Shown here: positions 1 through 64,000 of the stretch, one piece after another
How positions within the stretch are numbered: position 1 is the stretch's first letter
How the letters are laid out: every line of letters begins with the position of its first letter
NCBI GenBank assembly: GCA_963735025.1
Contig: CAVTJG010000009.1
Coordinates: 744,122-808,121, forward strand
Length of the DNA: 64,000 nt
Reading direction: 5' to 3'
DNA from: an uncultured beta proteobacterium
GTDB lineage: Bacteria; Pseudomonadota; Gammaproteobacteria; Burkholderiales; SG8-39
Program-made: the position numbers and the translations under genes
The notes under the pieces: generated by a model
Databases searched by the model: none
Seen by the model: only the letters and a program-made list of their open reading frames with translations
What the model was told of the DNA's origin: nothing

Positions 1-690
1 CGCAACGTGGCACGGGATGATTTCCGGCATCCGAGCGAAGTACTCGCGTTCTTCGGCATCGACGATGGCAGCACGGTCGTCGAGATCCTGCCAGGTAGCA
101 GCGGCTATTACATGGAGATACTCGCGCCTTACCTGAAGGAGAAGGGTCGCTATGTCGCGGCGAGTCGCGACGCTGCCGCTCCGCCGCAGTATCTAGCCGA
201 CCACCAGAAGCTGCTCGCCCGGCTCAAGGCGGAACCCGCGTTGTACGGGAGAGTCGTCGTCACCGAATTCAACGCCGACCGACACGAGATCGCGCCGCCG
301 GGCAGCGCCGATTTCGTGCTCACCTTCCGTAACCTGCACAACTGGATCGAGCGGCACGAGATCGAAGGTGCGCTCCGCGCTTTCCACAAGGCGCTGAAGC
401 CGGGCGGCGTGCTTGGAGTCGTCGATCATCGCGGCCGTACGGACGTGCCCCAGGCGGCACAAATGAAATCCGGCTATGTTCGTGAAGACGTCGCGATTGC
501 GCTGATCGAATCGGCCGGATTCAAGCTGGTCGGTACGTCCGAAGCCAACGCGAATCCGAAGGACACCAAGGACTATCCGGCGGGCGTGTGGACGCTGCCG
601 CCGACCTATCGCCTGAAGGGCCAGGATCGCGCGAAGTACGAAGCCATTGGCGAGAGCGACCGGTTCACTCTGAAGTTCGTGAAGCAGTGA
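1..690 (+). CDS. class I SAM-dependent methyltransferase, 5' end probably outside the window
   Basis: ORF track 7..690, with the frame open back to base 1. It has a glycine-rich AdoMet-type motif (VVEILPGSSGYY) and later LKPGGVLGVVDH. Members of this small methyltransferase family usually carry an N-terminal signal peptide. None is present here, so the gene is probably truncated by the window edge. Confidence 0.7.
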   Translation, partial: RNVARDDFRHPSEVLAFFGIDDGSTVVEILPGSSGYYMEILAPYLKEKGRYVAASRDAAAPPQYLADHQKLLARLKAEPALYGRVVVTEFNADRHEIAPPGSADFVLTFRNLHNWIERHEIEGALRAFHKALKPGGVLGVVDHRGRTDVPQAAQMKSGYVREDVAIALIESAGFKLVGTSEANANPKDTKDYPAGVWTLPPTYRLKGQDRAKYEAIGESDRFTLKFVKQ

Positions 691-739
691 CGGCCGGGAT
701 GTCCGCCGCGACCTCGAGCCCTCTATCGGACCGGCGTCC

Positions 740-1411
740 ATGACGCAGCGAATCGAGGGCCCGACGCGGGACGAGATGGCCCTGCTGGAGCCGTTCACGG
801 GACTGACCATCGACAGGATCTTCGTCCCATCCACGCAAGCCGAGATCGACCACGCTGCCGCGGAACTGGCTGCCGCCCGGTTCGTCGGTTTCGATACCGA
901 GTCGAAACCGACCTTCGCGAAAGGTGAGGTCTCTGACGGACCGCACACGGTGCAGTTCGCGACGCTGGAGAAGGCGTACGTGTTTCAGCTCCACCGCACG
1001 GCGTGCCACTCGGCGGTGAGCGCCATCCTGACCTCGACCGACATCGTCAAGGTCGGTTTCGGCCTTCGGTCCGAGCAGGACCAATTGCCGAGGAAGCTGG
1101 GCGTTCACCCTCGAGCGATTCTCGATTTGTGTGCGGTATTTCGCCGCCAGGGTTACCGCAAGATGATCGGCGTCAAGACCGCAGTCGCCGTCGTGTTCAA
1201 GCAGAAGTTTCAGAAGTCGAAGCGCGTGACGACGTCCAACTGGGCGCGCCATGAGCTTGCGGCGAATCAGTTGCTGTACGCTGCCAATGACGCCTATGCC
1301 GCAGTGAAGGTGCTCGACGCGCTTGGCCTGAGCGAAGCCGACCTTCCGATCACGGACCGAAGCCTTCCATCGAGCGGGCTCGACCGCATCGACCCTCACC
1401 CCAACACCTAG
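740..1411 (+). CDS. 3'-5' exonuclease domain protein (DnaQ/RNase D-like)
   Basis: 223-aa ORF with an ExoI-like FVGFDTESKP motif and an ExoIII-like YAANDAYAAVKV (YxxxD) motif. Confidence 0.75.
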   Translation: MTQRIEGPTRDEMALLEPFTGLTIDRIFVPSTQAEIDHAAAELAAARFVGFDTESKPTFAKGEVSDGPHTVQFATLEKAYVFQLHRTACHSAVSAILTSTDIVKVGFGLRSEQDQLPRKLGVHPRAILDLCAVFRRQGYRKMIGVKTAVAVVFKQKFQKSKRVTTSNWARHELAANQLLYAANDAYAAVKVLDALGLSEADLPITDRSLPSSGLDRIDPHPNT

Positions 1412-1418
1412 GATCAGC

Positions 1419-2279
1419 ATGGCAAGCGGGGTGCCCTATGCGTTGCTCACGCTCTTCTGCTTCGGCCTGAACGATCTGCTCTTCAAGCGTGCGGCGCAGC
1501 ACGGTGCGGCCTCGCATCAGATGATGATGGTGTTGACGCTGACCATGCTGCCATTCTTCGTGGCTTACGGCGTGCTGACGCAGTCGGTCGTCCCGGACCC
1601 TTCGGCGCTCTGGGGTTCGCTGGGCGGACTGTTCGCGTTTTCGGCTTCTACAATTTCTCCCGGAGCCTGAGCTCGGGCGCGGTGAGCGTGCTGTCGCCGA
1701 TCTTCCGGCTCCAGTTCGTCGTCACCGCCGTCCTCGCTCTGGTGTTTCTCGGCGAATATCCGTCGGTGGTCAAGATCGGGGGACTGTTGCTGGCGATCGC
1801 CGCGGTTTGGCTGCTGCAGGGAAGCGCCGCCGGCGCGAAAGTGGAAGTTCCGCGTGAGGCCATCGCACGCGTGCTGCTGGCGACGGTCGCGGTGGGGATC
1901 GCGTTCTTCCTCTTCAAGTTGGCATTGCGGCAAGGCGCCACACCCGCCTCGGTGCTGCTGTGCCAGGTGGTCGCGCTGTCGTCGGCCTCGACGGCATTGT
2001 CGGTGTATCTCGATCGCGGGTCTCGCGGCCTCGCGTGCCGTATTACGCTACGGCATCCCGTTCGGCGTATCGCAAGCAATTGGCTTCGGTGCGCTCATCG
2101 AGGGGCTGGCGATCGGCGAGGCGAGCATCCTGGTGCCGATCGCGCAGTTGTCGTTCGTCATCACCGCGATAGTCGGTCTCACGTTCCTCAAGGAGGCGGT
2201 GACCACACGCAAGATGGCGGGTCTCGCAGCAGCGGTGGCCGCAGTGGTACTACTTGCGCTGGCGGCGAGACTGCCTTGA
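1419..2279 (+). pseudogene. EamA/DMT-family transporter interrupted by two frameshifts (or assembly indels)
   Basis: Three ORF pieces read as one hydrophobic roughly 287-aa DMT protein: 1419..1670, 1682..~2010 and ~2020..2279. The first break is at the T4 run near 1638-1641 (GGLFAF then GFYNFSRSLSSGAVSVLSPIF in the -1 frame). The second lies between LSVYL and AASRAVLRYGIPFGVSQAIGF. Confidence 0.7.
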
Positions 2280-2330
2280 CGGTCGATATTCGGCGCGCAA
2301 CGTGGCGCATGACGTCTACTTGAGGAGGCG

Positions 2331-2530
2331 ATGCATGGATCTGGGGCCGCGTCGGCGAAAGGCACAGCCGACTTCGAGGAGACGATCGCCGCCCGCTGGG
2401 CTGCGCAGGTACCGGCGCGAAGATTCGGGACTGCCGCGGAATTCGGGCAGACTTGTGCGTTCCTGTGCAGCGCCCATGCGGGGTACATCACGGGTCAGAG
2501 CATCCTGATGGATGGCGGGATTTTTTCCCG
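2331..2530 (+). pseudogene. C-terminal remnant of a short-chain dehydrogenase/reductase (SDR)
   Basis: ORF 2331..2627 encodes only an SDR C-terminal signature (PARRFGTAAEFGQTCAFLCSAHAGYITGQSILMDGG). There is no Rossmann TGxxxGxG motif or catalytic YxxxK region upstream, and its tail overlaps the start of the cupin gene. Confidence 0.5.
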
Positions 2531-2608
2531 GCGCGTATTGAAGCGGTTCGCGCAGCGGGATGTTCGAAGAAACTTGCGTGCCCGGATATGTATTGAAAGG
2601 AGTGACGA

Positions 2609-2941
2609 ATGGAATTGCCCGAAATGATCACACGCCTGCCCGAGGCCGAACTGCCGATTCCTCCGTCCAAGGTGAAAACGCACGTGCTGCCGTCGGACCG
2701 CGGGCAACTCGTCTTCTTTCAGGTCCTGGAGGACGTAGAAATCCCCCCGCATTCGCACAAGGCCCAGTGGGGTACGGTCCTCGAGGGCGAGGTGGAAGTG
2801 ACGATCGGGGGCGAAGCGCGCGTCTACAAGCCTGGCACCACGTACTTCATCCCGAGCGGAGTCGTGCACAGCGCCAAGGCACGTGCCGGCGCGAAGATCA
2901 TGGACCTCTTCGAGGAGCCCGATCGCTACCCGATCAAGTGA
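2609..2941 (+). CDS. cupin domain protein
   Basis: 110-aa ORF with a cupin-type metal motif context (PPHSHKAQWGTVLEGEV ... YFIPSGVVHSA). Confidence 0.75.
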   Translation: MELPEMITRLPEAELPIPPSKVKTHVLPSDRGQLVFFQVLEDVEIPPHSHKAQWGTVLEGEVEVTIGGEARVYKPGTTYFIPSGVVHSAKARAGAKIMDLFEEPDRYPIK

Positions 2942-2982
2942 ACCCGATCAAGTGAGAGACTCGCATGGGGAAGGGGTCGTAG

Positions 2983-3372
2983 ATGACCACGCACACCGGC
3001 GGATGTCATTGCGGGAAAGTGCGCTTCGAGGTCGACGCACCGGAAGATCTGAGAGTTTCGGAATGCAACTGCTCGATCTGCGGCAAGTCCGGATACCTCG
3101 GCGTGATCGTTCCAAAGGAGCGCTTCCGGCTGATCTCCGGCGCGGAGAGCCTGACGACCTACCAGTTCAATACGGGCGTGGCACGGCATCTCTTCTGCCG
3201 GCACTGTGGAATCAAGTCGTTCTACGCTCCGCGCTCGCACCCCGATGGAATCAGCGTCAATGCGCGGTGCATCGACCCGGGCACGGTGAAAAGCATGGAC
3301 GTCCGGCCGTTCAACGGCCAGGAGTGGGAAAAGCAGCTTCCGGCCGGGCGCGCGCTGTCGTTTCCGAATTGA
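2983..3372 (+). CDS. GFA family protein (glutathione-dependent formaldehyde-activating / CENP-V-like)
   Basis: 129-aa ORF with zinc-cysteine clusters typical of GFA: GGCHCGKVRF, CNCSICGK and FCRHCG. Confidence 0.85.
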   Translation: MTTHTGGCHCGKVRFEVDAPEDLRVSECNCSICGKSGYLGVIVPKERFRLISGAESLTTYQFNTGVARHLFCRHCGIKSFYAPRSHPDGISVNARCIDPGTVKSMDVRPFNGQEWEKQLPAGRALSFPN

Positions 3373-3427
3373 CGGCTCGCGGGCGAGCCGCAACAGCGAC
3401 TATGCCCTGGGGAAGCTCTGCAGCAGT

Positions 3428-3505
3428 CCGTCATTCCCGCGAATGCGGGAATTCGGTCGGAGCCCTCTAAATGCGTTACTGGATCCCCGCTTGCGCGTGG
3501 ATGAC
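3428..3505. repeat. inverted pair of REP-like palindromic elements
   Basis: ccgtcattcccgcgaatgcgggaattcgg (3428-3456) and ctggatccccgcttgcgcgtggatgac (3479-3505) are opposite-orientation copies of the GTCATCCCCGCGCAGGCGGGGAYCCAG family. The same family recurs at 4831, 9329 and 40549. Confidence 0.7.
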
Positions 3506-3520
3506 CTGATCAGAGGTTGC

Positions 3521-4573
3521 CTAGACGCTGCGGTTGAACCACAGTAGAGAAAGCAATGCAGCCGCAATCGCAAAGATAGCCGCCGCAGCGACGAAAAGCG
3601 CCGAGATCTCGGTCTCCTTGCGCTCCAGCACGAGCGACGAGTTGAGGTTCTGGTAGACCTTGCGCAGGTCATCCGCCGATCCGGCGTAATAGTATTCGCC
3701 GCGCGTGACCTCCGCGATCTGCTTCAGCGTCTCTTCGTCGAAGCGCACGTAGATGGACCACCCTTCGAAGCCGACTTCGCCGCCCGCTGCCGTGCCGAAC
3801 CCCACCGTGTAGATTCGAACGCCCCGCTCGGCCGCCATCTTGGCGGTCTCGATGGGATTCGGACCGGTGGTGGCCCGACCGTCGGTGAGGAGGATGATGG
3901 CGGCCGAAGGGTGGGATCCAGGCGGCACCGGCTTGAAGGGCTTCTGCTGCGGCTTGCCTGGCCGGTCGATCGCCACGCCGCGTCCCCCGTCCCGCGAAGC
4001 CCCCCGGAAGAGGAACGGCTCCAGGTCGATGCCGTCGTCCGGAAACAGAGCCGCCAGGGAAACAATGATGCCGCTGCCGATGGCGGTGTGACGCTGCAGC
4101 TCGAACCGGTCGATGGCCCCGATCAGGTCTTCGCGGTTGCGGGTCGGCGTCTGCACGACCGACGCCGTGCCGGCGAACGACACGATGCCGATGCGGACGT
4201 CCGAGGGCTGCTCCATGACGAAGGCCTTCGCCGCGGTCTGCGCGGCTTCCAGCCGGCTCGGCTCCACATCCCGGGCGCGCATGCTGAGTGACACGTCCAT
4301 GGCGAGAATGATCGTGCGCTGCTCGGAGGGCAGGGTGATGACGGCATTGGGGCGGGCGCTGGCCACGATCCCCGCGATGATGGCCAGCAGGAAGAGCAGC
4401 GGCGGGATATGACGCCTGTAACGCTGCCACGGACCCATCGCCTCGCGGACGAGATCCACGCTGGTGTAGCGTATGGCGACACGCTTCTTGCGGCGCAGCA
4501 GCAGGACATACAAGGCGACAAGCACCGGCACGCCGAGCAGCAGCCAAAGTACGCCTGACCACAAAAACGTCAT
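3521..4573 (-). CDS. VWA domain-containing membrane protein (BatA-like)
   Basis: ORF 3521..4630, with the likely start at ATG 4573 (MTFLWSGVLWLLLGVPVL, an N-terminal TM segment). It has the MIDAS motif in ILAMDVSLSM and a C-terminal TM segment. Confidence 0.8.
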   Translation of the reverse strand: MTFLWSGVLWLLLGVPVLVALYVLLLRRKKRVAIRYTSVDLVREAMGPWQRYRRHIPPLLFLLAIIAGIVASARPNAVITLPSEQRTIILAMDVSLSMRARDVEPSRLEAAQTAAKAFVMEQPSDVRIGIVSFAGTASVVQTPTRNREDLIGAIDRFELQRHTAIGSGIIVSLAALFPDDGIDLEPFLFRGASRDGGRGVAIDRPGKPQQKPFKPVPPGSHPSAAIILLTDGRATTGPNPIETAKMAAERGVRIYTVGFGTAAGGEVGFEGWSIYVRFDEETLKQIAEVTRGEYYYAGSADDLRKVYQNLNSSLVLERKETEISALFVAAAAIFAIAAALLSLLWFNRSV

Positions 4574-4830
4574 GGGATCTCTCCCGGAAACACGCACCCG
4601 CCAAAGCGCAATACTGCTCCGCTTCGGCAATCTCCGTCGCCTCGCGGACTCCCAAATTCAGCATACGTCAGCGGAACGACGCCCGCTCACTTTAGCACCG
4701 ACCGGCGGATTCGTACGCGTGACTTTGTGTCGGCCGGCGACGTTCGAAATCGCCAATTCCTGCTGGAAACCCTACACGGCGGCCAACGGCCGGCACTGGC
4801 CGTAGATACGGCTGAGGAAAGTCTGATTTA

Positions 4831-4908
4831 GTCATCCCCGCGCAAGCGGGGATCCAGGAAGGCTACGAGTGGGTTCAGTCTGGTTTCACGCATTCGCGCG
4901 AATGACGG
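4831..4908. repeat. inverted pair of REP-like palindromic elements
   Basis: gtcatccccgcgcaagcggggatccag (4831-4857) plus the inverted variant cacgcattcgcgcgaatgacgg (4887-4908). Confidence 0.65.
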
Positions 4909-4925
4909 ACCTCTGCAATGCTTTC

Positions 4926-5747
4926 TTAAGCCTCGTGCAGGATGCCGTGAACGATGTAGCCGCCCGACTTGTTGTCGCGCTCGAGATCGAGCAGCTTGCG
5001 GCTCTGCGCCTCCTCGAGAAGCTTGGAGAACGACCGGAAGCCGTAGTAGGACTCGGTGAAGCCCGGCATCCGACGCTTGATCGCCTGCTTCACCGCCGAG
5101 CCCCAGAGCTTCTCGTCGCCAGTCCGCTCGCCGAGCAGCTCCTCGGCGGTCTTCACCACGAGTTCCATCGCTTCCTCGGGCTTGCCGGCTTCCTCCTTCG
5201 GCGGCGCTTTCTTGTCGGTGTCGCCGCTCTTGGCCGGCTCCTTGCGGCGCGACCGCCGCTGCACCTTCTCGTCGCGCACCAGGTCGTCGTAATAGATGAA
5301 CTCGTCGCAGTTGGACATCAGGAGGTCCGAGGTCGAATTCTTCACTCCGACGCCGATCACCTCCTTGTTGTTCTCGCGCAGCTTGGAGACGAGCGGCGAG
5401 AAATCCGAGTCGCCGCTGATGATGACGAACGTGTCGACGTGCGGCTTGGTGTAGCAGAGGTCGAGCGCGTCGACCACCATCCGGATATCGGCCGAGTTCT
5501 TGCCCGACTGGCGAACGTGCGGCACTTCCACGAGCTCGAACGCGGCCTGGTGCATGGCGCTCTTGAACTCCTTGTAGCGCTCCCAGTCGCAATAGGCGCG
5601 TTTGACGACGATGCTGCCCTTGAGCAACAGCCGTTCGAGAACGCGACCAATGTCGAACTTGTCGTACTTCGCCTCGCGCACCCCGAGCGCGATGTTCTCG
5701 AAGTCGCAGAAGAGTGCCATGTTGTTGTCTTCGGCCTGATTTGGCAT
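4926..5747 (-). CDS. NYN (LabA-like) domain protein with C-terminal OST-HTH/LOTUS-like domain
   Basis: ORF 4926..6002, with the likely start at ATG 5747 (MPNQAEDNNMALFCDFENI). NYN signatures are present: ALFCDFENI, KNSADIRMVVDA and FVIISGDSDFSPLV. A Lys/Glu-rich linker is followed by a C-terminal helical domain (LWGSAVKQAIKRRMPGFTESYYGFRSFSKLL). Confidence 0.8.
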   Translation of the reverse strand: MPNQAEDNNMALFCDFENIALGVREAKYDKFDIGRVLERLLLKGSIVVKRAYCDWERYKEFKSAMHQAAFELVEVPHVRQSGKNSADIRMVVDALDLCYTKPHVDTFVIISGDSDFSPLVSKLRENNKEVIGVGVKNSTSDLLMSNCDEFIYYDDLVRDEKVQRRSRRKEPAKSGDTDKKAPPKEEAGKPEEAMELVVKTAEELLGERTGDEKLWGSAVKQAIKRRMPGFTESYYGFRSFSKLLEEAQSRKLLDLERDNKSGGYIVHGILHEA

Positions 5748-5853
5748 GCGCAGTGCTTTGTCCTTGTGCGGGTCGGCTTGGCCGGCCACGGAATTGCGAA
5801 TATCCCGATTATCCGCGCAATCGTTCCGGACCGCAGTAGGCGTGCGTGCGCTG

Positions 5854-7173
5854 TCAGCGTGCCGGATCGTCCGCCAGCGCCGCCCGCCGCCCGCGCTCGA
5901 CATCGATGCCCGCGAGGAGGGCGAGGCCGACGACGAAGAACACTCCGGTGACCAGGATCGCGAGACGATGGTCGCCGTGGGACAGCCACGACACCAGGCC
6001 ATAGCTCACTGGTCCGATGATCGCCGAGAGCTTGACGGCAAAGCCCCATAGCCCGAAGAACTCCCCGCGGCGCGCTTCCGGGCTCAGGTAACCGACCAGC
6101 GCGCGCGCCGCCGATTGGGACGCGCCGAGCGCGAACCCCGCCAGATTCGCCGCCACCCAGAAAAGCGCGCGTCCTTCGGCCAGCCACGCGCAAAGGATCG
6201 TCGCAATCCAGATCAGGAGCGTGAGTGTCAGGGTGCGCACGTGTCCGAGGCGGTCCTGCACCTGCCCAAAACCGAATGCGCCGATCGCCGCGGTGACATT
6301 GACCGCGAGAATCATCGTGATGGTGTCGGGGGTGCTGAATCCCAGCGCCTCCTGGGCATAGATTGCGGCCAGCGCCACGACGGTCTGCACGCCGGCCTGA
6401 TACACAGTCACGCACACGAGAAAGCGCGCGAGATCGCGGTACCGCGCGGCGTTCCGCAGCGTGTGTCCGAGACGCAAGAACGAATCCCTGACGTACCGAT
6501 GGCTGGGATCCACAGGCTGGGGGACGGCCCGTTCGCGAAGGATGAGAAACGTCGGCAGCGCCGCCACGGCGAAGAACGCCGCCGTGATGAGCATCGTGAC
6601 GGGCACGTACTCGGTTGCGGCCTGCCCCTTGCCCTCGGCCCACGTGACATAGGCGAGGCACAGCCCGAGGGCTAGAAGTCCCCCGAGGTAGCCGAGGGCC
6701 CAGCCCCAGCCGGAAACCGTGCCGAGCGACTCGCTGTCGGCGACCTCGGGCAGGAAGGCTGCGATCAGGTTCTCACCGGTGCCGAAGAAGTAGTTCGATG
6801 CCACAACCAGTGCCATCGCCAGCAGAAGACTCGACGGGCCCGTGAGCGCGAGCGCGGCCGTGAACGCGACGCAGCCCACGGTGGTGACCGCCAGCAGCTT
6901 CTTCTTCGCGGCCCGCAGATCCGCGTAGGCCCCGATCACCGGCGCGGTGAGCATGATGAGCAGGTAGGACACCGCGAGCGCTCCCGTCCACGCCAGCGTC
7001 GCCCAGGACGCCCGGTTCGCCACGACCCCGACGAAGTAGGCGTTGTACACGGCGGTGATGACAACGGTCGTGTAGCCGGAATTGGCGAAGTCGTACATCG
7101 CCCACGCGAGCACTTCGCGCGGACGCACGCCAGGAGCGAGCCGCCTGCGCTTCGTCGGAATGGTGGGATTCAC
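5854..7173 (-). CDS. MFS transporter (UMF1/Atg22-like family)
   Basis: 439-aa polytopic ORF with an N-terminal WAMYDFANSGYTTVV motif characteristic of the UMF1 group. Confidence 0.8.
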   Translation of the reverse strand: MNPTIPTKRRRLAPGVRPREVLAWAMYDFANSGYTTVVITAVYNAYFVGVVANRASWATLAWTGALAVSYLLIMLTAPVIGAYADLRAAKKKLLAVTTVGCVAFTAALALTGPSSLLLAMALVVASNYFFGTGENLIAAFLPEVADSESLGTVSGWGWALGYLGGLLALGLCLAYVTWAEGKGQAATEYVPVTMLITAAFFAVAALPTFLILRERAVPQPVDPSHRYVRDSFLRLGHTLRNAARYRDLARFLVCVTVYQAGVQTVVALAAIYAQEALGFSTPDTITMILAVNVTAAIGAFGFGQVQDRLGHVRTLTLTLLIWIATILCAWLAEGRALFWVAANLAGFALGASQSAARALVGYLSPEARRGEFFGLWGFAVKLSAIIGPVSYGLVSWLSHGDHRLAILVTGVFFVVGLALLAGIDVERGRRAALADDPAR

Positions 7174-7338
7174 GCGTATGACATCCGTGTATCGCGATCA
7201 TAACGGGCAAGCTAAAATCTGCGCGACCTGCTGCCGGGCGTGACGCTCTGCACCCGGGGATGCGCGGCGGCATGCCGGCCAGTTCCCGCCAATTGCCGAT
7301 TGATACCCGCTACTCAGCCACCCGGAGCGCGCGAAATC

Positions 7339-8781
7339 ATGCCCGAGACCACCGAGCGCAAGGAACTGGAGGACTTGCAGGAAGACCTGCACGCCGTCCA
7401 GGAACTCCTGTCGCGCCATCGCGTGGTCGAAGGCCTGGTTCATCGGCAGAGCATGCGCAACCAGGACGTCGTCGAGCAGCTCGTGCACCGGCAGCATCTC
7501 GCGGAGCTGCACCGCAAGCTGGACGGCATGCATCCCGCGGACATCGCCTTCATCCTCGAGGCGTTGCCGCTCGAGGAACGGCTCGTCGTCTGGGATCTCG
7601 TCAAGGCGGACCGCGACGGCGAGATCCTGCTCGAAGTCTCCGATGCGGTTCGCGAGTCGCTCATCGAGAGCATGGACTCGCAGGAGCTGCTCGCGGCCGC
7701 CGAGCATCTCGATGCGGACGAGATTGCCGACCTCGCGCGCGATCTGCCGGAGGAGGTGTTGCGGGGCGTGATCAACGCGCTTCCGGTCGAGGAGCAGGCG
7801 GCGTTGCGCACCGCGATGGCCTCCAAGGAGGGCACGGTCGGCGCGATCATGGATTTCGAGGAGATCACCGTCCGCGAGGACGTGACGCTGGAGGTGGTGA
7901 CGCGCTACCTGCGCCGCTACGAGGAGCTGCCCGATCACACCGACCAGCTCTTCGTGGTGGATCGCTCACGCCATCTGCGGGGCGTCCTGCCGATCTCCAA
8001 GCTTGTTGTCACCGACCTCGAGGAGATGGTCGGCGCCGCGATGAACAAGGATTTCGTCACGCTCTACCCGGACGACAAGGCCCAGGACGCGGCGCAGGCG
8101 TTCGAGCGCTACGACCTCGTCACCGCCGCGGTGATCGGTCGGGACGGCAAGCTGCTCGGCCGCGTCACCGTCGACGCGGTGGTGGACTTCATCCGCGAGC
8201 ACAGTGAAGCGCAGAACCTCGCGAAAGCGGGCCTGCGCGAGAGCGAGGACGTGTTCGCGTCCGTCTGGGACTCGGTGAAGAATCGCTGGGCTTGGCTGGC
8301 GATCAATCTCGTCACCGCATTCATTGCCTCCCGCGTGATCGACGCGTTCGAGGGCTCGATCGCGAAGCTCGTCGCGCTCGCCGCGCTGATGCCGATCGTC
8401 GCCGGCATCGGCGGCAACGCCGGCAACCAGACGATCACGATGATCGTGCGCGCACTGGCGCTCGGCCAGGTCGAAGAGGCGCAGGTGAAGAAGCTCTTTC
8501 GCAAGGAAGCCGCGGTCGCGCTATTCAACGGGTTGCTTTGGGGCGGAGTGCTCGGCGTCGTGTCCTGGCTGCTCTATCACAGCATCGCGCTCGGGGCAGT
8601 GATGACCGCGGCGATGACACTCAATCTCCTCCTTGCCGCCACGCTGGGCGTGGGCATCCCGGTGCTCCTGATGCGGCTCGGACGCGATCCCGCCCTCGGC
8701 TCGTCGGTGATAATCACCGCTTTCACCGATTCCGGCGGCTTCCTGATCTTCCTGGGTCTCGCCACGATCTTTCTGGTCTGA
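7339..8781 (+). CDS. mgtE: magnesium transporter MgtE
   Basis: ORF 7240..8781, with the likely start at ATG 7339 (MPETTERKE). It has the MgtE N domain, tandem CBS region and TM domain with [14 protein letters not shown]. Confidence 0.9.
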
Positions 8782-8864
8782 CCGGCGCGCGCGAGATCCG
8801 CTACACTCGTCGCGCCCACCCGAGGGCGCACAGCAGAACTAGTACTCGAAGAAGGAGTCCCGCA

Positions 8865-9290
8865 ATGGCAATCGTTCAGGAATTCAAGGAATTCGCAATC
8901 AAGGGCAACGTCATGGATCTCGCGATCGGCGTGATCATCGGCGGCGCGTTCGGCAAGATCGTGGATTCGGTAGTGAACGATCTCATCATGCCGATCATCG
9001 GGCGCGTCACGGGCGGCCTGGATTTCTCGAACTACTTCCTGGCGCTGAAGGAAGTGCCCGCCGGAACGCCCATGACACTGGATGCGGTGAAAAAAGCCGG
9101 CGTTCCGGTCTTTGCCTACGGCAACTTCGTCACGATCGCGCTCTACTTCGTGATCCTCGCATTCATCATCTTCATGATGGTGAAGTGGATCAACAAGCTG
9201 AAGCGCGAGGCGCCCGCGGCCGCTGCGCCGGCCGCGCCGCCCGAAGAGGTGAAGCTGCTGCGCGAGATTCGCGATTCGTTGAAGAAGTGA
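8865..9290 (+). CDS. mscL: large-conductance mechanosensitive channel MscL
   Basis: The last 141 codons of ORF 8292..9290, starting at ATG 8865: [33 protein letters not shown]... is a canonical MscL N-terminus. Confidence 0.92.
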
Positions 9291-9328
9291 CGCGTCGCGC
9301 CCGCGTGGGCGGGCCAGCGCGCGATGTC

Positions 9329-9386
9329 GTCATCCCCGCGCAGGCGGGGACCCAGCGCACTGGAGTCCCGCCTGCGCGGGACTGAC
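9329..9386. repeat. inverted pair of REP-like palindromic elements
   Basis: gtcatccccgcgcaggcggggacccag (9329-9355) and ctggagtcccgcctgcgcgggactgac (9360-9386). The spurious ORF 9185..9385 translates it as VIPAQAGTQ. Confidence 0.75.
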
Positions 9387-9402
9387 GGTCACCGGCGAAG
9401 AG

Positions 9403-10683
9403 TCACTGGTTGCCGAAAACTTCCTCGGCCACGCCGATCGTTTCGGCGATCTCGGTGTCCGTGTGCGCGGCGGACACGAAACCCGCCTCGTAAGCCGAGG
9501 GCGCGAAGTACACGCCCCGGTCCAGCGCGGCGTGGAAGAACCGGTTGAACGCGTCCTTGTCGCTCTCCATGACCTCCGCGAACGAGGTCGGCGGCTGCGC
9601 GCGGAAATAGAGCCCGAACATTCCGCCGGCGCTCTTTGCGGAGAAAGCGATGCCGCGTTTCTTCGCCGCGGCGGAGAGCCCTTCGACCAACGCCCGGGTG
9701 CGCTGGGACAACCGGTCGTAGAACCCCGGTTCCTGCACGATCTTCATGGTCGCGAGCCCGGCCGCCACCGCCACCGGATTGCCCGAGAGCGTGCCGGCCT
9801 GGTACACCGGACCAAGCGGCGCGATGCGCTCCATGATGTCGCGCCGCCCGCCGAATGCGGCGACTGGCATGCCGCCGCCGATCACCTTGCCGAGCGTCGT
9901 GAGATCGGGCGTGATGCCGTAGCGGCCCTGCGCGCACGTGAGCCCCACCCGAAAACCGGTCATCACTTCGTCGAAGATCAGCACCGCGCCGTGCTGCGTG
10001 CAGAGCTCGCGCATGCGCCCGAGGAACTCCGGGGATCCTTCGACGAGATTCATGTTTCCCGCGATCGGTTCGACGATCACGCCGGCGATCTCCTTGGCCA
10101 TCGTCCGGAACGCATTCTCGAGTTGCGCAGTGTCGTTGAACGACAGCACGATCGTCTGGCCGGCGATCTCCGGCGGCACGCCGGCCGAGCTCGGATTGCC
10201 GAATGTGAGCGCGCCCGAGCCCGCTTTCACGAGCAGGCTGTCGCCGTGGCCGTGATAGCAGCCCTCGAACTTGATGATCTTCGGCCGGCCCGTGAATCCG
10301 CGCGCGAGCCGCAGGGCCGTCATGGTCGCCTCGGTGCCCGAGCTCACCAGCCGCACGAGCGCCATGCTCGGAAGCAGCTTGCAGAGCAGCTCCGCCATCT
10401 CGATTTCGGCTTCGGTCGGCGCGCCGTACGAAAGCCCGCGACCCGCGGCCGCCTGTACCGCTTCCACGACCTGCAGCCGCGCATGGCCCACCACCGCGGT
10501 ACCCCACGAGCCCATGTAATCGATGTACCGCTTGCCGTCGGCATCCCAGGTATGGGGGCCTTCGGCGCGCGCGATGAAGCGCGGCGCGCCGCCCACGGCG
10601 CGAAATGCGCGCACCGGTGAATTGACGCCGGCAGGAATGACCCGCTGGGCGCGGTCGAAAAGCGTGTCGTTGCGAGATGTCAT
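9403..10683 (-). CDS. hemL: glutamate-1-semialdehyde 2,1-aminomutase
   Basis: 426-aa ORF with the typical N-terminus ([19 protein letters not shown]) and class III aminotransferase core. Confidence 0.95.
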
Positions 10684-11312
10684 GGCGAGGGTCGTTCGAA
10701 GAGGCGTTGGAAATCGGATGCCCGGGCAGTCACGTCCGGGGCGTCAAAGACTGCGCTGATCACCGCGAGGGCATCGGCGCCGGCGGCGATCACCAGATGC
10801 GCATTCGCGGGGGTGATGCCTCCGATCGCGACGAGCGGCAGCCCGACCGCGCGGCGCGCTTCCGCGAACAGCGCGAGCGGTGCGCGCACCGCCCCGGGCT
10901 TCGTGGATGACGCGAACACGCTCCCGAACGCAACGTAGTCAGCGCCCGCTTCCTTCGCGGCGAGGGCGAGATCCAGACGGTTGTAGCACGATGCGCCGAG
11001 CAGCTTGTCCGGGCCGAGCCGCCGGCGCGCCGCGGCGAGATCGCCGTCCTCGGCGCCGAGATGCGCACCGTCCGCGCCTGCCTCATTTGCGATGTCGATG
11101 TCGTCGTTGATGACGAGCGGTGCATGGTGCGCGCGGCAAAGTTCCGCGAGCCCGCGCGCTTGTTCTCGGCGCAGCGCCCCGGTCGCGTGCTTGCTCCGGT
11201 ATTGGATGGCGGCTGCGCCTCCGGCAAGTGCCGCGCGAACGAGGGTGAGGAGCCGATCGGTGTCCGGCTCCTCTGGCGTGATCGCATACAGGCCGCGTGG
11301 CAGCAATCGCAT
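10680..11312 (-). CDS. thiE: thiamine-phosphate synthase
   Basis: 210-aa ORF (LYAITPEE..., [14 protein letters not shown]). Its stop overlaps the hemL start (ATGA). Confidence 0.9.
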
Positions 11313-11315
11313 GAA

Positions 11316-12152
11316 TCAATTCTCGCGCGGCGGCTCGTCGGAGTCGTCGACCGTGCGCGCCCAGAAGAAGCGGTCGGGGATGAGCTGGCCCATGCCCGGA
11401 CGGAAAGCGGCGCGCAGCGCCTGCCACGTGTACTCCTGTGCCTCGCGGACGGCCTCCGGCACCTCCAGACCGTTCGCGAGCGTCGCGGCGATCGCAGACG
11501 CAAGCGTACAGCCCGAGCCGTGGTAGCTCCCCGGCAGGCGCTCCCACTCGTCGGAGCGCACGAGCCCGTCCTCGCCGTAGAGCGTGTTCACGACTCCGGG
11601 CGTGCCGTCGTGGGTGCCGGTGATGAGCACGTATTCCGCGCCGAGCTCGAGCAGGCGCGCAGCGCAATCTGCAAGCGGAAAGTCGTCGTCGTCGTCCGCC
11701 TGCACCAGCCGCCGCGCCTCGATACTGTTCGGCGTGAGCACGGTTGTCTGCGGGACGAGGAGCTCGCGCATGGCGGCGATCACGTCTTCCGTGGCGAGAT
11801 CGTCACCCCGGCCCGAGGCGAGCACGGGGTCGAAGACGAGGGGCACGTCCGGGTAGTCCGAAACGACCTCGGCGATGGCGGCCACGTTCTCGACGCTGCC
11901 TACCATGCCGATCTTGAATGCAGCGACCGCCATATCCTCCAGGAGGCTGCGGGCCTGATCGACCACCCATTCCGCGTCGATCGGCATCGACTGCTGAACG
12001 CCGGCGGTGTCCTGAACCGTGAGCGCGGTCACCACCGAGAGGCCATGGCAGCCCAGCGAGCCGAGGGTCAGCAGGTCGGCTTGCAGACCGGCGCCCGAGG
12101 TCGGGTCCGAGCCGGCAAACACCAGAACGAGTGGTGGCGCGGGGAGAAGCAT
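11316..12152 (-). CDS. thiD: hydroxymethylpyrimidine/phosphomethylpyrimidine kinase
   Basis: 278-aa ORF with [19 protein letters not shown] and a C-terminal [11 protein letters not shown] motif. Confidence 0.9.
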
Positions 12153-12236
12153 CGGGGCGGCCCGACGGACCGAGTGGCGAGCGGCCGCTGCCGCAAGGTA
12201 AGATGTGCGCCGATTTTAGCCCAAACCATTGGTGAT

Positions 12237-12422
12237 ATGACGGAAACTGCTCAAAAGTCGAAGACTTGGATGTGCCTGATCTGCGGATTCCTCTATGATG
12301 AAGCAGCCGGATTGCCCGAAGAGGGCATTGCGCCCGGCACGCGCTGGGAAGACGTTCCCCTCAACTGGACGTGCCCAGAGTGCGGGGCCCGGAAGGACGA
12401 CTTCGAAATGGTGGAGATCTGA
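12237..12422 (+). CDS. rubredoxin
   Basis: The last 61 codons of the long spurious ORF 11061..12422. It has two CxxCG knuckles (WMCLICGF and WTCPECGA). The start is ATG 12237. Confidence 0.9.
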
Positions 12423-12614
12423 CCTGCGGGCGGTCCCCCCGCCCCAATTCCCCGACCGAGGCGCTTTTCACACTTCAGAAACTGCGTTAAAAAGTTGTCC
12501 GAAGCTATGATTCCCACATAGCCATTCGGCCCGGCCGTCCATTAGAATTCCTCGACGCGCTAGCCTTGCGCGGGGGTGGAGTTTCCCCGCTGCGGGCCGA
12601 ACAGGAGACTCCGA

Positions 12615-13013
12615 GTGGGCGATACGGCCAATAGTCTTGACGGGACCAAGGTGATGGTGATCGATGACTCGAACACCATTCGCCGCAGCGCTGAAATTTT
12701 CCTGATGCAAGCCGGATGCAAGGTGATCCTTGCCGAGGACGGCTTCGACGCGCTCGCGAAGATCAGCGACCATCAGCCCGACATCGTCTTCTGCGACATC
12801 ATGATGCCGCGCCTGGACGGCTATCAGACCTGCGCGTTGATCAAGAAGAATCCGCGCTTCGCCCAGACACCCGTGATCATGCTCTCGTCCAAGGACGGTC
12901 TATTCGACCGGGCGCGCGGCCGCATGGTCGGATCCGACGAGTACCTGACCAAGCCGTTCACGAAGGACAGCCTGTTGAAAACCGTCGGCGCGCACACGCC
13001 CAGCCGGGTCTGA
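12615..13013 (+). CDS. pilG: twitching-motility response regulator PilG (CheY-like)
   Basis: ORF 12576..13013. An SD (AGGAG, 12603-12607) favours GTG 12615. The sequence KVMVIDDS...DIMMPRLDGYQTCALIK...SSKDGLFD...LTKPF is collinear with the PilG I recall from Pseudomonas. Confidence 0.85.
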   Translation: MGDTANSLDGTKVMVIDDSNTIRRSAEIFLMQAGCKVILAEDGFDALAKISDHQPDIVFCDIMMPRLDGYQTCALIKKNPRFAQTPVIMLSSKDGLFDRARGRMVGSDEYLTKPFTKDSLLKTVGAHTPSRV

Positions 13014-13033
13014 GATTCTAGGAGAAGCACGCC

Positions 13034-13399
13034 ATGACCGTTAACAAGATCCTGGTCGTCGATGATTCGCCGACCGACCGCCAGTTCATGACGGAGACCC
13101 TGTCGAAAAAGGGTTACAAGGTGGTCACTGCGGATAGCGGCGAGGCGGCCGTCGAAAAAGCGAAGACCGAATTGCCCGACCTGATCCTGATGGACGTGGT
13201 CATGCCGGGACTGAACGGCTACCAGGCCACGCGTGCCATCACACGCGACGAGAAGACTAAGCACATTCCAGTGATCATGTGCACGAGCAAGGGTGCCGAT
13301 ACCGACAAGATCTGGGGAATGCGACAGGGCGCGCTCGACTACCTCGTGAAGCCCGTGGATCCGCAGCAGCTGCTCGCGAAAATCGCGACGCTCAACTAA
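13034..13399 (+). CDS. pilH: twitching-motility response regulator PilH (CheY-like)
   Basis: 121-aa receiver domain (ILVVDDSPTD, MDVVMPGLNGYQATR, VKPV). Confidence 0.85.
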   Translation: MTVNKILVVDDSPTDRQFMTETLSKKGYKVVTADSGEAAVEKAKTELPDLILMDVVMPGLNGYQATRAITRDEKTKHIPVIMCTSKGADTDKIWGMRQGALDYLVKPVDPQQLLAKIATLN

Positions 13400-13430
13400 C
13401 GACCGTAATCACCGGACGCGCTATTCGGCC

Positions 13431-13943
13431 ATGGCGAAACGAATCAGCCTGCGCGAGTTCCAGCAGAATCTCGTGCACCGCCTGGGCGAGGCGGCGATCT
13501 CCACGGAGGCGCCGTCGGCACGCCTTGGCGTGGAGGTGGGCGGCGAGAAATGGCTCATGCGCCTCGAAGAGGCAGGTGAAGTGATGCCGGTTCCCCCGAT
13601 CGCGCCCGTGCCGCTCATGCGCTCGTGGTATCGCGGGTTGACCAATATTCGCGGCAATCTCTATAGCGTCGTCGACTTCGCCGCGTTCCAGGGCGGGATG
13701 GACACGCCGATCACGCCGGAAAGCCGCCTGATTCTGGTGGCGGACCGTTACAGCATGGGCGCCGCTTTGCTGGTGGGGCGCATGCTCGGCCTGCGCAACA
13801 TCAGCGCGCTAGAACGCCAGGCGGACACCCCGCAACACATCTGGGTGAGTGGCTGCTATCGCGACGGCGATGGGGAACTGTGGCGGGAGCTCGGCATGTC
13901 CGAGCTGTTGTTCGACAACGATTTCTTGCAGGCGGGCGTGTAG
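13431..13943 (+). CDS. pilI: CheW-like coupling protein PilI
   Basis: 170-aa CheW-domain ORF located between pilH and the MCP gene. Confidence 0.8.
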   Translation: MAKRISLREFQQNLVHRLGEAAISTEAPSARLGVEVGGEKWLMRLEEAGEVMPVPPIAPVPLMRSWYRGLTNIRGNLYSVVDFAAFQGGMDTPITPESRLILVADRYSMGAALLVGRMLGLRNISALERQADTPQHIWVSGCYRDGDGELWRELGMSELLFDNDFLQAGV

Positions 13944-14059
13944 CCGCCGACACATCCGATCGATTCAAAAGGGGTTAATCGCGTCGCGTCCCGCCCGGTT
14001 TTACGGGCCTCCGCTCCGAGAGGGCTGGCCGCGATGCAGATGAAGGGCTAGGGGGTTAC

Positions 14060-16240
14060 ATGGCAGTCAAGCTATCCGCACTGAACTTGCCGTTCGGCAA
14101 AGGCAAGCCCGAGGCCAAACCGGCCGAACGCAAGGTCGCCGCGAAGCGGCCGACGAAGGCGGCGCCGGATGCGCCGGGACGCGCGGCCGGTGCCGCGCGT
14201 GTCGCCAAGCTCGGGGGCATGGCGATCTCGCGCCAGACCCAGGTGCTGGCGGTGTTGCTCGTCGTTTTTACCGCGGCCGCCGTAGTGCTCACGTTTTTCC
14301 AGCTGCAAGGAGCGACCCAGCACGCGTCACAGATCTCCGCGACCGGCCAGATGGCGGTGCTGTCGCAGCGCATCGCAAACGAGTCGCAGCAGGCCCTGCA
14401 GGGCAATTCGGCGTCCTTCGCCCGACTGCGCGACAGCCGCGAGCGATTTGGTCTCCTGCTCACCTCCCTGGTCAACGGCGGTGAAGTGGGCGGCCTGCAA
14501 TTGCCCGCCGCCTCACAAGGCGATCTCGCAGCCATCGAGAGAGTGAAGGCGATCTGGGAAAAGACCAATCGCGGCGCGGGGCTGATGATCAGCCAGGAAA
14601 AGAACCTGGTCACCCTCGGTCAAGCGGTCAAGACGATCAACAACGATAACCCCACTTTGCTCGATCTCGCCGAGCAGGTTGCGGCGCTCAAGCTGCAGAC
14701 GCAGTCCTCTTCCCGCGAGATCTCGCTTGCCGGACAGCTGGTGATGCTGACGCAGCGGATGGCAAAGAATGCGAACACGCTGCTTGCATCTGACGTCGTC
14801 GACCCGGAGGTGACGTTCCTGCTGGGCAAGGATTCCAACACGTTCCGGGACGTGCTCCAGGGGCTGACCAAGGGCAGCGACTCGCTGCGAATTCCGGCGG
14901 CGCGCGACACCGAGACACTCGAGAAGCTGCGCGAGCTCGACGGGGCCTACGCGAAGTTCCGTCTGTCGATCAACGCGATTCTCAGCAGCCTGCAGCCGCT
15001 GGTGAACGCGAAGCGCGCGGGCGCCCAGGTCGTGCAGGATTCTGCCGCCTTGCTCGGCGCCGTGAATGAGTTGGAGCAGCGCTTCCAGGGTTCGCGCGGC
15101 GACCAGACACTCTATCTGGCGGCCATCGCGCTTTCGATCCTGCTCGTCCTCCTATGCGCGGGCATGATCGCCAAGGCTTACCTGGGCGAGAACCGCCGGC
15201 GGCGCGACGACAGCGAGCGTTTGCGTGAGGATGCTGAACGGGTGAACAAATCCAATCAGGAGGCGATTCTGCGCCTCATGAACGAGATGGGCAGCCTGGC
15301 GGACGGCGACCTGACCGTGCAGGCCACGGTGACCGAGGACATCACCGGTGCGATTGCCGACTCGGTGAACTACACGATTGAGGAACTTAAGGGCCTCGTC
15401 GGCCGGATCAACAGCGCGGCGGCCCAGGTGACGAACGCCACCGAATCCGCCCAGCAGACATCGGTGAAGCTCCTGCAGGCTGCGGAGAAGCAGTCGCGCG
15501 AGATTCAGGAAGCAAGTGCGTCGGTGTTGAAGATGGCTCGCGCCATTAACGAAGTGTCTGCGAGCGCGTCCAAGTCAGTGAGCGTCGCGCGCCAGTCTCT
15601 CGGCGCCGCGCAAAAGGGCCAGGAGGCGGTGCAGAACTCGATCGCCGGCATGAACGACATTCGCGACCAGATCCAGGACACTGCAAAGCGGATCAAGCGG
15701 CTCGGCGAATCCTCGCAGCAGATCGGCGAGATCGTCGAACTGATCTCGGACATTACCGAGCAGACCAACGTGCTCGCGCTGAACGCCGCCATTCAGGCCG
15801 CATCGGCCGGTGAAGCGGGTCGCGGATTCACGGTCGTTGCGGAAGAGGTGCAGCGGCTGGCGGAACGCTCCGGCGAGGCGACCAAGCAGATCGGCGCGAT
15901 CGTGAAGACGATTCAGACCGACACGGGCGACGCGGTGGCCGCCATGGAGAAATCGACGCAGGGCGTGGTCGACGGGGCGCGCCTGTCGGACAACGCGGGT
16001 CAGGCACTGGGCGAGATCGGCGAGGTGTCGCGCCGGCTCGCGCAGCTGATTGAGGAGATCTCGGTCACCGCGCAGGCGCAGGCGCAGGCCGCCGGCGTTG
16101 TCGCGACGTCCATGCAGGACATTCTGAACATCACCCGCCAGACGACCGAGGGCACGAAGCAGACTGCGGTCTCGATCGGCCAGCTCGCCAAGCTTGCGCA
16201 AGAACTGAAAGGCTCAGTGGCGAACTTCAAGCTGCAATAG
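14060..16240 (+). CDS. pilJ: methyl-accepting chemotaxis protein PilJ
   Basis: 726-aa ORF with an N-terminal TM segment, a large periplasmic domain, a HAMP domain and the highly conserved MCP signalling hairpin ([38 protein letters not shown]). Confidence 0.9.
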
Positions 16241-16330
16241 CGAGGCCACGAGACCGCGACGCAGAATCCGCAGAACACGAAACCGCTTGGTCGGCCATGC
16301 AACGCAGGCGCTCGCAAACGAATGGATTTG

Positions 16331-16390
16331 CAAGGGAGCTCGCTCCCTTGTTCGTTCGGGGGATATGCAGGGGGCGGCTCCCCTTGTTCG
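16331..16390. repeat. two tandem GC-rich hairpin units of the GGGGGATATRCARGGGG...CCCTTGTTCG family
   Basis: caagggagctcgctcccttgttcg (16331-16354) is followed by ttcgggggatatgcagggggcggctccccttgttcg (16355-16390). The core motif is shared with 23654-23694 (reverse orientation) and 60489-60559. Confidence 0.65.
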
Positions 16391-16442
16391 TCAAAAGGCA
16401 TTTTTTGAGGGTCCCCCCGGGGCAGTACCGCAGTCCGACTGA

Positions 16443-19400
16443 ATGCGATCGAGCGATAGTGAGAGGAGTGGTTTAACAGTGGCTGGCGAATTCGATATCG
16501 GGCCGTTGACGTGGGTCAAGGGCGAGATCGACCAAGCCCTCGAGAAGTCGCTCGGGTGCCTGCGCGCCTATGCCGCCAATCCGGCCGAGACGACGCAGCT
16601 GAAGTTCTGTCGCACGCATTTTCACCAGGCGCACGGCGCGCTGCAGATCGTCGGCCTGGACGGGGTGACACGCGTCTCGGAAGAACTCGAGGGCCTGATC
16701 GGCGAGACCGAGAAGTCGGGCGCGCCGCCCAAACCCGAGATGCTCGCCGCCGCCGAGCGAACCTACGAGGCCATTTCGGCTTATCTCGATCAGCTGCTCG
16801 CCGGCGAGCCGAACCAGCCGCTGCTGCTCTTTGCCGTGTACCGGGATCTCGCCGCAGCGCGCGGCAAGGATTCCGCGGATCCGGTCGATCTCTACTATCC
16901 TGATCTTTCGCACCGCCCGCCGCGCCGCGAACGCGCACCGTCGGCGCACACGGGCGACGCGCTGATCCAGCACTATCGCGACGCGCGCGCGCGCTATCAG
17001 CGCGGGCTGCTCAAGCTCCTCAAAAAGGATCCGACCGGAGCCGAAGACATGCGCGCCGCAGTGACGGCGGTCGAGGCGGCGCAAAGCGTGCCCGCGCAGC
17101 GCACATTCTGGTGGGTCGCCCTCGGATTCTTCGATGCGCTGGTCGCGCGTGCGATGCCCGACAACCCGACGCTCATGCGCCTGTGCAATCGCATCGAACA
17201 CCAGCTCAAGCGACTCGTCGAAGGCTCGACCAATGTCGCCGAGCGCTTGACGCGTGAGGCGCTATTCGCCGTGGCGCGCGCCCGGCCGGCAACCGAGCAC
17301 CTCCGGCAAGTCCAGGAGACCTTCGAGCTCGCCGGCTCGATCCCCGGCAGCTTCGAGCTGAAATCGGAATCCGCTGGCCAGTTGCCCGGCGTGCGTGCGA
17401 TGCGCGAGCTGGTCACGCAGGCCAAGACCTCCTGGAACAAGGCCGCATCCGGCCACCAGGGAAGCCTTGCCGCGTTCCGCGATCAGACCGCGCAGCTCGC
17501 CAAGCGTGCGGCCGAATCGGGCGACGATCTGTTGAAGGCGCTCGCCACCGATATGGCGATCACCGCAAAGTGGCTCGGCGACAGCCCCGACAAGGTGACC
17601 GACGCGGTCGCCATGGAAGTGGCCACCGCGTTGCTGCTGGTCGAGAACGCCACCGAGAACTACGCGCGCCTCGGCGATGAATTCAAGCAGCAAGTCGCAT
17701 TGATGCGCGGGCGGCTGCAGGGTGTCATGCAGGGCAAGATGCCCGAAGGCGCCGCGCCGGTGCTGGACGAGATGTCGCGCCGCGCCCAGGAACGCCTGCT
17801 GATGAGCCACGTCGTGGGCGAGATCAACGCGAGCCTGCGGTCGGTCGAGCAGGCGCTCGATGCGTTCTTCCGCGATTCCTCCCAGCGCCCCGAGCTCGTC
17901 GCGCTCGACAAGCCGATGCGTCAGGTGCTGGGCGCGTTGACCATGTTGAACGAGGACCGCGCCGCCGCGGCATTGTCCACGTGCGCGGCCGAGATCCAGC
18001 GCTTCGCCTCGCCGGACTATGCGCCAGCCCAGTCCGACTTCGAGCGAGTGGCCGGCACGCTGTCGGGACTCGGCTTCTATGTCGATTCGTTGCAGCACGG
18101 TAAGACCGATTTCGATGCCTTCATGCTGCCGATCGGCGCGCGCAAGGAAGCGCCTGCCGAAGAAGCGGAGACCGCCCAGGCGAGTGCCAGCGTCGAGGCC
18201 GGTCTTGCGAAGGGCAAGCGCGAAGTCCAGGAGCTCTTCGAGCGGTGGAAGAAAGAGCCTGGCGACGCGGCGCTCAAGGCCAAGCTCGAGGAGAATCTCC
18301 AGGCGTTGCAGAAGGACGCGAGCCTGACTGCGGAAGGCGCGCTCGAATCACGCGTCGCCGAGATGCTCGCGGTGCTCAAGAAAAGCGACGCCAAGACGTT
18401 CGATCCGGTGGCCACGCAGACGCTCGAGGGCATCACACCCGCATCCGCCGAGCCGCCGCCCTCGGCGAAGACCGAGGAACTCGTCAGCGCGAGCGCCGAG
18501 AAGGTCGACGCCGAGCTGCTCGCCGTGTATCTCGAGGAGGCGGGCGAGGTGCTCGCGACCATCGGTGCGAGCGTCGAGCAGGTGCGCGGAGAGCTGCACA
18601 ACATCGAGGAGCTGCGCACCATCCGGCGCGGCTTCCACACATTGAAGGGCAGCGGCCGGATGGTGGGACTGACCCGACTGGGCGAGGCCGCATGGGCGGT
18701 CGAGCAGGTGATGAACAAGTGGCTCGAGGAGGAGAGTCCGGCAACGCCCGATCTTCTGCGGCTCGTCGCCGAGGCGCAGTCGTTCTTCGGCGCCGCCGTC
18801 GAGGACCTCAAGTGCGGCGGAGCCGGACCCGACGAAGCCGCGATCGTCGCGCTCTCGCAGCAGGTGAAGTCCGGCGAACCATTGGGGGAAACCGCGAGTG
18901 CCCAATCGGCACCCGTGTCCGCGCCGGAAGCACCTGTCGAGGTGACCGAAGCACCGGTATTTGAAGAACAGGCTGCCGCCCCGGCAATCGAGGAAGTGGC
19001 GGAAGCGCCGGACACTCCGGTAATCGAGGAAGTGGCGGAAGCGCCGGACACTCCGGCAATCGAGCCACAGGAGTCCGTGCCCTTCGAACTTGCCGAAACG
19101 CTCACCGTGCCGCAAGAGTCAGCGCCAGAGGTCGACTTTCCCGCGTTCGAACTTCCCGGCGAGTCGCCTGCGCCCGCAATCGACCTGCCTGATTTCGATC
19201 TTCCGATTGGCGCACCGGAGGCGGAGGTTCTGCAGCCCGCCGCCGCACCGTCCGACGCACCGCCACCGGCCAAGGAGCCGGCACTTGGACCGATCTCGCT
19301 GGACTTCTCCCTGCCGATGTCGACCCTGAATGCCGAACCGGATGCGCAGCAGACGCCGCCGCCTGCCGAGACTCCGCCGGTCGAGGAACTGTTGCCATCC

Positions 19401-22400
19401 GCGATGACACCGGCTGACGACGATGCCGACAATACCGTGCACATCGGCGACGTCGAGCTGTCGCACTCTCTGTACGACATATTCAAGAGCGAATCGCGGG
19501 AGCATCTCGATGGCATCGCTGCCGCGCTGCGCGAGGTCGAGGGCGGGGCGCCCGTCAGCATCGATTTCCGCCGCGCCGCGCACACGCTTGCCGGGATTGC
19601 CGGAACGGTCAATTTCGATGGCATGTGGGCAGTCGGACACGCGCTGGAGCACATGCTTCACCGCGCCCAGGATCGCGCACTCGATGGCGCCGAGCTCGGC
19701 ACCGCGCGCGACGCGCTGGCGAAACTGGAGGAGATGGCCGCGGCGGTTGCCGCCGGTGTCGCGCCGCTTCCGGATCCGGATCTCGTCGCACGAATCGAGG
19801 CGACCGGCGACGCGCTCGCGGACTCGGCGGCGCTCAGCGATCCGGGCGAGAGCGACGATACGCTGACCCTTCCGGGCGGCGCGGGCGACGAAGACGCGCT
19901 CGATTTCACTGCGCTCGCCCCCGAGGGGGAAAGCGCTCCGGCGGCGCCTGCGGCGCCCGCCAATGTCGTGTCCTTCCCCGCTCCCGCGGAGGTTGCCGAG
20001 TCTCCGCCGGCCGACGTCAAGGTCGAGGAGATCCCGGTCGAGCGACGGCGCAGTCCGCGCGAAGAGGCTGCACGGGAGGCGCCGGCTGCGCCGCGCGCCG
20101 AGCACGGTCCCGACGTGACCGTCGAGGAGATTCCCGTCGAGCGGCGTCAACGCCGCCTCGACGACGATATCGATCCCGAGTTGCTGCCGATCTTCCTGGA
20201 AGAGGCGCACGAACTCATTCCGGCGGTGGGACAAGGGTTGCGCGACTGGCGCGCAAGTCCGGAGAACGCGGCCGCGGGCCAGGGTCTGCAACGCGTGCTG
20301 CACACGCTAAAGGGCTCCGCGCGAATGTGCGGTGCCATGGCGCTCGGCGAGCTGACGCACTCGATGGAAACGAAGATCGAGAACGCGATGGCGCTGAAAA
20401 CGCCACCCGACTCGCTGTTCGACGAATTCGACGCGGCCTACGACCGGATGGGTCTGCTCTTCGAACGCATGCAACTTCCCGAGGCGCTCGCCCCCGCTGC
20501 GCCCGAGCCGGCACCAGAACCGGCCGAGCCCGCAGAAGTCGAGCCGGATGTCGAGCCCGTCAGTGAGGCGGCGGCGTCCGAAGTGCCGGATGTCGATGCG
20601 CCGCAGCCGGCGGAGCCCGCTCCCGCGCGCGCCTCCGCCGCCCTCCCCGCGGCACGACCGGCCGGAGTCGAGCCGGACCCTGCTTTACAGACTCGCGCGA
20701 TGCTGCGCGTGCGCGCCGAGGTGATTGACCGGCTGGTGAACGAAGCGGGCGAGGTCAGCATCGCCCGCAGCCGGATCGAGGGCGAGTTGCGCGCCTTGAA
20801 GGGCGCGCTCTCCGAACTCACCGACAACACGAACCGTCTGCGCACGCAGCTGCGCGAGATCGAGATCCAGGCCGAGTCCCAGATGCAGTCGCGCCTCTCG
20901 CAGGTGCAGGAAGTCGAGACGCCGTTCGATCCGCTCGAATTCGACCGGTTCACTCGCTTCCAGGAAATCACGCGAATGATGGCCGAGAGCGTGAACGACG
21001 TCGCCACGGTGCAGCAGAATATTCTGCGTGCGGTGGGCGATGCGGACGGCGCGCTGTCCGCGCAGTCGCGACTCACGCGCGGCTTGCAAACCGACCTGAT
21101 GCGTATCCGGATGGTCCCCTTCTCGAGCGTCGCGGACCGGCTCTACCGCGTCGTGCGACAGGCGGCCAAGGAGACCGATAAGCGCGCAGTGCTCGACATT
21201 CGCGGCGGACAGGTGGAACTCGACCGCTCGGTGCTGGAGCGCATCACCGCGCCGTTCGAGCACATGCTCAGGAATTCGGTGGCGCACGGTATCGAAGCAC
21301 CCGCAACCCGCATCGAGCGCAGCAAGCCCGAGCTCGGCGAGATCAAGATCGAGGTGCGGCAGGAAGGCAACGAGATCATGCTCATGGTGTCGGACGACGG
21401 CGCCGGCCTCAACCTGCCGCGGATCCTCGAGAAGGCGCGTGCGCTGGGCCTCGTCGAGCCCGACCAGACGCCGACCAACGCGGAGATCGCGGATTTCATC
21501 TTCCACCCGGGATTCTCAACCGCCGCCGAAGTGAGCCAACTCGCCGGCCGCGGTGTCGGAATGGACGTGGTGAAGAGCGAGGCGGCGGCGCTCGGCGGGC
21601 GCATCGAGACGCACACCGAGCTCGGCAAGGGCACACGCTTCCTCATCTACCTGCCGCTCACGCTTGCCGTCACGCAGGCGGTGCTGGTTCGCGCCGGCCC
21701 GGTCCGGTTTGCCATTCCGGCGGTCATGGTCGAGCAGGTCCGGCAGGTCAAGACGCCGGAACTCGCCGCCTGTACGGAGTCGGGCGAGGCGCAGTGGCAA
21801 AATCGCAGCTATCCGTTCCGTTACCTGCCGCGCCTGCTCGGTGACTTCGACAGCCTGCCCGAGCAGAAGCGGTTCCACTCGATCATGTTCGTGCGCAGCG
21901 GCGCAAACGTCGTCGCGATCCACGTCGACGAAGTCGCGGGCGCGCAGGAAATCGTGGTCAAGAACACCGGGCCGCTGCTTTCACGCATCGCCGGCATCAC
22001 CGGCGCGACGGTGCTCGGCTCCGGCGAGATCGTGCTCATCATCAACCCGGTGATCCTTGCCGGCCGCGAACCGATCGAGTTCAGCTCGACGGACGCACCC
22101 GTCGTGGCGCGGGAGGAGGCGCCGATCCTCACCATACCGACCGTGATGATCGTCGACGATTCGCTCACGGTGCGCAAGATCACGGGCCGGTTGCTTTCGC
22201 GCGAGGGTTTCCACGTCCTCACGGCGAAGGACGGTGTGGACGCAGTGGAGCAACTGCAGGAGACGCTCCCGGATGTGATGCTGGTCGATATCGAAATGCC
22301 GCGGATGGACGGCTTCGACCTCACTCGCGCCGTGCGCGGCGATCCGCGGCTGCGCCACATTCCGATCATCATGATCACCTCGCGTACCGCCGAGCGACAC

Positions 22401-22523
22401 CGTGCGTACGCCAAGGAAATCGGCGTCAACGTGTATCTGGGCAAGCCTTTCCAGGAGGAAGAGCTCCTCGGGCACATCGCCACGTTCGTGGGCAAGGCCC
22501 ACACCGCCACGGACCCGGTGTAG
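16443..22523 (+). CDS. chpA: hybrid CheA-type histidine kinase ChpA (PilL) of the Pil-Chp pathway
   Basis: 2026-aa ORF with at least four Hpt-type motifs (HQAHGALQIVG, FHTLKGSGRMVG, AHTLAGIAGTV, LHTLKGSARMCG). It has kinase N/G boxes (HMLRNSVAHGIE, DDGAGL, GRGVGMDVV), a CheW-like domain and a C-terminal receiver (VMIVDDS...DIEMPRMDG...GKPF). An SD (GAGAGGAG, 16461-16468) suggests the true start may be GTG 16479. Confidence 0.9.
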   Translation: MRSSDSERSGLTVAGEFDIGPLTWVKGEIDQALEKSLGCLRAYAANPAETTQLKFCRTHFHQAHGALQIVGLDGVTRVSEELEGLIGETEKSGAPPKPEMLAAAERTYEAISAYLDQLLAGEPNQPLLLFAVYRDLAAARGKDSADPVDLYYPDLSHRPPRRERAPSAHTGDALIQHYRDARARYQRGLLKLLKKDPTGAEDMRAAVTAVEAAQSVPAQRTFWWVALGFFDALVARAMPDNPTLMRLCNRIEHQLKRLVEGSTNVAERLTREALFAVARARPATEHLRQVQETFELAGSIPGSFELKSESAGQLPGVRAMRELVTQAKTSWNKAASGHQGSLAAFRDQTAQLAKRAAESGDDLLKALATDMAITAKWLGDSPDKVTDAVAMEVATALLLVENATENYARLGDEFKQQVALMRGRLQGVMQGKMPEGAAPVLDEMSRRAQERLLMSHVVGEINASLRSVEQALDAFFRDSSQRPELVALDKPMRQVLGALTMLNEDRAAAALSTCAAEIQRFASPDYAPAQSDFERVAGTLSGLGFYVDSLQHGKTDFDAFMLPIGARKEAPAEEAETAQASASVEAGLAKGKREVQELFERWKKEPGDAALKAKLEENLQALQKDASLTAEGALESRVAEMLAVLKKSDAKTFDPVATQTLEGITPASAEPPPSAKTEELVSASAEKVDAELLAVYLEEAGEVLATIGASVEQVRGELHNIEELRTIRRGFHTLKGSGRMVGLTRLGEAAWAVEQVMNKWLEEESPATPDLLRLVAEAQSFFGAAVEDLKCGGAGPDEAAIVALSQQVKSGEPLGETASAQSAPVSAPEAPVEVTEAPVFEEQAAAPAIEEVAEAPDTPVIEEVAEAPDTPAIEPQESVPFELAETLTVPQESAPEVDFPAFELPGESPAPAIDLPDFDLPIGAPEAEVLQPAAAPSDAPPPAKEPALGPISLDFSLPMSTLNAEPDAQQTPPPAETPPVEELLPSAMTPADDDADNTVHIGDVELSHSLYDIFKSESREHLDGIAAALREVEGGAPVSIDFRRAAHTLAGIAGTVNFDGMWAVGHALEHMLHRAQDRALDGAELGTARDALAKLEEMAAAVAAGVAPLPDPDLVARIEATGDALADSAALSDPGESDDTLTLPGGAGDEDALDFTALAPEGESAPAAPAAPANVVSFPAPAEVAESPPADVKVEEIPVERRRSPREEAAREAPAAPRAEHGPDVTVEEIPVERRQRRLDDDIDPELLPIFLEEAHELIPAVGQGLRDWRASPENAAAGQGLQRVLHTLKGSARMCGAMALGELTHSMETKIENAMALKTPPDSLFDEFDAAYDRMGLLFERMQLPEALAPAAPEPAPEPAEPAEVEPDVEPVSEAAASEVPDVDAPQPAEPAPARASAALPAARPAGVEPDPALQTRAMLRVRAEVIDRLVNEAGEVSIARSRIEGELRALKGALSELTDNTNRLRTQLREIEIQAESQMQSRLSQVQEVETPFDPLEFDRFTRFQEITRMMAESVNDVATVQQNILRAVGDADGALSAQSRLTRGLQTDLMRIRMVPFSSVADRLYRVVRQAAKETDKRAVLDIRGGQVELDRSVLERITAPFEHMLRNSVAHGIEAPATRIERSKPELGEIKIEVRQEGNEIMLMVSDDGAGLNLPRILEKARALGLVEPDQTPTNAEIADFIFHPGFSTAAEVSQLAGRGVGMDVVKSEAAALGGRIETHTELGKGTRFLIYLPLTLAVTQAVLVRAGPVRFAIPAVMVEQVRQVKTPELAACTESGEAQWQNRSYPFRYLPRLLGDFDSLPEQKRFHSIMFVRSGANVVAIHVDEVAGAQEIVVKNTGPLLSRIAGITGATVLGSGEIVLIINPVILAGREPIEFSSTDAPVVAREEAPILTIPTVMIVDDSLTVRKITGRLLSREGFHVLTAKDGVDAVEQLQETLPDVMLVDIEMPRMDGFDLTRAVRGDPRLRHIPIIMITSRTAERHRAYAKEIGVNVYLGKPFQEEELLGHIATFVGKAHTATDPV
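18984..19064 (+). repeat. 36-bp in-frame tandem repeat (2.25 copies) inside chpA
   Basis: gYaatcgaggaagtggcggaagcgccggacactccg occurs at 18984-19019 and 19020-19055, with a partial third copy to 19064. It encodes IEEVAEAPDTP(V/A) twice in a Pro/Ala/Glu-rich linker. Confidence 0.9.
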
Positions 22524-22549
22524 ACCCGAACCGCGAAGATCCGCGGGCG

Positions 22550-23611
22550 CTAGCGCACCGATTCGAGCGGGCGCGTCTCGCCGTGCTTCAGCACCCAGAA
22601 CGCGTCGCTCGACAATCCTCGCGCGGCGAGCGCTGCGCGCAGGCGCTCCGGCGGCTCGTACAGCGACTCGTCAGTGAGATCGTCGAAGGTCCCCCAGTGG
22701 ATCGCGACCGACTGCCGCGCGCCGAGATCGAGATGGATCTGCACGGCTTCCTCGGGATCGACGTGCATGACCCGCATGAACCAGCGCGGAGCGTAGCCGC
22801 CGATCGGGATGGCGGCGAGATCGATCGTGCCGACGCGCGCGGCGATATCGCGGAAGTCGGGCGAGTATCCGGTGTCTCCGGCGAAAAAGAACCGCAGTCC
22901 GGAACCTTCGACGACGAAGCCGCCCCACAACGTCTGGTTGCGGTCCCACGGCGTGCGCGCGCTCCAGTGCTGCACGGGCACAAACCGGATCACGACGCTA
23001 TCGAGGCTGCGTGAGTCCCACCAGTCCATTTCTTCCACGTTCGTGATGCCGAGCGTGGCGAACCAGGGCTTGAGCCCGAGGCCGACGTAGAAGCGTGGCG
23101 GGCCGCCAGCCTGCTTGGCGAGGGCCCGTACCGATGCTTCGTCGAGATGATCGTAGTGGCTGTGCGAGACCAGCACGGCATCGATGTGCGGTAGCTTGGC
23201 GAGCGGAATCGCCGGCTCGACCACGCGCCTCGGCCCCACGCTGGAAAGCGGCGATGCGCGCAGCGAGAACTGCGGGTCGGTGAGGATATTCAGCCCGCCG
23301 ACACGCAGGAGCAACGTCGCATGACCGATCCATGTAACGCTCGGATTTGCGAGCGCGACTGGGTTTGCCTGCTGCTCGACCTCGAATCGATACCCGCCTT
23401 CCGGCTTTTTCGGCAGGCCGTCGCGCATTTGCTCCCACTTCCATTTCCAGAAGCTCCGGCCGCTTTCGTGCGGGTAGTTGTTGCGGAACCCCTCGGGCGT
23501 GTGATGTGGTTTCGAAGGATCGAAATACGGGTTCGACATCGTGCATCCGGCGAGGACGCTCGCCAGCAGAGTTGGCAGGAATCGTACCAGTCGTGTCATT
23601 GGCTGAATCAT
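22550..23611 (-). CDS. MBL-fold metallo-hydrolase lipoprotein (NAPE-PLD-like)
   Basis: ORF 22550..23764, with the likely start at ATG 23611 or 23599. It has a lipobox (LLASVLAGC) and the HxHxDH motif (VLVSHSHYDHLD). Confidence 0.8.
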   Translation of the reverse strand: MIQPMTRLVRFLPTLLASVLAGCTMSNPYFDPSKPHHTPEGFRNNYPHESGRSFWKWKWEQMRDGLPKKPEGGYRFEVEQQANPVALANPSVTWIGHATLLLRVGGLNILTDPQFSLRASPLSSVGPRRVVEPAIPLAKLPHIDAVLVSHSHYDHLDEASVRALAKQAGGPPRFYVGLGLKPWFATLGITNVEEMDWWDSRSLDSVVIRFVPVQHWSARTPWDRNQTLWGGFVVEGSGLRFFFAGDTGYSPDFRDIAARVGTIDLAAIPIGGYAPRWFMRVMHVDPEEAVQIHLDLGARQSVAIHWGTFDDLTDESLYEPPERLRAALAARGLSSDAFWVLKHGETRPLESVR

Positions 23612-23742
23612 GAAGATCGATACGCGCGCTTGGCGCGCTCGTATCGCTCCAGGCTCCGATGGAACAAGGGAGCACACCCCCTTGTATATCCCCCAATCAT
23701 GAAGATCGAAACGCGCGCTTGGCGCGCTCGTATCGCTCCAGG
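23606..23742. repeat. 48-bp direct duplication of the phr 3' end / MBL start junction flanking a 41-bp hairpin insert
   Basis: aatcatgaagatcgaWacgcgcgcttggcgcgctcgtatcgctccagg occurs at 23606-23653 and 23695-23742 (47/48 identical). The spacer 23654-23694 contains cccccttgtatatccccc, the reverse complement of the GGGGGATATACAAGGGGG motif. Confidence 0.85.
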
Positions 23743-25142
23743 GTGAGTTTCCTCGCGACCGCATGATCGACGATCGGCGACGGGTAGTCGCGGCCGATCA
23801 CGCACCCGCATGCGGACTGCTCGGGACCCGACATTTGCCAGGGCGCGTGGATGAATTTGTCGGGGACCCTGGCGAGCTCCGGAAGGTAGTGACGGATGAA
23901 CCTACCGCCTCCATCGAATTTTTCCGATTGCGTCACCGGATTGAAGATCCGGAAATACGGCTGCGCATCGCACCCCGTCGATGCGGCCCATTGCCAGCCG
24001 CCGTTGTTGGCGGCAAGGTCGAAGTCGTTGAGTTGTTCGGCGAAGTACTTTTCGCCCCAGCGCCAGTCCACGAGAAGATCCTTCACGAGGAAGGACGCGA
24101 CCACCATCCGCAAGCGGTTGTGCATGTAGCCGGTGCGGTTGATCTGCCGCATCGCTGCGTCCACCAGGGGATAGCCGGTGCGTGCCTCGCACCATGCGGC
24201 GAACCGCACCGGATCGTTTTCGAACTCGACGTCCTCGAGCTCGTGCTTGAATGCATGCCCGACGACGCGCGGGTGATGATGCAGGATCATGAAATAGAAA
24301 TCCCGCCAGACGAGCTCGGAAAGCCAAGTCTCGGCGCCGCGTCCGCCGATCGCGTGCGCGCGGCCGGCGAGTTCGCGGATCGAGATCGTCCCGAACCGGA
24401 GATGCACCGAAAGATACGACGGTCCGTGCAGCGCAGGATAGTCGCGGCGTTCGTGGTACTTGTCGATCCGCGCGAGAAACGCATCGAACAGCGCACGTGC
24501 GCCGGATATCCCGGTCGGGATCGGAAGATCGGTGAGGTTGGTGCGCCGAAAGCCGAGATCCTCGAGGGCGGGCATCTGCCGTACGCGGGGACGGGCGAGA
24601 CATCCGAGGCGGTCGGCGACGGGATGCGCGGCGAGATCGGCCACCGAAAGGCGCCGCAGCCAGGCGTTCTTGTACGGCGTAAAGACGGAGAACGGCGTGC
24701 CCGTCGCGGTGAGCAGCTCGTCGCGCTCGAACATGACCTGGTCCTTGACGGTCTCGAAGCCGATTCCCTGTTCCTCGAGCGCCTCCTGCACGGCCGCGTC
24801 CCGCGCGCAGGCCGCAGGCTCGTAGTCGCGGTTCGCGTACACCGTTGCGACGCCCAGAGCTGCCGCGAGCCGGGGCACTTCCACGCGCGCCCGGCCGTGG
24901 AGCACAATGAGCCCTCCGCCGCGCTCCGCGAGCGCATCGTCGAGCTCGCGAGCCGCGTGCCAGATGAATTCGACTCGCCGGTCGAAGCGCTCGGGGAGCA
25001 GGTCGAGGATCTCGGTATCGAAGCAGAATGCGCAGTACACCGCGCCGGACGCTTCAAGCGCACGGGACAGGGCGGCGTGGTCGGTCAGGCGCAGATCGCG
25101 TCGGTACCATACCAGGACGGGCTTTCTGGACGTGGACGACAT
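23697..25142 (-). CDS. phrB: deoxyribodipyrimidine photolyase
   Basis: 481-aa ORF with an N-terminal LVWYRRDLRLTDHAAL motif and an FAD-binding C-terminal region (WRDFYF, GYMHNRLRM, NNGGWQW). Confidence 0.9.
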   Translation of the reverse strand: MSSTSRKPVLVWYRRDLRLTDHAALSRALEASGAVYCAFCFDTEILDLLPERFDRRVEFIWHAARELDDALAERGGGLIVLHGRARVEVPRLAAALGVATVYANRDYEPAACARDAAVQEALEEQGIGFETVKDQVMFERDELLTATGTPFSVFTPYKNAWLRRLSVADLAAHPVADRLGCLARPRVRQMPALEDLGFRRTNLTDLPIPTGISGARALFDAFLARIDKYHERRDYPALHGPSYLSVHLRFGTISIRELAGRAHAIGGRGAETWLSELVWRDFYFMILHHHPRVVGHAFKHELEDVEFENDPVRFAAWCEARTGYPLVDAAMRQINRTGYMHNRLRMVVASFLVKDLLVDWRWGEKYFAEQLNDFDLAANNGGWQWAASTGCDAQPYFRIFNPVTQSEKFDGGGRFIRHYLPELARVPDKFIHAPWQMSGPEQSACGCVIGRDYPSPIVDHAVARKLTLERYERAKRAFRSS

Positions 25143-25319
25143 GGTGCGGTTGCGGGCTGGTGGTTGCGGAAGGGACTGTGCAGATCAGAATTCTGTGAAC
25201 TCCTGAGCGATGGCGCTCGCGGTGCCTGCCGAAGCTGAGCCGCATGCGATCATAAGATAGGTTCTATTCTCCCGTTGTGGGCGAACGGACATCATGACGA
25301 CGGCGCAAGGACAATGCGA

Positions 25320-26860
25320 ATGAAGAACGAAGAACCGGTCGTGATTCGCGGCGGGCGCGTTTACGCAGCGGCGGGCGGCAATGCCCACTGTCCGCGGACA
25401 TTCTCGTTGCCGGTGACACGATCGCAGCCATCGGACCGGCGGGCATGAAGGCGCCGGCCGGCGCGAAGAAGATCGACGCACGGGGCATGCTGCTGCACCC
25501 GGGGCTGGTGAATGCGCACGTGCACGGACACGGCAATCTCGCCAAGGGCATGGGCGACTTGTGGACGCTCGAGCTGCTGCTGGTCGCCGGCCCGTGGATC
25601 ACCGGCAACCGCGCTGCGGAGGACAAGTACCTCGGCACGCTTATCGGGGCGACCGAGATGCTGCTGAAGGGCTGCACCGCGTGCTACGACCTCACCCTCG
25701 AGATCCCGATACCCACGCCCGACGGCCTCGAGGCGTGCGCGCAGGCCTACGCGGACGCCGGGATGCGCACGGTGGTCGCGCCGATGGTGGCGGACGCAAG
25801 CTTTTACGAATCCATTCCCGGCCTGGTCGACGCGCTGCCGCCGGCGCTGCGGAAGGAAGTGGAGCGGTTCCAGCTCGCGCCCCGCAAGCAAACCCTCGCC
25901 GCCATGCGCAAGTCGCTGCGCGCATGGAAGTTCGACTACGATCGTGCGCGGCCGGCGGTTGCGCCGACCATTCCGCATCACTGCAGCGACGCGTTCATGC
26001 GCGACTGCGCCGCGCTGGCGAAGGACTTCGGCGTGGGACTGCACAGCCATGTGCAGGAATCGAAGGTGCAGGTCATCGTCGGCCTGCAGCGCTACGGCAA
26101 GACGCAGACCGCGCACCTCGAGGATCTCGGCTTGCTCGGGCCCGAATTCACGGTCGCGCACGGCGTGTGGCTCGACGATGAGGACATGCGCCGCCTCGCG
26201 GATCACGGCGCCTCCGTCGCGCATAACCCGGGCAGCAACATGCGCCTCGGCAGTGGCATTGCCGACGTGCGCGGCATGCTCCGGCACAAGGTCAATGTAG
26301 GGATCGGAACGGACGGCGCGAACTGCTCCGATAACCTGAACATGTACGAGGCGATGCGATTCGCGTCGCTCGCCTCCAAGGTGCAAGGCCCCGACACGGA
26401 ACAGTGGCTGAAGACTACCGAAGTGATGCAAGCGGCGACTTCTGGCAGCGCGCGCGCGCTCGGCTTCGAGGGCAAGATCGGTCGTCTGGAAGCGGGCTAC
26501 AAGGCGGACATCGTGTTTCTCGAACTCACGCATCCCAACTGGCTACCCTTCAATGATGCGACGAACCAGCTCGTGCACACGGAAGACGGTGGAGGTGTTC
26601 ACTCCGTGATGGTCGGCGGGAGGATGGTCGTCGCGGCGCGGCGCCCGCTGAACGTCGATCTGGCGAAGCTCGCGCGGCAGGCCGAGAAGGCGCGCGAGCG
26701 GCTCGAGCGCGCGAATCGCGGCAACCGGGCGCTGTACGAGCGACTCGAGGGAATCGTCAACCGGTTCTGCCCGGGGCTCGCGCGCACGCCGTACCACATC
26801 GACCGCTACGCGGGCGGCCATTACGAGCACCAGCACGCGAATCCGCACCGCCAGAAGTAG
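25320..26860 (+). CDS. amidohydrolase (cytosine/guanine-deaminase or chlorohydrolase-like family) with an apparent N-terminal frameshift
   Basis: The intact ORF is 25445..26860, with the metal motif LVNAHVHGH. The expected N-terminal strand is split. MKNEEPVVIRGGRVYAAAGGNAH reads from ATG 25320 in another frame, and ADILVAGDTIAAIGPAG reads in the main frame. This implies a 1-nt indel near 25389-25397. Confidence 0.75.
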
Positions 26861-26919
26861 GGCGGGCGTCGGCCTGACCCGTTGTACATTTCCGGCAAGC
26901 AGCCCTAGCGAGGAGCGCA

Positions 26920-27495
26920 ATGGCCATGCAGCTGCCAGTGAAGAGGTGGTTCACCTTCGTCGACGAGACCGAGGACCCGAGCGGGAATGACCCGCTCAGA
27001 AAGGTCGCGGTCGTGGCGGTCGTTGCGAACCCATGCGCGGGGCGCTACGTCGAGGACCTGAAGCCCATGATCGAGGCAAGCGGCGAGCTCGGTCGCCGGA
27101 TCGCCGAGCGTGCGGTGCAGGCGATGGGCCCCTACCGGGCGTTGAGCTATGGAAAGGGCGGCATCGTGGGCACCGCCGGGGAGCAGGAGCACGTCAATGC
27201 CCTGCTGACCACCGCTTTCGCCGAACCGCTGCGCCTGGCAATGGGCGGCGCGAAGGCCTGGATTTCCTCGATGACCAAGCGTGGCACACCGGGTACCACC
27301 ATCGACATCCCGTTCAACCACAAGGACGCGCTCTACGTGCGCTCCTTCTATGACGGTATCACGCTGACCCTGCACGATGCTCCGGCGCCCGACGAGATCG
27401 CCGTGATCGCAGGCCTTGCAAACCGCGGCCGCATCGGCGCCAGGGTGGGCGGCCTGCGACCCGAGGACGTGAAGGGTACGGACGGCCTGGTCTGA
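26920..27495 (+). CDS. amino-acid-synthesis family protein (DUF1185-like)
   Basis: 191-aa ORF with a strong SD (GAGGAG). The sequence (VAVVAVVANPCAG..., YGKGGIVGTAGEQEH, RGRIGARVGG) resembles the AA_synth/DUF1185 family as I recall it. This is not verifiable here. Confidence 0.65.
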   Translation: MAMQLPVKRWFTFVDETEDPSGNDPLRKVAVVAVVANPCAGRYVEDLKPMIEASGELGRRIAERAVQAMGPYRALSYGKGGIVGTAGEQEHVNALLTTAFAEPLRLAMGGAKAWISSMTKRGTPGTTIDIPFNHKDALYVRSFYDGITLTLHDAPAPDEIAVIAGLANRGRIGARVGGLRPEDVKGTDGLV

Positions 27496-27545
27496 ATTCT
27501 CGGTCGCGCGCCGGCCGCCCGGGTTTGAAAGTAGAATAGCGCAAC

Positions 27546-28106
27546 GTGCGGGCCGTCAATCTCACCCACCATTTTCTGATCGCGATGCCGGCGATGGTGG
27601 ACCCGTACTTTGCGCGCACCCTCACGTACGTTTGCGAGCACAACGACCAGGGCGCGCTCGGCGTCGTGATCAACCGACCCATCGAGTTGACTCTCGCGGG
27701 GCTCTTCGAGAGACTCGAGCTGAAGCTCGACGTGGCGGATCTGCGCGAGCTCCCTGTTTACTTCGGTGGCCCGGTCCAGACCGATCGGGGATTCGTCCTG
27801 CACAATCCGGCCGGCGAGTGGAGCTCGTCGCTGCCGGTGCGCGACGGAATCGCGCTCACCACCTCCCGCGACATCCTCGAGGCGGTCGGCAACGGCGCCG
27901 GTCCGGGCAAGTTGCTGATCACACTCGGCTACGCCGGCTGGGGCGCGGGCCAGCTCGAGCACGAGATGCAGCAGAACGCCTGGCTCACGGTCGAGGCGCA
28001 AGCGCACATCATCTTCGACCTGCCTGCCGAAGAGCGGATGGCCGCGGCGATGGAGCTCATCGGCGTGTCGTACGCGAGCCTGTCGGACGAGGCGGGTCAT
28101 GCATGA
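27546..28106 (+). CDS. YqgE/AlgH family protein (UPF0301)
   Basis: 186-aa ORF with an N-terminal [40 protein letters not shown], matching the AlgH family. Confidence 0.88.
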
Positions 28107-28118
28107 TGGTCGTCGATC

Positions 28119-28541
28119 ATGAGGAGCGAAACGTTGCTCGCGTTCGATTTCGGTGAGCGATACCTCGGTGTCGCGGTAGGCGACACGGAAGTGGGCATGG
28201 CACATCCGCTCGCCAGCATCGATGCGCGTGCCGCCGCGCCGCGTTTCAGGGCCGTCGCGGAGTTCATAGCCGAGTGGAAGCCGACCCGCCTGGTCGTCGG
28301 ACTGCCGCTCACGCTCGACGGCGAGGCGCACGACGTGACGCGCAAGGCCGAGCGGTTTGCGCGCCAGCTTCAGGGCCGTTTCGGATTGCCTGTGACGATG
28401 CAGGACGAGCGGCTCTCTTCGGTCGAGGCCGAATCGCGGTTGCGTGCAATCGGGCGCGGCGGTCGCCGGCACAAAGACCTTACCCATCCGATCGCCGCGC
28501 AGGTCATTCTGCAGGCCTATTTTGACGAGGCCGCCCGATGA
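28119..28541 (+). CDS. ruvX: Holliday junction resolvase-like protein RuvX (YqgF)
   Basis: 140-aa ORF with LAFDFGERYLGVAVGD and LVVGLPLTLDGE motifs. Confidence 0.9.
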   Translation: MRSETLLAFDFGERYLGVAVGDTEVGMAHPLASIDARAAAPRFRAVAEFIAEWKPTRLVVGLPLTLDGEAHDVTRKAERFARQLQGRFGLPVTMQDERLSSVEAESRLRAIGRGGRRHKDLTHPIAAQVILQAYFDEAAR

Positions 28542-29038
28542 GCGTCGTACTTCCCGATGCCGAGAAGGTCTACACGGACCTCTGCGCGCGCCTGAAGCAG
28601 GCGGTGACCGCGGAGACCGTCATGATCGGTATCCAGACCGGCGGCGCGTGGGTGGCCGAGCGCCTGCATCGTGACCTCGGAATCGCGACGCTGCTCGGCA
28701 CGTTGAACATATCGTTCTATCGCGACGACTACTCGAGCTCCGGGTTGCACTCCAACGTCCGCCCCAGCCAGATCCCCTTCGACGTGAGCGGCAAGCGGAT
28801 CCTGCTGGTGGACGACGTTCTCTACACCGGTCGCACCGTACGCGGCGCGATGAACGAGCTCTTCGACTACGGGCGTCCCGATACGATCGAGCTCGTAGTG
28901 CTCATCGACCGTGGCGCGCGGCAGCTGCCGATCTGCGCGCAGTTCATCGGTGAGACCGTCTCGGTTCCGAAGGGCGCGAAGCTCGATCTGCGGCGCGACG
29001 ACGCGGGCCGTCTCTCGCTGCACCTAGAAGAAAAATAG
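28538..29038 (+). CDS. pyrR: bifunctional pyr operon regulator / uracil phosphoribosyltransferase PyrR
   Basis: 166-aa ORF with the PRPP-binding loop [17 protein letters not shown]. It overlaps the ruvX stop. Confidence 0.9.
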
Positions 29039-29042
29039 CCGG

Positions 29043-30011
29043 ATGCGCAACCCGCAACTGAACGAGAAAGGCGAGCTGCAGCATCTGCTCAACGTGGAAG
29101 GACTGCCGCGCGAGCACCTCGTGCGCATCCTCGACACTGCGGCGTCGTTCGTCGGCGTGACCGAGCGCGAGGTGAAGAAGGTACCGCTCCTGCGCGGCAA
29201 GAGCGTGTTCAACCTCTTCTTCGAGCCTTCGACCCGCACGCGCACGACGTTCGAGATTGCCGCGAAGCGACTCTCCGCCGACGTAATCAACCTGAACATC
29301 AGCACTTCGTCGCAGTCGAAGGGCGAGACGCTGCTCGACACCATCGACAACCTCGCGGCGATGCACGCCGACATGTTCGTCGTGCGGCACGCGGCGAGCG
29401 GCGCGGCCCACCTCATCGCACGGCACGTGGCGCCGCATCATCACGTGATCAACGCGGGCGACGGCCGCCACGCGCATCCCACGCAGGGGCTGCTGGACGC
29501 ATACACCATTCGCCACTACAAGCAGGATTTCACGCGGCTCTCCGTCGCGATCGTGGGCGACATCCTGCACTCGCGAGTTGCGCGGTCGCTGATCCACGCG
29601 CTGAACATCCTCGGGACGCCCGACGTGCGGGCCATCGCCCCGCAGACGCTCTTGCCGACGGGCGTCGAGCAGCTCGGCGTGAAGGTGTTTCACGACATGA
29701 ATGAGGGGCTGCGTGACGTGGACGTGGTGGTGATGTTGCGCCTGCAGAACGAGCGCATGAGAGGGCCCCTGCTGCCCTCCGCACAGGAATTTTTCAAGTG
29801 CTATGGCCTCACGGCAGAGAAGCTCACGCTCGCGAAACCCGACGCGATCGTCATGCACCCCGGACCCATGAATCGCGGCGTCGAGATCGATTCCTCGGTT
29901 GCCGACGGCGGACAGGCCGTCATTCTCCCGCAAGTCACCTTCGGCATCGCGGTTCGCATGGCGGTGATGTCCATCCTGGGCGGCGGCAGCGCAGGCCGGA
30001 GCGAGGAGTGA
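29043..30011 (+). CDS. pyrB: aspartate carbamoyltransferase catalytic subunit
   Basis: 322-aa ORF with STRTR, HPTQ and HPGP motifs. Confidence 0.95.
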
Positions 30012-30018
30012 ATCAGGT

Positions 30019-31299
30019 ATGAAGATTCACATTCGCAATGGCCGGCTGATCGACCCGAAGCGCGCGATAGATGCCGTGCGCGATCTCTTCATCGCGGACG
30101 GCCGTATCGCGGGCGTCGGGACAGCGCCCGGCGGGTTCAAGGCCGATCGCGAGATCGATGCGAGCGGCCTGACGGTCGCACCCGGACTGGTGGATCTCTC
30201 CGCGCGGTTGCGCGAGCCCGGACTCGAATACAAGGCGACGCTCGATTCCGAGCTCTACGCCGCAGTCGCTGGTGGGGTGACGAGCCTCGCATGCCCGCCG
30301 GACACCGACCCGCCACTCGATGAGCCGGGGCTGGTAGAAATGCTCACGCGCCGCGCGTCGAGCCTGCATCTCGCGCGGGTCTATCCGGTCGGTGCCCTGA
30401 CCGCAAAGCTCGAGGGCGAGCGTCTTGCCGAGATGGCGATGCTGCATCATGCGGGCTGCGTCGCCTTCTCGCAGGCGGACGTGCCGATCAAGGACACCAT
30501 GGTGCTGTGGCGCGCCCTGCAATACGCGGCGACGCTGGGCTACAGCGTCTGGCTGCGCGCCCAGGATCCATTCGTCTCGCGCGAGGGCGTCGCCCACGAC
30601 GGCGACGTCGCGACGCGGCTCGGACTGCCGGGGATTCCGGCGTTCGCCGAAACGATCGCCCTCGCCACCATCCTCGAGCTCGTCCGCGCGACGGGCACGA
30701 CGGTGCACCTGTGCCGCCTGTCAACCGGGACCGGCGTAGACATGGTCCGACGGGCAAAGGCCGAAGGACTTCCGGTCACGAGTGACGTCGCAGTGCATCA
30801 CGTCCATCTTTCCGAGGTGGATATCGGCTACTACGACGCGCACTGTCATCTCGTGCCGCCGCTGCGCAGCCTGCGGGACCGCGACGCGCTGCACGCTGGC
30901 ATCATGGATGGCACGATCGACGCGATCTGCTCGGATCACACACCGGTGGACATCGATGCGAAGCAGATGCCGTTCAGCGAGTCCGGGCCCGGCGCGACCG
31001 CGCTGGAGCTCCTTCTGCCGCTCACCCTGAAGTGGGCGCAGGAGAAGCGGGTTTCGATGATCGATGCGCTTGCACGCGTCACCAGCGAGCCGGCACGCAT
31101 CCTGAAAATCGATGCGGGGCATCTCGGCGTCGGCGCACCTGCGGACATCTGCGTATTCGATCCGGAAGCGTATGTGAAGGTGACGCCAGGCACCCTGCGG
31201 AGCCAGGGAAAGAACACGCCCTTTCTCGGCTACGAGCTCCCAGGGAGGGTCTGTTTCACTCTGGTTGCCGGCGACGTCACGTACGAGGCGCGGGCGTAA
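30019..31299 (+). CDS. pyrC: dihydroorotase-like protein, probably the non-catalytic PyrC' partner of ATCase
   Basis: 426-aa amidohydrolase-fold ORF directly after pyrB. The canonical DxHxHxREPG metal motif reads DLSARLREPG, so both histidines are missing. Confidence 0.85.
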   Translation: MKIHIRNGRLIDPKRAIDAVRDLFIADGRIAGVGTAPGGFKADREIDASGLTVAPGLVDLSARLREPGLEYKATLDSELYAAVAGGVTSLACPPDTDPPLDEPGLVEMLTRRASSLHLARVYPVGALTAKLEGERLAEMAMLHHAGCVAFSQADVPIKDTMVLWRALQYAATLGYSVWLRAQDPFVSREGVAHDGDVATRLGLPGIPAFAETIALATILELVRATGTTVHLCRLSTGTGVDMVRRAKAEGLPVTSDVAVHHVHLSEVDIGYYDAHCHLVPPLRSLRDRDALHAGIMDGTIDAICSDHTPVDIDAKQMPFSESGPGATALELLLPLTLKWAQEKRVSMIDALARVTSEPARILKIDAGHLGVGAPADICVFDPEAYVKVTPGTLRSQGKNTPFLGYELPGRVCFTLVAGDVTYEARA

Positions 31300-31339
31300 G
31301 GTAGGATTTGAACAGGTGGGAACCGCCTGGTTCCCCCCG

Positions 31340-31654
31340 TTACCCCCCTTCCCGGTGCACCGGAAGCAGATTTGCCGGGTTGCACTCCGGCGAGGCGACT
31401 GTGATCAGTTTGTCGCGCGAGGTTTGGCCGCGGGCGACTGACACTTGCGCGCGGGGGACGCCGAGCTGCTCGGCGATGAACGCGACGACGGCCGCGTTCG
31501 CGCGGCCGTCGACCGGCGGAGCGGAGATCCTGATCTTTAGCCGTTCACCATGCACGCCGGCAACCGCCGTGCGCTTCGCGCCCGGCTGCACGTGTACCGC
31601 GATCGTCCAGCCGGAGGGGGTGCGGGTCAGCCAGGGCGCTCTCGCCGCGCTCAC
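31340..31654 (-). CDS. DUF167 (YggU) family protein
   Basis: C-terminal part of ORF 31340..32305 (WTIAVHVQPGAKRTAVAGVHGERLKIRISAPPVDGRAN). GTG 31654 overlaps the yggT stop (GTGA). Confidence 0.8.
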   Translation of the reverse strand: MSAARAPWLTRTPSGWTIAVHVQPGAKRTAVAGVHGERLKIRISAPPVDGRANAAVVAFIAEQLGVPRAQVSVARGQTSRDKLITVASPECNPANLLPVHREGG

Positions 31655-32217
31655 CTCATGCCCGTGAGCATCATCCGCGGCGCCCCCTCGAGCGCGATGA
31701 GCAGGATCTGGATCAGGATCAGCACGAAGAGCGGCGAGAGATCGATGCCGCCGATCGTGGGGATGAATCGTCGAAAGATGGAATAGAGTGGGCGCGTCAG
31801 CGCGTCGAACACCGGCGCAAGCGGCGAGTAGGGGCTCAGCCAGCTCGTGACGACGTGAATGATCACCACGAACATCGCGAGATACAGGCACGCACGGAAC
31901 AGCTCTATCACCGACCAGAAGAAGAGCAGCGTGCCTGCCGTCGCGAGGCCTCCGCCGACGAGCGAATAGAGCGCGATGAGCTCGACAAGTTTTGCGAGCC
32001 ACGCCAGCACGAGCGTGGAGAGATCGAGCCCCCTCGCAGTGGGCACGAAGCGCCGCAGCGGCAGTACCGCCCAGTCGGTGAGCGAGACGACGAAATGGCC
32101 GACGGGATTGCGGAACGGTGCGCGGAACATCTGCATGAAGAATCGCGCCAGCGCGAGATAGGCGATCAGACCGAAGGCGGTCCTGATGAGGAGCTCTGCG
32201 ATCTGCTCGAACATCAA
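31651..32217 (-). CDS. yggT: YggT family membrane protein
   Basis: 188-aa ORF with two YGGT-type repeats (RGLDLSTLV and GGIDLSPLF). Confidence 0.85.
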   Translation of the reverse strand: MMFEQIAELLIRTAFGLIAYLALARFFMQMFRAPFRNPVGHFVVSLTDWAVLPLRRFVPTARGLDLSTLVLAWLAKLVELIALYSLVGGGLATAGTLLFFWSVIELFRACLYLAMFVVIIHVVTSWLSPYSPLAPVFDALTRPLYSIFRRFIPTIGGIDLSPLFVLILIQILLIALEGAPRMMLTGMR

Positions 32218-33026
32218 TCCCTCCCGAGCTCGTCGCCCAGCTCGCGCGCCCGCCGGTTCGCAGCGTGGATCGCTCGCACGATGGCGTCCTGGACGTGGTC
32301 CGCATTCATCGAGGCGAGCGCCTGCTCGGTCGTGCCTCCCTTCGAGGTCACGCGCTCCCGGAGCACTGCGGCCGGCTCGGTGGATCGCGCGGCCAGCTCC
32401 GCCGCGCCGCGCATGGTTTCGATGGCGAGCAGGTTGCCGGTCTCCGGCGGCAGCCCCATTTCGCCCGCTGCCCGCTGCATCGCTTCGAGGAAGTAGAAGA
32501 CGTATGCGGGGCCGCTACCGGAGAGCGCGGTGACCGGATCGAGCAGCGCTTCGTCGTCCACCCACACGAGCTTTCCGGCCGCCGAGAGGATTGCGCTCAC
32601 GAGCTCGCGCTGATTCGCGTCCACGGCGGGCTTGGCGTAGACGGCAGTGATCCCGGCGCCGATCAGCGCGGGCGTGTTCGGCATGCACCGGGCCAGACGC
32701 GATTTGCCGCCCAGCCAGCGGCCGATGTCATCCATGCGGACTCCGGCCGCAATGGAGACCACGAGCTGATCCGCGAGGTGGGGCGCGAGTGCGCGACAGA
32801 CTTCGCGCATCTGCTGAGGCTTGATTGCCAGGACGACTGCGTCACCGTGCGGGACCGCTTCCGCCGGCGTCTCGAAGCACGCGATGCCGAACTTCTCCGT
32901 GTGACGCGCGCGTGCCTCGTGTAGCACCTCGACGACCCTCAAATCGGATGCGGCAACACCGCGCGCCATCAAGCCGCCGATCAGCGCGGTCGCCATGTTG
33001 CCGCCGCCGATGAATGTGACCCTCAC
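32214..33026 (-). CDS. proC: pyrroline-5-carboxylate reductase
   Basis: ORF 32214..33224, with the likely start at GTG 33026 preceded by an SD (GGGGGAGGG). It has FIGGGNMATALIGG and TSKGGTTEQAL motifs. Confidence 0.92.
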   Translation of the reverse strand: MRVTFIGGGNMATALIGGLMARGVAASDLRVVEVLHEARARHTEKFGIACFETPAEAVPHGDAVVLAIKPQQMREVCRALAPHLADQLVVSIAAGVRMDDIGRWLGGKSRLARCMPNTPALIGAGITAVYAKPAVDANQRELVSAILSAAGKLVWVDDEALLDPVTALSGSGPAYVFYFLEAMQRAAGEMGLPPETGNLLAIETMRGAAELAARSTEPAAVLRERVTSKGGTTEQALASMNADHVQDAIVRAIHAANRRARELGDELGRD

Positions 33027-33105
33027 TTTCCCTCCCCCTCGCTCCTGCGCTCGCACAGGAGGGGTGAGTTTAGCAGGGGTGAGTTTCGAAGCCGCGGGTC
33101 GATCC

Positions 33106-33792
33106 TCACTTCGGTCGCGGGCCGAATATCGCGGTGCCCACTCGCACCATGGTGCTGCCCGCAGCGATCGCCGCTTCGAAATCGTCGGACATTCCCATCG
33201 ACAAGGTGTCCAGGGCGAAACCATCCCGGTTCAGCGCATCGCGCAATGCGCGCAGCGATTCGAAGTGTTCGCGCTGCAGCACCGGGTCGGCAGTCGGCGC
33301 GGGAATCGCCATCAAGCCGCGCAGCTTGAGGCGCGGAAGGCGGGAAACCGCCATTGCAAGCGGGCGAACCTCGTCCGGCGTGATCCCTGCCTTCGTCGCC
33401 TCCCCGCTCACGTTCACCTCGATGCAGACCTGGAGCGCCGGCATTGTCGCGGGTCGTTGCGCGGCGAGCCGCTCCGCGACCCTCAGCCGGTCCACTGCGT
33501 GTACCCAGGCGAAGGACTCGGCGATGGGCCGCGTCTTGTTGCTCTGAACGGGTCCGATGAAGTGCCACGTGAGACCCAGGTCGGCCAGCGCGGCGATTTT
33601 CGCGAGCGCCTCTTGCGCGTAGCTCTCCCCGAAATCGCGCTGGCCGGCCGAGCGGGCGGCACGAACCGCGTCCGGCCCGAATGTCTTGGAGACTGCGACG
33701 AGAACTATTTCACGAGGGTCCCGCCCCGCGGAGCGAGCACTCCGCTCGATCCGGGAATTTACGCCTTGTAGGTTCGCTGCGATTGTGTTCAT
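33106..33792 (-). CDS. yggS: YggS family pyridoxal-phosphate homeostasis protein
   Basis: ORF 33106..33966, with the likely start at ATG 33792. It has the VAVSKT (PLP lysine), HFIGPVQSNK and LSMGMSDDFEAAI motifs. Confidence 0.9.
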   Translation of the reverse strand: MNTIAANLQGVNSRIERSARSAGRDPREIVLVAVSKTFGPDAVRAARSAGQRDFGESYAQEALAKIAALADLGLTWHFIGPVQSNKTRPIAESFAWVHAVDRLRVAERLAAQRPATMPALQVCIEVNVSGEATKAGITPDEVRPLAMAVSRLPRLKLRGLMAIPAPTADPVLQREHFESLRALRDALNRDGFALDTLSMGMSDDFEAAIAAGSTMVRVGTAIFGPRPK

Positions 33793-33909
33793 AATTCTCA
33801 GGTTCGCACGGGAACCGACTGAATTACAGAGATTTTTCGGTCCGAAACCCGGACTGGGCACCGATCGGCATTCCGGCGCCACCCCGCCGCACAACCAGGG
33901 ACGAATTAT

Positions 33910-34953
33910 ATGGATATCACCGAGCTGCTCGCCTTCGTCGTCAAGAACAAGGCGTCTGACCTGCACCTCTCATCCGGCCTGCCGCCGATGATCCGCGTGC
34001 ACGGGGACGTGCGGCGCATCAATCTGCCGCCAATGGAGCACAAGGACGTGCACGCGATGGTGTACGACATCATGAACGACGCGCAGCGGAAGGCCTACGA
34101 AGAGAATCTGGAGTGCGACTTCTCGTTCGCGGTGCCGGGGCTCGCGCGCTTTCGCGTGAACGCATTCAACCAGAACCGTGGCGCGGCGGCGGTGATGCGG
34201 ACGATTCCTTCGAAGGTGCTGACGCTCGAGGACCTCAATGCGCCGAAGATCTTCGCCGAGATTGCCAAGCAGCCGCGCGGCATCGTGCTCGTGACCGGCC
34301 CGACCGGCTCCGGCAAATCGACCACGCTCGCGGCGATGGTCAATGACATCAACGAGAACGAGCACGGCCACATCCTCACGATCGAGGACCCGATCGAATT
34401 CGTGCACGAGAGCAAGAAGTGCCTGATCAACCAGCGCGAGGTCGGTCCGCACACGCTTTCATTCTCCAACGCGCTGCGCAGCGCGCTGCGGGAGGACCCG
34501 GACGTCATCCTCGTCGGCGAGATGCGCGACCTCGAGACCATCCGCCTGGCGCTGACCGGCGCGGAAACCGGTCACCTGGTATTCGGCACGCTGCACACCA
34601 GCTCCGCCGCCAAGACGATCGACCGGATCGTCGACGTGTTCCCGGCGGCGGAAAAGGAGATGGTTCGCGCGATGCTCTCCGAGTCGCTGCGCGCGGTGAT
34701 CGCACAGACCCTGATGAAGACGAAGGACGGCGAGGGACGCGTTGCGGCGCACGAGATCATGATCGGCACGCCGGCCATCCGCAACCTGATCCGCGAGAAC
34801 AAGATCGCGCAGATGTACTCGGCGATCCAGACCGGCCAGCAGCTCGGCATGCAGACGCTCGACCAGAACCTCACGGAACTCGTCAAGCGCGGCGTGGTGA
34901 ACGTCTCCGAAGCCCGCGCGCGGGCGCAGAACAAGGACGCCTTCATCGGCTGA
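33910..34953 (+). CDS. pilT: type IV pilus retraction ATPase PilT
   Basis: 347-aa ORF with MDITELLAFVVKNKASDLHL, Walker A (GPTGSGKST) and AHEIMIGTPAIRNLIRE. Confidence 0.95.
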   Translation: MDITELLAFVVKNKASDLHLSSGLPPMIRVHGDVRRINLPPMEHKDVHAMVYDIMNDAQRKAYEENLECDFSFAVPGLARFRVNAFNQNRGAAAVMRTIPSKVLTLEDLNAPKIFAEIAKQPRGIVLVTGPTGSGKSTTLAAMVNDINENEHGHILTIEDPIEFVHESKKCLINQREVGPHTLSFSNALRSALREDPDVILVGEMRDLETIRLALTGAETGHLVFGTLHTSSAAKTIDRIVDVFPAAEKEMVRAMLSESLRAVIAQTLMKTKDGEGRVAAHEIMIGTPAIRNLIRENKIAQMYSAIQTGQQLGMQTLDQNLTELVKRGVVNVSEARARAQNKDAFIG

Positions 34954-35047
34954 CCGGCAGGTCCCAGCCGGTCTCGCGGCGGGGATCCCGAGTGGCTGGA
35001 CCAGGCGCATAATGGACGCGTTGCGCGTCCCTCGAACGAGGTAGACC

Positions 35048-36187
35048 ATGGAACGAGACCAGGCATCCAAATTCATCAACGACCTTCTGCGGTTGATGGT
35101 CAACAAGAAGGCATCCGACCTTTTCATCACGGTCGGCTTTCCGCCAGCCATCAAGGTCGACGGCAAGGTGACGCCGGTTTCGCAGCAGCCCCTCACGCCG
35201 CAGCACACCCAGGATCTCGTGCGCTCGGTGATGAACGACCGGCAGGCCGCCGAGTTCGAATCGAACAAGGAATGCAATTTCGCGATCAGCCCGGCCGGCA
35301 TCGGCCGGTTCCGGGTCAACGCCTTCGTGCAGATGGGCTCGATCGGCATGGTGCTGCGGACCATCAACGCCAAGATCCCGACCTTCGAAGAGCTGGGCCT
35401 GCCACCCGTGCTGCGGGAGGTCGCGATGACCAAGCGCGGGCTGGTGATCATGGTCGGCGCGACCGGCTCGGGCAAGTCCACCTCGCTCGCCGCGATGGTC
35501 GGACACCGGAACCAGAACTCCTACGGCCACATCATCACGATCGAGGACCCGGTCGAGTACGTGCATCCGCACGTGAACTGCATCATCACCCAGCGCGAGA
35601 TCGGGGTGGACACGGAATCCTGGGAAGTGGCGCTCAAGAACACCCTGCGGCAGGCGCCGGATGTCATCCTGATGGGCGAGATACGCGATCGCGAGACGAT
35701 GGACTACGGCATCGCGTTCGCGGAAACGGGCCACCTTTGCATGGCGACCCTGCACGCGAATAGCGCGAACCAGGCACTCGACCGGATCATCAACTTCTTC
35801 CCCGAGGAGCGCCGCCCGCAGCTCCTGATGGACCTCTCGCTCAACCTGCGCGGCATGGTGTCGCAGCGACTCGTGGCGCGGAAAGAGGGCAAGGGCCGGA
35901 TCGCGGTGATCGAGGTCATGCTGAACTCACCGTTGATCTCCGACCTGATCTTCAAGGGCGAGGTGCACGAGATCAAAGAGATCATGAAGCGCTCGCGCGA
36001 GCTCGGGATGCAGACCTTCGACCAGCATCTTTTCGATCTCTACGATACGGGCATCATCACCTACGAGGACGCGCTGCGTAACGCCGACAGCGTCAACGAT
36101 TTGCGGCTCATGATAAAGCTTCATTCCACCGAGGCGAAGAACCGCGACATCACGCAAGGCATCGATCACCTCTCCATCTCGAACTGA
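35048..36187 (+). CDS. pilU: type IV pilus ATPase PilU
   Basis: 379-aa PilT paralogue directly downstream of pilT, with Walker A (GATGSGKST) and a longer C-terminus. Confidence 0.9.
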   Translation: MERDQASKFINDLLRLMVNKKASDLFITVGFPPAIKVDGKVTPVSQQPLTPQHTQDLVRSVMNDRQAAEFESNKECNFAISPAGIGRFRVNAFVQMGSIGMVLRTINAKIPTFEELGLPPVLREVAMTKRGLVIMVGATGSGKSTSLAAMVGHRNQNSYGHIITIEDPVEYVHPHVNCIITQREIGVDTESWEVALKNTLRQAPDVILMGEIRDRETMDYGIAFAETGHLCMATLHANSANQALDRIINFFPEERRPQLLMDLSLNLRGMVSQRLVARKEGKGRIAVIEVMLNSPLISDLIFKGEVHEIKEIMKRSRELGMQTFDQHLFDLYDTGIITYEDALRNADSVNDLRLMIKLHSTEAKNRDITQGIDHLSISN

Positions 36188-36207
36188 CGGCGCCACCGCG
36201 CGCCAGG

Positions 36208-36237
36208 AAAAAAGGGCCGGCCATGCCGGCCCTTTTC
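36208..36237 (+). terminator. rho-independent terminator after pilU (bidirectional shape)
   Basis: An A6 run, then the stem gggccgg (36214-36220) / ccggccc (36226-36232) with a short loop, then TTTT (36233-36236). Confidence 0.75.
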
Positions 36238-36498
36238 AGTTGCATTTCCCTTCCGGGAGTTGCCCACTTGCGCCCTTGTGCACGCTTCCCGCACGGACCG
36301 ACGGCGCCGTGAGCTCCAGCCGGCCCGGCTGGCGCGTCCGGCAACCGTGACGTGAATGGATCACAGATTTCCGCCGTATCCGATCACTGAACCCCGCAGT
36401 GGGAAGCGCGACTATACGGTCCATCAGCACTGCGCTGGAACGGTTCCGGAAGACAGGCGCTGATAATTCAACCACACTCACTTGAAAGGAGTATCGAA

Positions 36499-36708
36499 AT
36501 GAAAAAGCTCTATGGTCTGATCGCTGGTGTCGCGCTTGCTGGTGTTGCCCCGTTTGCCCTGGCCGATGCCGATCCGCTGTACCTCATGCCCGAAGTGGGC
36601 GGCGCCGAAATCACCTTCAACGTTCAGCCGGACGAGACGGGGATCAACGACGCGGCCGACACCAACGCGTTCTTTAACGCGGGCACGGGCGGCGTGTCCT
36701 CGAACTAA
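36499..36708 (+). CDS. small secreted hypothetical protein (69 aa)
   Basis: A strong SD (GAAAGGAG) lies 7 nt before the ATG. The signal peptide is MKKLYGLIAGVALAGVAPFALA, and the acidic mature part has no recognisable family. The N-terminus resembles the start of an outer-membrane beta-barrel protein, so this could be a truncated remnant. Confidence 0.5.
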   Translation: MKKLYGLIAGVALAGVAPFALADADPLYLMPEVGGAEITFNVQPDETGINDAADTNAFFNAGTGGVSSN

Positions 36709-36781
36709 GCTGGCACCACTGAGACTGGAAGCGCGACCTAGGAGGGTAGGCAGAAAAACCGGCCTAGCGTACATAGCTTCT

Positions 36782-36819
36782 GCACTGCGCCCGCACCGGC
36801 AACGTTGCGGGCGCAGTGC
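36782..36819. terminator. 14-bp perfect hairpin between convergent genes
   Basis: gcactgcgcccgca (36782-36795) pairs with tgcgggcgcagtgc (36806-36819). No clear U tract follows on either strand. Confidence 0.45.
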
Positions 36820-36858
36820 GTTCTGCTGGCCCGGGGATCGGGGCGCGCGCCGGCGCTG

Positions 36859-37516
36859 CTACCAGGCGCGGGGCGGCCGGCGCTGAACAACGATTCTCCC
36901 GTTGTCGTACGCGATATAGCCGCCGGTGTTCAGGTCCTTGAGAATGCGACTGACCATCTCGCGCGATGCGCTGACGCGATCGGCAATGTCCTGCTGCGTG
37001 AAGCGTTGGTCGATGATGAGTCGCCCGTCGATGTCCTTGGCGAGCCCGAGGAGAAGCTTCGCCACCCTTCCGTAAACGTCCAGCTGCGCAAGATCCTTGA
37101 GAGTCTCGGTCATATGGCGCACGCGGCCAATGAGCCCCGGATGAGCTGCAAGGCCGCCTCGGGATGGCTTGCGAGAAAGTCCCGGAGCATATAGTTCGCG
37201 ATCACCGCCATCCGGCACGCTTCCAGCGTCGCAACCGATGCCGACCGCGGTCCTTCGTCGAGCGCGAACTCACCGAAATACTCGCCCGGCCCCTGGACGT
37301 TGAGACGAGGTCTTTGCCGTTCTCGTCACTGACGACGACCTTCACGCGGCCGGAGAGAATCACGTAGAGCGAGTCGCTGCGTTCCCCTTCGGTCACTACG
37401 ATCGTGTTCTTCGGGTAGGTGCGCACGATCGCAGCTTCGGAAAGCGCCGCGACCTCTTGCTTCGAGAGCCCGGAGAAGAGCGAAACCGCCTGCAGTGACT
37501 CGACGGTGGAGAGCAT
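36859..37516 (-). pseudogene. Crp/Fnr family transcriptional regulator with two frameshifts (or assembly indels)
   Basis: The N-terminal cNMP-binding part is in ORF 37202..37648 (start ATG 37516, MLSTVESLQAVSLFSGLS). The middle part (LNVQGPGEYFGEFALDEGPRSASVATLEACRMAVIANYMLRDFLASHPEAALQLIRG) is readable only in a third frame. The HTH tail is in ORF 36859..37218 (IGRVRHMTETLKDLAQLDVYGRVA...QQDIADRVSASREMVSRILKDL). The breaks are near 37304 and 37134. Confidence 0.75.
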
Positions 37517-37686
37517 GGTCTGGGGGTATGGTTCGCCGCCATGATATCCCGGAGCGTCGGGCCGGCGTGAAGATCTCACAAGTATTCGGTGCGCTGGCAT
37601 GCAGATCGTGCGACGCCTTGGGCGTAGCGTTGGGTCATGCGTCGGCAAGGACCTGTGCGGACGACCTTACAGAAAAGGAGGTTCAC

Positions 37687-37962
37687 GTGAAGCTCAAGAC
37701 ATACGCCGCAGCCCTCGTAGGGGTGGCTCTGGCCACGGCCTCGGGGATCGGCCTCACCCAGGAGCACGAGCTCTTGGCCGGGGCGCTCCAGTCCTCGTGT
37801 ACACCCGAACGGCAGAAATGCCTGGAAAGGCTCGAGCGGCGCCTCCCCCTGGACGGCGGAACCCGCGACCGCTCCGAGATCGAAAGTGCGTTGTTCCATC
37901 TGCAGGCGAACAATCCGGAGTGCGCGTTGCTGCTCCAGGGCACCGTGCTGCTCGGCTTCTAG
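37687..37962 (+). CDS. small hypothetical protein with an N-terminal signal-like segment (91 aa)
   Basis: The in-frame GTG at 37687 is preceded by an SD (AAGGAGG, 37675-37681). The N-terminus is hydrophobic (KLKTYAAALVGVALATASG), the protein has three Cys residues, and no family is recognised. Confidence 0.4.
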   Translation: MKLKTYAAALVGVALATASGIGLTQEHELLAGALQSSCTPERQKCLERLERRLPLDGGTRDRSEIESALFHLQANNPECALLLQGTVLLGF

Positions 37963-38200
37963 CTCGGGGCCGCGCCGGCGCCATGCGGGTGACGCGGGCG
38001 GCGCCCCCCAGCTCGACACCCCGCACCCCGATTCCTAGATCGGGGCCTGATCGCTCCCCTGTAACCGAACGGTCATCTTTTGCGGGGATCATTTCGATAC
38101 TCTTGAAAACGTATAATCGGGTACCACGATCGCTACCGCCGCCGCGGCTGCAGGCAATGCGCGGGCGAGTCGGGCGCGTCCCCGAGCTGCAAGGGAGAGG

Positions 38201-38717
38201 GTGACCATGATCGAACCGAAAAGGTACAACGTGCTGTTCCTTTGCACCGGCAATTCCGCGCGCAGCATCTTCGGCGAGGTGATCATGAACGACCTCGGGA
38301 TGGGGCGATTCATGGGTTACAGCGCCGGGAAGCTACCCCCGCGGCGAGGTGCATCCGCTGACACTCGAGGTCCTGAAGCTGCATCGAATACCGACCGAGG
38401 GGCTGCGCAGCAAGGATTGGGAGGAGTTCACCAGGCAGGGTGCGCCGCGCATGGACTTCGTCTTCACCGTCTGCGATCGGGCGGCCGCGGAACAGTGTCC
38501 GCTGTGGCCGGGCCAGCCGATTAGCGCGCACTGGGGCGTGCCCGACCCGGCCGAGGCCGAAGGTGACGAGGCGACCCGCATGCTCGCCTTCAGGCAGGCA
38601 TTCAAGGCGCTCGAGAACCGCATCAAGATCTTCACCAGTCTTCCCTTCGCGTCGCTGGACGAGCTGAAGCTCGCGCAGAAACTGCACGAGATCGGTCAGA
38701 TGCCCACCGATTCGTAG
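38201..38717 (+). pseudogene. arsC: arsenate reductase / low-molecular-weight phosphatase family protein, frameshifted (or assembly indel)
   Basis: ORF 38201..38524 carries the P-loop ([11 protein letters not shown]). ORF 38349..38717 carries the rest (HPLTLEVLK...DFVFTVCD...[10 protein letters not shown]). The two join if one A of the AA at 38330-38331 is removed (YSAG|[10 protein letters not shown]). Confidence 0.75.
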
Positions 38718-38884
38718 TCGGTCCGCACCTCCGCGCGGGTGTGGCCGCGCGGAATATCAGGATAGGTTCTAAAATGACCGCGCGCCTTGGGAGGGGCCAC
38801 ACCGCGACGGCGCCCGCATTGTCATTGTCGATGTGCCGGGCAGATTCCCGCACCGGTGCATTGCAGGCAAAGGGGGAAACGGTC

Positions 38885-39421
38885 ATGGACATCAAGTCGC
38901 TGCATCACGTCGCCTATCGGTGCAAGGACGCTCGCGAGACCGCGGATTTCTATACCCGCATCCTGGGGCTGGAGTACGCGATGGCGGTCGCCGAAGACCG
39001 GGTGCCGAGCACCGGGGAGCACTCTCCCTACATGCACGTGTTCTTCCGGATGGACGACGGAAGCTATGTCGCGTTCTTCGAAGTGCCGGAATCGCCGCCG
39101 ATGGGGCGCGACGAAAATACCCCGGCATGGGTTCAGCATCTCGCGCTGCGCGTGGCGGACGAAGAAACGCTCCTCGTGTACAAGGCGAAGCTCAAGTCGT
39201 ACGGTGTCGAGGTGATCGGTCCGACCGATCACGTCTTCTGCAAGTCGATTTATTTCTTCGACCCGAACGGGCACCGCCTGGAGCTGACGGTCGACACGAT
39301 GAACGCCGAGATGACCAGGCGGCTCGGCGACGTGCGCGACGCGATGCTCGACGAGTGGAGCCGCACCAAGCGCGCGCCGCAGCACGCCGCGTGGGTGCAC
39401 GAGAAAGCACTGCAAACCTGA
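38885..39421 (+). CDS. VOC (glyoxalase/dioxygenase) family protein
   Basis: Start at ATG 38885 after an SD (AAGGGGGAAA). The sequence includes LHHVAYRCKDARETADFYTRILGL, HLALRV and IYFFDPNGHRLELT. Confidence 0.8.
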   Translation: MDIKSLHHVAYRCKDARETADFYTRILGLEYAMAVAEDRVPSTGEHSPYMHVFFRMDDGSYVAFFEVPESPPMGRDENTPAWVQHLALRVADEETLLVYKAKLKSYGVEVIGPTDHVFCKSIYFFDPNGHRLELTVDTMNAEMTRRLGDVRDAMLDEWSRTKRAPQHAAWVHEKALQT

Positions 39422-39447
39422 ATCATCATCGGAAGGAGAGCGCCATC

Positions 39448-40544
39448 ATGCCCGACAAACCCCCGTTCCGGGCCGACCATGTCGGCAGCCTGTTGCGCCC
39501 TCCCGCATTGCAGGAGGCGCGCGCCCAGGCGAAAGCGGGCAAGCTGCCACCCGCCGAGCTGCGATCCGTCGAAGACAGTGCGATCCGCGAAGCCGTCGCG
39601 AAACAGGAGGCGATCGGCCTACAGGGCATCACCGACGGAGAGTTCCGCCGCGACTACTGGCACCTCGATTTCGTGAAGCAGTTCGAAGGCGTCACCCTCG
39701 CGAAAGTCGAGGGGATGACGTTCCAGGCGGAGGACGTGCCGCCGATGGCGAGCGTCACCGGCAAGGTGCGTTGCACGGCGCCGATCATGATCGAGGATTT
39801 CACGTTCCTGAAATCGGTCGTGAAAAAGACCCCGAAACTCTGCATCCCGGCGCCGGCGACGCTGCACTTCCGGGGCGGGCGGAACGCCATCTCGCGCGAA
39901 GCGTATCCCGATCTCGCGGAATTTTGGGTCGACGCGGCGAATGCGTACCGCGATGCAATCGGCCACATCGCAGCGGCGGGCTGCAACTATCTGCAGCTCG
40001 ACGATGTGAGCTTCTCCTACCTCTGCGACGACAAGGTGCGCGAGAACTTCCGGGCGCACGGCGACGACCCCGCGACGCTGCACCACGCATATGCCCAGGC
40101 CATCAACGGCGCCCTCGCCAGGCGGCCGGCCGGCATGGCGGTCACCATGCACACCTGCCGGGGCAACTTCCGCAGCACCTGGTTTGCGGCGGGCGGCTAC
40201 CAGGACGAAGTCATCGAGGCGATGTTCTCGACGAACGTGGACGGGTATTTCATGGAATACGACACCGACCGCGCCGGGACTTTCGCGCCACTTCGGTTGC
40301 TACCCAAGGGCAAGAAGGTCGTGCTCGGCCTCGTCACCTCCAAGTCCGGCACCCTGGAAAGTAAAGACGACATCAAGCGGCGCATCGACGAGGCGGCGAA
40401 GTTCGTTCCCCTGGAGAACCTGTGCCTTTCCCCCAGTGCGGCTTCGCAAGCACGCACCACGGAAACAAGCTCACGACGGACGAGCAGTGGCACAAGCTCG
40501 AGCGCATCGTCGAGGTGTCGCGCGAGGTGTGGGGAACGAACTAG
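39448..40544 (+). CDS. cobalamin-independent methionine synthase (MetE C-terminal-like) family protein with a C-terminal frameshift at a C5 run
   Basis: Start at ATG 39448 (SD GGAAGGAGAG). The protein begins with a family-typical FRADHVGSLLRP. After LENLCLSP the family-typical tail QCGFASTHHGNKLTTDEQWHKLERIVEVSREVWGTN* is readable only in the +1 frame, ending at TAG 40542-40544. The break is at ccccc, 40430-40434. Confidence 0.8.
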
Positions 40545-40548
40545 GAGT

Positions 40549-40575
40549 CTGGATCCCCGCTTGCGCGGGGATGAC
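40549..40575. repeat. single REP-like palindromic element
   Basis: ctggatccccgcttgcgcggggatgac, the same family as 3428, 4831 and 9329. Confidence 0.7.
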
Positions 40576-40580
40576 GTTTC

Positions 40581-41888
40581 CTAGATGAACTTCAGCGCCC
40601 TCGGCAGCCAGAGGGCAAGCGCGGGGAAGAGCAGGAGCAGAAAGACCAGCGCGAAATCCGCGGCGAGAAACGGACCGATGCCCCTGAACATCGTGCCGAG
40701 CGGAACGTCGGGCAGCTGTGCGCGCAGCACGAATATGTTCAGCCCGACCGGGGGCGTGATGAGCCCCATCTCGACCACCACGACCACGAGCATCCCGAAC
40801 CAGACCGGGTCGTAGCCGAGCGTCTGCACGAGCGGCAGGAACACCGGCACTGTCACCACGATCATGCTGAGCGAGTCGAGGAAGCATCCCAGCACGATGT
40901 ACACCATCACGAGGATCAGGATGACGGCCCAGGGCGCCACATCCAGTCCTTTCACCCAGGTCGCGACGCTCACCGGCAGCTGCGTGAGCACCATGAAATA
41001 GCCGAACAGGAACGCGGCCAGCGCGATGAAGAAAAGCGTACCCGTGGTCCACACCGTTTCTGTCAACGCGGCGCCCAGTTCCCGCCACCCGAAGTCGCAG
41101 GTCACGAACGCAATGACGATTGCCGCGAAAGCGCTCACTGCGGCGGCCTCCGTGGGGCTCATGATGCCCGCGTAGATCCCGCCCACCGCGATCGTGAAAA
41201 GCAGCGCCATCTTCCACAGGCTGCGAAGCGCGCGGAGCCGCTCGCTGAGGGGCAAGCCGGGTTCTTTCGGCACGCGCGCGGGCTGCAGGCGCGCGATGAT
41301 CGCGATGGCGACGATGTGCAGCAGCGTGAGCGCGATGCCGGGGAAGAGCGCCGCGGCATACATCTCCGGCACGCTGCGCTCGGAGAACAGCGCGTAGATG
41401 ATCAGGATGATCGACGGCGGGATGAGGATGCCAAGCGTACCTCCCGATGCGACGACGCCGGTCGCGAGACGCAGATCGTACCCGTGACGCTGCATCTCCG
41501 GCACGGCAACGCGCGCGAACGTCGCCGTGGTGGCCAGCGAGGAGCCGCAGATCGCGCCGAAGCCTGCGCACCCGCCGATCGTGCCCATCGCCAGCGCACC
41601 GCGCAGCCCGCTGAAAAGCGAGTTCGCCGCCTGATAGAGCTCGCGCGCCATGCCCGCGCGCACGGCGACCGCGCCCATGAGCACGAAGAGCGGCACGACG
41701 GTGAGGGTGTACTTCTCCGCCATTTCATAGGGAACGCTGCCGACGGCGATCAGCGCGTGTCGCCATCCGTCCACGGCGGCATAGCCGACGAAGCCGACCA
41801 GACCGAGCGCCACCGCGCACGGGATCCGCGCGAGAACGAGGCCGATGAGCGCCGCCAGCCCGAGAAGGCCGATGAGTTGACCGGACAT
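40581..41888 (-). CDS. dctM: TRAP transporter large permease subunit
   Basis: 435-aa polytopic ORF adjacent to the small permease and the binding-protein genes. Confidence 0.9.
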   Translation of the reverse strand: MSGQLIGLLGLAALIGLVLARIPCAVALGLVGFVGYAAVDGWRHALIAVGSVPYEMAEKYTLTVVPLFVLMGAVAVRAGMARELYQAANSLFSGLRGALAMGTIGGCAGFGAICGSSLATTATFARVAVPEMQRHGYDLRLATGVVASGGTLGILIPPSIILIIYALFSERSVPEMYAAALFPGIALTLLHIVAIAIIARLQPARVPKEPGLPLSERLRALRSLWKMALLFTIAVGGIYAGIMSPTEAAAVSAFAAIVIAFVTCDFGWRELGAALTETVWTTGTLFFIALAAFLFGYFMVLTQLPVSVATWVKGLDVAPWAVILILVMVYIVLGCFLDSLSMIVVTVPVFLPLVQTLGYDPVWFGMLVVVVVEMGLITPPVGLNIFVLRAQLPDVPLGTMFRGIGPFLAADFALVFLLLLFPALALWLPRALKFI

Positions 41889-41894
41889 CGAGAG

Positions 41895-42428
41895 TCAGTC
41901 GACGTCTTGGCGAGGCAGCTCGAGCGCGCGAGCGGCACCGCCGCGCAGCACGCGCCAGGCTACCGCAACGATGGCGATTGCCGAGCAGGCAAAACCCACG
42001 GCGATCGGAATCGCCTGCCACCAGCGCGGTAACTGCAGCGTCATCGTGCCTTCGCCATAGCGGTACTTGTCGAGCGCCGGGGGCACGATCTCGACGAGCG
42101 TCACCGCGATGAAGGCGAGCGAGAGGGCGAGGCCGATCAGGCGCAACGCAAACGTGAGGCGCTCCGAGCGGAGCGAATCGACGAGCCCGATGGTGATGTG
42201 CTCGTCGCGCAGGAACACGCCGGGGAGTGCGACGAAGATGCAGACGGCGAGCGCCATCTCCATCATGTCGACGACGCCGAACACCTCGATCTTGAACAGG
42301 GCGCGCGCGAGCACGGCGGTCGTCGTAAGCAGCATCATGAAGACAAGTGCGGCGACGGCTACCCAGCCGAACGGCCGGGCAGCCATCTCGAGGCGCGCGC
42401 GCAATCGATCCGATCGATCGCCGGGCAC
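41895..42428 (-). CDS. dctQ: TRAP transporter small permease subunit
   Basis: 177-aa ORF with four TM segments between the dctP and dctM homologues. Confidence 0.85.
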   Translation of the reverse strand: MPGDRSDRLRARLEMAARPFGWVAVAALVFMMLLTTTAVLARALFKIEVFGVVDMMEMALAVCIFVALPGVFLRDEHITIGLVDSLRSERLTFALRLIGLALSLAFIAVTLVEIVPPALDKYRYGEGTMTLQLPRWWQAIPIAVGFACSAIAIVAVAWRVLRGGAARALELPRQDVD

Positions 42429-42432
42429 GCGA

Positions 42433-43492
42433 CTACTTCCAGAAGGACTTGGATGTCTTATCGGCCTTCGCCGCGCCTTCCTGCATCAGCTTGTAGACAT
42501 TTCCTTGCCGGCAACCCCTTGCCTTCGAGGTCGGCGAGGACGCGCTCGGTGACCGCAGCGCCCGCCGCGCGGAATTTCGCATTCTCCTCGGGGGTCAGGG
42601 TGATGATCTGCGTGCCCGCCTTGATCATTGCATTCTTGCCCGGCGTGTCGATGCTGTCGAAGCGCCGGCCGGCTTCCGCTCCGCCACCCAGCTCTTCCAG
42701 CGCGTCAGTCAGGATCTTCTGGGAGGCCGGACCCAGGGCTTCCCAGGAGCGCTGGTTGATGACGGTGCCGAAGCTCACCACGTAGGCATACAGTTCGGTC
42801 GTGTACTTCGTGACCGGGCCCATGCGGAACGCAATGCCCGCGCCGCCGTAGTCGATGAACGCACCATCGAGCGTGCCCTTCTGCATGTTCTCGACGATCT
42901 CGGGCGACGGAATTCCGACCGGAGTGCCGCCGAGCTGGTTGATGAACTCGCGCACGGCAGGCGACGCGAAACGGATTCGCTGACCCTTCAGGTCCTCGAC
43001 CGTATGGATCGGCTTGGAGGCCATGTTCACGTTGCCAGGCTGGTGAGTGTAAAGCTGCAACACGTGCACGCCCACGTGCTCCTTGTCCAGGATGGCGCGG
43101 ATCTCGGGTTCGTTCAGCACCTTGGAGCCGATTTCCCCGCTGCCGAAGAGGTAGGGCATGTTGGAGATGTCGGTGAGTGGAAACCGGCCCGGCGTGAATC
43201 CATGGACGAACCAGCTGATGTCGGCTTGCCCCGTGCGGGCCAGGTCATACATGCGCGGCGCGGGGCCCATCTGGCCGTTGGGGAAGATCGCAATCTTCAG
43301 CTTTCCGTCGGACTTCTTCGCAACCAGGTCGGCCCATTCCTGCAGGTACTTGGAGTAGGGGTGCTGCGGGACGACGAAGTGCGCGAGCTTCAGCTCCACG
43401 GTCTGCGCGCCCGTGGTCGCGGGGACGCCCACGCCGATCAGCGCGGCGAGTGCAACACCCACGGCTGCACGCGGGATGCGGCATTGCATCAT
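42433..43492 (-). CDS. dctP: TRAP transporter substrate-binding protein with a C-terminal frameshift
   Basis: The intact ORF is 42458..43492, with a signal peptide and LKLAHFVVPQHP. After GKGLPA, an alternative frame gives NVYKLMQEGAAKADKTSKSFWK* ending at TAG 42433-42435, 4 nt from the dctQ start. The break is at the T3 (A3 on the coding strand) run, 42500-42502. Confidence 0.85.
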
Positions 43493-43572
43493 GACAATTT
43501 CCTCCTCGGCGTTTTCGTTGGTCTTTGCGATCGGATGGTACTGCCAAATGAATGCAAGTCAAATTGCGACGG

Positions 43573-44731
43573 TCAGCCGTTTCCGTCCTGGCGCCGCATC
43601 GACCCCGCAACGATCTTGAACTCGAACAGCCGGCACTCGAGCGGCCCATTGAAAAGCGGCGTGCGCTTCGACGCCTTCAGCCCGATCAGCTTCGCTAGCC
43701 GCAGGTCCGCGGTGAGGATGTAGCAGCGCCAGCCGGCGAAGCGCGCCTTCAGCGCGTCGCCGAGCTGCGGATAGAACGAGGCAAGCTCTGCGTCCTCGCC
43801 GACGCGCACGCCGTACGGCGGATTCGTCACCAGCACGCCGACCGGCGCGGGCGCGTCCACTTCCAGCACGTCCGCGCGCTGCAGCGAAACGGCTCCGGAC
43901 AGTCCAGTCTGCTCGAGCGCGGACTGCGCGCTGTCGAGAATGCTCGCATCACGATCCGCGCCGAAAATGGCCGGCTTCCGGACGTCGGTTGCGCGCTCGC
44001 TGGCCGCTGCGCGGAGATTGCGCCACAGGTCTCGCATCGAAATCATGCAATCGCTCGAACGCGAACGTGCGCCGGCTTCCGGGCGCGATGCCCAGCGCGA
44101 TCTGTGCCGCTTCGGCGAGGATCGTGCCGCTCCCGCACATCGGATCGAAGAGCGGCTCGTCCGGGCGCCAGCCGGAGAGGGCGATCAGTCCCGCGGCGAG
44201 ATTTTCGCGTAGTGGCGCCTCGCCGGTCGCGCCGCGCAGCCCGCGCTTCCAGAGCGGCTCGCCCGAGGTGTCGAGGTACAGCGTCACGGTACGCTCGTCG
44301 AGAAAAGCGTGAATGCGGACATCGGGTGCGCGCGTGTCCACGTCCGGTCGGCTGCCGGTATCGGCGCGAAAGCGATCGCACACCGCGTCCTTGATGCGCA
44401 GCGTCACGAAGTCGAGGCTCCTGAGCGGGCTGCGGATCGCGCTGACGTCCACGCGGATCGCGCAGCTGACATCGAACCGCTCCGGCCAGCGGACTGCGTG
44501 CGCCGTGTGGTACACGTCCCGCTCGTTGCGATAGGGTGCCTGCGCGACGCGCAGCAGAATGCGCGAAGCGATGCGGCTCTCCAGATTGGCGCGATAGCAC
44601 ACCGCCAGATCGCCGGCAAAGTGAACGCCGCCTCCGACGGTGTGCGTCGCGCGGGCGCCACAGGCGTCGAGCTCGCTTGCAAGTACTGCCTCGAGCCCGC
44701 GCGGGCAAGTGGCGAACATCGCCAGGGTCAT
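43573..44731 (-). pseudogene. THUMP-domain class I SAM-dependent RNA methyltransferase (RlmL N-half-like), frameshifted (or assembly indel)
   Basis: The upstream piece (start ATG 44731) has a THUMP region and motif I (DPMCGSGTILAEAA). The downstream piece (43573..44046) has NPPY motif IV (LVTNPPYGVR). The frames join near 44032 (FAFERLHDFDA|DLWRNLRAAA). Confidence 0.75.
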
Positions 44732-44757
44732 GGTGTCGAGGCCCGCGCGGCGACTGC

Positions 44758-45759
44758 TCAAAGGGCGATGAGCGGTCCGCCCTCGTTCGAGGACCGCGTC
44801 ACCGCGTCGAGGATGCGAACGTTGTCGAGCAACTGCTCGCGAGTGTAGCGATACGCCGATTTGCCCGCAGCGGCCTTCGCCCACATCTCGAGGTTTGCGC
44901 GCACGGTCTGCGCGGCCGGGAAAGATCGCGACGTGCGTTTGCCCGACGCGTCACTCACCACGAGCTCGCTCGGCAGCTCCTTGTCCACGTTGGCGCTCTC
45001 GCGCGCCTCGGCCCAGCCCTGCGAGCCGAAGACCGTGAGCCGACCGTAGTACGGTGTCGCGGCGAGCGACGAGATCGACGCGGTCGTTCCCGACGCGAAA
45101 TCGAGCCAGATCGACAGGTGATCCTGTCCGGTCGCATTCGGGAGAACGCGGACGGTGCGCGCCCGCACCGCTTTCGGTCGCCCGGCAAACGAGATGAAAA
45201 GGTCGGTGAGATGAACGCCCAGCGCCGTCATTCCGGCAGCAGGCGCATCCTTCGCCCCGACGCGCCAGTTCGACGTTTCCACATGCGCAAAGAGATCGTG
45301 GCTGACGTTCGCTTCCATGTGCAGGATCTGACCCAGAGTTCCGGCGGCGATCAGACGAGCGATCTCTTCCATCGCTGGTTCGAAGCGGCGTTCGTGCCCG
45401 ATGCCCAGCACGATTCCGGCCTTGTCGCACGCGGCAAGCATGCGCTCGGCGCTCGCGGTGGTGAGCGTGAGCGGCTTCTCGCAAAAAACCTGCTTGCCGG
45501 CCCGCGCCGCGGCGATCACCAGCGCCTCGTGCGTGCTGTGCGGCGTCACGATGAGCACCGCGTCGACGCCCGCATCGGCCAGCACGTCGTCGAGGGAATT
45601 CCGCAGAATCAGCCCGTGCTCGCGGGCGAACCCCGCGACGGCCTTCTCGTCATGATCGACCGCGTGGGTGATGTGCAAAACGGCGCTTCCGGCGAGCCGT
45701 TGCACGATGTACTTGCCCCACCAGCCCATTCCGACTACCGCAGCGCGCAATCCGCTCAT
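44758..45759 (-). CDS. Gfo/Idh/MocA family oxidoreductase
   Basis: ORF 44758..45795, with the likely start at ATG 45759. It has a Rossmann N-terminus (LRAAVVGMGWWGKYIV) and an EKPL motif. Confidence 0.85.
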   Translation of the reverse strand: MSGLRAAVVGMGWWGKYIVQRLAGSAVLHITHAVDHDEKAVAGFAREHGLILRNSLDDVLADAGVDAVLIVTPHSTHEALVIAAARAGKQVFCEKPLTLTTASAERMLAACDKAGIVLGIGHERRFEPAMEEIARLIAAGTLGQILHMEANVSHDLFAHVETSNWRVGAKDAPAAGMTALGVHLTDLFISFAGRPKAVRARTVRVLPNATGQDHLSIWLDFASGTTASISSLAATPYYGRLTVFGSQGWAEARESANVDKELPSELVVSDASGKRTSRSFPAAQTVRANLEMWAKAAAGKSAYRYTREQLLDNVRILDAVTRSSNEGGPLIAL

Positions 45760-45842
45760 CTTGAATGCCTCCGAATGCGTGGCATGATACGGCACTCACG
45801 CGGCACGCTGCAGGGCCGCGCCGTGAACCTACGGGGAGCAAC

Positions 45843-47039
45843 ATGAGCAATCGCGCAGAAACCATCGCATCCTCGGGATACCCCCTGGCGTTTCAGGCCG
45901 CGCGCGGCGCGCAGCCGAGCGAAGTCCTCGCCGGCGGTACCGGCAACATCACGATGCGCGTCGAGGCGCGTACGCTGACCGGGCATCAGAAGGAACTCCT
46001 CGTGACCGAGGGCGAGGGGGGCGACGTGTGGCGCCTCGTGAGCGACGAGGGACCGAATCTGAAGGGCACCGATCTCGCGCCGTTCCCGCTCGCATTCTTC
46101 AATGCCGCGCTGCATGCCGATTTTCTTCAGCGGGCGCTGGCGCTCGGCCAAGCGCACGGCGTGACGGTCGACGAACTGTCTGCCGCGCTCGACAACTATT
46201 ACACGTTCAGCGGATCGTTCTTCAAAGGGACCGGAAAGGGTACAGCGGATCCCGTTTCGGCGCGGGTCGCTGCGCGATCGTCCGCCGCGCCGGAGCACGT
46301 GACGCGCGTGCTCGACGCCGCGCTGGCCGCCTCGCCGGTCCACGCGGCGTTCGCGACACCGCTCGTCAATGTCTTTGCGCTCTACGTGAACGGCCGCCGC
46401 TGTCCGGTCGTGCGCGTCGCGCCCTCGACCTCCGGCGACGAGGTCGACCCTTTCCTTGCGCACCGCAAGGCACCGGCCCCGCTGGCCGCGACGGAGGGGT
46501 CGGACGCGATCATCACCCGGCTCGACCCCGACCCGAACGACAAGCGTCCAAAGCTCATCGCGCCGGAGGGCTTCGTCCCGATCCTGATTCGCGGCACCAG
46601 CGAGGTCGTGGATCCGGACGGGGTCGTCGCGACAACCGTACTGCCCGCCTCGCCTGGTGCGCGCTTCCGTCTGCTCGCGGATGGGCGCGCCGCGCGCCGT
46701 CGCGCACCCACGCCGCTCGCGCTCGCCGCGGCCGGCGTGGCGTTCTGCTACATGACCCAGCTGAGCAGGTACGTCGAGTATCGCAAGCACAAAGTGCACG
46801 GTATTCGCGTGGTGCAGACGAATCGATTCAGCGTGACGGGCAGCGCGCAGGACTTCTCGTTGCGCGGAGGCGTGGCGCCGTTCGAGACGCACGTCTTTCT
46901 GAACGCCGACGAGCCGGACGAGGTGATGCAGAACCTGCTCGAGATTGCCGAGAACACCTGCTATCTCCACGCTGCGCTCCGGAGCAAGCTCCCCGGTCGC
47001 GTCGAAGTCGCGCTGAACGGCGCTGCGGTGAGCGCGTGA
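45843..47039 (+). CDS. tandem OsmC-like domain protein
   Basis: Start at ATG 45843 (SD GGGGAG). Two OsmC-type modules are present. The N-terminal one (GTDLAPFPLAFFNAALHADF) lacks the cysteines. The C-terminal one retains both (AAGVAFCYMTQL and ENTCYLHAAL). Confidence 0.65.
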   Translation: MSNRAETIASSGYPLAFQAARGAQPSEVLAGGTGNITMRVEARTLTGHQKELLVTEGEGGDVWRLVSDEGPNLKGTDLAPFPLAFFNAALHADFLQRALALGQAHGVTVDELSAALDNYYTFSGSFFKGTGKGTADPVSARVAARSSAAPEHVTRVLDAALAASPVHAAFATPLVNVFALYVNGRRCPVVRVAPSTSGDEVDPFLAHRKAPAPLAATEGSDAIITRLDPDPNDKRPKLIAPEGFVPILIRGTSEVVDPDGVVATTVLPASPGARFRLLADGRAARRRAPTPLALAAAGVAFCYMTQLSRYVEYRKHKVHGIRVVQTNRFSVTGSAQDFSLRGGVAPFETHVFLNADEPDEVMQNLLEIAENTCYLHAALRSKLPGRVEVALNGAAVSA

Positions 47040-47115
47040 ACGTCACGGCGGAGCCGTGCCTGTGAGCACTCGCGTGACACCTTCAGCCTCCCGACAGCGG
47101 ACGCGAAGAGCTCCC

Positions 47116-47727
47116 ATGCAACGCCTGATCGTCGGCATCACCGGTGCGACTGGCGCGATCTTCGGCATCCGCCTGTTGGAAGCGCTGCGCGACGCTTCCG
47201 TCGAATCCCACCTGATCGTGAGCAAGTGGGGGCTACAGACGATCGAGCACGAAACATCCTACACCCTGCAGCAGGTCCGAGAACTCGCGACGGTCTTCCA
47301 CGAGCAGGGCAACATGGGCGCCGCACTGTCGTCGGGATCGTTCCTGACCGACGGTATGGTGATCGCGCCCTGCTCGGTGCGGACGCTTGCGGCGATCGCG
47401 CACGGCATCGGGGACCATCTCGTCCATCGCGCCGCAGACGTGATCCTGAAGGAGCGCCGCAAGCTTGTCCTGCTCGTGCGCGAGACGCCGCTCTCGGAAG
47501 TGCATCTCGAGAACATGCTGAAGCTTGCGCGGATGGGCGTGACGATCATGCCGCCAATGCCGGCGTTCTACAACCAGCCGCGCACGGTCGACGACATGGT
47601 CGATCACATCGTCGCGCGGATGCTCGACCAGTTCGGCATCGGGGCCGATTTCGCCAAGCGCTGGGACGGCGAGATGCACCGCAAGTCGGGCGCACGGCGC
47701 CGGGCCAAACCGGACAAGATCGGCTAG
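47116..47727 (+). CDS. ubiX: flavin prenyltransferase UbiX
   Basis: Start at ATG 47116. The sequence includes RLIVGITGATGAIFGIRLLEAL, MVIAPCSVRTLAAIAHG, LLVRETPLS and MPPMPAFY. Confidence 0.92.
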   Translation: MQRLIVGITGATGAIFGIRLLEALRDASVESHLIVSKWGLQTIEHETSYTLQQVRELATVFHEQGNMGAALSSGSFLTDGMVIAPCSVRTLAAIAHGIGDHLVHRAADVILKERRKLVLLVRETPLSEVHLENMLKLARMGVTIMPPMPAFYNQPRTVDDMVDHIVARMLDQFGIGADFAKRWDGEMHRKSGARRRAKPDKIG

Positions 47728-47778
47728 TCCGGCGGATGCCGGAAATGCGCGGCCGGGAGTGCCCGGCGCGCAATTGGC

Positions 47779-48216
47779 CTACTTCCCGATGGGCATTGTG
47801 TAACAGACCGCGGTGCCGTCCAGGACGACAGTTCCGTCGCCGCGCAGGACGCGGGTCTCGAGCTCGGTGATCGGCTTGTCCGCGCGGACTTTCGTGACCT
47901 TCACCTCGCCGGTGATCGTGTCGCCGGGGCGAACCGGCGCCAGGAATTTCCAGTTGACCTGCATGAACACCGTTCCCGGCCCTGGAAGGTCCTCCGCGAC
48001 CACCGCATTCAGGATCGCGCTCGTCACACCCCCCTGCACGACGATGCCGCCGAATGGTGTGGTGCGTGCCGCGGCTTCATCGTAATGCAGAGGATTGCGA
48101 TCGCCGCTCATTTCGGTGAAGAGCTCGATGTCACGCGCCGTGACTTCGCGCGAGCGGCGTCCAATCTGGCCGATCTCGGGCATCCCGTTCGGCCACGCAT
48201 CGTTCGTTTGAAACAT
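47779..48216 (-). CDS. MaoC-like (R)-hydratase / dehydratase domain protein
   Basis: ORF 47779..48261. ATG 48216 has better SD spacing (GAGGGG). It has the hot-dog fold motif (FTEMSGDRNPLHYDE). Confidence 0.85.
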   Translation of the reverse strand: MFQTNDAWPNGMPEIGQIGRRSREVTARDIELFTEMSGDRNPLHYDEAAARTTPFGGIVVQGGVTSAILNAVVAEDLPGPGTVFMQVNWKFLAPVRPGDTITGEVKVTKVRADKPITELETRVLRGDGTVVLDGTAVCYTMPIGK

Positions 48217-48320
48217 ACGCATCTGCCCCTCATTCGACGGCCAAGCGCGGACACCACGCACCTGCCCGAACGTTGTCTATGCGCGCGGACCGCCGGACTC
48301 TCGAGCCCGCCGCGGCTCTG

Positions 48321-50102
48321 CTACCGCTTGTGCGCGCTTTGCGAGCCGCTCAGGTTGGTGTCGTATCCGGGGAGTACTCGCACGTCGACGACGCATACTG
48401 CACCGCCCTGCGCGAGGCGCACCCCGCGCTCGATCGCCGGTGCAAGCTCCTCGATACGCGCAACCGGGCCGATTCCTTCCGCGCCCTGCGCGCGCGCCAA
48501 CATTGCCAGATCGATGTCCGGCTCGTCGATGCGCTGGCCGATCCAGCGGTTCTCCACCGGGCGGCCACGCGCTTTTGCCACGCGTTCCTGGTGCAGCTCG
48601 TCATTGAAGAACGACCGGTTGTTCGCGACCAGGATCAGGCAGGGGAGCTGGTAGTGGGTCGCTGTCCAGAGCGCAGTGCATCCCATGAGAAAGTCGCCGT
48701 CGCCCATGATCGCGACGGGCAGGCGGCCGCTGCCCTTGAGCGCGAGCGCCGCGCCCACGGTAATACCCGGGCCAGCGCCCACGCCACCGCCGCCCTCCAG
48801 GCCGATGTAGTCCAGCGGGTGCCTGAAGTGCGCGTACTCGCCATTCCAGCCGAGCGGCAGTCGGGTGATGCAAACCTCCGTGCGCCGGGTGGCCGCATCG
48901 AGCGCTTCCGCCAGCGCGCGGATTGAAACGACTTCGGAGGCGGAGGGCGCGATCTTCGTCTTGCGCTGCGGCTTGTCGGCCTTGCGCGGCTTCACCGCCC
49001 CGAGCAAGGCGGGCACTGCGGCGTCGGCCTCGCACATGAGGTAGACATCCGCGGGCGGCAATCCCTGGTAATCCATGCTCCAGCCGCGATGGACGTGGGC
49101 GTCGGGCGACACGCGGATGATCTTCGCGCCGATGGGCGCGTCGCCCCATGCCTGCTTGAGCGTGCCGGCGAGATCCGTCCAGTCGAGCGCAACCACTACG
49201 TCCGCGTCGCGCAGCACTTTGGCGGCCGCCGGATTCAGAAAGACGCCGGGCGGCGCGGCATGCAACGGATGATCGGTCGGAAACGCGGCTGCCATCTTGA
49301 GGTCCGTGAGTACTTTGGCCTGGAGCTTCTCGGCGAGCGCCACCCGTTGCCTCCAGGCGTCCTCGCTCCGCGACGCGCGGCCGGCGAGAATGACCGCGTT
49401 CCTGGACTTGGCGAGCAGGAGCGCGGCCGCGTCGACCAGATGCGACGCTGGCATCACCGGGTCGGGGGCGCGATACCGCCCGGCGTCCGGAAACGGCGGT
49501 AGCGCATCGAGCGCCATCTCTTGCAGCGCGGCATCGAGGTTCACATAGGTCGGCCCGCGCGGCGCCGTGTCCGCGATCTGCACGGCGCGCAACAGCGCCT
49601 CGTAGGCAGCGGGAACCGAGGCGGGCTGGTTGTCCCATTTCGTGTAGTCGCGCACGAGGGCACCCTGATCGGATACCGTATGGATCCAGTCGATCCAGGG
49701 GCGCCGCCGCGCCGCATCCCACGGCCCCGTCGCACCCAGAACGAGCATCGGCACGCGGTCGCACCACGCGTTGAAGATGGACATGGAGGCGTGCATCAAC
49801 CCGACGTTCGAGTGCAGCACCACGCCCATCATCCGGTCGGCGACCTTCGCGTAGCCCTGTGCGATGGAGACTGCGCTTTCCTCGTGCAGACACAGCAACA
49901 TCTGCGGCTGCGTGTTGCCGAGATGGTTGACGATACTGTCGTGGAGGCCGCGGTAGCTCGCGCCGGGATTGAGCGCGAGATAGGGAATATCGAGCGCGCG
50001 GAGCGCTACGGCAATCGCGTCGCTGCCCCACACGCTGTCGCTGACCGGCGTGGGTTCAGGCCGGTCATGGCGGGGCCGGTTTGCGGATTTTTCTCGTTTC
50101 AT
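48321..50102 (-). CDS. thiamine diphosphate-dependent enzyme (acetolactate synthase large-subunit-like)
   Basis: ORF 48321..50150, with the likely start at ATG 50102 (SD GAGGA). It has the N-terminal Pyr domain (LCLHEESAVSIAQGYA) and the C-terminal ThDP motif (GDGDFLM...NN). Confidence 0.85.
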   Translation of the reverse strand: MKREKSANRPRHDRPEPTPVSDSVWGSDAIAVALRALDIPYLALNPGASYRGLHDSIVNHLGNTQPQMLLCLHEESAVSIAQGYAKVADRMMGVVLHSNVGLMHASMSIFNAWCDRVPMLVLGATGPWDAARRRPWIDWIHTVSDQGALVRDYTKWDNQPASVPAAYEALLRAVQIADTAPRGPTYVNLDAALQEMALDALPPFPDAGRYRAPDPVMPASHLVDAAALLLAKSRNAVILAGRASRSEDAWRQRVALAEKLQAKVLTDLKMAAAFPTDHPLHAAPPGVFLNPAAAKVLRDADVVVALDWTDLAGTLKQAWGDAPIGAKIIRVSPDAHVHRGWSMDYQGLPPADVYLMCEADAAVPALLGAVKPRKADKPQRKTKIAPSASEVVSIRALAEALDAATRRTEVCITRLPLGWNGEYAHFRHPLDYIGLEGGGGVGAGPGITVGAALALKGSGRLPVAIMGDGDFLMGCTALWTATHYQLPCLILVANNRSFFNDELHQERVAKARGRPVENRWIGQRIDEPDIDLAMLARAQGAEGIGPVARIEELAPAIERGVRLAQGGAVCVVDVRVLPGYDTNLSGSQSAHKR

Positions 50103-50274
50103 GACGGATCCTCGCCGCGCGAATCTACGCTCGTCGCGTGGAATGGGCAATCGCCGCGCGCATCGCGCAAAATGCTCGCACCTTCAACGCTTGGCGGCGC
50201 TCGCCCGGGACGGTACAGTGGGGCCCGTCTTTGCCGAGATCGTTCATTCGGGCCGCCATGCAAACCGAGAACCT

Positions 50275-50691
50275 ATGACGCCGTCACGCCTCGAGATAGT
50301 CGTCGATTTCGCCGACTGCGATCCCGCGCGGATCGTCTTCTATCCCCGGTATTTCGACTGGTTCGATCGTGCGACCGAGCGGATGTTTCGGGAGCGAGGA
50401 CTACCATGGCCGGAGATGTATCCGCAGTACAAGATGGCGGGCGTGCCACTGGTCGACGCATCGGCGAAATTCATGGGCCCCGCACGCTTCGGCGACGCCA
50501 TCACGTTCGAGACCTGGGTCGGCGAGTGGCGCAACAAGGTGTTCATCGTCGAGCACCGGGTGCACAACAACGGCCGGATCATCGTCGAGGGACAGGAAGT
50601 GCGGGTGTGGGGGCTGCGCGACCCGAACGATCCTGAAGGCATGCGGGCGGGTGTCATTCCACCCGAGATCATCGCCCGGTTCAACGATTGA
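50275..50691 (+). CDS. acyl-CoA thioesterase (4HBT/YbgC-like hot-dog fold)
   Basis: Start at ATG 50275. The sequence includes VDFADCDPARIVFYPRYFDWFDRATE, with the catalytic Asp context. Confidence 0.8.
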   Translation: MTPSRLEIVVDFADCDPARIVFYPRYFDWFDRATERMFRERGLPWPEMYPQYKMAGVPLVDASAKFMGPARFGDAITFETWVGEWRNKVFIVEHRVHNNGRIIVEGQEVRVWGLRDPNDPEGMRAGVIPPEIIARFND

Positions 50692-50711
50692 GAGATACGA
50701 GGGAGCGTGAA

Positions 50712-51398
50712 ATGGAAAGCGTGTGGAAAACGAGACTGCCGCGCATCGGCGAGCTGGCACCCGACTTCACGGCGAAGACGACGCATGGCACGCGGTCGCT
50801 GGAGGACTATCGGGGCAAGTGGCTGGTGCTGTTCTCCCATCCCGCGGATTTCACGCCGGTCTGCACCACCGAGTTCATCGCCTTCGCGCGCAACCACGCG
50901 CGGTTCCGCGCGCTCAACTGCGAGCTCCTCGGCCTGTCGGTCGACAGCAACTATGCGCACATCGCGTGGGTCCGGAACATCAAGGAGAAGTTCGGCGTCG
51001 ACGTCCCGTTTCCGATCATCGAGGATCTCTCGATGCAGGTGGCGCACGACTACGGAATGATCCAGCCCGGGGCGAGCGACACCTCGACCGTGCGCGCAAC
51101 CTTCTTCATCGACCCCGAGAGCAAGATCCGCGCGCTCGTGTATTACCCGATGACGAACGGCCGCTCCGTCGAGGAGTTTCTCCGCTTGCTCGAGGCGTTG
51201 CAGACGAGCGACAAGCACGCGGTCGCGACGCCGGAAGGGTGGAAGCCGGGCGAGAAGGTGATCGTCCCGACACCCGCGACGACCACCGACGCGGACGCGC
51301 GCGTCAAGGCGGGCTATGAGACAACCGACTGGTACTTCTCGAAGACCGACCTGAAGAGCGCCCCGAAGAAGGCCGCGCCGAAGCGCGCGAAGCGTTAG
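50712..51398 (+). CDS. peroxiredoxin (1-Cys/Prx6-type)
   Basis: Start at ATG 50712 (SD GAGGGAG). It has the peroxidatic Cys motif (FSHPADFTPVCTTE) and a Lys-rich tail. Confidence 0.92.
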   Translation: MESVWKTRLPRIGELAPDFTAKTTHGTRSLEDYRGKWLVLFSHPADFTPVCTTEFIAFARNHARFRALNCELLGLSVDSNYAHIAWVRNIKEKFGVDVPFPIIEDLSMQVAHDYGMIQPGASDTSTVRATFFIDPESKIRALVYYPMTNGRSVEEFLRLLEALQTSDKHAVATPEGWKPGEKVIVPTPATTTDADARVKAGYETTDWYFSKTDLKSAPKKAAPKRAKR

Positions 51399-51405
51399 AT
51401 TTACG

Positions 51406-52002
51406 TCACTTCAGCGCGTTTGTGGTCCAGCCGATCAACCGGTCGATTGCCGAATCTGCGGCCAGCGCGAGCGCGCGCGCGCCGCCCGCGGCGTCGGCGC
51501 TCGTGGCCGGCTGATCGGTGCTGAAGGTCGTCTGTGCGACGAGGCGACCGTTCTCGACGAGCATCGCGCGCACGCGGACGAGCGCGTGACTGCGATCGGG
51601 CGCATCGAATACCTGGCTGAACTCGAGCAGCTCGACGCGCAGGGTCACTGCGGTGCGCACGCCGTCGGCCGGCGCGACCACGCCGTCGCGGGTCGTGGCG
51701 ACGAGCTGCTGTCGGAGCTGAGCGGTGAAGAGCTCCGCGGGCGGCGCGACCCAGCGGCTCTCGACGTAGGACCGCGGCTGCGACGCATCGCGATAGGCGA
51801 GGCGGTAGACGAGCGCCGGCGAGGCGATCCATGCGGGTGCGGTCACAGTTGCAACCGTGATTGCGCGTTGCAGGCGCGGCGACTCTTCGCGAGTCGCGGC
51901 GCCCGGGCCGAAGTCGTACTCGGCCGGCGAATGCGGCGTGTTGTTGGCGCACGCGGTCAGCGTGAGCGCGGCAATAACAATTGCGAGTTTGCGCATGGTC
52001 AT
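51406..52002 (-). CDS. ABC-type transport auxiliary lipoprotein (DUF330-like) of the MCE system
   Basis: 198-aa ORF with a lipobox (AALTLTAC). Its start overlaps the stop of the MCE gene. Confidence 0.75.
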   Translation of the reverse strand: MTMRKLAIVIAALTLTACANNTPHSPAEYDFGPGAATREESPRLQRAITVATVTAPAWIASPALVYRLAYRDASQPRSYVESRWVAPPAELFTAQLRQQLVATTRDGVVAPADGVRTAVTLRVELLEFSQVFDAPDRSHALVRVRAMLVENGRLVAQTTFSTDQPATSADAAGGARALALAADSAIDRLIGWTTNALK

Positions 52003-52955
52003 CGCCCGGCCTCGAAGCCCGCCTCACCGGGGCCGGGGCGCCGCGGCGGCAGGCCGAACACGAGGCTGTCGGGCTGGTCGGCGAGCCCGGTCAGCACCCT
52101 GTCAAGCACGCGCACTTCGTGCCGCAAGTCATCAGCCAGCACGTTCAGGCGCGGCAAGGTGTCGTCGCTGAGCGCGCGCGCCGTGGCACCGACGTCGGCG
52201 GCGTTGTCGCCAACCTGGCCGAGCGCCGGTGCACGCTCCTCGTACTTGGCGGCCAGCTGGGTCATCGAATCGACCATGATCTCCGCGCGCTTCACCGCGC
52301 CCCTGGCCTCGTTCACCGCCGCGCGCACATCGTTCACTGTGACATGCGTGTCCGCAATCAGCGGCGCGAGTGAGGCCGCGGCCGGCTCCAGGCTCGCAGC
52401 GAGCTTCGTTGCCTGCGCAGAGGCGGCGTCGATCCGATCCAGCATGCCGATGAGTACCTTCTGGTTCTCGTCGTTGAGCAGTTTTTTCATGCGGTCGGCC
52501 ACCTCGCCGAGCGCCGCAACGATCCCTTCGGCCGCGTCGAACAGGGATGGCCGCATCGGAATGCTCGCCGGCAACTCGGCCGAGGTCGCGAGCCGCTCGC
52601 GGGCCGAGCCGTCGTCGTCGAGCTGCACGAACGAGAGTCCGGTGACACCCTGGAAGCCGAGCTGCGCGTAGGTGCCGCGAGTGATGGGCGCCTCGGGATC
52701 GACCGTGATGCCGACCACCACACGGCCGGGCTCGGCCGGGTCGAAACGGATGGTCTCGACTTTCCCGACGTCGACGCCGCGAAAGCGCACCGGCGCCTCG
52801 ACCTTGAGCCCCGAGACCGCGCGCGTCGTCGTCACGATGTACGGTGCACCGCCGACCTGCTCGTCACGGTTGAGCCAGAGCACGCCGGCGACGAGCGCGA
52901 TGCTGAGGAGCAGTACGAACGTACCGGCGGCCAGCGCATAGGCTCTATTTTCCAT
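51999..52955 (-). CDS. MCE-domain (MlaD-like) substrate-binding protein
   Basis: 318-aa ORF with an N-terminal TM anchor and an MCE domain (VSGLKVEAPVRFRGVDVGKVETI). Confidence 0.85.
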   Translation of the reverse strand: MENRAYALAAGTFVLLLSIALVAGVLWLNRDEQVGGAPYIVTTTRAVSGLKVEAPVRFRGVDVGKVETIRFDPAEPGRVVVGITVDPEAPITRGTYAQLGFQGVTGLSFVQLDDDGSARERLATSAELPASIPMRPSLFDAAEGIVAALGEVADRMKKLLNDENQKVLIGMLDRIDAASAQATKLAASLEPAAASLAPLIADTHVTVNDVRAAVNEARGAVKRAEIMVDSMTQLAAKYEERAPALGQVGDNAADVGATARALSDDTLPRLNVLADDLRHEVRVLDRVLTGLADQPDSLVFGLPPRRPGPGEAGFEAGR

Positions 52956-52972
52956 TTAATTCTCCCGATTGC

Positions 52973-53848
52973 TCAGTTGCCGGCGATGGCCGCAGGCTCG
53001 AGCGCGCTCAATGCGCGCTGGCCGCGGTCGCCACCGAAGAAGTTCCGGATGAAAGGATGGTCGACGCTTACCACCTCCGACACCGAACCGATCGTGAGCA
53101 TCTCGCCCATGTACAGTACTGCAACGCGATCGGCGAGCGAGACCAGCGTGTCGAGGTCGTGCGTGACCATGACGACCGTGAGCCCCAGCCGGTCGCGCAG
53201 GGATGCAAGCAGGCTCACGAAGCTTTCGCTGCGGTCCGGGTCGAGTCCCGCGGTCGGTTCGTCCAGGAACAGGAGCTCGGGTTCGAGCACGAGCGCGCGC
53301 GCGAGGGCGATGCGCTTGACCATGCCTCCCGAGAGCTCGGACGGCATCCGGTCGGCGTGGCGCCGTTCGATATCGACCATGTCGAGCTTGAGCAGCACCA
53401 GGTCGCGAATGAAGTCTTCGTCGAACGCGCGCAGCTCGCGCAAAGGGAGGGCGAGATTATCGTAGACTGGCAGCGCGCTGTATAGCGCGCCTTCCTGGAA
53501 CAGCACTCCCCAGCGCTTGCGGATCTTCGCGCGGATCGCCGCCGGCGCTCGCCGCAGGTCGAACCCGAAAACCTCCACGCTGCCGCGGCTCGGACGCTCG
53601 AGCCCGACCATTTGCCGGAGGAGTGTCGTCTTGCCACTGCCCGACCCGCCGACGAGCGCAAGGATTTCGCCGGCATCGAGCGTGAGGTCGATGCCCCGGT
53701 GGACGACGTGGCCGCTGAACTCGGTCCAGAGTCCCTTGACGGCGAGGACGGGTCGTTCCGGCGTCCGTGGCGGCAGACGCACAGGGGCCCTCCTGGATGT
53801 CCTTGATCCGGAGGCCTGCCGAGGAGGTGCCATCGTCTTGTCGGTCAC
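52973..53848 (-). CDS. ABC transporter ATP-binding protein (MlaF-like)
   Basis: 291-aa ORF with Walker A (GGSGSGKTT), the signature LSGGMVKR and Walker B (LLFLDEPT). Confidence 0.88.
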   Translation of the reverse strand: MTDKTMAPPRQASGSRTSRRAPVRLPPRTPERPVLAVKGLWTEFSGHVVHRGIDLTLDAGEILALVGGSGSGKTTLLRQMVGLERPSRGSVEVFGFDLRRAPAAIRAKIRKRWGVLFQEGALYSALPVYDNLALPLRELRAFDEDFIRDLVLLKLDMVDIERRHADRMPSELSGGMVKRIALARALVLEPELLFLDEPTAGLDPDRSESFVSLLASLRDRLGLTVVMVTHDLDTLVSLADRVAVLYMGEMLTIGSVSEVVSVDHPFIRNFFGGDRGQRALSALEPAAIAGN

Positions 53849-53852
53849 GTCG

Positions 53853-54998
53853 TCAGCTTCGGAGCTCGAGGCCGATGTGGGAGAACGCGACCGCGAACAG
53901 CGAGTCGACGATGAGCACGATCGTGATGGCGGTCACCACCGACTGGGTGGTGCCGGCGCCAAGACTCTCGGTGTTCGGTCGGATTCGCAGGCCGAAGTGG
54001 CAGGCGGTCAGCGCGATCAGCGCGCCGAACACCGCTCCCTTTCCGAGCCCGAGCCAGAGGTTCGAAGTTGGCACCGCGACCGGAAGTGTTTGCATGAAAA
54101 GCGTAAAGCTGATGTCGAGCTCGAGTCGCGCCGCGAGCATCGCGCCGACGAGGGCGATCGCGCTGGTCCAAACGACCAGGAGCGGCACCGCGATCGTGAG
54201 TCCCACGACCTTCGGCAGAATCAGCCGGATGCCGGCGGGAATTCCCATCACGTTGAGCGCGTCGAGCTCTTCGGTCACCCTCATCACACCGAGCTGCGCC
54301 GTGATTGCCGAGCCCGACCGCCCGGCAACGAGGATCGCAGCGAGTACCGGCCCGAGCTCGCGGATGATACCGATGCCGACGATGTTGATGACGTAGATCC
54401 CGGCGCCGAAAGTCCGCAGCTGTTCTGCGGAGAGATAGCTCAGCACGATTCCGATGAGGAAGCCGACGAGCGCGGTGATGGGGAGTGCCTGCGCTCCTGC
54501 CCGGTGGAGCGTCGCCGACATCTCGCGCCAGGGGCCGCGCGACAGATTGGCGATCACCCATGCGCCGTCGAGCGCGACCTGGCCGGCGAGGCGGACGATA
54601 CCGGCGAGATGACTCCCGACGGTGATCATGCGTCGCCCGAGCGCCGCAAGCGGATCGAGCAGCGAGCGCCGCAGCACGGTGCGCTCGCCTTCGTCGGCAT
54701 GGGCGAGGTTCTCGAAGAAAAGCTCCTGCTCGGGTTCTATCCGGAGTTGTGCGGGGCGCTTTCGCTCCCACGCGCGCCAGAGGAGCAGCGCGCCGACGTA
54801 GTCCAGGCGCTCGATACCGGTCAGGTCCCAGGCGTCGCGCGCGGCGAATCGCGCGAGCTCGCCGCCCAGCGCGCTTGCGCGGGTTTCGAGCGCGCGAATG
54901 TCCCACGCTCCACCGACCCGGATGGTGCGCGTGCCGTCCGCGCTCAGCTCGGCGTCGATCTCGGGATCGCGGATCCGCTTGGGCGCAGGCTCGGCCAT
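53853..54998 (-). CDS. MlaE-family ABC permease with an N-terminal STAS-like domain
   Basis: ORF 53853..55106, with the likely start at ATG 54998. A roughly 110-aa soluble N-terminal region (TIRVGGAWDIRALE...WDLTGIERLDYVGALLL) is followed by the MlaE core (VGIGIIRELGPVLAAILVAGRSGSA). Confidence 0.85.
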   Translation of the reverse strand: MAEPAPKRIRDPEIDAELSADGTRTIRVGGAWDIRALETRASALGGELARFAARDAWDLTGIERLDYVGALLLWRAWERKRPAQLRIEPEQELFFENLAHADEGERTVLRRSLLDPLAALGRRMITVGSHLAGIVRLAGQVALDGAWVIANLSRGPWREMSATLHRAGAQALPITALVGFLIGIVLSYLSAEQLRTFGAGIYVINIVGIGIIRELGPVLAAILVAGRSGSAITAQLGVMRVTEELDALNVMGIPAGIRLILPKVVGLTIAVPLLVVWTSAIALVGAMLAARLELDISFTLFMQTLPVAVPTSNLWLGLGKGAVFGALIALTACHFGLRIRPNTESLGAGTTQSVVTAITIVLIVDSLFAVAFSHIGLELRS

Positions 54999-55084
54999 CG
55001 AACATTGCCCGGCGTGCGTTGCCGCTGCGCCGGTTTCCTCCCCTGTTGTTGCACGAAGCGAAGGGCCACACCCCCTCGCGCTCC

Positions 55085-55121
55085 CCAAAATCAGGAGAAC
55101 TGCCAAACAACGGCAGTTCTC
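55085..55121 (-). terminator. putative rho-independent terminator after the ClpX-like gene
   Basis: A perfect 10-bp stem (gagaactgcc, 55095-55104 / ggcagttctc, 55112-55121) is followed on the minus strand by CTGATTTT. Confidence 0.45.
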
Positions 55122-55205
55122 TCTCTGGCTGTTCAGGCTGAGGCTAGCAAATTAATGCCGCCTCGGCCATTGTGGAAAATCCGGCGGATGTGCCTGCGAC
55201 GGCGT

Positions 55206-56216
55206 TCAACCCGCGCGTGGGCCGTGAACCATGCGCGGCTCGACGAACAGGGACGCGATCTCGACTTTCCGGATCGTGGGGTCGTCGGGGACCTGGTACA
55301 GGACCGGGGTGATCAGCTCCTCGAAGAGCCCGCGCAGGCTGCGGGCCCCGGTCTTGTACTCGATCGCCAGGTCGGCGATCTGCTCGAAGACGTCGCGATC
55401 GACCGTCAGCTCGACGCCCTCGTCCGCGAAGATATCCCGAAACTGGGAGTACATGGCGTCGGCGGGCTCGGTCATGATGCGCACCAGCATGTCCCGGGTG
55501 AGATCCTGGAAACGCGCCGTGATCGGCAGCCGCCCGGTGAACTCGGGGATGAGCCCGAACTCGATCAGGTCGGTTGGCTTGACGCGCGCGTTGAGGCGAT
55601 CGAGGACGGCGGGATTGTCCTCGCCCGATGTGGAGATGTAGCCGTATGTATGGCTGTGCGAGGCGATCTTCTCCAGTCCGACGAAGGCACCGCCGCAGAT
55701 GAACAGGATGTTCGTGGTATCGAGGTACTGGCCGGTGCCCAGCTTGACCATGCAGCCTTCCATGATCTTCAGGAGCGCGTGCTGCACGCTCTCTCCCGAG
55801 ATGCCCTGAGGCTGTCCCTTCGTCCCCTTGAGCTTGTCGATCTCGTCGATGAAGACGATGCCGTTCTGGGCGCGATCGATGTCGCCGTCCGCGCCGTCGA
55901 CGAGGCGCTGCAGGATCGCCTCGATCTCGTCGTTGACATACCGGCTCTGCGCAAGCGAGGTGGCCTCCGCCGTCACGAACGGCACACGCAGCGCCCGCGA
56001 CAGCGTCTCGCACATCAAGGTCTTGCCCGTTCCGGTGGGCCCGATCAGGAGGACGTTGCTCTTGGCAATCGGTGCGGCGCCGCGGCGCGAGCGCGCGATC
56101 TTCTTCACGTGCGTGTACACGGCGACGGCCAGCGTCCGCTTGGCGTCGTCCTGTCCGATCACGTACTGATCGAGGTACTTCACGATGAGGCTCGGCTTGT
56201 TCACGGCTTCTGGCAC
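55206..56216 (-). CDS. ClpX-like AAA+ ATPase lacking the zinc-binding domain
   Basis: ORF 55206..56336. The start is uncertain (GTG 56216 or 56204; neither these nor ATG 56336 has an obvious SD). It is collinear with ClpX from YLDQYVIGQDDAKRTLAVAVY. It has Walker A (GPTGTGKT), Walker B (IVFIDEIDK), LIPEFTGRLP and TGARSLR. Confidence 0.8.
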   Translation of the reverse strand: MPEAVNKPSLIVKYLDQYVIGQDDAKRTLAVAVYTHVKKIARSRRGAAPIAKSNVLLIGPTGTGKTLMCETLSRALRVPFVTAEATSLAQSRYVNDEIEAILQRLVDGADGDIDRAQNGIVFIDEIDKLKGTKGQPQGISGESVQHALLKIMEGCMVKLGTGQYLDTTNILFICGGAFVGLEKIASHSHTYGYISTSGEDNPAVLDRLNARVKPTDLIEFGLIPEFTGRLPITARFQDLTRDMLVRIMTEPADAMYSQFRDIFADEGVELTVDRDVFEQIADLAIEYKTGARSLRGLFEELITPVLYQVPDDPTIRKVEIASLFVEPRMVHGPRAG

Positions 56217-56455
56217 GGCGGGGTTCCGGAGGTGACGATCTCCAACAATAGCGCTTCTGCGCCCATCCTGTTCCTTGTTCCCTGTTGGCGGCAAGGTTAA
56301 TCGGCTGGCACAGCGCGATTTGCATGTGCGGTGCATGCCGGGGATCGTTGGTGGTTGGGGACCGCGTTGCTATACTGGGTGCGTGAGTCGTCGAGTCACC
56401 GATGGCCGCGAATATTCGTTGCTGATGTTCTTCGAAAGTTTATTGGAGCTGATAG

Positions 56456-56734
56456 ATGGCGCGCATGGTCAAGTGCATCAAGCTCGGGCGCGAAGCCGAG
56501 GCGCTCGACTTCCCGCCACTCCCCGGTGAGCTCGGCAAGCGGCTCTACGAGAACGTGTCGAAGGAATCTTGGAAGCAGTGGCTCGAGCACCAGAAGATGC
56601 TGGTGAACGAGAATCAGCTCAATCTCTCCGACAAGAAGGCGCGCGACTATCTCCTGAAGCAGACGGAGAATTATTTCTTCGGTACCGGCGCGGACGTTGC
56701 CGCGGGCTACGTCCCGCCGGGACAGAAAAAATAG
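56456..56734 (+). CDS. yggX: oxidative-damage protection / Fe(2+)-trafficking protein YggX
   Basis: 92-aa ORF: [52 protein letters not shown]. Confidence 0.9.
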
Positions 56735-56807
56735 GCGTGCGCCACATTGAAGCGCGGAACCGGCACGTGCCGGCACGCCGTGCGATCCGTTTCCTGGCCA
56801 CAACATC

Positions 56808-57209
56808 ATGAGCAGTGATACGCCACAGCCGACCGACATCAAGCTGCATCAGAAGTCGCGGGTGCTGGAGCTCTCGTTCGCCGACGGTCAGACCTTCAAG
56901 TTGCCTTGCGAGTTTCTGCGCGTCTACTCGCCGTCGGCCGAAGTGCGCGGCCACGGCCCGGGACAGGAAGTACTCCAGGTCGGGAAGAGCGACGTGGAGA
57001 TCTCCCAGATCGAGCCGGTGGGCAGTTACGCAATCCAGCTCACATTCTCGGATGGCCACGACACCGGCATCTACTCGTGGGACCTGCTGTACGAGTACGG
57101 CCTGCACCAGGAGGAGATGTGGCGGAGCTACCTCAAGCGCCTGGAAGAGGCTGGCGCGAGTCGCGCCCCGGGCCCCGCACCTTACGCGCAGCGGCCGCAA
57201 TCGAAGTAG
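56808..57209 (+). CDS. DUF971 (gamma-butyrobetaine hydroxylase N-terminal-like) domain protein
   Basis: 133-aa ORF with LELSFADGQTFKLPCEFLRVYSPSAEVRGH ... VGSYAIQLTFSDGHDTGIYSWDLLYEYG, matching the DUF971 pattern. Confidence 0.85.
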   Translation: MSSDTPQPTDIKLHQKSRVLELSFADGQTFKLPCEFLRVYSPSAEVRGHGPGQEVLQVGKSDVEISQIEPVGSYAIQLTFSDGHDTGIYSWDLLYEYGLHQEEMWRSYLKRLEEAGASRAPGPAPYAQRPQSK

Positions 57210-57281
57210 CCGGGACGCGAGCCGCCAACCTTCGAGGCGTGCGGGCGCGATTCCCCGTCCCGGCGTTGCGAAAGAATCGAT

Positions 57282-58742
57282 ATGAATAAGCCGCTGCATC
57301 CAGAAATGTTGTCCCGCGCCGCACCGAGCGTGGCAGCGAAGGCGACCGACTCCTTCCGCGTCGTTCTCATCAACCCCTACGAGCTCGGCCGTCAGCCGTT
57401 TGCCTTGGCCGAACCCGCCGCCTGGCTGAAGCGCTCGGGATTTCCCGTGTCTTGCCTGGATCTCTCGCTGCAGAAGCTCGATCCCGAAGTACTGACCGGT
57501 GCGGGACTGGTGGCGATCTACGTGGGCATGCATACGGCCACCCGCATTGCGATCGAGGCATTGCCTCGCATCAAACAGCTCGCCCCACGGGCGCACATCT
57601 GCGTCTACGGGCTGTACGCCCCGATGAACGAGGCGCGCCTGCGCACGTTGGGTGTCGACTCTGTGCTGGGCGGCGAACTGGAGCCCGCGCTGCTATCGCT
57701 GTGCGAACGGGTGTGCGCCGACCGAACGTCCACGACCCAGCGTGAGCCGCTCGTCAGCCTGGCGAAAATACGATTCGAGGTACCGGACCGCAGTGTCCTG
57801 CCGAAACTTTCCCGGTACGCTCATCTCGTGCTGCCGGACGGATCGACTCGCACCGTGGGCTTCGCGGAGGGCAGCCGCGGCTGCAAGCACTTGTGCCGGC
57901 ATTGCCCGGTGGTTCCTGTGTACCAGGGAAAATTCCGGATCGTCCCGACGGACGTGGTAATTCAGGATATCGCGCAGCAGGTCCACGCAGGCGCCACGCA
58001 TATTTCGTTCGGCGATCCGGATTTCTTCAACGGCTCCACGCATGGTCTCAAGCTGGCGCGCGCCTTGCACGACGCGTTCCCGCATGTCACGTTCGACGCC
58101 ACCATCAAGATCCAGCACCTCATCGACCACGCCGAGCTGTTGCCCGAATTGCAGCGCTGCGGGTGCCGGTTCATCACGACCGCAGTGGAAGCGGTGGATG
58201 ATGAGATCCTGCTTCACCTCGCCAAGAACCACACCAGTCGCGACTTCGACAAGGCGGTTGCGCTGGTCCGCGCAGCAGGAATCGCGCTCGCCCCGACGTT
58301 CGTTGCATTCACGCCCTGGACGACGCTCGATGGCTACATCGCCATGCTCGAGCGGCTCGTCCAGCTGCAGCTCGTGGAAAGCGTTCCCCCGGTGCAGCTC
58401 ACGATCCGGCTGCTCGTTCCGGAGGGTTCGTATCTCCTGCAGTTGCCCGGGTTCCCGGAACAGCTGCTGGGTTTCGATCCTGCGCTCCTCGGCTACCGGT
58501 GGCGTCATGCCGATCCGCGTGTGGACCGGCTCCAGCAAGCTGTGCAGGATTGCGTGGCGCAGAGCGAGCGGGAAGGGCTCGCACGACGAGAAGTCTTCGC
58601 GGCCGTCTGGCACATGGCCCATGCGGCTGCCCGGCGCCGCGCACCTGAGCTTGCCGGCGATCTCGGGTCGCCGATCCCGCGGCTATCTGAGCCGTGGTAC
58701 TGCTGCGCCGAACCGACCGAATCGCAGCTCCAGTCTTTCTGA
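57282..58742 (+). CDS. radical SAM protein with an N-terminal B12-binding-like domain and a C-terminal CCAEP tail
   Basis: 486-aa ORF with a CxxxCxxC cluster motif (GCKHLCRHCPV, 57882-57905). The N-terminal Rossmann-like region is VVLINPYELGRQP...VAIYVGMHT. The tail is PWYCCAEPTESQLQSF (Cys-Cys codons at 58701-58706). Confidence 0.85.
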   Translation: MNKPLHPEMLSRAAPSVAAKATDSFRVVLINPYELGRQPFALAEPAAWLKRSGFPVSCLDLSLQKLDPEVLTGAGLVAIYVGMHTATRIAIEALPRIKQLAPRAHICVYGLYAPMNEARLRTLGVDSVLGGELEPALLSLCERVCADRTSTTQREPLVSLAKIRFEVPDRSVLPKLSRYAHLVLPDGSTRTVGFAEGSRGCKHLCRHCPVVPVYQGKFRIVPTDVVIQDIAQQVHAGATHISFGDPDFFNGSTHGLKLARALHDAFPHVTFDATIKIQHLIDHAELLPELQRCGCRFITTAVEAVDDEILLHLAKNHTSRDFDKAVALVRAAGIALAPTFVAFTPWTTLDGYIAMLERLVQLQLVESVPPVQLTIRLLVPEGSYLLQLPGFPEQLLGFDPALLGYRWRHADPRVDRLQQAVQDCVAQSEREGLARREVFAAVWHMAHAAARRRAPELAGDLGSPIPRLSEPWYCCAEPTESQLQSF

Positions 58743-58754
58743 TCGCTCCGCACC

Positions 58755-60014
58755 ATGCACCGCGTTCTGCTGTTGTTTCCGACCACCAGTTACCGCAACG
58801 TGGATTTTCTCGCTGCCGCGAAAAAGCTCGGCGTGGAAATCGTCGCCGCGGCGGACTACTGTCACCAACTCGCCCCGTCCTGGGGTCTGCCGCCGATCAT
58901 GGCCCTGCATTTCGACCGGCCCGAGCAGGCGGCGGACACTGTTCTGCGGGAGCTCGCGGGCAAGCCCACCGCCGTGCTGGCGGTGGACGATTCGGGAGTG
59001 GAGCTCGCTGCGTTGCTGACGGAGCGTCTCGGTCTGCCGGGAAACCCTGTTCATGCGGTGCAGCGCGTGCGCGACAAGCTGGCGTTCCGTCGACTGCTTC
59101 GCGAGCATGATTTCCTGTGCCCCGATTTTAGGCACCTGCCGACCGGCGTGGACCCTCGCTCACTGTCACGGGATCTGAAGTATCCCGTGGTGGTGAAAGC
59201 GCGGCGGCTTTCGGCGAGCCGCGGGGTGATTCGCGCCGACGATGCCGATGCACTCGTGCGAGCCGTGAACTGGGTGCGGGCCATCCAGTCCCGCGCCGAT
59301 CGTGATGCCCGGGAGCTGGGCATCCTCATCGAGGACTTCATACCCGGTCGCGAATATGCCCTCGAAGGCACGCTGGAGCGCGACGGCCTGACCATGCTCG
59401 CCCTTTTCGACAAACCCGATCCGCTGGACGGGCCGTATTTCGAGGAGACGCTCTACGTCACGCCTTCCCGGTTGCCGGGCGAGCTCCAGCACCGCTTGCA
59501 CCAGGAAGTCGCGCGAGCATGCCACGCTGCCGGGCTGGTGACCGGTTCGATTCATGCCGAGGTGCGTATCAACGACCGCGGCATCTGGATCCTGGAGATT
59601 GCGCCGCGCTCCATCGGCGGCCTGTGCGGGCGGATGCTCACCCATTCGCTCGGCATGACGCTGGAGGAATTCATCCTGCGCCAGGCCATTGCAGATCCGC
59701 GGCCGGTACGGAGCGCGGGCGGCGCGTCGGGCGTGATGATGATCCCCGTTCCGCGCCGCGGCATTTATCATGGCATCGAGGGGCTGACTGCCGCCCAGTC
59801 CGTGCCTGGTGTGACCGGACTGACCATTTCGGCGCAGCCCGGTCAGATCATCGCGCCGCCTCCCGACGGCGCGAGCTATCTGGGATTCATCTTTGCGCGC
59901 GCGGAGCATCCTGAGGAGGCCGAACGCGCGTTGCGAATGGCGCATTGCGCGCTGACGTTCGACATCCGTCCCGAGTATCCGGCGATGCTCGCGCCTGCAG
60001 CCGAAAAGGCATGA
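58755..60014 (+). CDS. ATP-grasp domain ligase (L-amino-acid-ligase-like)
   Basis: 419-aa ORF starting 12 nt after the radical SAM stop. ATP-grasp elements are present: DKLAFRRLLREH, YPVVVKARRLSASRGV, ILIEDFIPGREYALEG and IHAEVRINDRGIWILEIAPRSIGG. Confidence 0.85.
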   Translation: MHRVLLLFPTTSYRNVDFLAAAKKLGVEIVAAADYCHQLAPSWGLPPIMALHFDRPEQAADTVLRELAGKPTAVLAVDDSGVELAALLTERLGLPGNPVHAVQRVRDKLAFRRLLREHDFLCPDFRHLPTGVDPRSLSRDLKYPVVVKARRLSASRGVIRADDADALVRAVNWVRAIQSRADRDARELGILIEDFIPGREYALEGTLERDGLTMLALFDKPDPLDGPYFEETLYVTPSRLPGELQHRLHQEVARACHAAGLVTGSIHAEVRINDRGIWILEIAPRSIGGLCGRMLTHSLGMTLEEFILRQAIADPRPVRSAGGASGVMMIPVPRRGIYHGIEGLTAAQSVPGVTGLTISAQPGQIIAPPPDGASYLGFIFARAEHPEEAERALRMAHCALTFDIRPEYPAMLAPAAEKA

Positions 60015-60041
60015 CCGGAAATCACGCCGGCTTCTGAGCGA

Positions 60042-60461
60042 CTAGAACGGCTTCACGACGACGAGTATCACCGCCGCAACGAGGAACAGGACCGGCACCT
60101 CGTTGAACCACCGGAACCAGACGTGCGACTTCGTGTTCCGATCACTCTTGAAATTCTTCATGAGCTTGCCGCACCACAGGTGGTAGACGACGAGCGCCGC
60201 CACCACCGCCAGCTTTGCGTGTAGCCAGCCGCCCGCGAAGCCGTAGCCTAGCCACAGCCAGGTGCCGAAGACGATCGTCAGCACCGCGCTCGGCGCCATG
60301 ATGCCGAAATAGAGCTTGCGCTCCATGATCTTGAAGCGCTCGTTTCCCGCCTTCTCCGTGGGATCGATCATCGCGTGGTAGACGAACAGGCGCGGGAGAT
60401 AGAAGAGGCCGGCGAACCAAGTGACCATGAAGATGATGTGCAGGGCTTTTATCCAGAGCAT
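60042..60461 (-). CDS. hemJ: protoporphyrinogen IX oxidase HemJ (UPF0093 family)
   Basis: ORF 60042..60545. The family-typical N-terminus (MLWIKALHIIFMVTWFAGLFYLPRLFVYH) starts at ATG 60461. The upstream extension reads through a repeat insert. Confidence 0.85.
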   Translation of the reverse strand: MLWIKALHIIFMVTWFAGLFYLPRLFVYHAMIDPTEKAGNERFKIMERKLYFGIMAPSAVLTIVFGTWLWLGYGFAGGWLHAKLAVVAALVVYHLWCGKLMKNFKSDRNTKSHVWFRWFNEVPVLFLVAAVILVVVKPF

Positions 60462-60605
60462 GGTGCTATATCCATCGACGACCACCTGATTTGGGGGATA
60501 TACAAGGGGCGGGAAGGGGTGAGGGGGCCCCTTCCCTTCCCCCATAGCCCCTTTGTTCGATTGTGACCATGAAGATGACGTGCAGGGCTTTTATCCAGAG
60601 CATGG
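60421..60605. repeat. 43-bp direct duplication of the hemJ start junction flanking a 99-bp hairpin insert
   Basis: gtgaccatgaagatgaYgtgcagggcttttatccagagcatgg occurs at 60421-60463 and 60563-60605 (42/43 identical). The spacer 60464-60562 has ttgggggatatacaagggg, a nested stem (GGGAAGGGG 60511-60519 / CCCCTTCCC 60528-60536) and cccctttgttcg. Confidence 0.85.
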
Positions 60606-61397
60606 CTAGGAAAGCAATCGTTTGCGAAACAGGATGAGCGCAGCGTAAAAGGCGACCGCGCCGTACGCGATCAGCACCAACAAGTGTAGCGCGATGTCCG
60701 CAGGAATTTCGCCGAGCAGCAGCGGGCGCACGAGCAAGGTGGCATGCGTGAGCGGCAGTGCGTGCGAGACGATCTGGATGCCCGCGGGCAGCTGATCGAC
60801 CGGGAAGAAGACGCCGGAAAGCATCGCCATCGGCGTGATGAACAGCGTGAAGTAGTACATGAAGAAATCGTACGAGGGCGACACCGCCGTCACGACCAGC
60901 CCGAGCCCGCTGAACGCGAAGCCGATCACCGGGATGAGCGGCAGGACCCAGAGCGCGAGCCAGCTCTTGAGCAGACCCAGCGCCGCGGCCACCAGCAGGA
61001 TCGCCAGGCCGGAGAGGAACGACTTGCTCGCCGCCCACGTGCATTCACCGAGCACGATGTCCTCCAGCGCGAGCGGCGCGTTCAGCATGGCATCCCAGCT
61101 GCGCTGCACCTGCATGCGCGAGAAAGAGGAATAGAGGGTCTCGAACGTCGCGCTGTTCATGGTCGAGAAGCAAACCGTCCCGGCCGCAAGATAGACGATA
61201 TACGGAACGCCATTCACTTCCGGGAGCAGCCTGCCCAGACCGTAACCGAAGCCGAGCATGTAGATCATCGGATCGGCCAGATTGCCGAGCATCGAGGGCA
61301 CCGCGAGCTTTTGCCAGACGAGGAACATGCGGCGCCAGACGGCCGTGAAGCGCCACGAGAGCTGCGGCGGCGCGAACGAATAGGCGGCCGGGATCAT
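60606..61397 (-). CDS. nodJ: ABC-2 type exporter permease (NodJ-like)
   Basis: 263-aa ORF with six TM segments, downstream of the NodI-like ATPase gene. Confidence 0.8.
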   Translation of the reverse strand: MIPAAYSFAPPQLSWRFTAVWRRMFLVWQKLAVPSMLGNLADPMIYMLGFGYGLGRLLPEVNGVPYIVYLAAGTVCFSTMNSATFETLYSSFSRMQVQRSWDAMLNAPLALEDIVLGECTWAASKSFLSGLAILLVAAALGLLKSWLALWVLPLIPVIGFAFSGLGLVVTAVSPSYDFFMYYFTLFITPMAMLSGVFFPVDQLPAGIQIVSHALPLTHATLLVRPLLLGEIPADIALHLLVLIAYGAVAFYAALILFRKRLLS

Positions 61398-61421
61398 GAT
61401 GCCATCTCGTCGATCAGGAAG

Positions 61422-62372
61422 TCAGTCACGCAGCTCCCTTCCGGTCAGCTTTAGGAACACGTCCTCCAGGTTGGCGGGCCGGTGCAGGTAGCGAAGCTCC
61501 GGCTCGTGCTCCAGGCTCGCGAGGAGTGGCGTGTCATCCGTGGTGTAGCAGAACACAGTGTCGCCCGCCCGCTCGATGCGGCTGGCCAGTGCGCGTCCCG
61601 TTCGTTCCGTCCAGGCGTCCGTGCCGTCGCCGTGCACCTCGACCACGTGGCGTTCGATATGCCGGCGCACGAGCTCGCGCGGCGCGCCCGCGGCAATGAT
61701 CTGGCCGCGATCGATGATCACCAGCCGGTTGCACAGCCGCTCGGCTTCCTCCATGAAATGCGTGGTGAGCAGGATGGTCTTGCCCTGTCCCGTAAGACGG
61801 CGCAGCCGCTCCCAGATGAGGTGGCGGGCCTGCGGATCGAGCCCGGTAGTCGGCTCGTCCATGAAAACCACGTCCGGGTCGTTGATGAGCGCCCGCGCCA
61901 AGGTGAGCCGGCGCTTCATTCCGCCCGAGAGCGTCGCAATCTTCGACTCGGCACGGCCCGCGAGCCCGGCGAATTCCACGAGTCCCGGAATGCGCGCCCG
62001 CAGCACCTCGGCGCGGATGCCGAAGTATCGGCCGTAGACGAGCAGGTTCTCGGCCACCGTGAAATCGGGATCGAGGTTGTCCATCTGCGGGACCACGCCG
62101 ATCCGCATGCGCGCTTCGCGGCCGCGCGCGGGAACCGGCTTGTCGAGCACGGTGATCTCGCCGGCGTCCGGAGTGGTGAGTCCGAGCGCGAGTCGCAACG
62201 TGGTCGTTTTGCCCGCGCCGTTGGGGCCGAGCAATCCGAAACACTCGCCGCGCCGGAGCGAGAAATCGATGCCCGCCAGGACTTCCTGGGCCCCGTACGA
62301 CTTGCGCAGGCCGCGTACGCTGAGCACCGTGCCCGCACCCTGCTCGCCGGCTGAAATGTCGGGCTCGATCAT
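61422..62372 (-). CDS. nodI: ABC exporter ATP-binding protein (NodI-like)
   Basis: 316-aa ORF with GPNGAGKTTT, LSGGMKRRLTLARALINDP, DEPTTGLDPQARHLIWERLR and GKTILLTTHFMEEAERLC. It is closely collinear with the rhizobial NodI I recall. Confidence 0.85.
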   Translation of the reverse strand: MIEPDISAGEQGAGTVLSVRGLRKSYGAQEVLAGIDFSLRRGECFGLLGPNGAGKTTTLRLALGLTTPDAGEITVLDKPVPARGREARMRIGVVPQMDNLDPDFTVAENLLVYGRYFGIRAEVLRARIPGLVEFAGLAGRAESKIATLSGGMKRRLTLARALINDPDVVFMDEPTTGLDPQARHLIWERLRRLTGQGKTILLTTHFMEEAERLCNRLVIIDRGQIIAAGAPRELVRRHIERHVVEVHGDGTDAWTERTGRALASRIERAGDTVFCYTTDDTPLLASLEHEPELRYLHRPANLEDVFLKLTGRELRD

Positions 62373-62386
62373 GGGGCGCGGATCGT

Positions 62387-63046
62387 TCAGTGCCAGTTCC
62401 CTTTCACGATGTCACGGATGATGTTCAACCGACGGTGAAAGAAGTGGTCGGCCCCGGGAATCACGATTACCGGCAACTCCTGGGGACGCGCCCAGTCGAG
62501 CACCCGCGCGAGCGGCACGGTCTCGTCGTGCTCGCCGTGAATGACGATGGTGCCGGCCGGAACGGTCGGCGTGGTGTACTTGCGCTCGCCGAGGTCGCCC
62601 GCGGCGGTGCCTACGAGCACCAATCGCTCCGATGTCACGCGCTGCGCGACGCGCGTCTGAACGTAGCTGCCGAAGGAGAAACCGGCAAGCGCGAGCGGCT
62701 TCTCGCCGAAGCGATCGCGAGCATATTCGATCACCGCGAGCATGTCGTCCGTCTCGCCTTCGCCGTGGTCGTGCGTCCCCTCCGACTTGCCCACGCCGCG
62801 AAAGTTCGGACGGATTGCGACGTAGCCGAGCTCGACGAACGCGCGCGCGAGTGTCGCCACGACCTTGTTGGTGAGCGTGCCGCCGAAAAGCGGATGGGGA
62901 TGGCAGACGAGCGCGATGCCGCGCACGCCTTCGGAGACGCCGTCCGCGGGAAAAACGGTCGGATGCTCGACGACCGTCTCGATCCGTCCGGCCGGCCCGG
63001 CGACGAAGACGTGCTCTTCGGATTTCCGTCTCAGGGAGCTTTGCAT
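62387..63046 (-). CDS. alpha/beta hydrolase (COG2945-like)
   Basis: ORF 62387..63271, with the likely start at ATG 63046. It has a nucleophile elbow (GFSFGS) and a C-terminal HFF motif. Confidence 0.8.
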   Translation of the reverse strand: MQSSLRRKSEEHVFVAGPAGRIETVVEHPTVFPADGVSEGVRGIALVCHPHPLFGGTLTNKVVATLARAFVELGYVAIRPNFRGVGKSEGTHDHGEGETDDMLAVIEYARDRFGEKPLALAGFSFGSYVQTRVAQRVTSERLVLVGTAAGDLGERKYTTPTVPAGTIVIHGEHDETVPLARVLDWARPQELPVIVIPGADHFFHRRLNIIRDIVKGNWH

Positions 63047-63092
63047 GCGACGAGCGTGGCAAGGAGAGGAGGTGCCCCTTGCGTGTTCGAGT

Positions 63093-63401
63093 CTATATGC
63101 GCAGCCGCTCGACGACGCGCCCGTGCACCAGGTGCTCGTCGATGATTTCGTCGATGTCGGTCTTGTCGACGTAGGTGTACCAGACCTCTTCCGGATACAC
63201 CACGATGACTGGGCCCTCGTCGCAGCGGTCCAGACACCCGGCGGTATTGATTCGCACCTTGCCCTCGCCACTCAGCTTGAGCGCCTTGACGCGGTCTTTC
63301 GCATACGCGCGCACATCCTTCGCGCCGCGGTCCGCACAGCAGGCCTCGCCCGGCTCGCGCTGGTTGCAGCAGAAGAAGACGTGATGCTTGTAGTAGCTCA
63401 T
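63093..63401 (-). CDS. thioredoxin-like [2Fe-2S] ferredoxin
   Basis: 102-aa ORF with the Cys ligand pattern HVFFCCNQR...ACC...AGCLDRCDEGPV. Confidence 0.85.
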   Translation of the reverse strand: MSYYKHHVFFCCNQREPGEACCADRGAKDVRAYAKDRVKALKLSGEGKVRINTAGCLDRCDEGPVIVVYPEEVWYTYVDKTDIDEIIDEHLVHGRVVERLRI

Positions 63402-63623
63402 GAGAATGGATCACCGCTGGAGTCGGGAACGCCGCGCGCGACGCGCGGGAACTCTCGATTATAGCCAGCGCGATTCCGTGGCGTGCGCGATTCTCCAGCA
63501 GCCCGCCGGGCATGCGGCGCATGAAATCGGTGATAGCCTACGATGCTCGGGCAGCCGGGGATCGGCGGCCTGGCCGCTCTGCCCTCGGCCCCTGGCCCAC
63601 AATTCATCGTCGAGCGACCCGTC

Positions 63624-64000
63624 ATGAAGATCTCGCAACTGGAAGTCCACATCCTGCGCGCGCCGGACGACGGCCGACCGCACTGGGTCAGCCATTTCAA
63701 GGTCCCGAAAGCGAACGAGATCCTGGTTCGGCTGAGAACCGACTCGGGCGTCGAGGGCATCGGGCTCGCCACGAGCTATACGCCGATCGAGGCCGCGATC
63801 CATGCCTTTCGAACAGGCATCGGCGAGCTCGTCGTCGGCGCCGATCCGCTGGCGCCCGAGCGCCTCTACGAAAAGCTTTTCGCGCTCACCTCGCAACGCC
63901 TCGCGCACGAGAAGGGCTGGTCGCGCGAGGCGATCGTGCGCATCTCCTCCGCCGTGGACATCGCGGTCTGGGACATCGTCGGCAAGGTCGCGAATCTGCC
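63624..64000 (+). CDS. enolase-superfamily (mandelate racemase/muconate lactonizing enzyme) protein, 3' end outside the window
   Basis: Not in the ORF track because it has no stop. My own translation from ATG 63624 gives MKISQLEVHILRAPDDGRPHWVSHFKVPKANEILVRLRTDSGVEGIGLA...AVDIAVWDIVGKVANL, a typical MR/MLE N-terminal capping domain. Confidence 0.75.
   Translation, partial: MKISQLEVHILRAPDDGRPHWVSHFKVPKANEILVRLRTDSGVEGIGLATSYTPIEAAIHAFRTGIGELVVGADPLAPERLYEKLFALTSQRLAHEKGWSREAIVRISSAVDIAVWDIVGKVANL

Follow-up and report, generated by a model that had tools for sequence, protein, structure and literature searches.

A REP-like hairpin insert flanked by a 43-nt duplication of the hemJ start at a nodJ-hemJ junction in Burkholderiales

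The nodJ-hemJ junction and its direct repeat

We analysed a 64-kb stretch of DNA (the window, taken at its full length), focusing on the junction between two genes on its reverse strand. The upstream gene encodes a nodJ-like transporter permease; its homologs contain PF01061/PF12698 and appear in their sources as NodJ or as lipooligosaccharide transport permease. For the downstream gene, hemJ, the exact-match protein (P0001) carries PF03653/PF05425, and NCBI names the homologs HemJ. The features of the junction, with relatives designated by L numbers, are as follows.

60606-61397, reverse strand: nodJ-like ABC-2 type transporter permease gene (ORF; 263 aa; stop TAG at 60606-60608)
60563-60605, reverse strand: upstream 43-nt copy, CC plus the first 41 nt of hemJ; present singly in L208 and L210, right after the nodJ stop
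60466-60603, reverse strand: decoy ORF, 45 codons plus TAG (MLWIKALHVIFMVT-IEQRGYGGREGAPSPLPAPCISPKSGGRRWI, then stop), reading through the insert
60464-60562, forward strand: inserted DNA, 99 nt; missing from L208 and L210, 66 nt in L209, L211 and L120
60493-60556, forward strand: REP-like hairpin core, GGGGGATAT plus stem ACAAGGGG ... CCCCTTTGT (motif search and fold)
60510-60547, no strand: further small palindrome, GGGAAGGGG..CCCCTTCCCTTCCC, inside the loop of that hairpin (window against L209 and L120)
60421-60463, reverse strand: downstream 43-nt copy, CC plus the first 41 nt of functional hemJ (repeat comparison)
60042-60461, reverse strand: intact hemJ, 139 aa (protoporphyrinogen oxidase HemJ / UPF0093), ATG at 60461

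A preliminary description of this DNA had reported a 43-bp segment present twice in direct orientation with one mismatch. Recomputing the repeat returned the same coordinates, 60421-60463 and 60563-60605, with 42 of 43 positions identical. The chance expectation of such a match within 142 nt is about zero, and the window holds only one other pair of close, near-identical direct repeats (23606-23742). Both the native nodJ junction and the ATG of the decoy (60603) lie inside the upstream copy, and homology with relatives breaks off at the nodJ stop codon. The hemJ site is an insertion accompanied by a target duplication.

The insert and its hairpin

Read in the orientation of the hairpin, which runs antisense to nodJ and hemJ, the insert opens with a left arm of 29 nt that is unique, continues with the hairpin core (64 nt) and closes with a right tail of 6 nt. 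The nested GC hairpins described earlier are visible in the fold, and the length of 99 nt stands. The insert is not a single unit: it is made up of a 66-nt insert and a 33-nt nested hairpin, the nested palindrome being a net gain of 33 nt relative to L209, L211 and L120. In L106 a similar nested piece has the reversed relative orientation. The left arm is similar to the arm of a composite family of about 100 nt.

The motif TTGGGGGATATACAAGGGG occurs exactly at 60491-60509 (forward strand) and 23678-23696 (reverse strand) and with 3 mismatches at 16356-16374, where no chance matches are expected. This agrees with the earlier statement that the motif recurs at 23654-23694 and 16355-16390, the last copy being the one with mismatches. 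It was absent from 72,556 plasmids, and the string was not found in the searchable literature. Rfam gave zero matches in the window at gathering thresholds and, on the insert, only sub-threshold miRNA-hairpin noise. A known RNA family was rejected for want of an Rfam match.

Empty and filled alleles in relatives

The closest comparison is with L208, which has the same synteny and 97.6% (nodJ) and 97.4% (hemJ) nucleotide identity to the window. L208 and L210 are both empty and read ...CTTTCCTAG CC ATGCTCTGG...GGTCAC TTGG...; they match the window once the insert and one copy of the repeat are taken away. This exact empty-site junction bears out the earlier proposal that the upstream copy keeps the ancestral TAG-cc-ATG. 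Filled alleles are found in the window (99-nt insert) and in L209, L211 and L120 (66-nt insert). The preliminary description had also suggested comparing the nodJ-hemJ junction in relatives for empty sites, and had named an ancient fixed spacer with no empty site as the outcome that would speak against it. L208 and L210 supply such sites, and the insert is not an ancient spacer. The further concern of an assembly artefact is answered by the presence of the hemJ layout in four independently assembled metagenome contigs (L120, L209 and L211 among them). An analogous layout at moxR occurs in three further assemblies (L115, L206 and L207), so that the two layouts are seen in seven independent assemblies.

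Together, these alleles show that the hemJ junction is a natural insertion polymorphism, in which a 66-nt piece bearing one hairpin of a dispersed REP-like family is flanked on both sides by the 43 nt that correspond to hemJ positions -2 to +41. In the lineage of the window, a 33-nt palindrome later entered the loop of the hairpin and brought the insert to 99 nt. The direction of change at hemJ is given by parsimony only, and all empty alleles could be revertants. As expected of precise excision, L210 is a single-crossover chimera of the upstream and downstream copies of L209, whose upstream copy retains the outgroup state; empty alleles may thus be revertants instead of sites that were never filled. 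The two 43-nt copies would permit exact loss of the insert by recombination or slippage, restoring the empty site.

In more distant relatives, asparaginase and GFA genes (1.4 kb) lie between nodJ and hemJ, and the relatives that were found first (83% nodJ identity) belong to this interposed type. The adjacency of nodJ and hemJ is therefore derived on a longer timescale. One reading, in which the left arm is the native hemJ leader and the upstream copy patches a 1.4-kb deletion from a template, was rejected, because closer relatives have the exact empty site and the arms at moxR are inserted DNA.

Recurrence of the layout and dispersal of the hairpin

The preliminary description had noted that the layout looks like a target-site duplication that is too long for an IS element or MITE. 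This holds up in five independent events, two in the window and three in further Burkholderiales MAGs; their repeats measure 43, 46, 48, 50 and 69 nt. Beside hemJ, photolyase/MBL and moxR, the events involve an ACAD and a cupin gene (in L011 and L013). The second event in the window had been overlooked, and a further locus carries the same hairpin family:

23606-23742, reverse strand: second repeat-insert-repeat (A-x-A) layout; 48-nt repeat at 23606-23653 and 23695-23742, 1 mismatch
16331-16390, forward strand: intergenic tandem hairpin pair of the same family (CAAGGGAGCtcgGCTCCCTTGTTCG + GGGGGATATGCAGGGGGcggCTCCCCTTGTTCG), lacking a flanking repeat; orthologous copy in L050

The 48-nt repeat takes in the final 43 nt of a photolyase gene together with its TGA and the 2 nt that follow, and the gene for an MBL-fold lipoprotein starts within the lower copy. 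Between the copies lies a 41-nt insert (23654-23694) with the same hairpin as at hemJ, here sense to the genes; the cores of the two inserts are 1 nt apart. The relative L126 has the photolyase stop, a plain 32-nt spacer and the MBL start, with no hairpin. Strict empty sites were found for hemJ and moxR, and the L126 junction with its 32-nt spacer is not strictly one. ATCTTCATG lies at the same repeat end in the hemJ and photolyase/MBL events. As a shared target motif it was rejected, being absent from the other three events, as was a likeness of the target flank at hemJ, TTGGTTCG, to TTGTTCG, the end of the hairpin; this likeness is not general.

The moxR site is empty in L205 and filled in L115, L206 and L207, where the 46-nt repeat begins at the ATG. 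Native upstream DNA precedes the upstream copy, from which it follows that the hairpin and both arms are inserted DNA. The two copies are 46/46 and 43/46 identical within genomes as against 36-37/46 between genomes, a pattern that suggests homogenisation within genomes.

All five events lie at gene termini and have one polarity, with coding DNA 5' of the hairpin, and in four of them a repeat boundary is at most 2 nt from a start or stop codon. The targets are unrelated sequences. The inserts range from 41 to 99 nt and have in common only a hairpin core of about 31 nt, to which each adds a left arm of its own (0-38 nt) and a right tail measuring 5-12 nt. When every insert was searched by blastn-short against 1.15 Mb for donor loci of its arms, the hairpin core alone was matched.

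The hairpin core is dispersed over at least 115 loci in Burkholderiales and Betaproteobacteria MAGs, with 3 copies in the window. Bracketing repeats were found in 26 of 132 cases, against 5 of 342 random positions. Across about 360 kb that had not been selected for the motif, every unique non-coding A-x-A pair carries the hairpin of the hemJ insert. About 105 of 110 hairpin copies (~95%) have no flanking repeat, so that the repeat is not an obligatory by-product of the hairpin. The DNA at ordinary hairpin copies has a GC content of 65%.

A decoy reading frame ahead of hemJ

The 45-codon decoy previously described as running through the 99-bp insert and stopping 4 nt ahead of hemJ was confirmed. 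The nodJ TAG is followed after 2 nt by the decoy ATG (60603), and the decoy TAG (60466-60468) after 4 nt by the hemJ ATG (60461). In L209, L211 and L120 the decoy is 34 codons long, with frame and stop position conserved across the 33-nt indel, and all filled hemJ alleles have the identical TAG 4 nt from the hemJ ATG. At moxR, the decoy ends in a TGA that overlaps the real ATG in two diverged lineages whose arms differ by about 35-40%. Conservation of the decoy frame and stop among filled alleles, together with the moxR case, backs the earlier suggestion that translational coupling could be preserved. Random inserts gave such a stop position in 3-6% of trials for hemJ and 28-48% for moxR, and the joint probability of both arrangements arising by chance is about 1-3%.

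At both hemJ and moxR the stop and start codons are as close as termination-reinitiation coupling demands. From its reading frame, the decoy appears to pass ribosomes on to the real hemJ start. Ribosomes finishing nodJ probably reinitiate at the decoy ATG, read through and melt the hairpin, and after the decoy TAG would restart 4 nt on, at the real hemJ ATG. On this model hemJ has lost its native upstream context.

Comparison with known systems

The nearest parallel is the insertion with long target duplication described for restriction-modification (R-M) cassettes (Nobusato et al., 2000; Furuta et al., 2010, PMC2853133). These cassettes are flanked by direct repeats of unique target longer than 30 bp, including 46-47 bp in H. 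influenzae and T. thermophilus, and a related genome has the empty site. The repeats often lie across a translation start or stop, and transposase, integrase and inverted-repeat ends are lacking; the mechanism has been unexplained since 2000 (PMC2853133). In our case, too, the insert lies between direct repeats that exceed 30 bp (43 nt at hemJ, 48 nt at photolyase/MBL, and 46, 50 and 69 nt elsewhere), relatives have empty sites (hemJ and moxR), and the inserts have no coding capacity, no transposase or integrase gene and no inverted-repeat ends. The cargo differs, being a non-coding hairpin of 41-99 nt and not kilobases of R-M genes, so that the likeness is one of outcome, and perhaps of mechanism. 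There is also no restriction enzyme here for the proposed double-strand break, and the present events involve one repeat family, one polarity and decoy ORFs that appear to be coupled to the real start.

REP and REPIN elements (associated with RAYT, an IS200/IS605-like Y1 enzyme) share with the hairpin family a short (20-40 nt) GC-rich imperfect palindrome, whose core is 31-32 nt in our case, a conserved 5' extension and numerous copies that are dispersed, lie mostly between genes and often form pairs or arrays by gene ends. The two REP superfamilies are defined by a GTAG or CGTC tag (PMC3733652). Neither tag is present on either strand of our hairpin (ends GGGGGATAT...TTGTTCG), and on that ground a canonical REP was rejected. 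In contrast to the inverted doublets of REPINs, all five A-x-A inserts hold a single hairpin, and pairs elsewhere mostly run in direct orientation. Nor does REP/REPIN or IS200/IS605 transposition leave a target duplication.

MITEs and IS elements resemble the present case in the small non-coding insert, the direct target duplication and the presence/absence polymorphism. They differ in having terminal inverted repeats, in their fixed ends and in duplications of 2-15 bp against the 43-69 found here; in addition, most copies of the hairpin family have no duplication. MIRU repeats of mycobacteria are tandem intercistronic units of 40-100 bp in which a small ORF abuts or overlaps the neighbouring genes and can pass translation on. 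They are likewise operon-internal repeats with a small ORF along which translation can be handed, yet they have no such hairpin and no duplicated start of the flanking gene, and the small ORF here opens with a copy of the first 14-15 codons of the downstream gene itself. Among IS elements, IS1630 has a duplication of 19-26 bp, as cited in PMC2853133.

Three other systems were considered and rejected: integrase att duplication (the inserts are 41-99 nt long and the five targets unrelated), a DGR-like template/variable pair (with few mismatches, no adenine specificity and much too small a scale) and an integron attC (inverse core sites are absent).

How the layout may have arisen

The reading we consider the most probable, and hold with moderate confidence, is that the hemJ layout results from a copy-and-rejoin form of insertion with long target duplication that uses fragments of REP-like hairpins. 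The inserts would be variable-length copies of segments of donor repeats, each stopping just past the hairpin, and not a transposon with fixed ends, because they share only the core of about 31 nt and have unique arms. The proposed event is that, in replication or in the repair of a break, synthesis switches template. It would exit the target at the gene terminus and copy a donor hairpin; once the hairpin was made, it would detach and resume on the target 43-69 nt behind the exit point. Against copy-and-rejoin, the 1.15 Mb searched yielded no donor locus for any left arm, and clear microhomology is not visible at the junctions. Copy choice alone would also leave the clustering of repeats at 43-50 nt and the codon-edge boundaries in four of five events unaccounted for, for which a dedicated enzyme would be the better fit. 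At photolyase/MBL, where the only relative (L126) has a 32-nt spacer, one has to assume either a further deletion or a single event of greater complexity.

Such an enzyme is the core of the next explanation, a non-autonomous MITE- or REP-like element acted on by a transposase or nuclease in trans, with a preference for gene termini and a stagger of about 45-70 bp, so that repair of the long overhangs would give the 43-69-nt duplication. We regard this as possible though unlikely. It would suit the tight clustering of the repeats (43, 46, 48 and 50 nt, with one of 69), the proximity of four of five boundaries to a start or stop codon and the constant polarity relative to the hairpin, as well as the sharing of ATCTTCATG by the hemJ and photolyase/MBL events, whose cores are 1 nt apart. 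Long duplications have precedents in IS1630 and the IS1634 group, the target duplications of the latter being longer than those of IS1630. However, the insert ends are not fixed (left arm 0-38 nt and tail 5-12 nt, non-homologous), they lack terminal inverted repeats, a flanking repeat is missing from about 95% of hairpin copies, and the five events yield no consensus target.

A further reading, which we rate as improbable, is that the hairpin fragments do not move as DNA units by transposition. Instead, copies would be made from single-stranded donors that end just past the stem, either REP-stabilised RNA 3' ends or displaced DNA flaps, and pasted in at gene termini by target priming, with a ruler near 45 nt. 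Bacteria would then have a counterpart of LINE-type retro-insertion or of flap-mediated duplication. If true, it would also account for the long target duplications of R-M cassettes.

Retro-insertion proper, in which hairpin-defined transcript 3' ends are reverse-transcribed from a target nick in LINE-like fashion, seems to us quite improbable. It predicts that the 3' end stays fixed a few nt beyond the stem, that the 5' end is truncated to varying extents and that the duplication is long and differs in length, which agrees with a tail that always ends 5-12 nt past the stem, an event-specific left arm of 0-38 nt and duplications of 43-69 nt. 3' exonucleases reportedly halt downstream of stem-loops, at a distance that matches the 5-12-nt tail. 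However, no reverse transcriptase turned up, and dissociation of a DNA polymerase at the hairpin predicts identical end-points; an RNA intermediate is not required by the data, and the preference for gene termini is left unexplained.

Two unrelated steps are very improbable, whether a 43-nt slippage duplication with a hairpin later entering the joint, or a pre-existing hairpin that provoked duplication or deletion. Slippage is known to be favoured by hairpins and by close repeats, the joint of the lower copy with the MBL gene lies on an 8-nt microhomology (TCATGATT / TCATGGTT, seen in L126), and 1.4 kb separates nodJ from hemJ in distant relatives. Yet two events would have to coincide at five loci, L208, L210 and L205 are single-copy and hairpin-free, and there is no allele with only the duplication or only the hairpin. 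The moxR arms, moreover, are not native, and native upstream DNA precedes the upstream copy. Finally, although short direct repeats can confuse assemblers and the arrangement is common to lineages about 7-10% diverged in hemJ, an assembly artefact or an ancient fixed leader that evolved in place is effectively refuted by the seven independent assemblies with the two layouts, by a repeat (43 nt) shorter than typical assembly k-mers and read lengths, and by empty alleles in populations encoding an identical NodJ protein.

Implications

The entry of tiny repeats into operons without gene breakage is a real and little-described phenomenon, and the long target duplication that goes with it is an outcome previously known for R-M cassettes. 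Here, long target duplication accompanies inserts of less than 100 nt from one repeat family, and it is naturally polymorphic, with empty, filled, nested and possibly amplified alleles in natural populations, L207 giving a hint of tandem amplification. Because the layout is recurrent and polymorphic in nature, the question of how DNA inserts with a target duplication of 40-70 bp or more becomes accessible to read-level population analysis and simple genetics. For annotation, decoy starts and in-frame upstream ATGs may mislead gene callers. For the bacteria that carry it, a REP-like element is able to settle in a tightly coupled junction of an operon, or among the opening codons of a gene, and inactivate nothing, since the duplication preserves both gene ends, and the insertion is reversible via its own flanking repeats.

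The hemJ junction in the window

Between positions 60000 and 61400 of the window all genes lie on the minus strand. A nodJ-like permease gene is followed by a small decoy ORF, which is opened by the upstream copy of a direct repeat, and then by hemJ:

60606-61397, minus strand: nodJ-like permease ORF, with its TAG stop at 60606-60608
60603 (ATG, 2 nt past the nodJ stop) to 60466-60468 (end), minus strand: decoy ORF of 45 codons
60461 (ATG, 4 nt past the decoy stop), minus strand: intact hemJ, 139 aa

The two copies of the 43-nt repeat (60421-60463 and 60563-60605) carry one mismatch, and the 99 nt between them are predicted to form a nested GC hairpin. Copies of the motif TTGGGGGATATACAAGGGG lie at 60491, at 23678-23696 (minus strand) and, with three mismatches, at 16356; no match is expected in the window by chance. 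Coordinates, mismatch count and fold were rechecked, and the preliminary description of the repeat, insert, decoy ORF and motif copies proved accurate. Only one other pair of near-identical close direct repeats is present in the whole window; the remainder are coding repeats (74-87%). Imperfect in-frame repeats (36-nt and 99-nt-spaced, 74-84% identity) lie within a long coding region at 18966-19064 and 20011-20146, which looks like a repeat-domain protein unconnected with hairpin insertion.

An in-frame ATG at 60545, within the nested hairpin, creates an extended 167-aa HemJ ORF (60042-60545) that could mislead gene callers. The extension is probably unused, because it is confined to the window allele.

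Empty and filled hemJ alleles

We compared the junction with DNA stretches from other, mostly Burkholderiales, metagenome assemblies (L numbers). The first relatives found, with HemJ 85-96% identical, have the gene order nodJ-asparaginase-(GFA)-hemJ, a GTG start and an ordinary spacer. In these more distant relatives, asparaginase_2 and GFA-family genes lie between nodJ and hemJ (L116, about 1594-2995; also L118, L123 and L119), and hemJ begins with GTG after its own spacer. These genes were either lost by the window's clade or gained by the distant relatives, and the window's clade appears to have changed to a hemJ ATG start coupled to nodJ. The distant relatives had suggested that the nodJ/hemJ adjacency is a deletion scar, a reading overturned by members of the NodJ 90% cluster that contains the window's NodJ.

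These cluster members provide the decisive alleles. L208 shares the synteny of the window (nucleotide identity 773/792 in nodJ and 409/420 in hemJ) and is empty: its junction, ...CTTTCCTAG CC ATGCTCTGGATAAAAGCCCTGCACATCATCTTCATGGTCAC TTGG..., is exactly that of the window without the insert and one of the repeat copies. L210 is a second empty allele. L209 and L211, whose NodJ protein is identical to that of L210, are filled, with the same 43-nt repeat as the window around a 66-nt insert bearing a simple hairpin. L120 has the same 66-nt insert, on a contig that begins inside the upstream copy (36 nt of it visible). The 99-nt insert of the window is therefore the 66-nt one enlarged by a net 33 nt within the loop.

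Three sublineages, 7-11% diverged in hemJ, include filled alleles and two include empty ones; the simplest history is a single old insertion followed by repeated precise loss. The two L209 copies differ at four sites, and at each of these the upstream copy agrees with the outgroup. L210 matches the upstream copy at the first two sites and the downstream copy at the last two, and so reads as a single-crossover chimera of the L209 copies, a pattern that supports the precise-loss step.

A second small palindrome (GGGAAGGGG..CCCCTTCCCTTCCC) lies within the main hairpin loop at 60510-60547 of the window; L209, L211 and L120 lack it in their orthologous inserts. L106 (150-200) has a comparable piece within a hairpin loop, there with the relative orientation reversed. 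Such nesting hints at a distinct mini-element with hairpin loops as its target.

A dispersed hairpin repeat family

An exact scan for GGGGGATATACAAGGGG, with one genome per species, returned at least 115 stretches, and nearly all of the matches listed are uncultured Burkholderiales or Betaproteobacteria MAGs. Motif-oriented copies have in common a core of ~31 nt, GGGGGATAT + ACAAGGGG-loop-CCCCTTGT + TCG. Among the matches listed, copies are mainly intergenic and often form direct pairs or lie inside larger composite repeats. The core had no match in Rfam or in plasmids and does not have the GTAG/CGTC tag of canonical REPs (PMC3733652); the motif string is absent from the searchable literature.

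In L010, L014, L029, L040, L071 and others, the hairpin is at the center of a ~100-nt composite unit, sometimes in tandem (CAAGT-N26-TTCCCTCTGAAGT-hairpin-TCAGTGAATCCCTA). An arm of this unit is similar to the left arm of the hemJ insert (..CCCTCTGACTT). Ten stretches (L003, L015, L031, L045, L062, L067, L074, L083, L084 and L108) contain a different REP-like family (TGTAGGAGCGGCCCATGGCCGCGAAAGCG and relatives) in dense arrays. The present hairpin is interspersed in these BIME-like mosaics, where long near-identical direct repeats are numerous and there are some assembly gaps. The 17-nt motif was also found in Clostridia gut MAGs (L004, L034, L046, L055, L090 and L098) in a conserved context (..GGTGAGGGGGATATACAAGGGGGAnnnnATCCCCCTTGTAAGAA..) adjoining seemingly the same gene. 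These copies are probably an unrelated conserved hairpin, and their match to the Burkholderiales core may be coincidental.

Recurrence and anatomy of the events

A direct repeat brackets 26 of 132 motif copies, versus 5 of 342 random positions. Many of the bracketed copies are repeat arrays, and a filter for unique flanks was applied. This left six loci, all hairpin-bearing: the hemJ junction, a second locus in the window, L011, L013, L115 and L120. In ~360 kb of DNA that was not motif-selected, the sole unique non-coding pairs of the repeat-insert-repeat type were the two window loci and L120. Some 95% of hairpin copies lack a flanking repeat, and the duplication is therefore not an obligatory by-product of the family's spread.

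Five events, with repeat length, hairpin orientation relative to the genes, and duplicated DNA
hemJ (window, L209, L211, L120): 43 nt, antisense, -2 to +41 of the hemJ start
moxR (L115, L206, L207): 46 nt, antisense, from the ATG (position 0 or -1) to +46
photolyase/MBL (window): 48 nt, sense, final 43 nt of the photolyase gene, stop and 2 nt
acyl-CoA dehydrogenase (L011): 50 nt, sense, final 50 nt, to the stop
cupin gene (L013): 69 nt, sense, final 49 nt, stop and 17 nt

Read in hairpin orientation, all five have the layout repeat, left arm (0-38 nt, unique per event), core, right tail (5-12 nt), repeat. In every case a terminal coding stretch on the 5' side of the hairpin has been duplicated, and in four of the five a repeat boundary lies at most 2 nt from a start or stop codon.

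The second event in the window went unnoticed in the preliminary description. Here a 48-nt direct repeat with one mismatch (23606-23653 and 23695-23742) encloses the motif copy at 23654-23694. The upper copy completes the photolyase gene, including its TGA, and the lower copy continues into the gene of an MBL-fold lipoprotein. The hairpin cores of this insert and of the L209 hemJ insert are identical but for 1 nt. L126, the sole relative found, has the photolyase stop, a plain 32-nt spacer and the MBL start, and the joint sits on an 8-nt microhomology. Given this spacer layout, either a small deletion came first or the event took a more complex course.

At moxR, an independent event, L205 (MoxR 92% identical) is the empty allele, in which native upstream DNA (...acgcccggacaa...) continues into ATGATCTCC. 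The filled L115, L206 and L207 share an 82-nt insert, orthologous among them, with a 46-nt repeat that begins at the ATG. Native upstream DNA precedes their upstream copy; therefore the hairpin and both arms are inserted DNA, and the target lost nothing. Within genomes the repeat copies match at 43/46 and 46/46 positions, versus 36-37/46 between genomes (genes 82% identical), and are thus held alike inside each lineage. At the start of the L207 contig (1-160), the 3' portion of the insert arm lies immediately upstream of the "upstream" copy. Tandem amplification of the repeat-insert unit in that sample would produce this start, and so could a contig-end effect.

In L053 (4644-4819), a perfect 47-nt repeat flanks an 82-nt GC-rich insert at the 5' end of a patatin-like phospholipase gene. 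This insert has no hairpin motif, and through an ATG at its edge the gene gains an N-terminal extension in frame. One repeat family may not account for all long target duplications at gene ends.

Decoy ORFs and translation

In the empty allele hemJ is probably translated by reinitiation, because there is no obvious Shine-Dalgarno sequence and the start lies 2 nt past the nodJ stop. In filled alleles this nodJ-stop context belongs to the decoy ATG. In all of them the decoy frame is open across the insert and closes with an identical TGG ATA TAG, leaving 4 nt to the real ATG; frame and stop are kept despite the 33-nt frame-preserving indel. The moxR decoy (43 codons) is open in both lineages, with a TGA overlapping the real ATG, and the insert arms are ~35-40% diverged. 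Stop positions like those observed arose in 3-6% (hemJ) and 28-48% (moxR) of random-insert trials. Judged from the sequences, decoy conservation is suggestive, short of proof, of selection for a termination-reinitiation relay.

Mechanism

The alleles establish an insertion with long duplication of unique target DNA, reversible via the repeats. As to how it forms, we infer a template-switch or break-repair patch that would resume 43-69 nt behind its departure point, with copying ending just past the hairpin. We favor such a copy-based event because the distance from stem to right junction is short, nearly constant and fits an end after the hairpin is copied. It leaves unaccounted for the clustering of repeat lengths at ~45 nt and the codon-adjacent boundaries, which keep a dedicated enzyme in play as the maker of the duplication. 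An RNA-templated version, in which REP-stabilized 3' ends would serve target-primed synthesis, predicts the same end-point pattern as the copy-based DNA event and seems to us improbable. Insertion of the hairpin by a classical transposon with target duplication is argued against by variable insert ends, arms unique to each event, inserts without terminal inverted repeats and the majority of family copies without duplication.

Relation to known systems

The hairpin inserts differ from MITEs and IS elements in their ends and duplication length. They resemble REP elements in form and differ in the tag and doublet criteria; target duplication is not reported in the REP/REPIN papers. Their nearest described counterpart is the "insertion with long target duplication" known from restriction-modification cassettes, with repeats from 46-47 bp up to hundreds of bp that often span translation starts or stops, no mobility genes and a mechanism not established (PMC2853133). 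The hairpin inserts share this outcome and differ in cargo.

The hemJ hairpin insertion is genuine, and its earlier interpretation holds in its essentials. We would class it with a kind of event already known, though mechanistically unexplained. What is added here is its recurrence at five loci, two of them in the window, the natural polymorphism of the insertion, and a conserved decoy ORF whose suggested function would be that of a translational relay.
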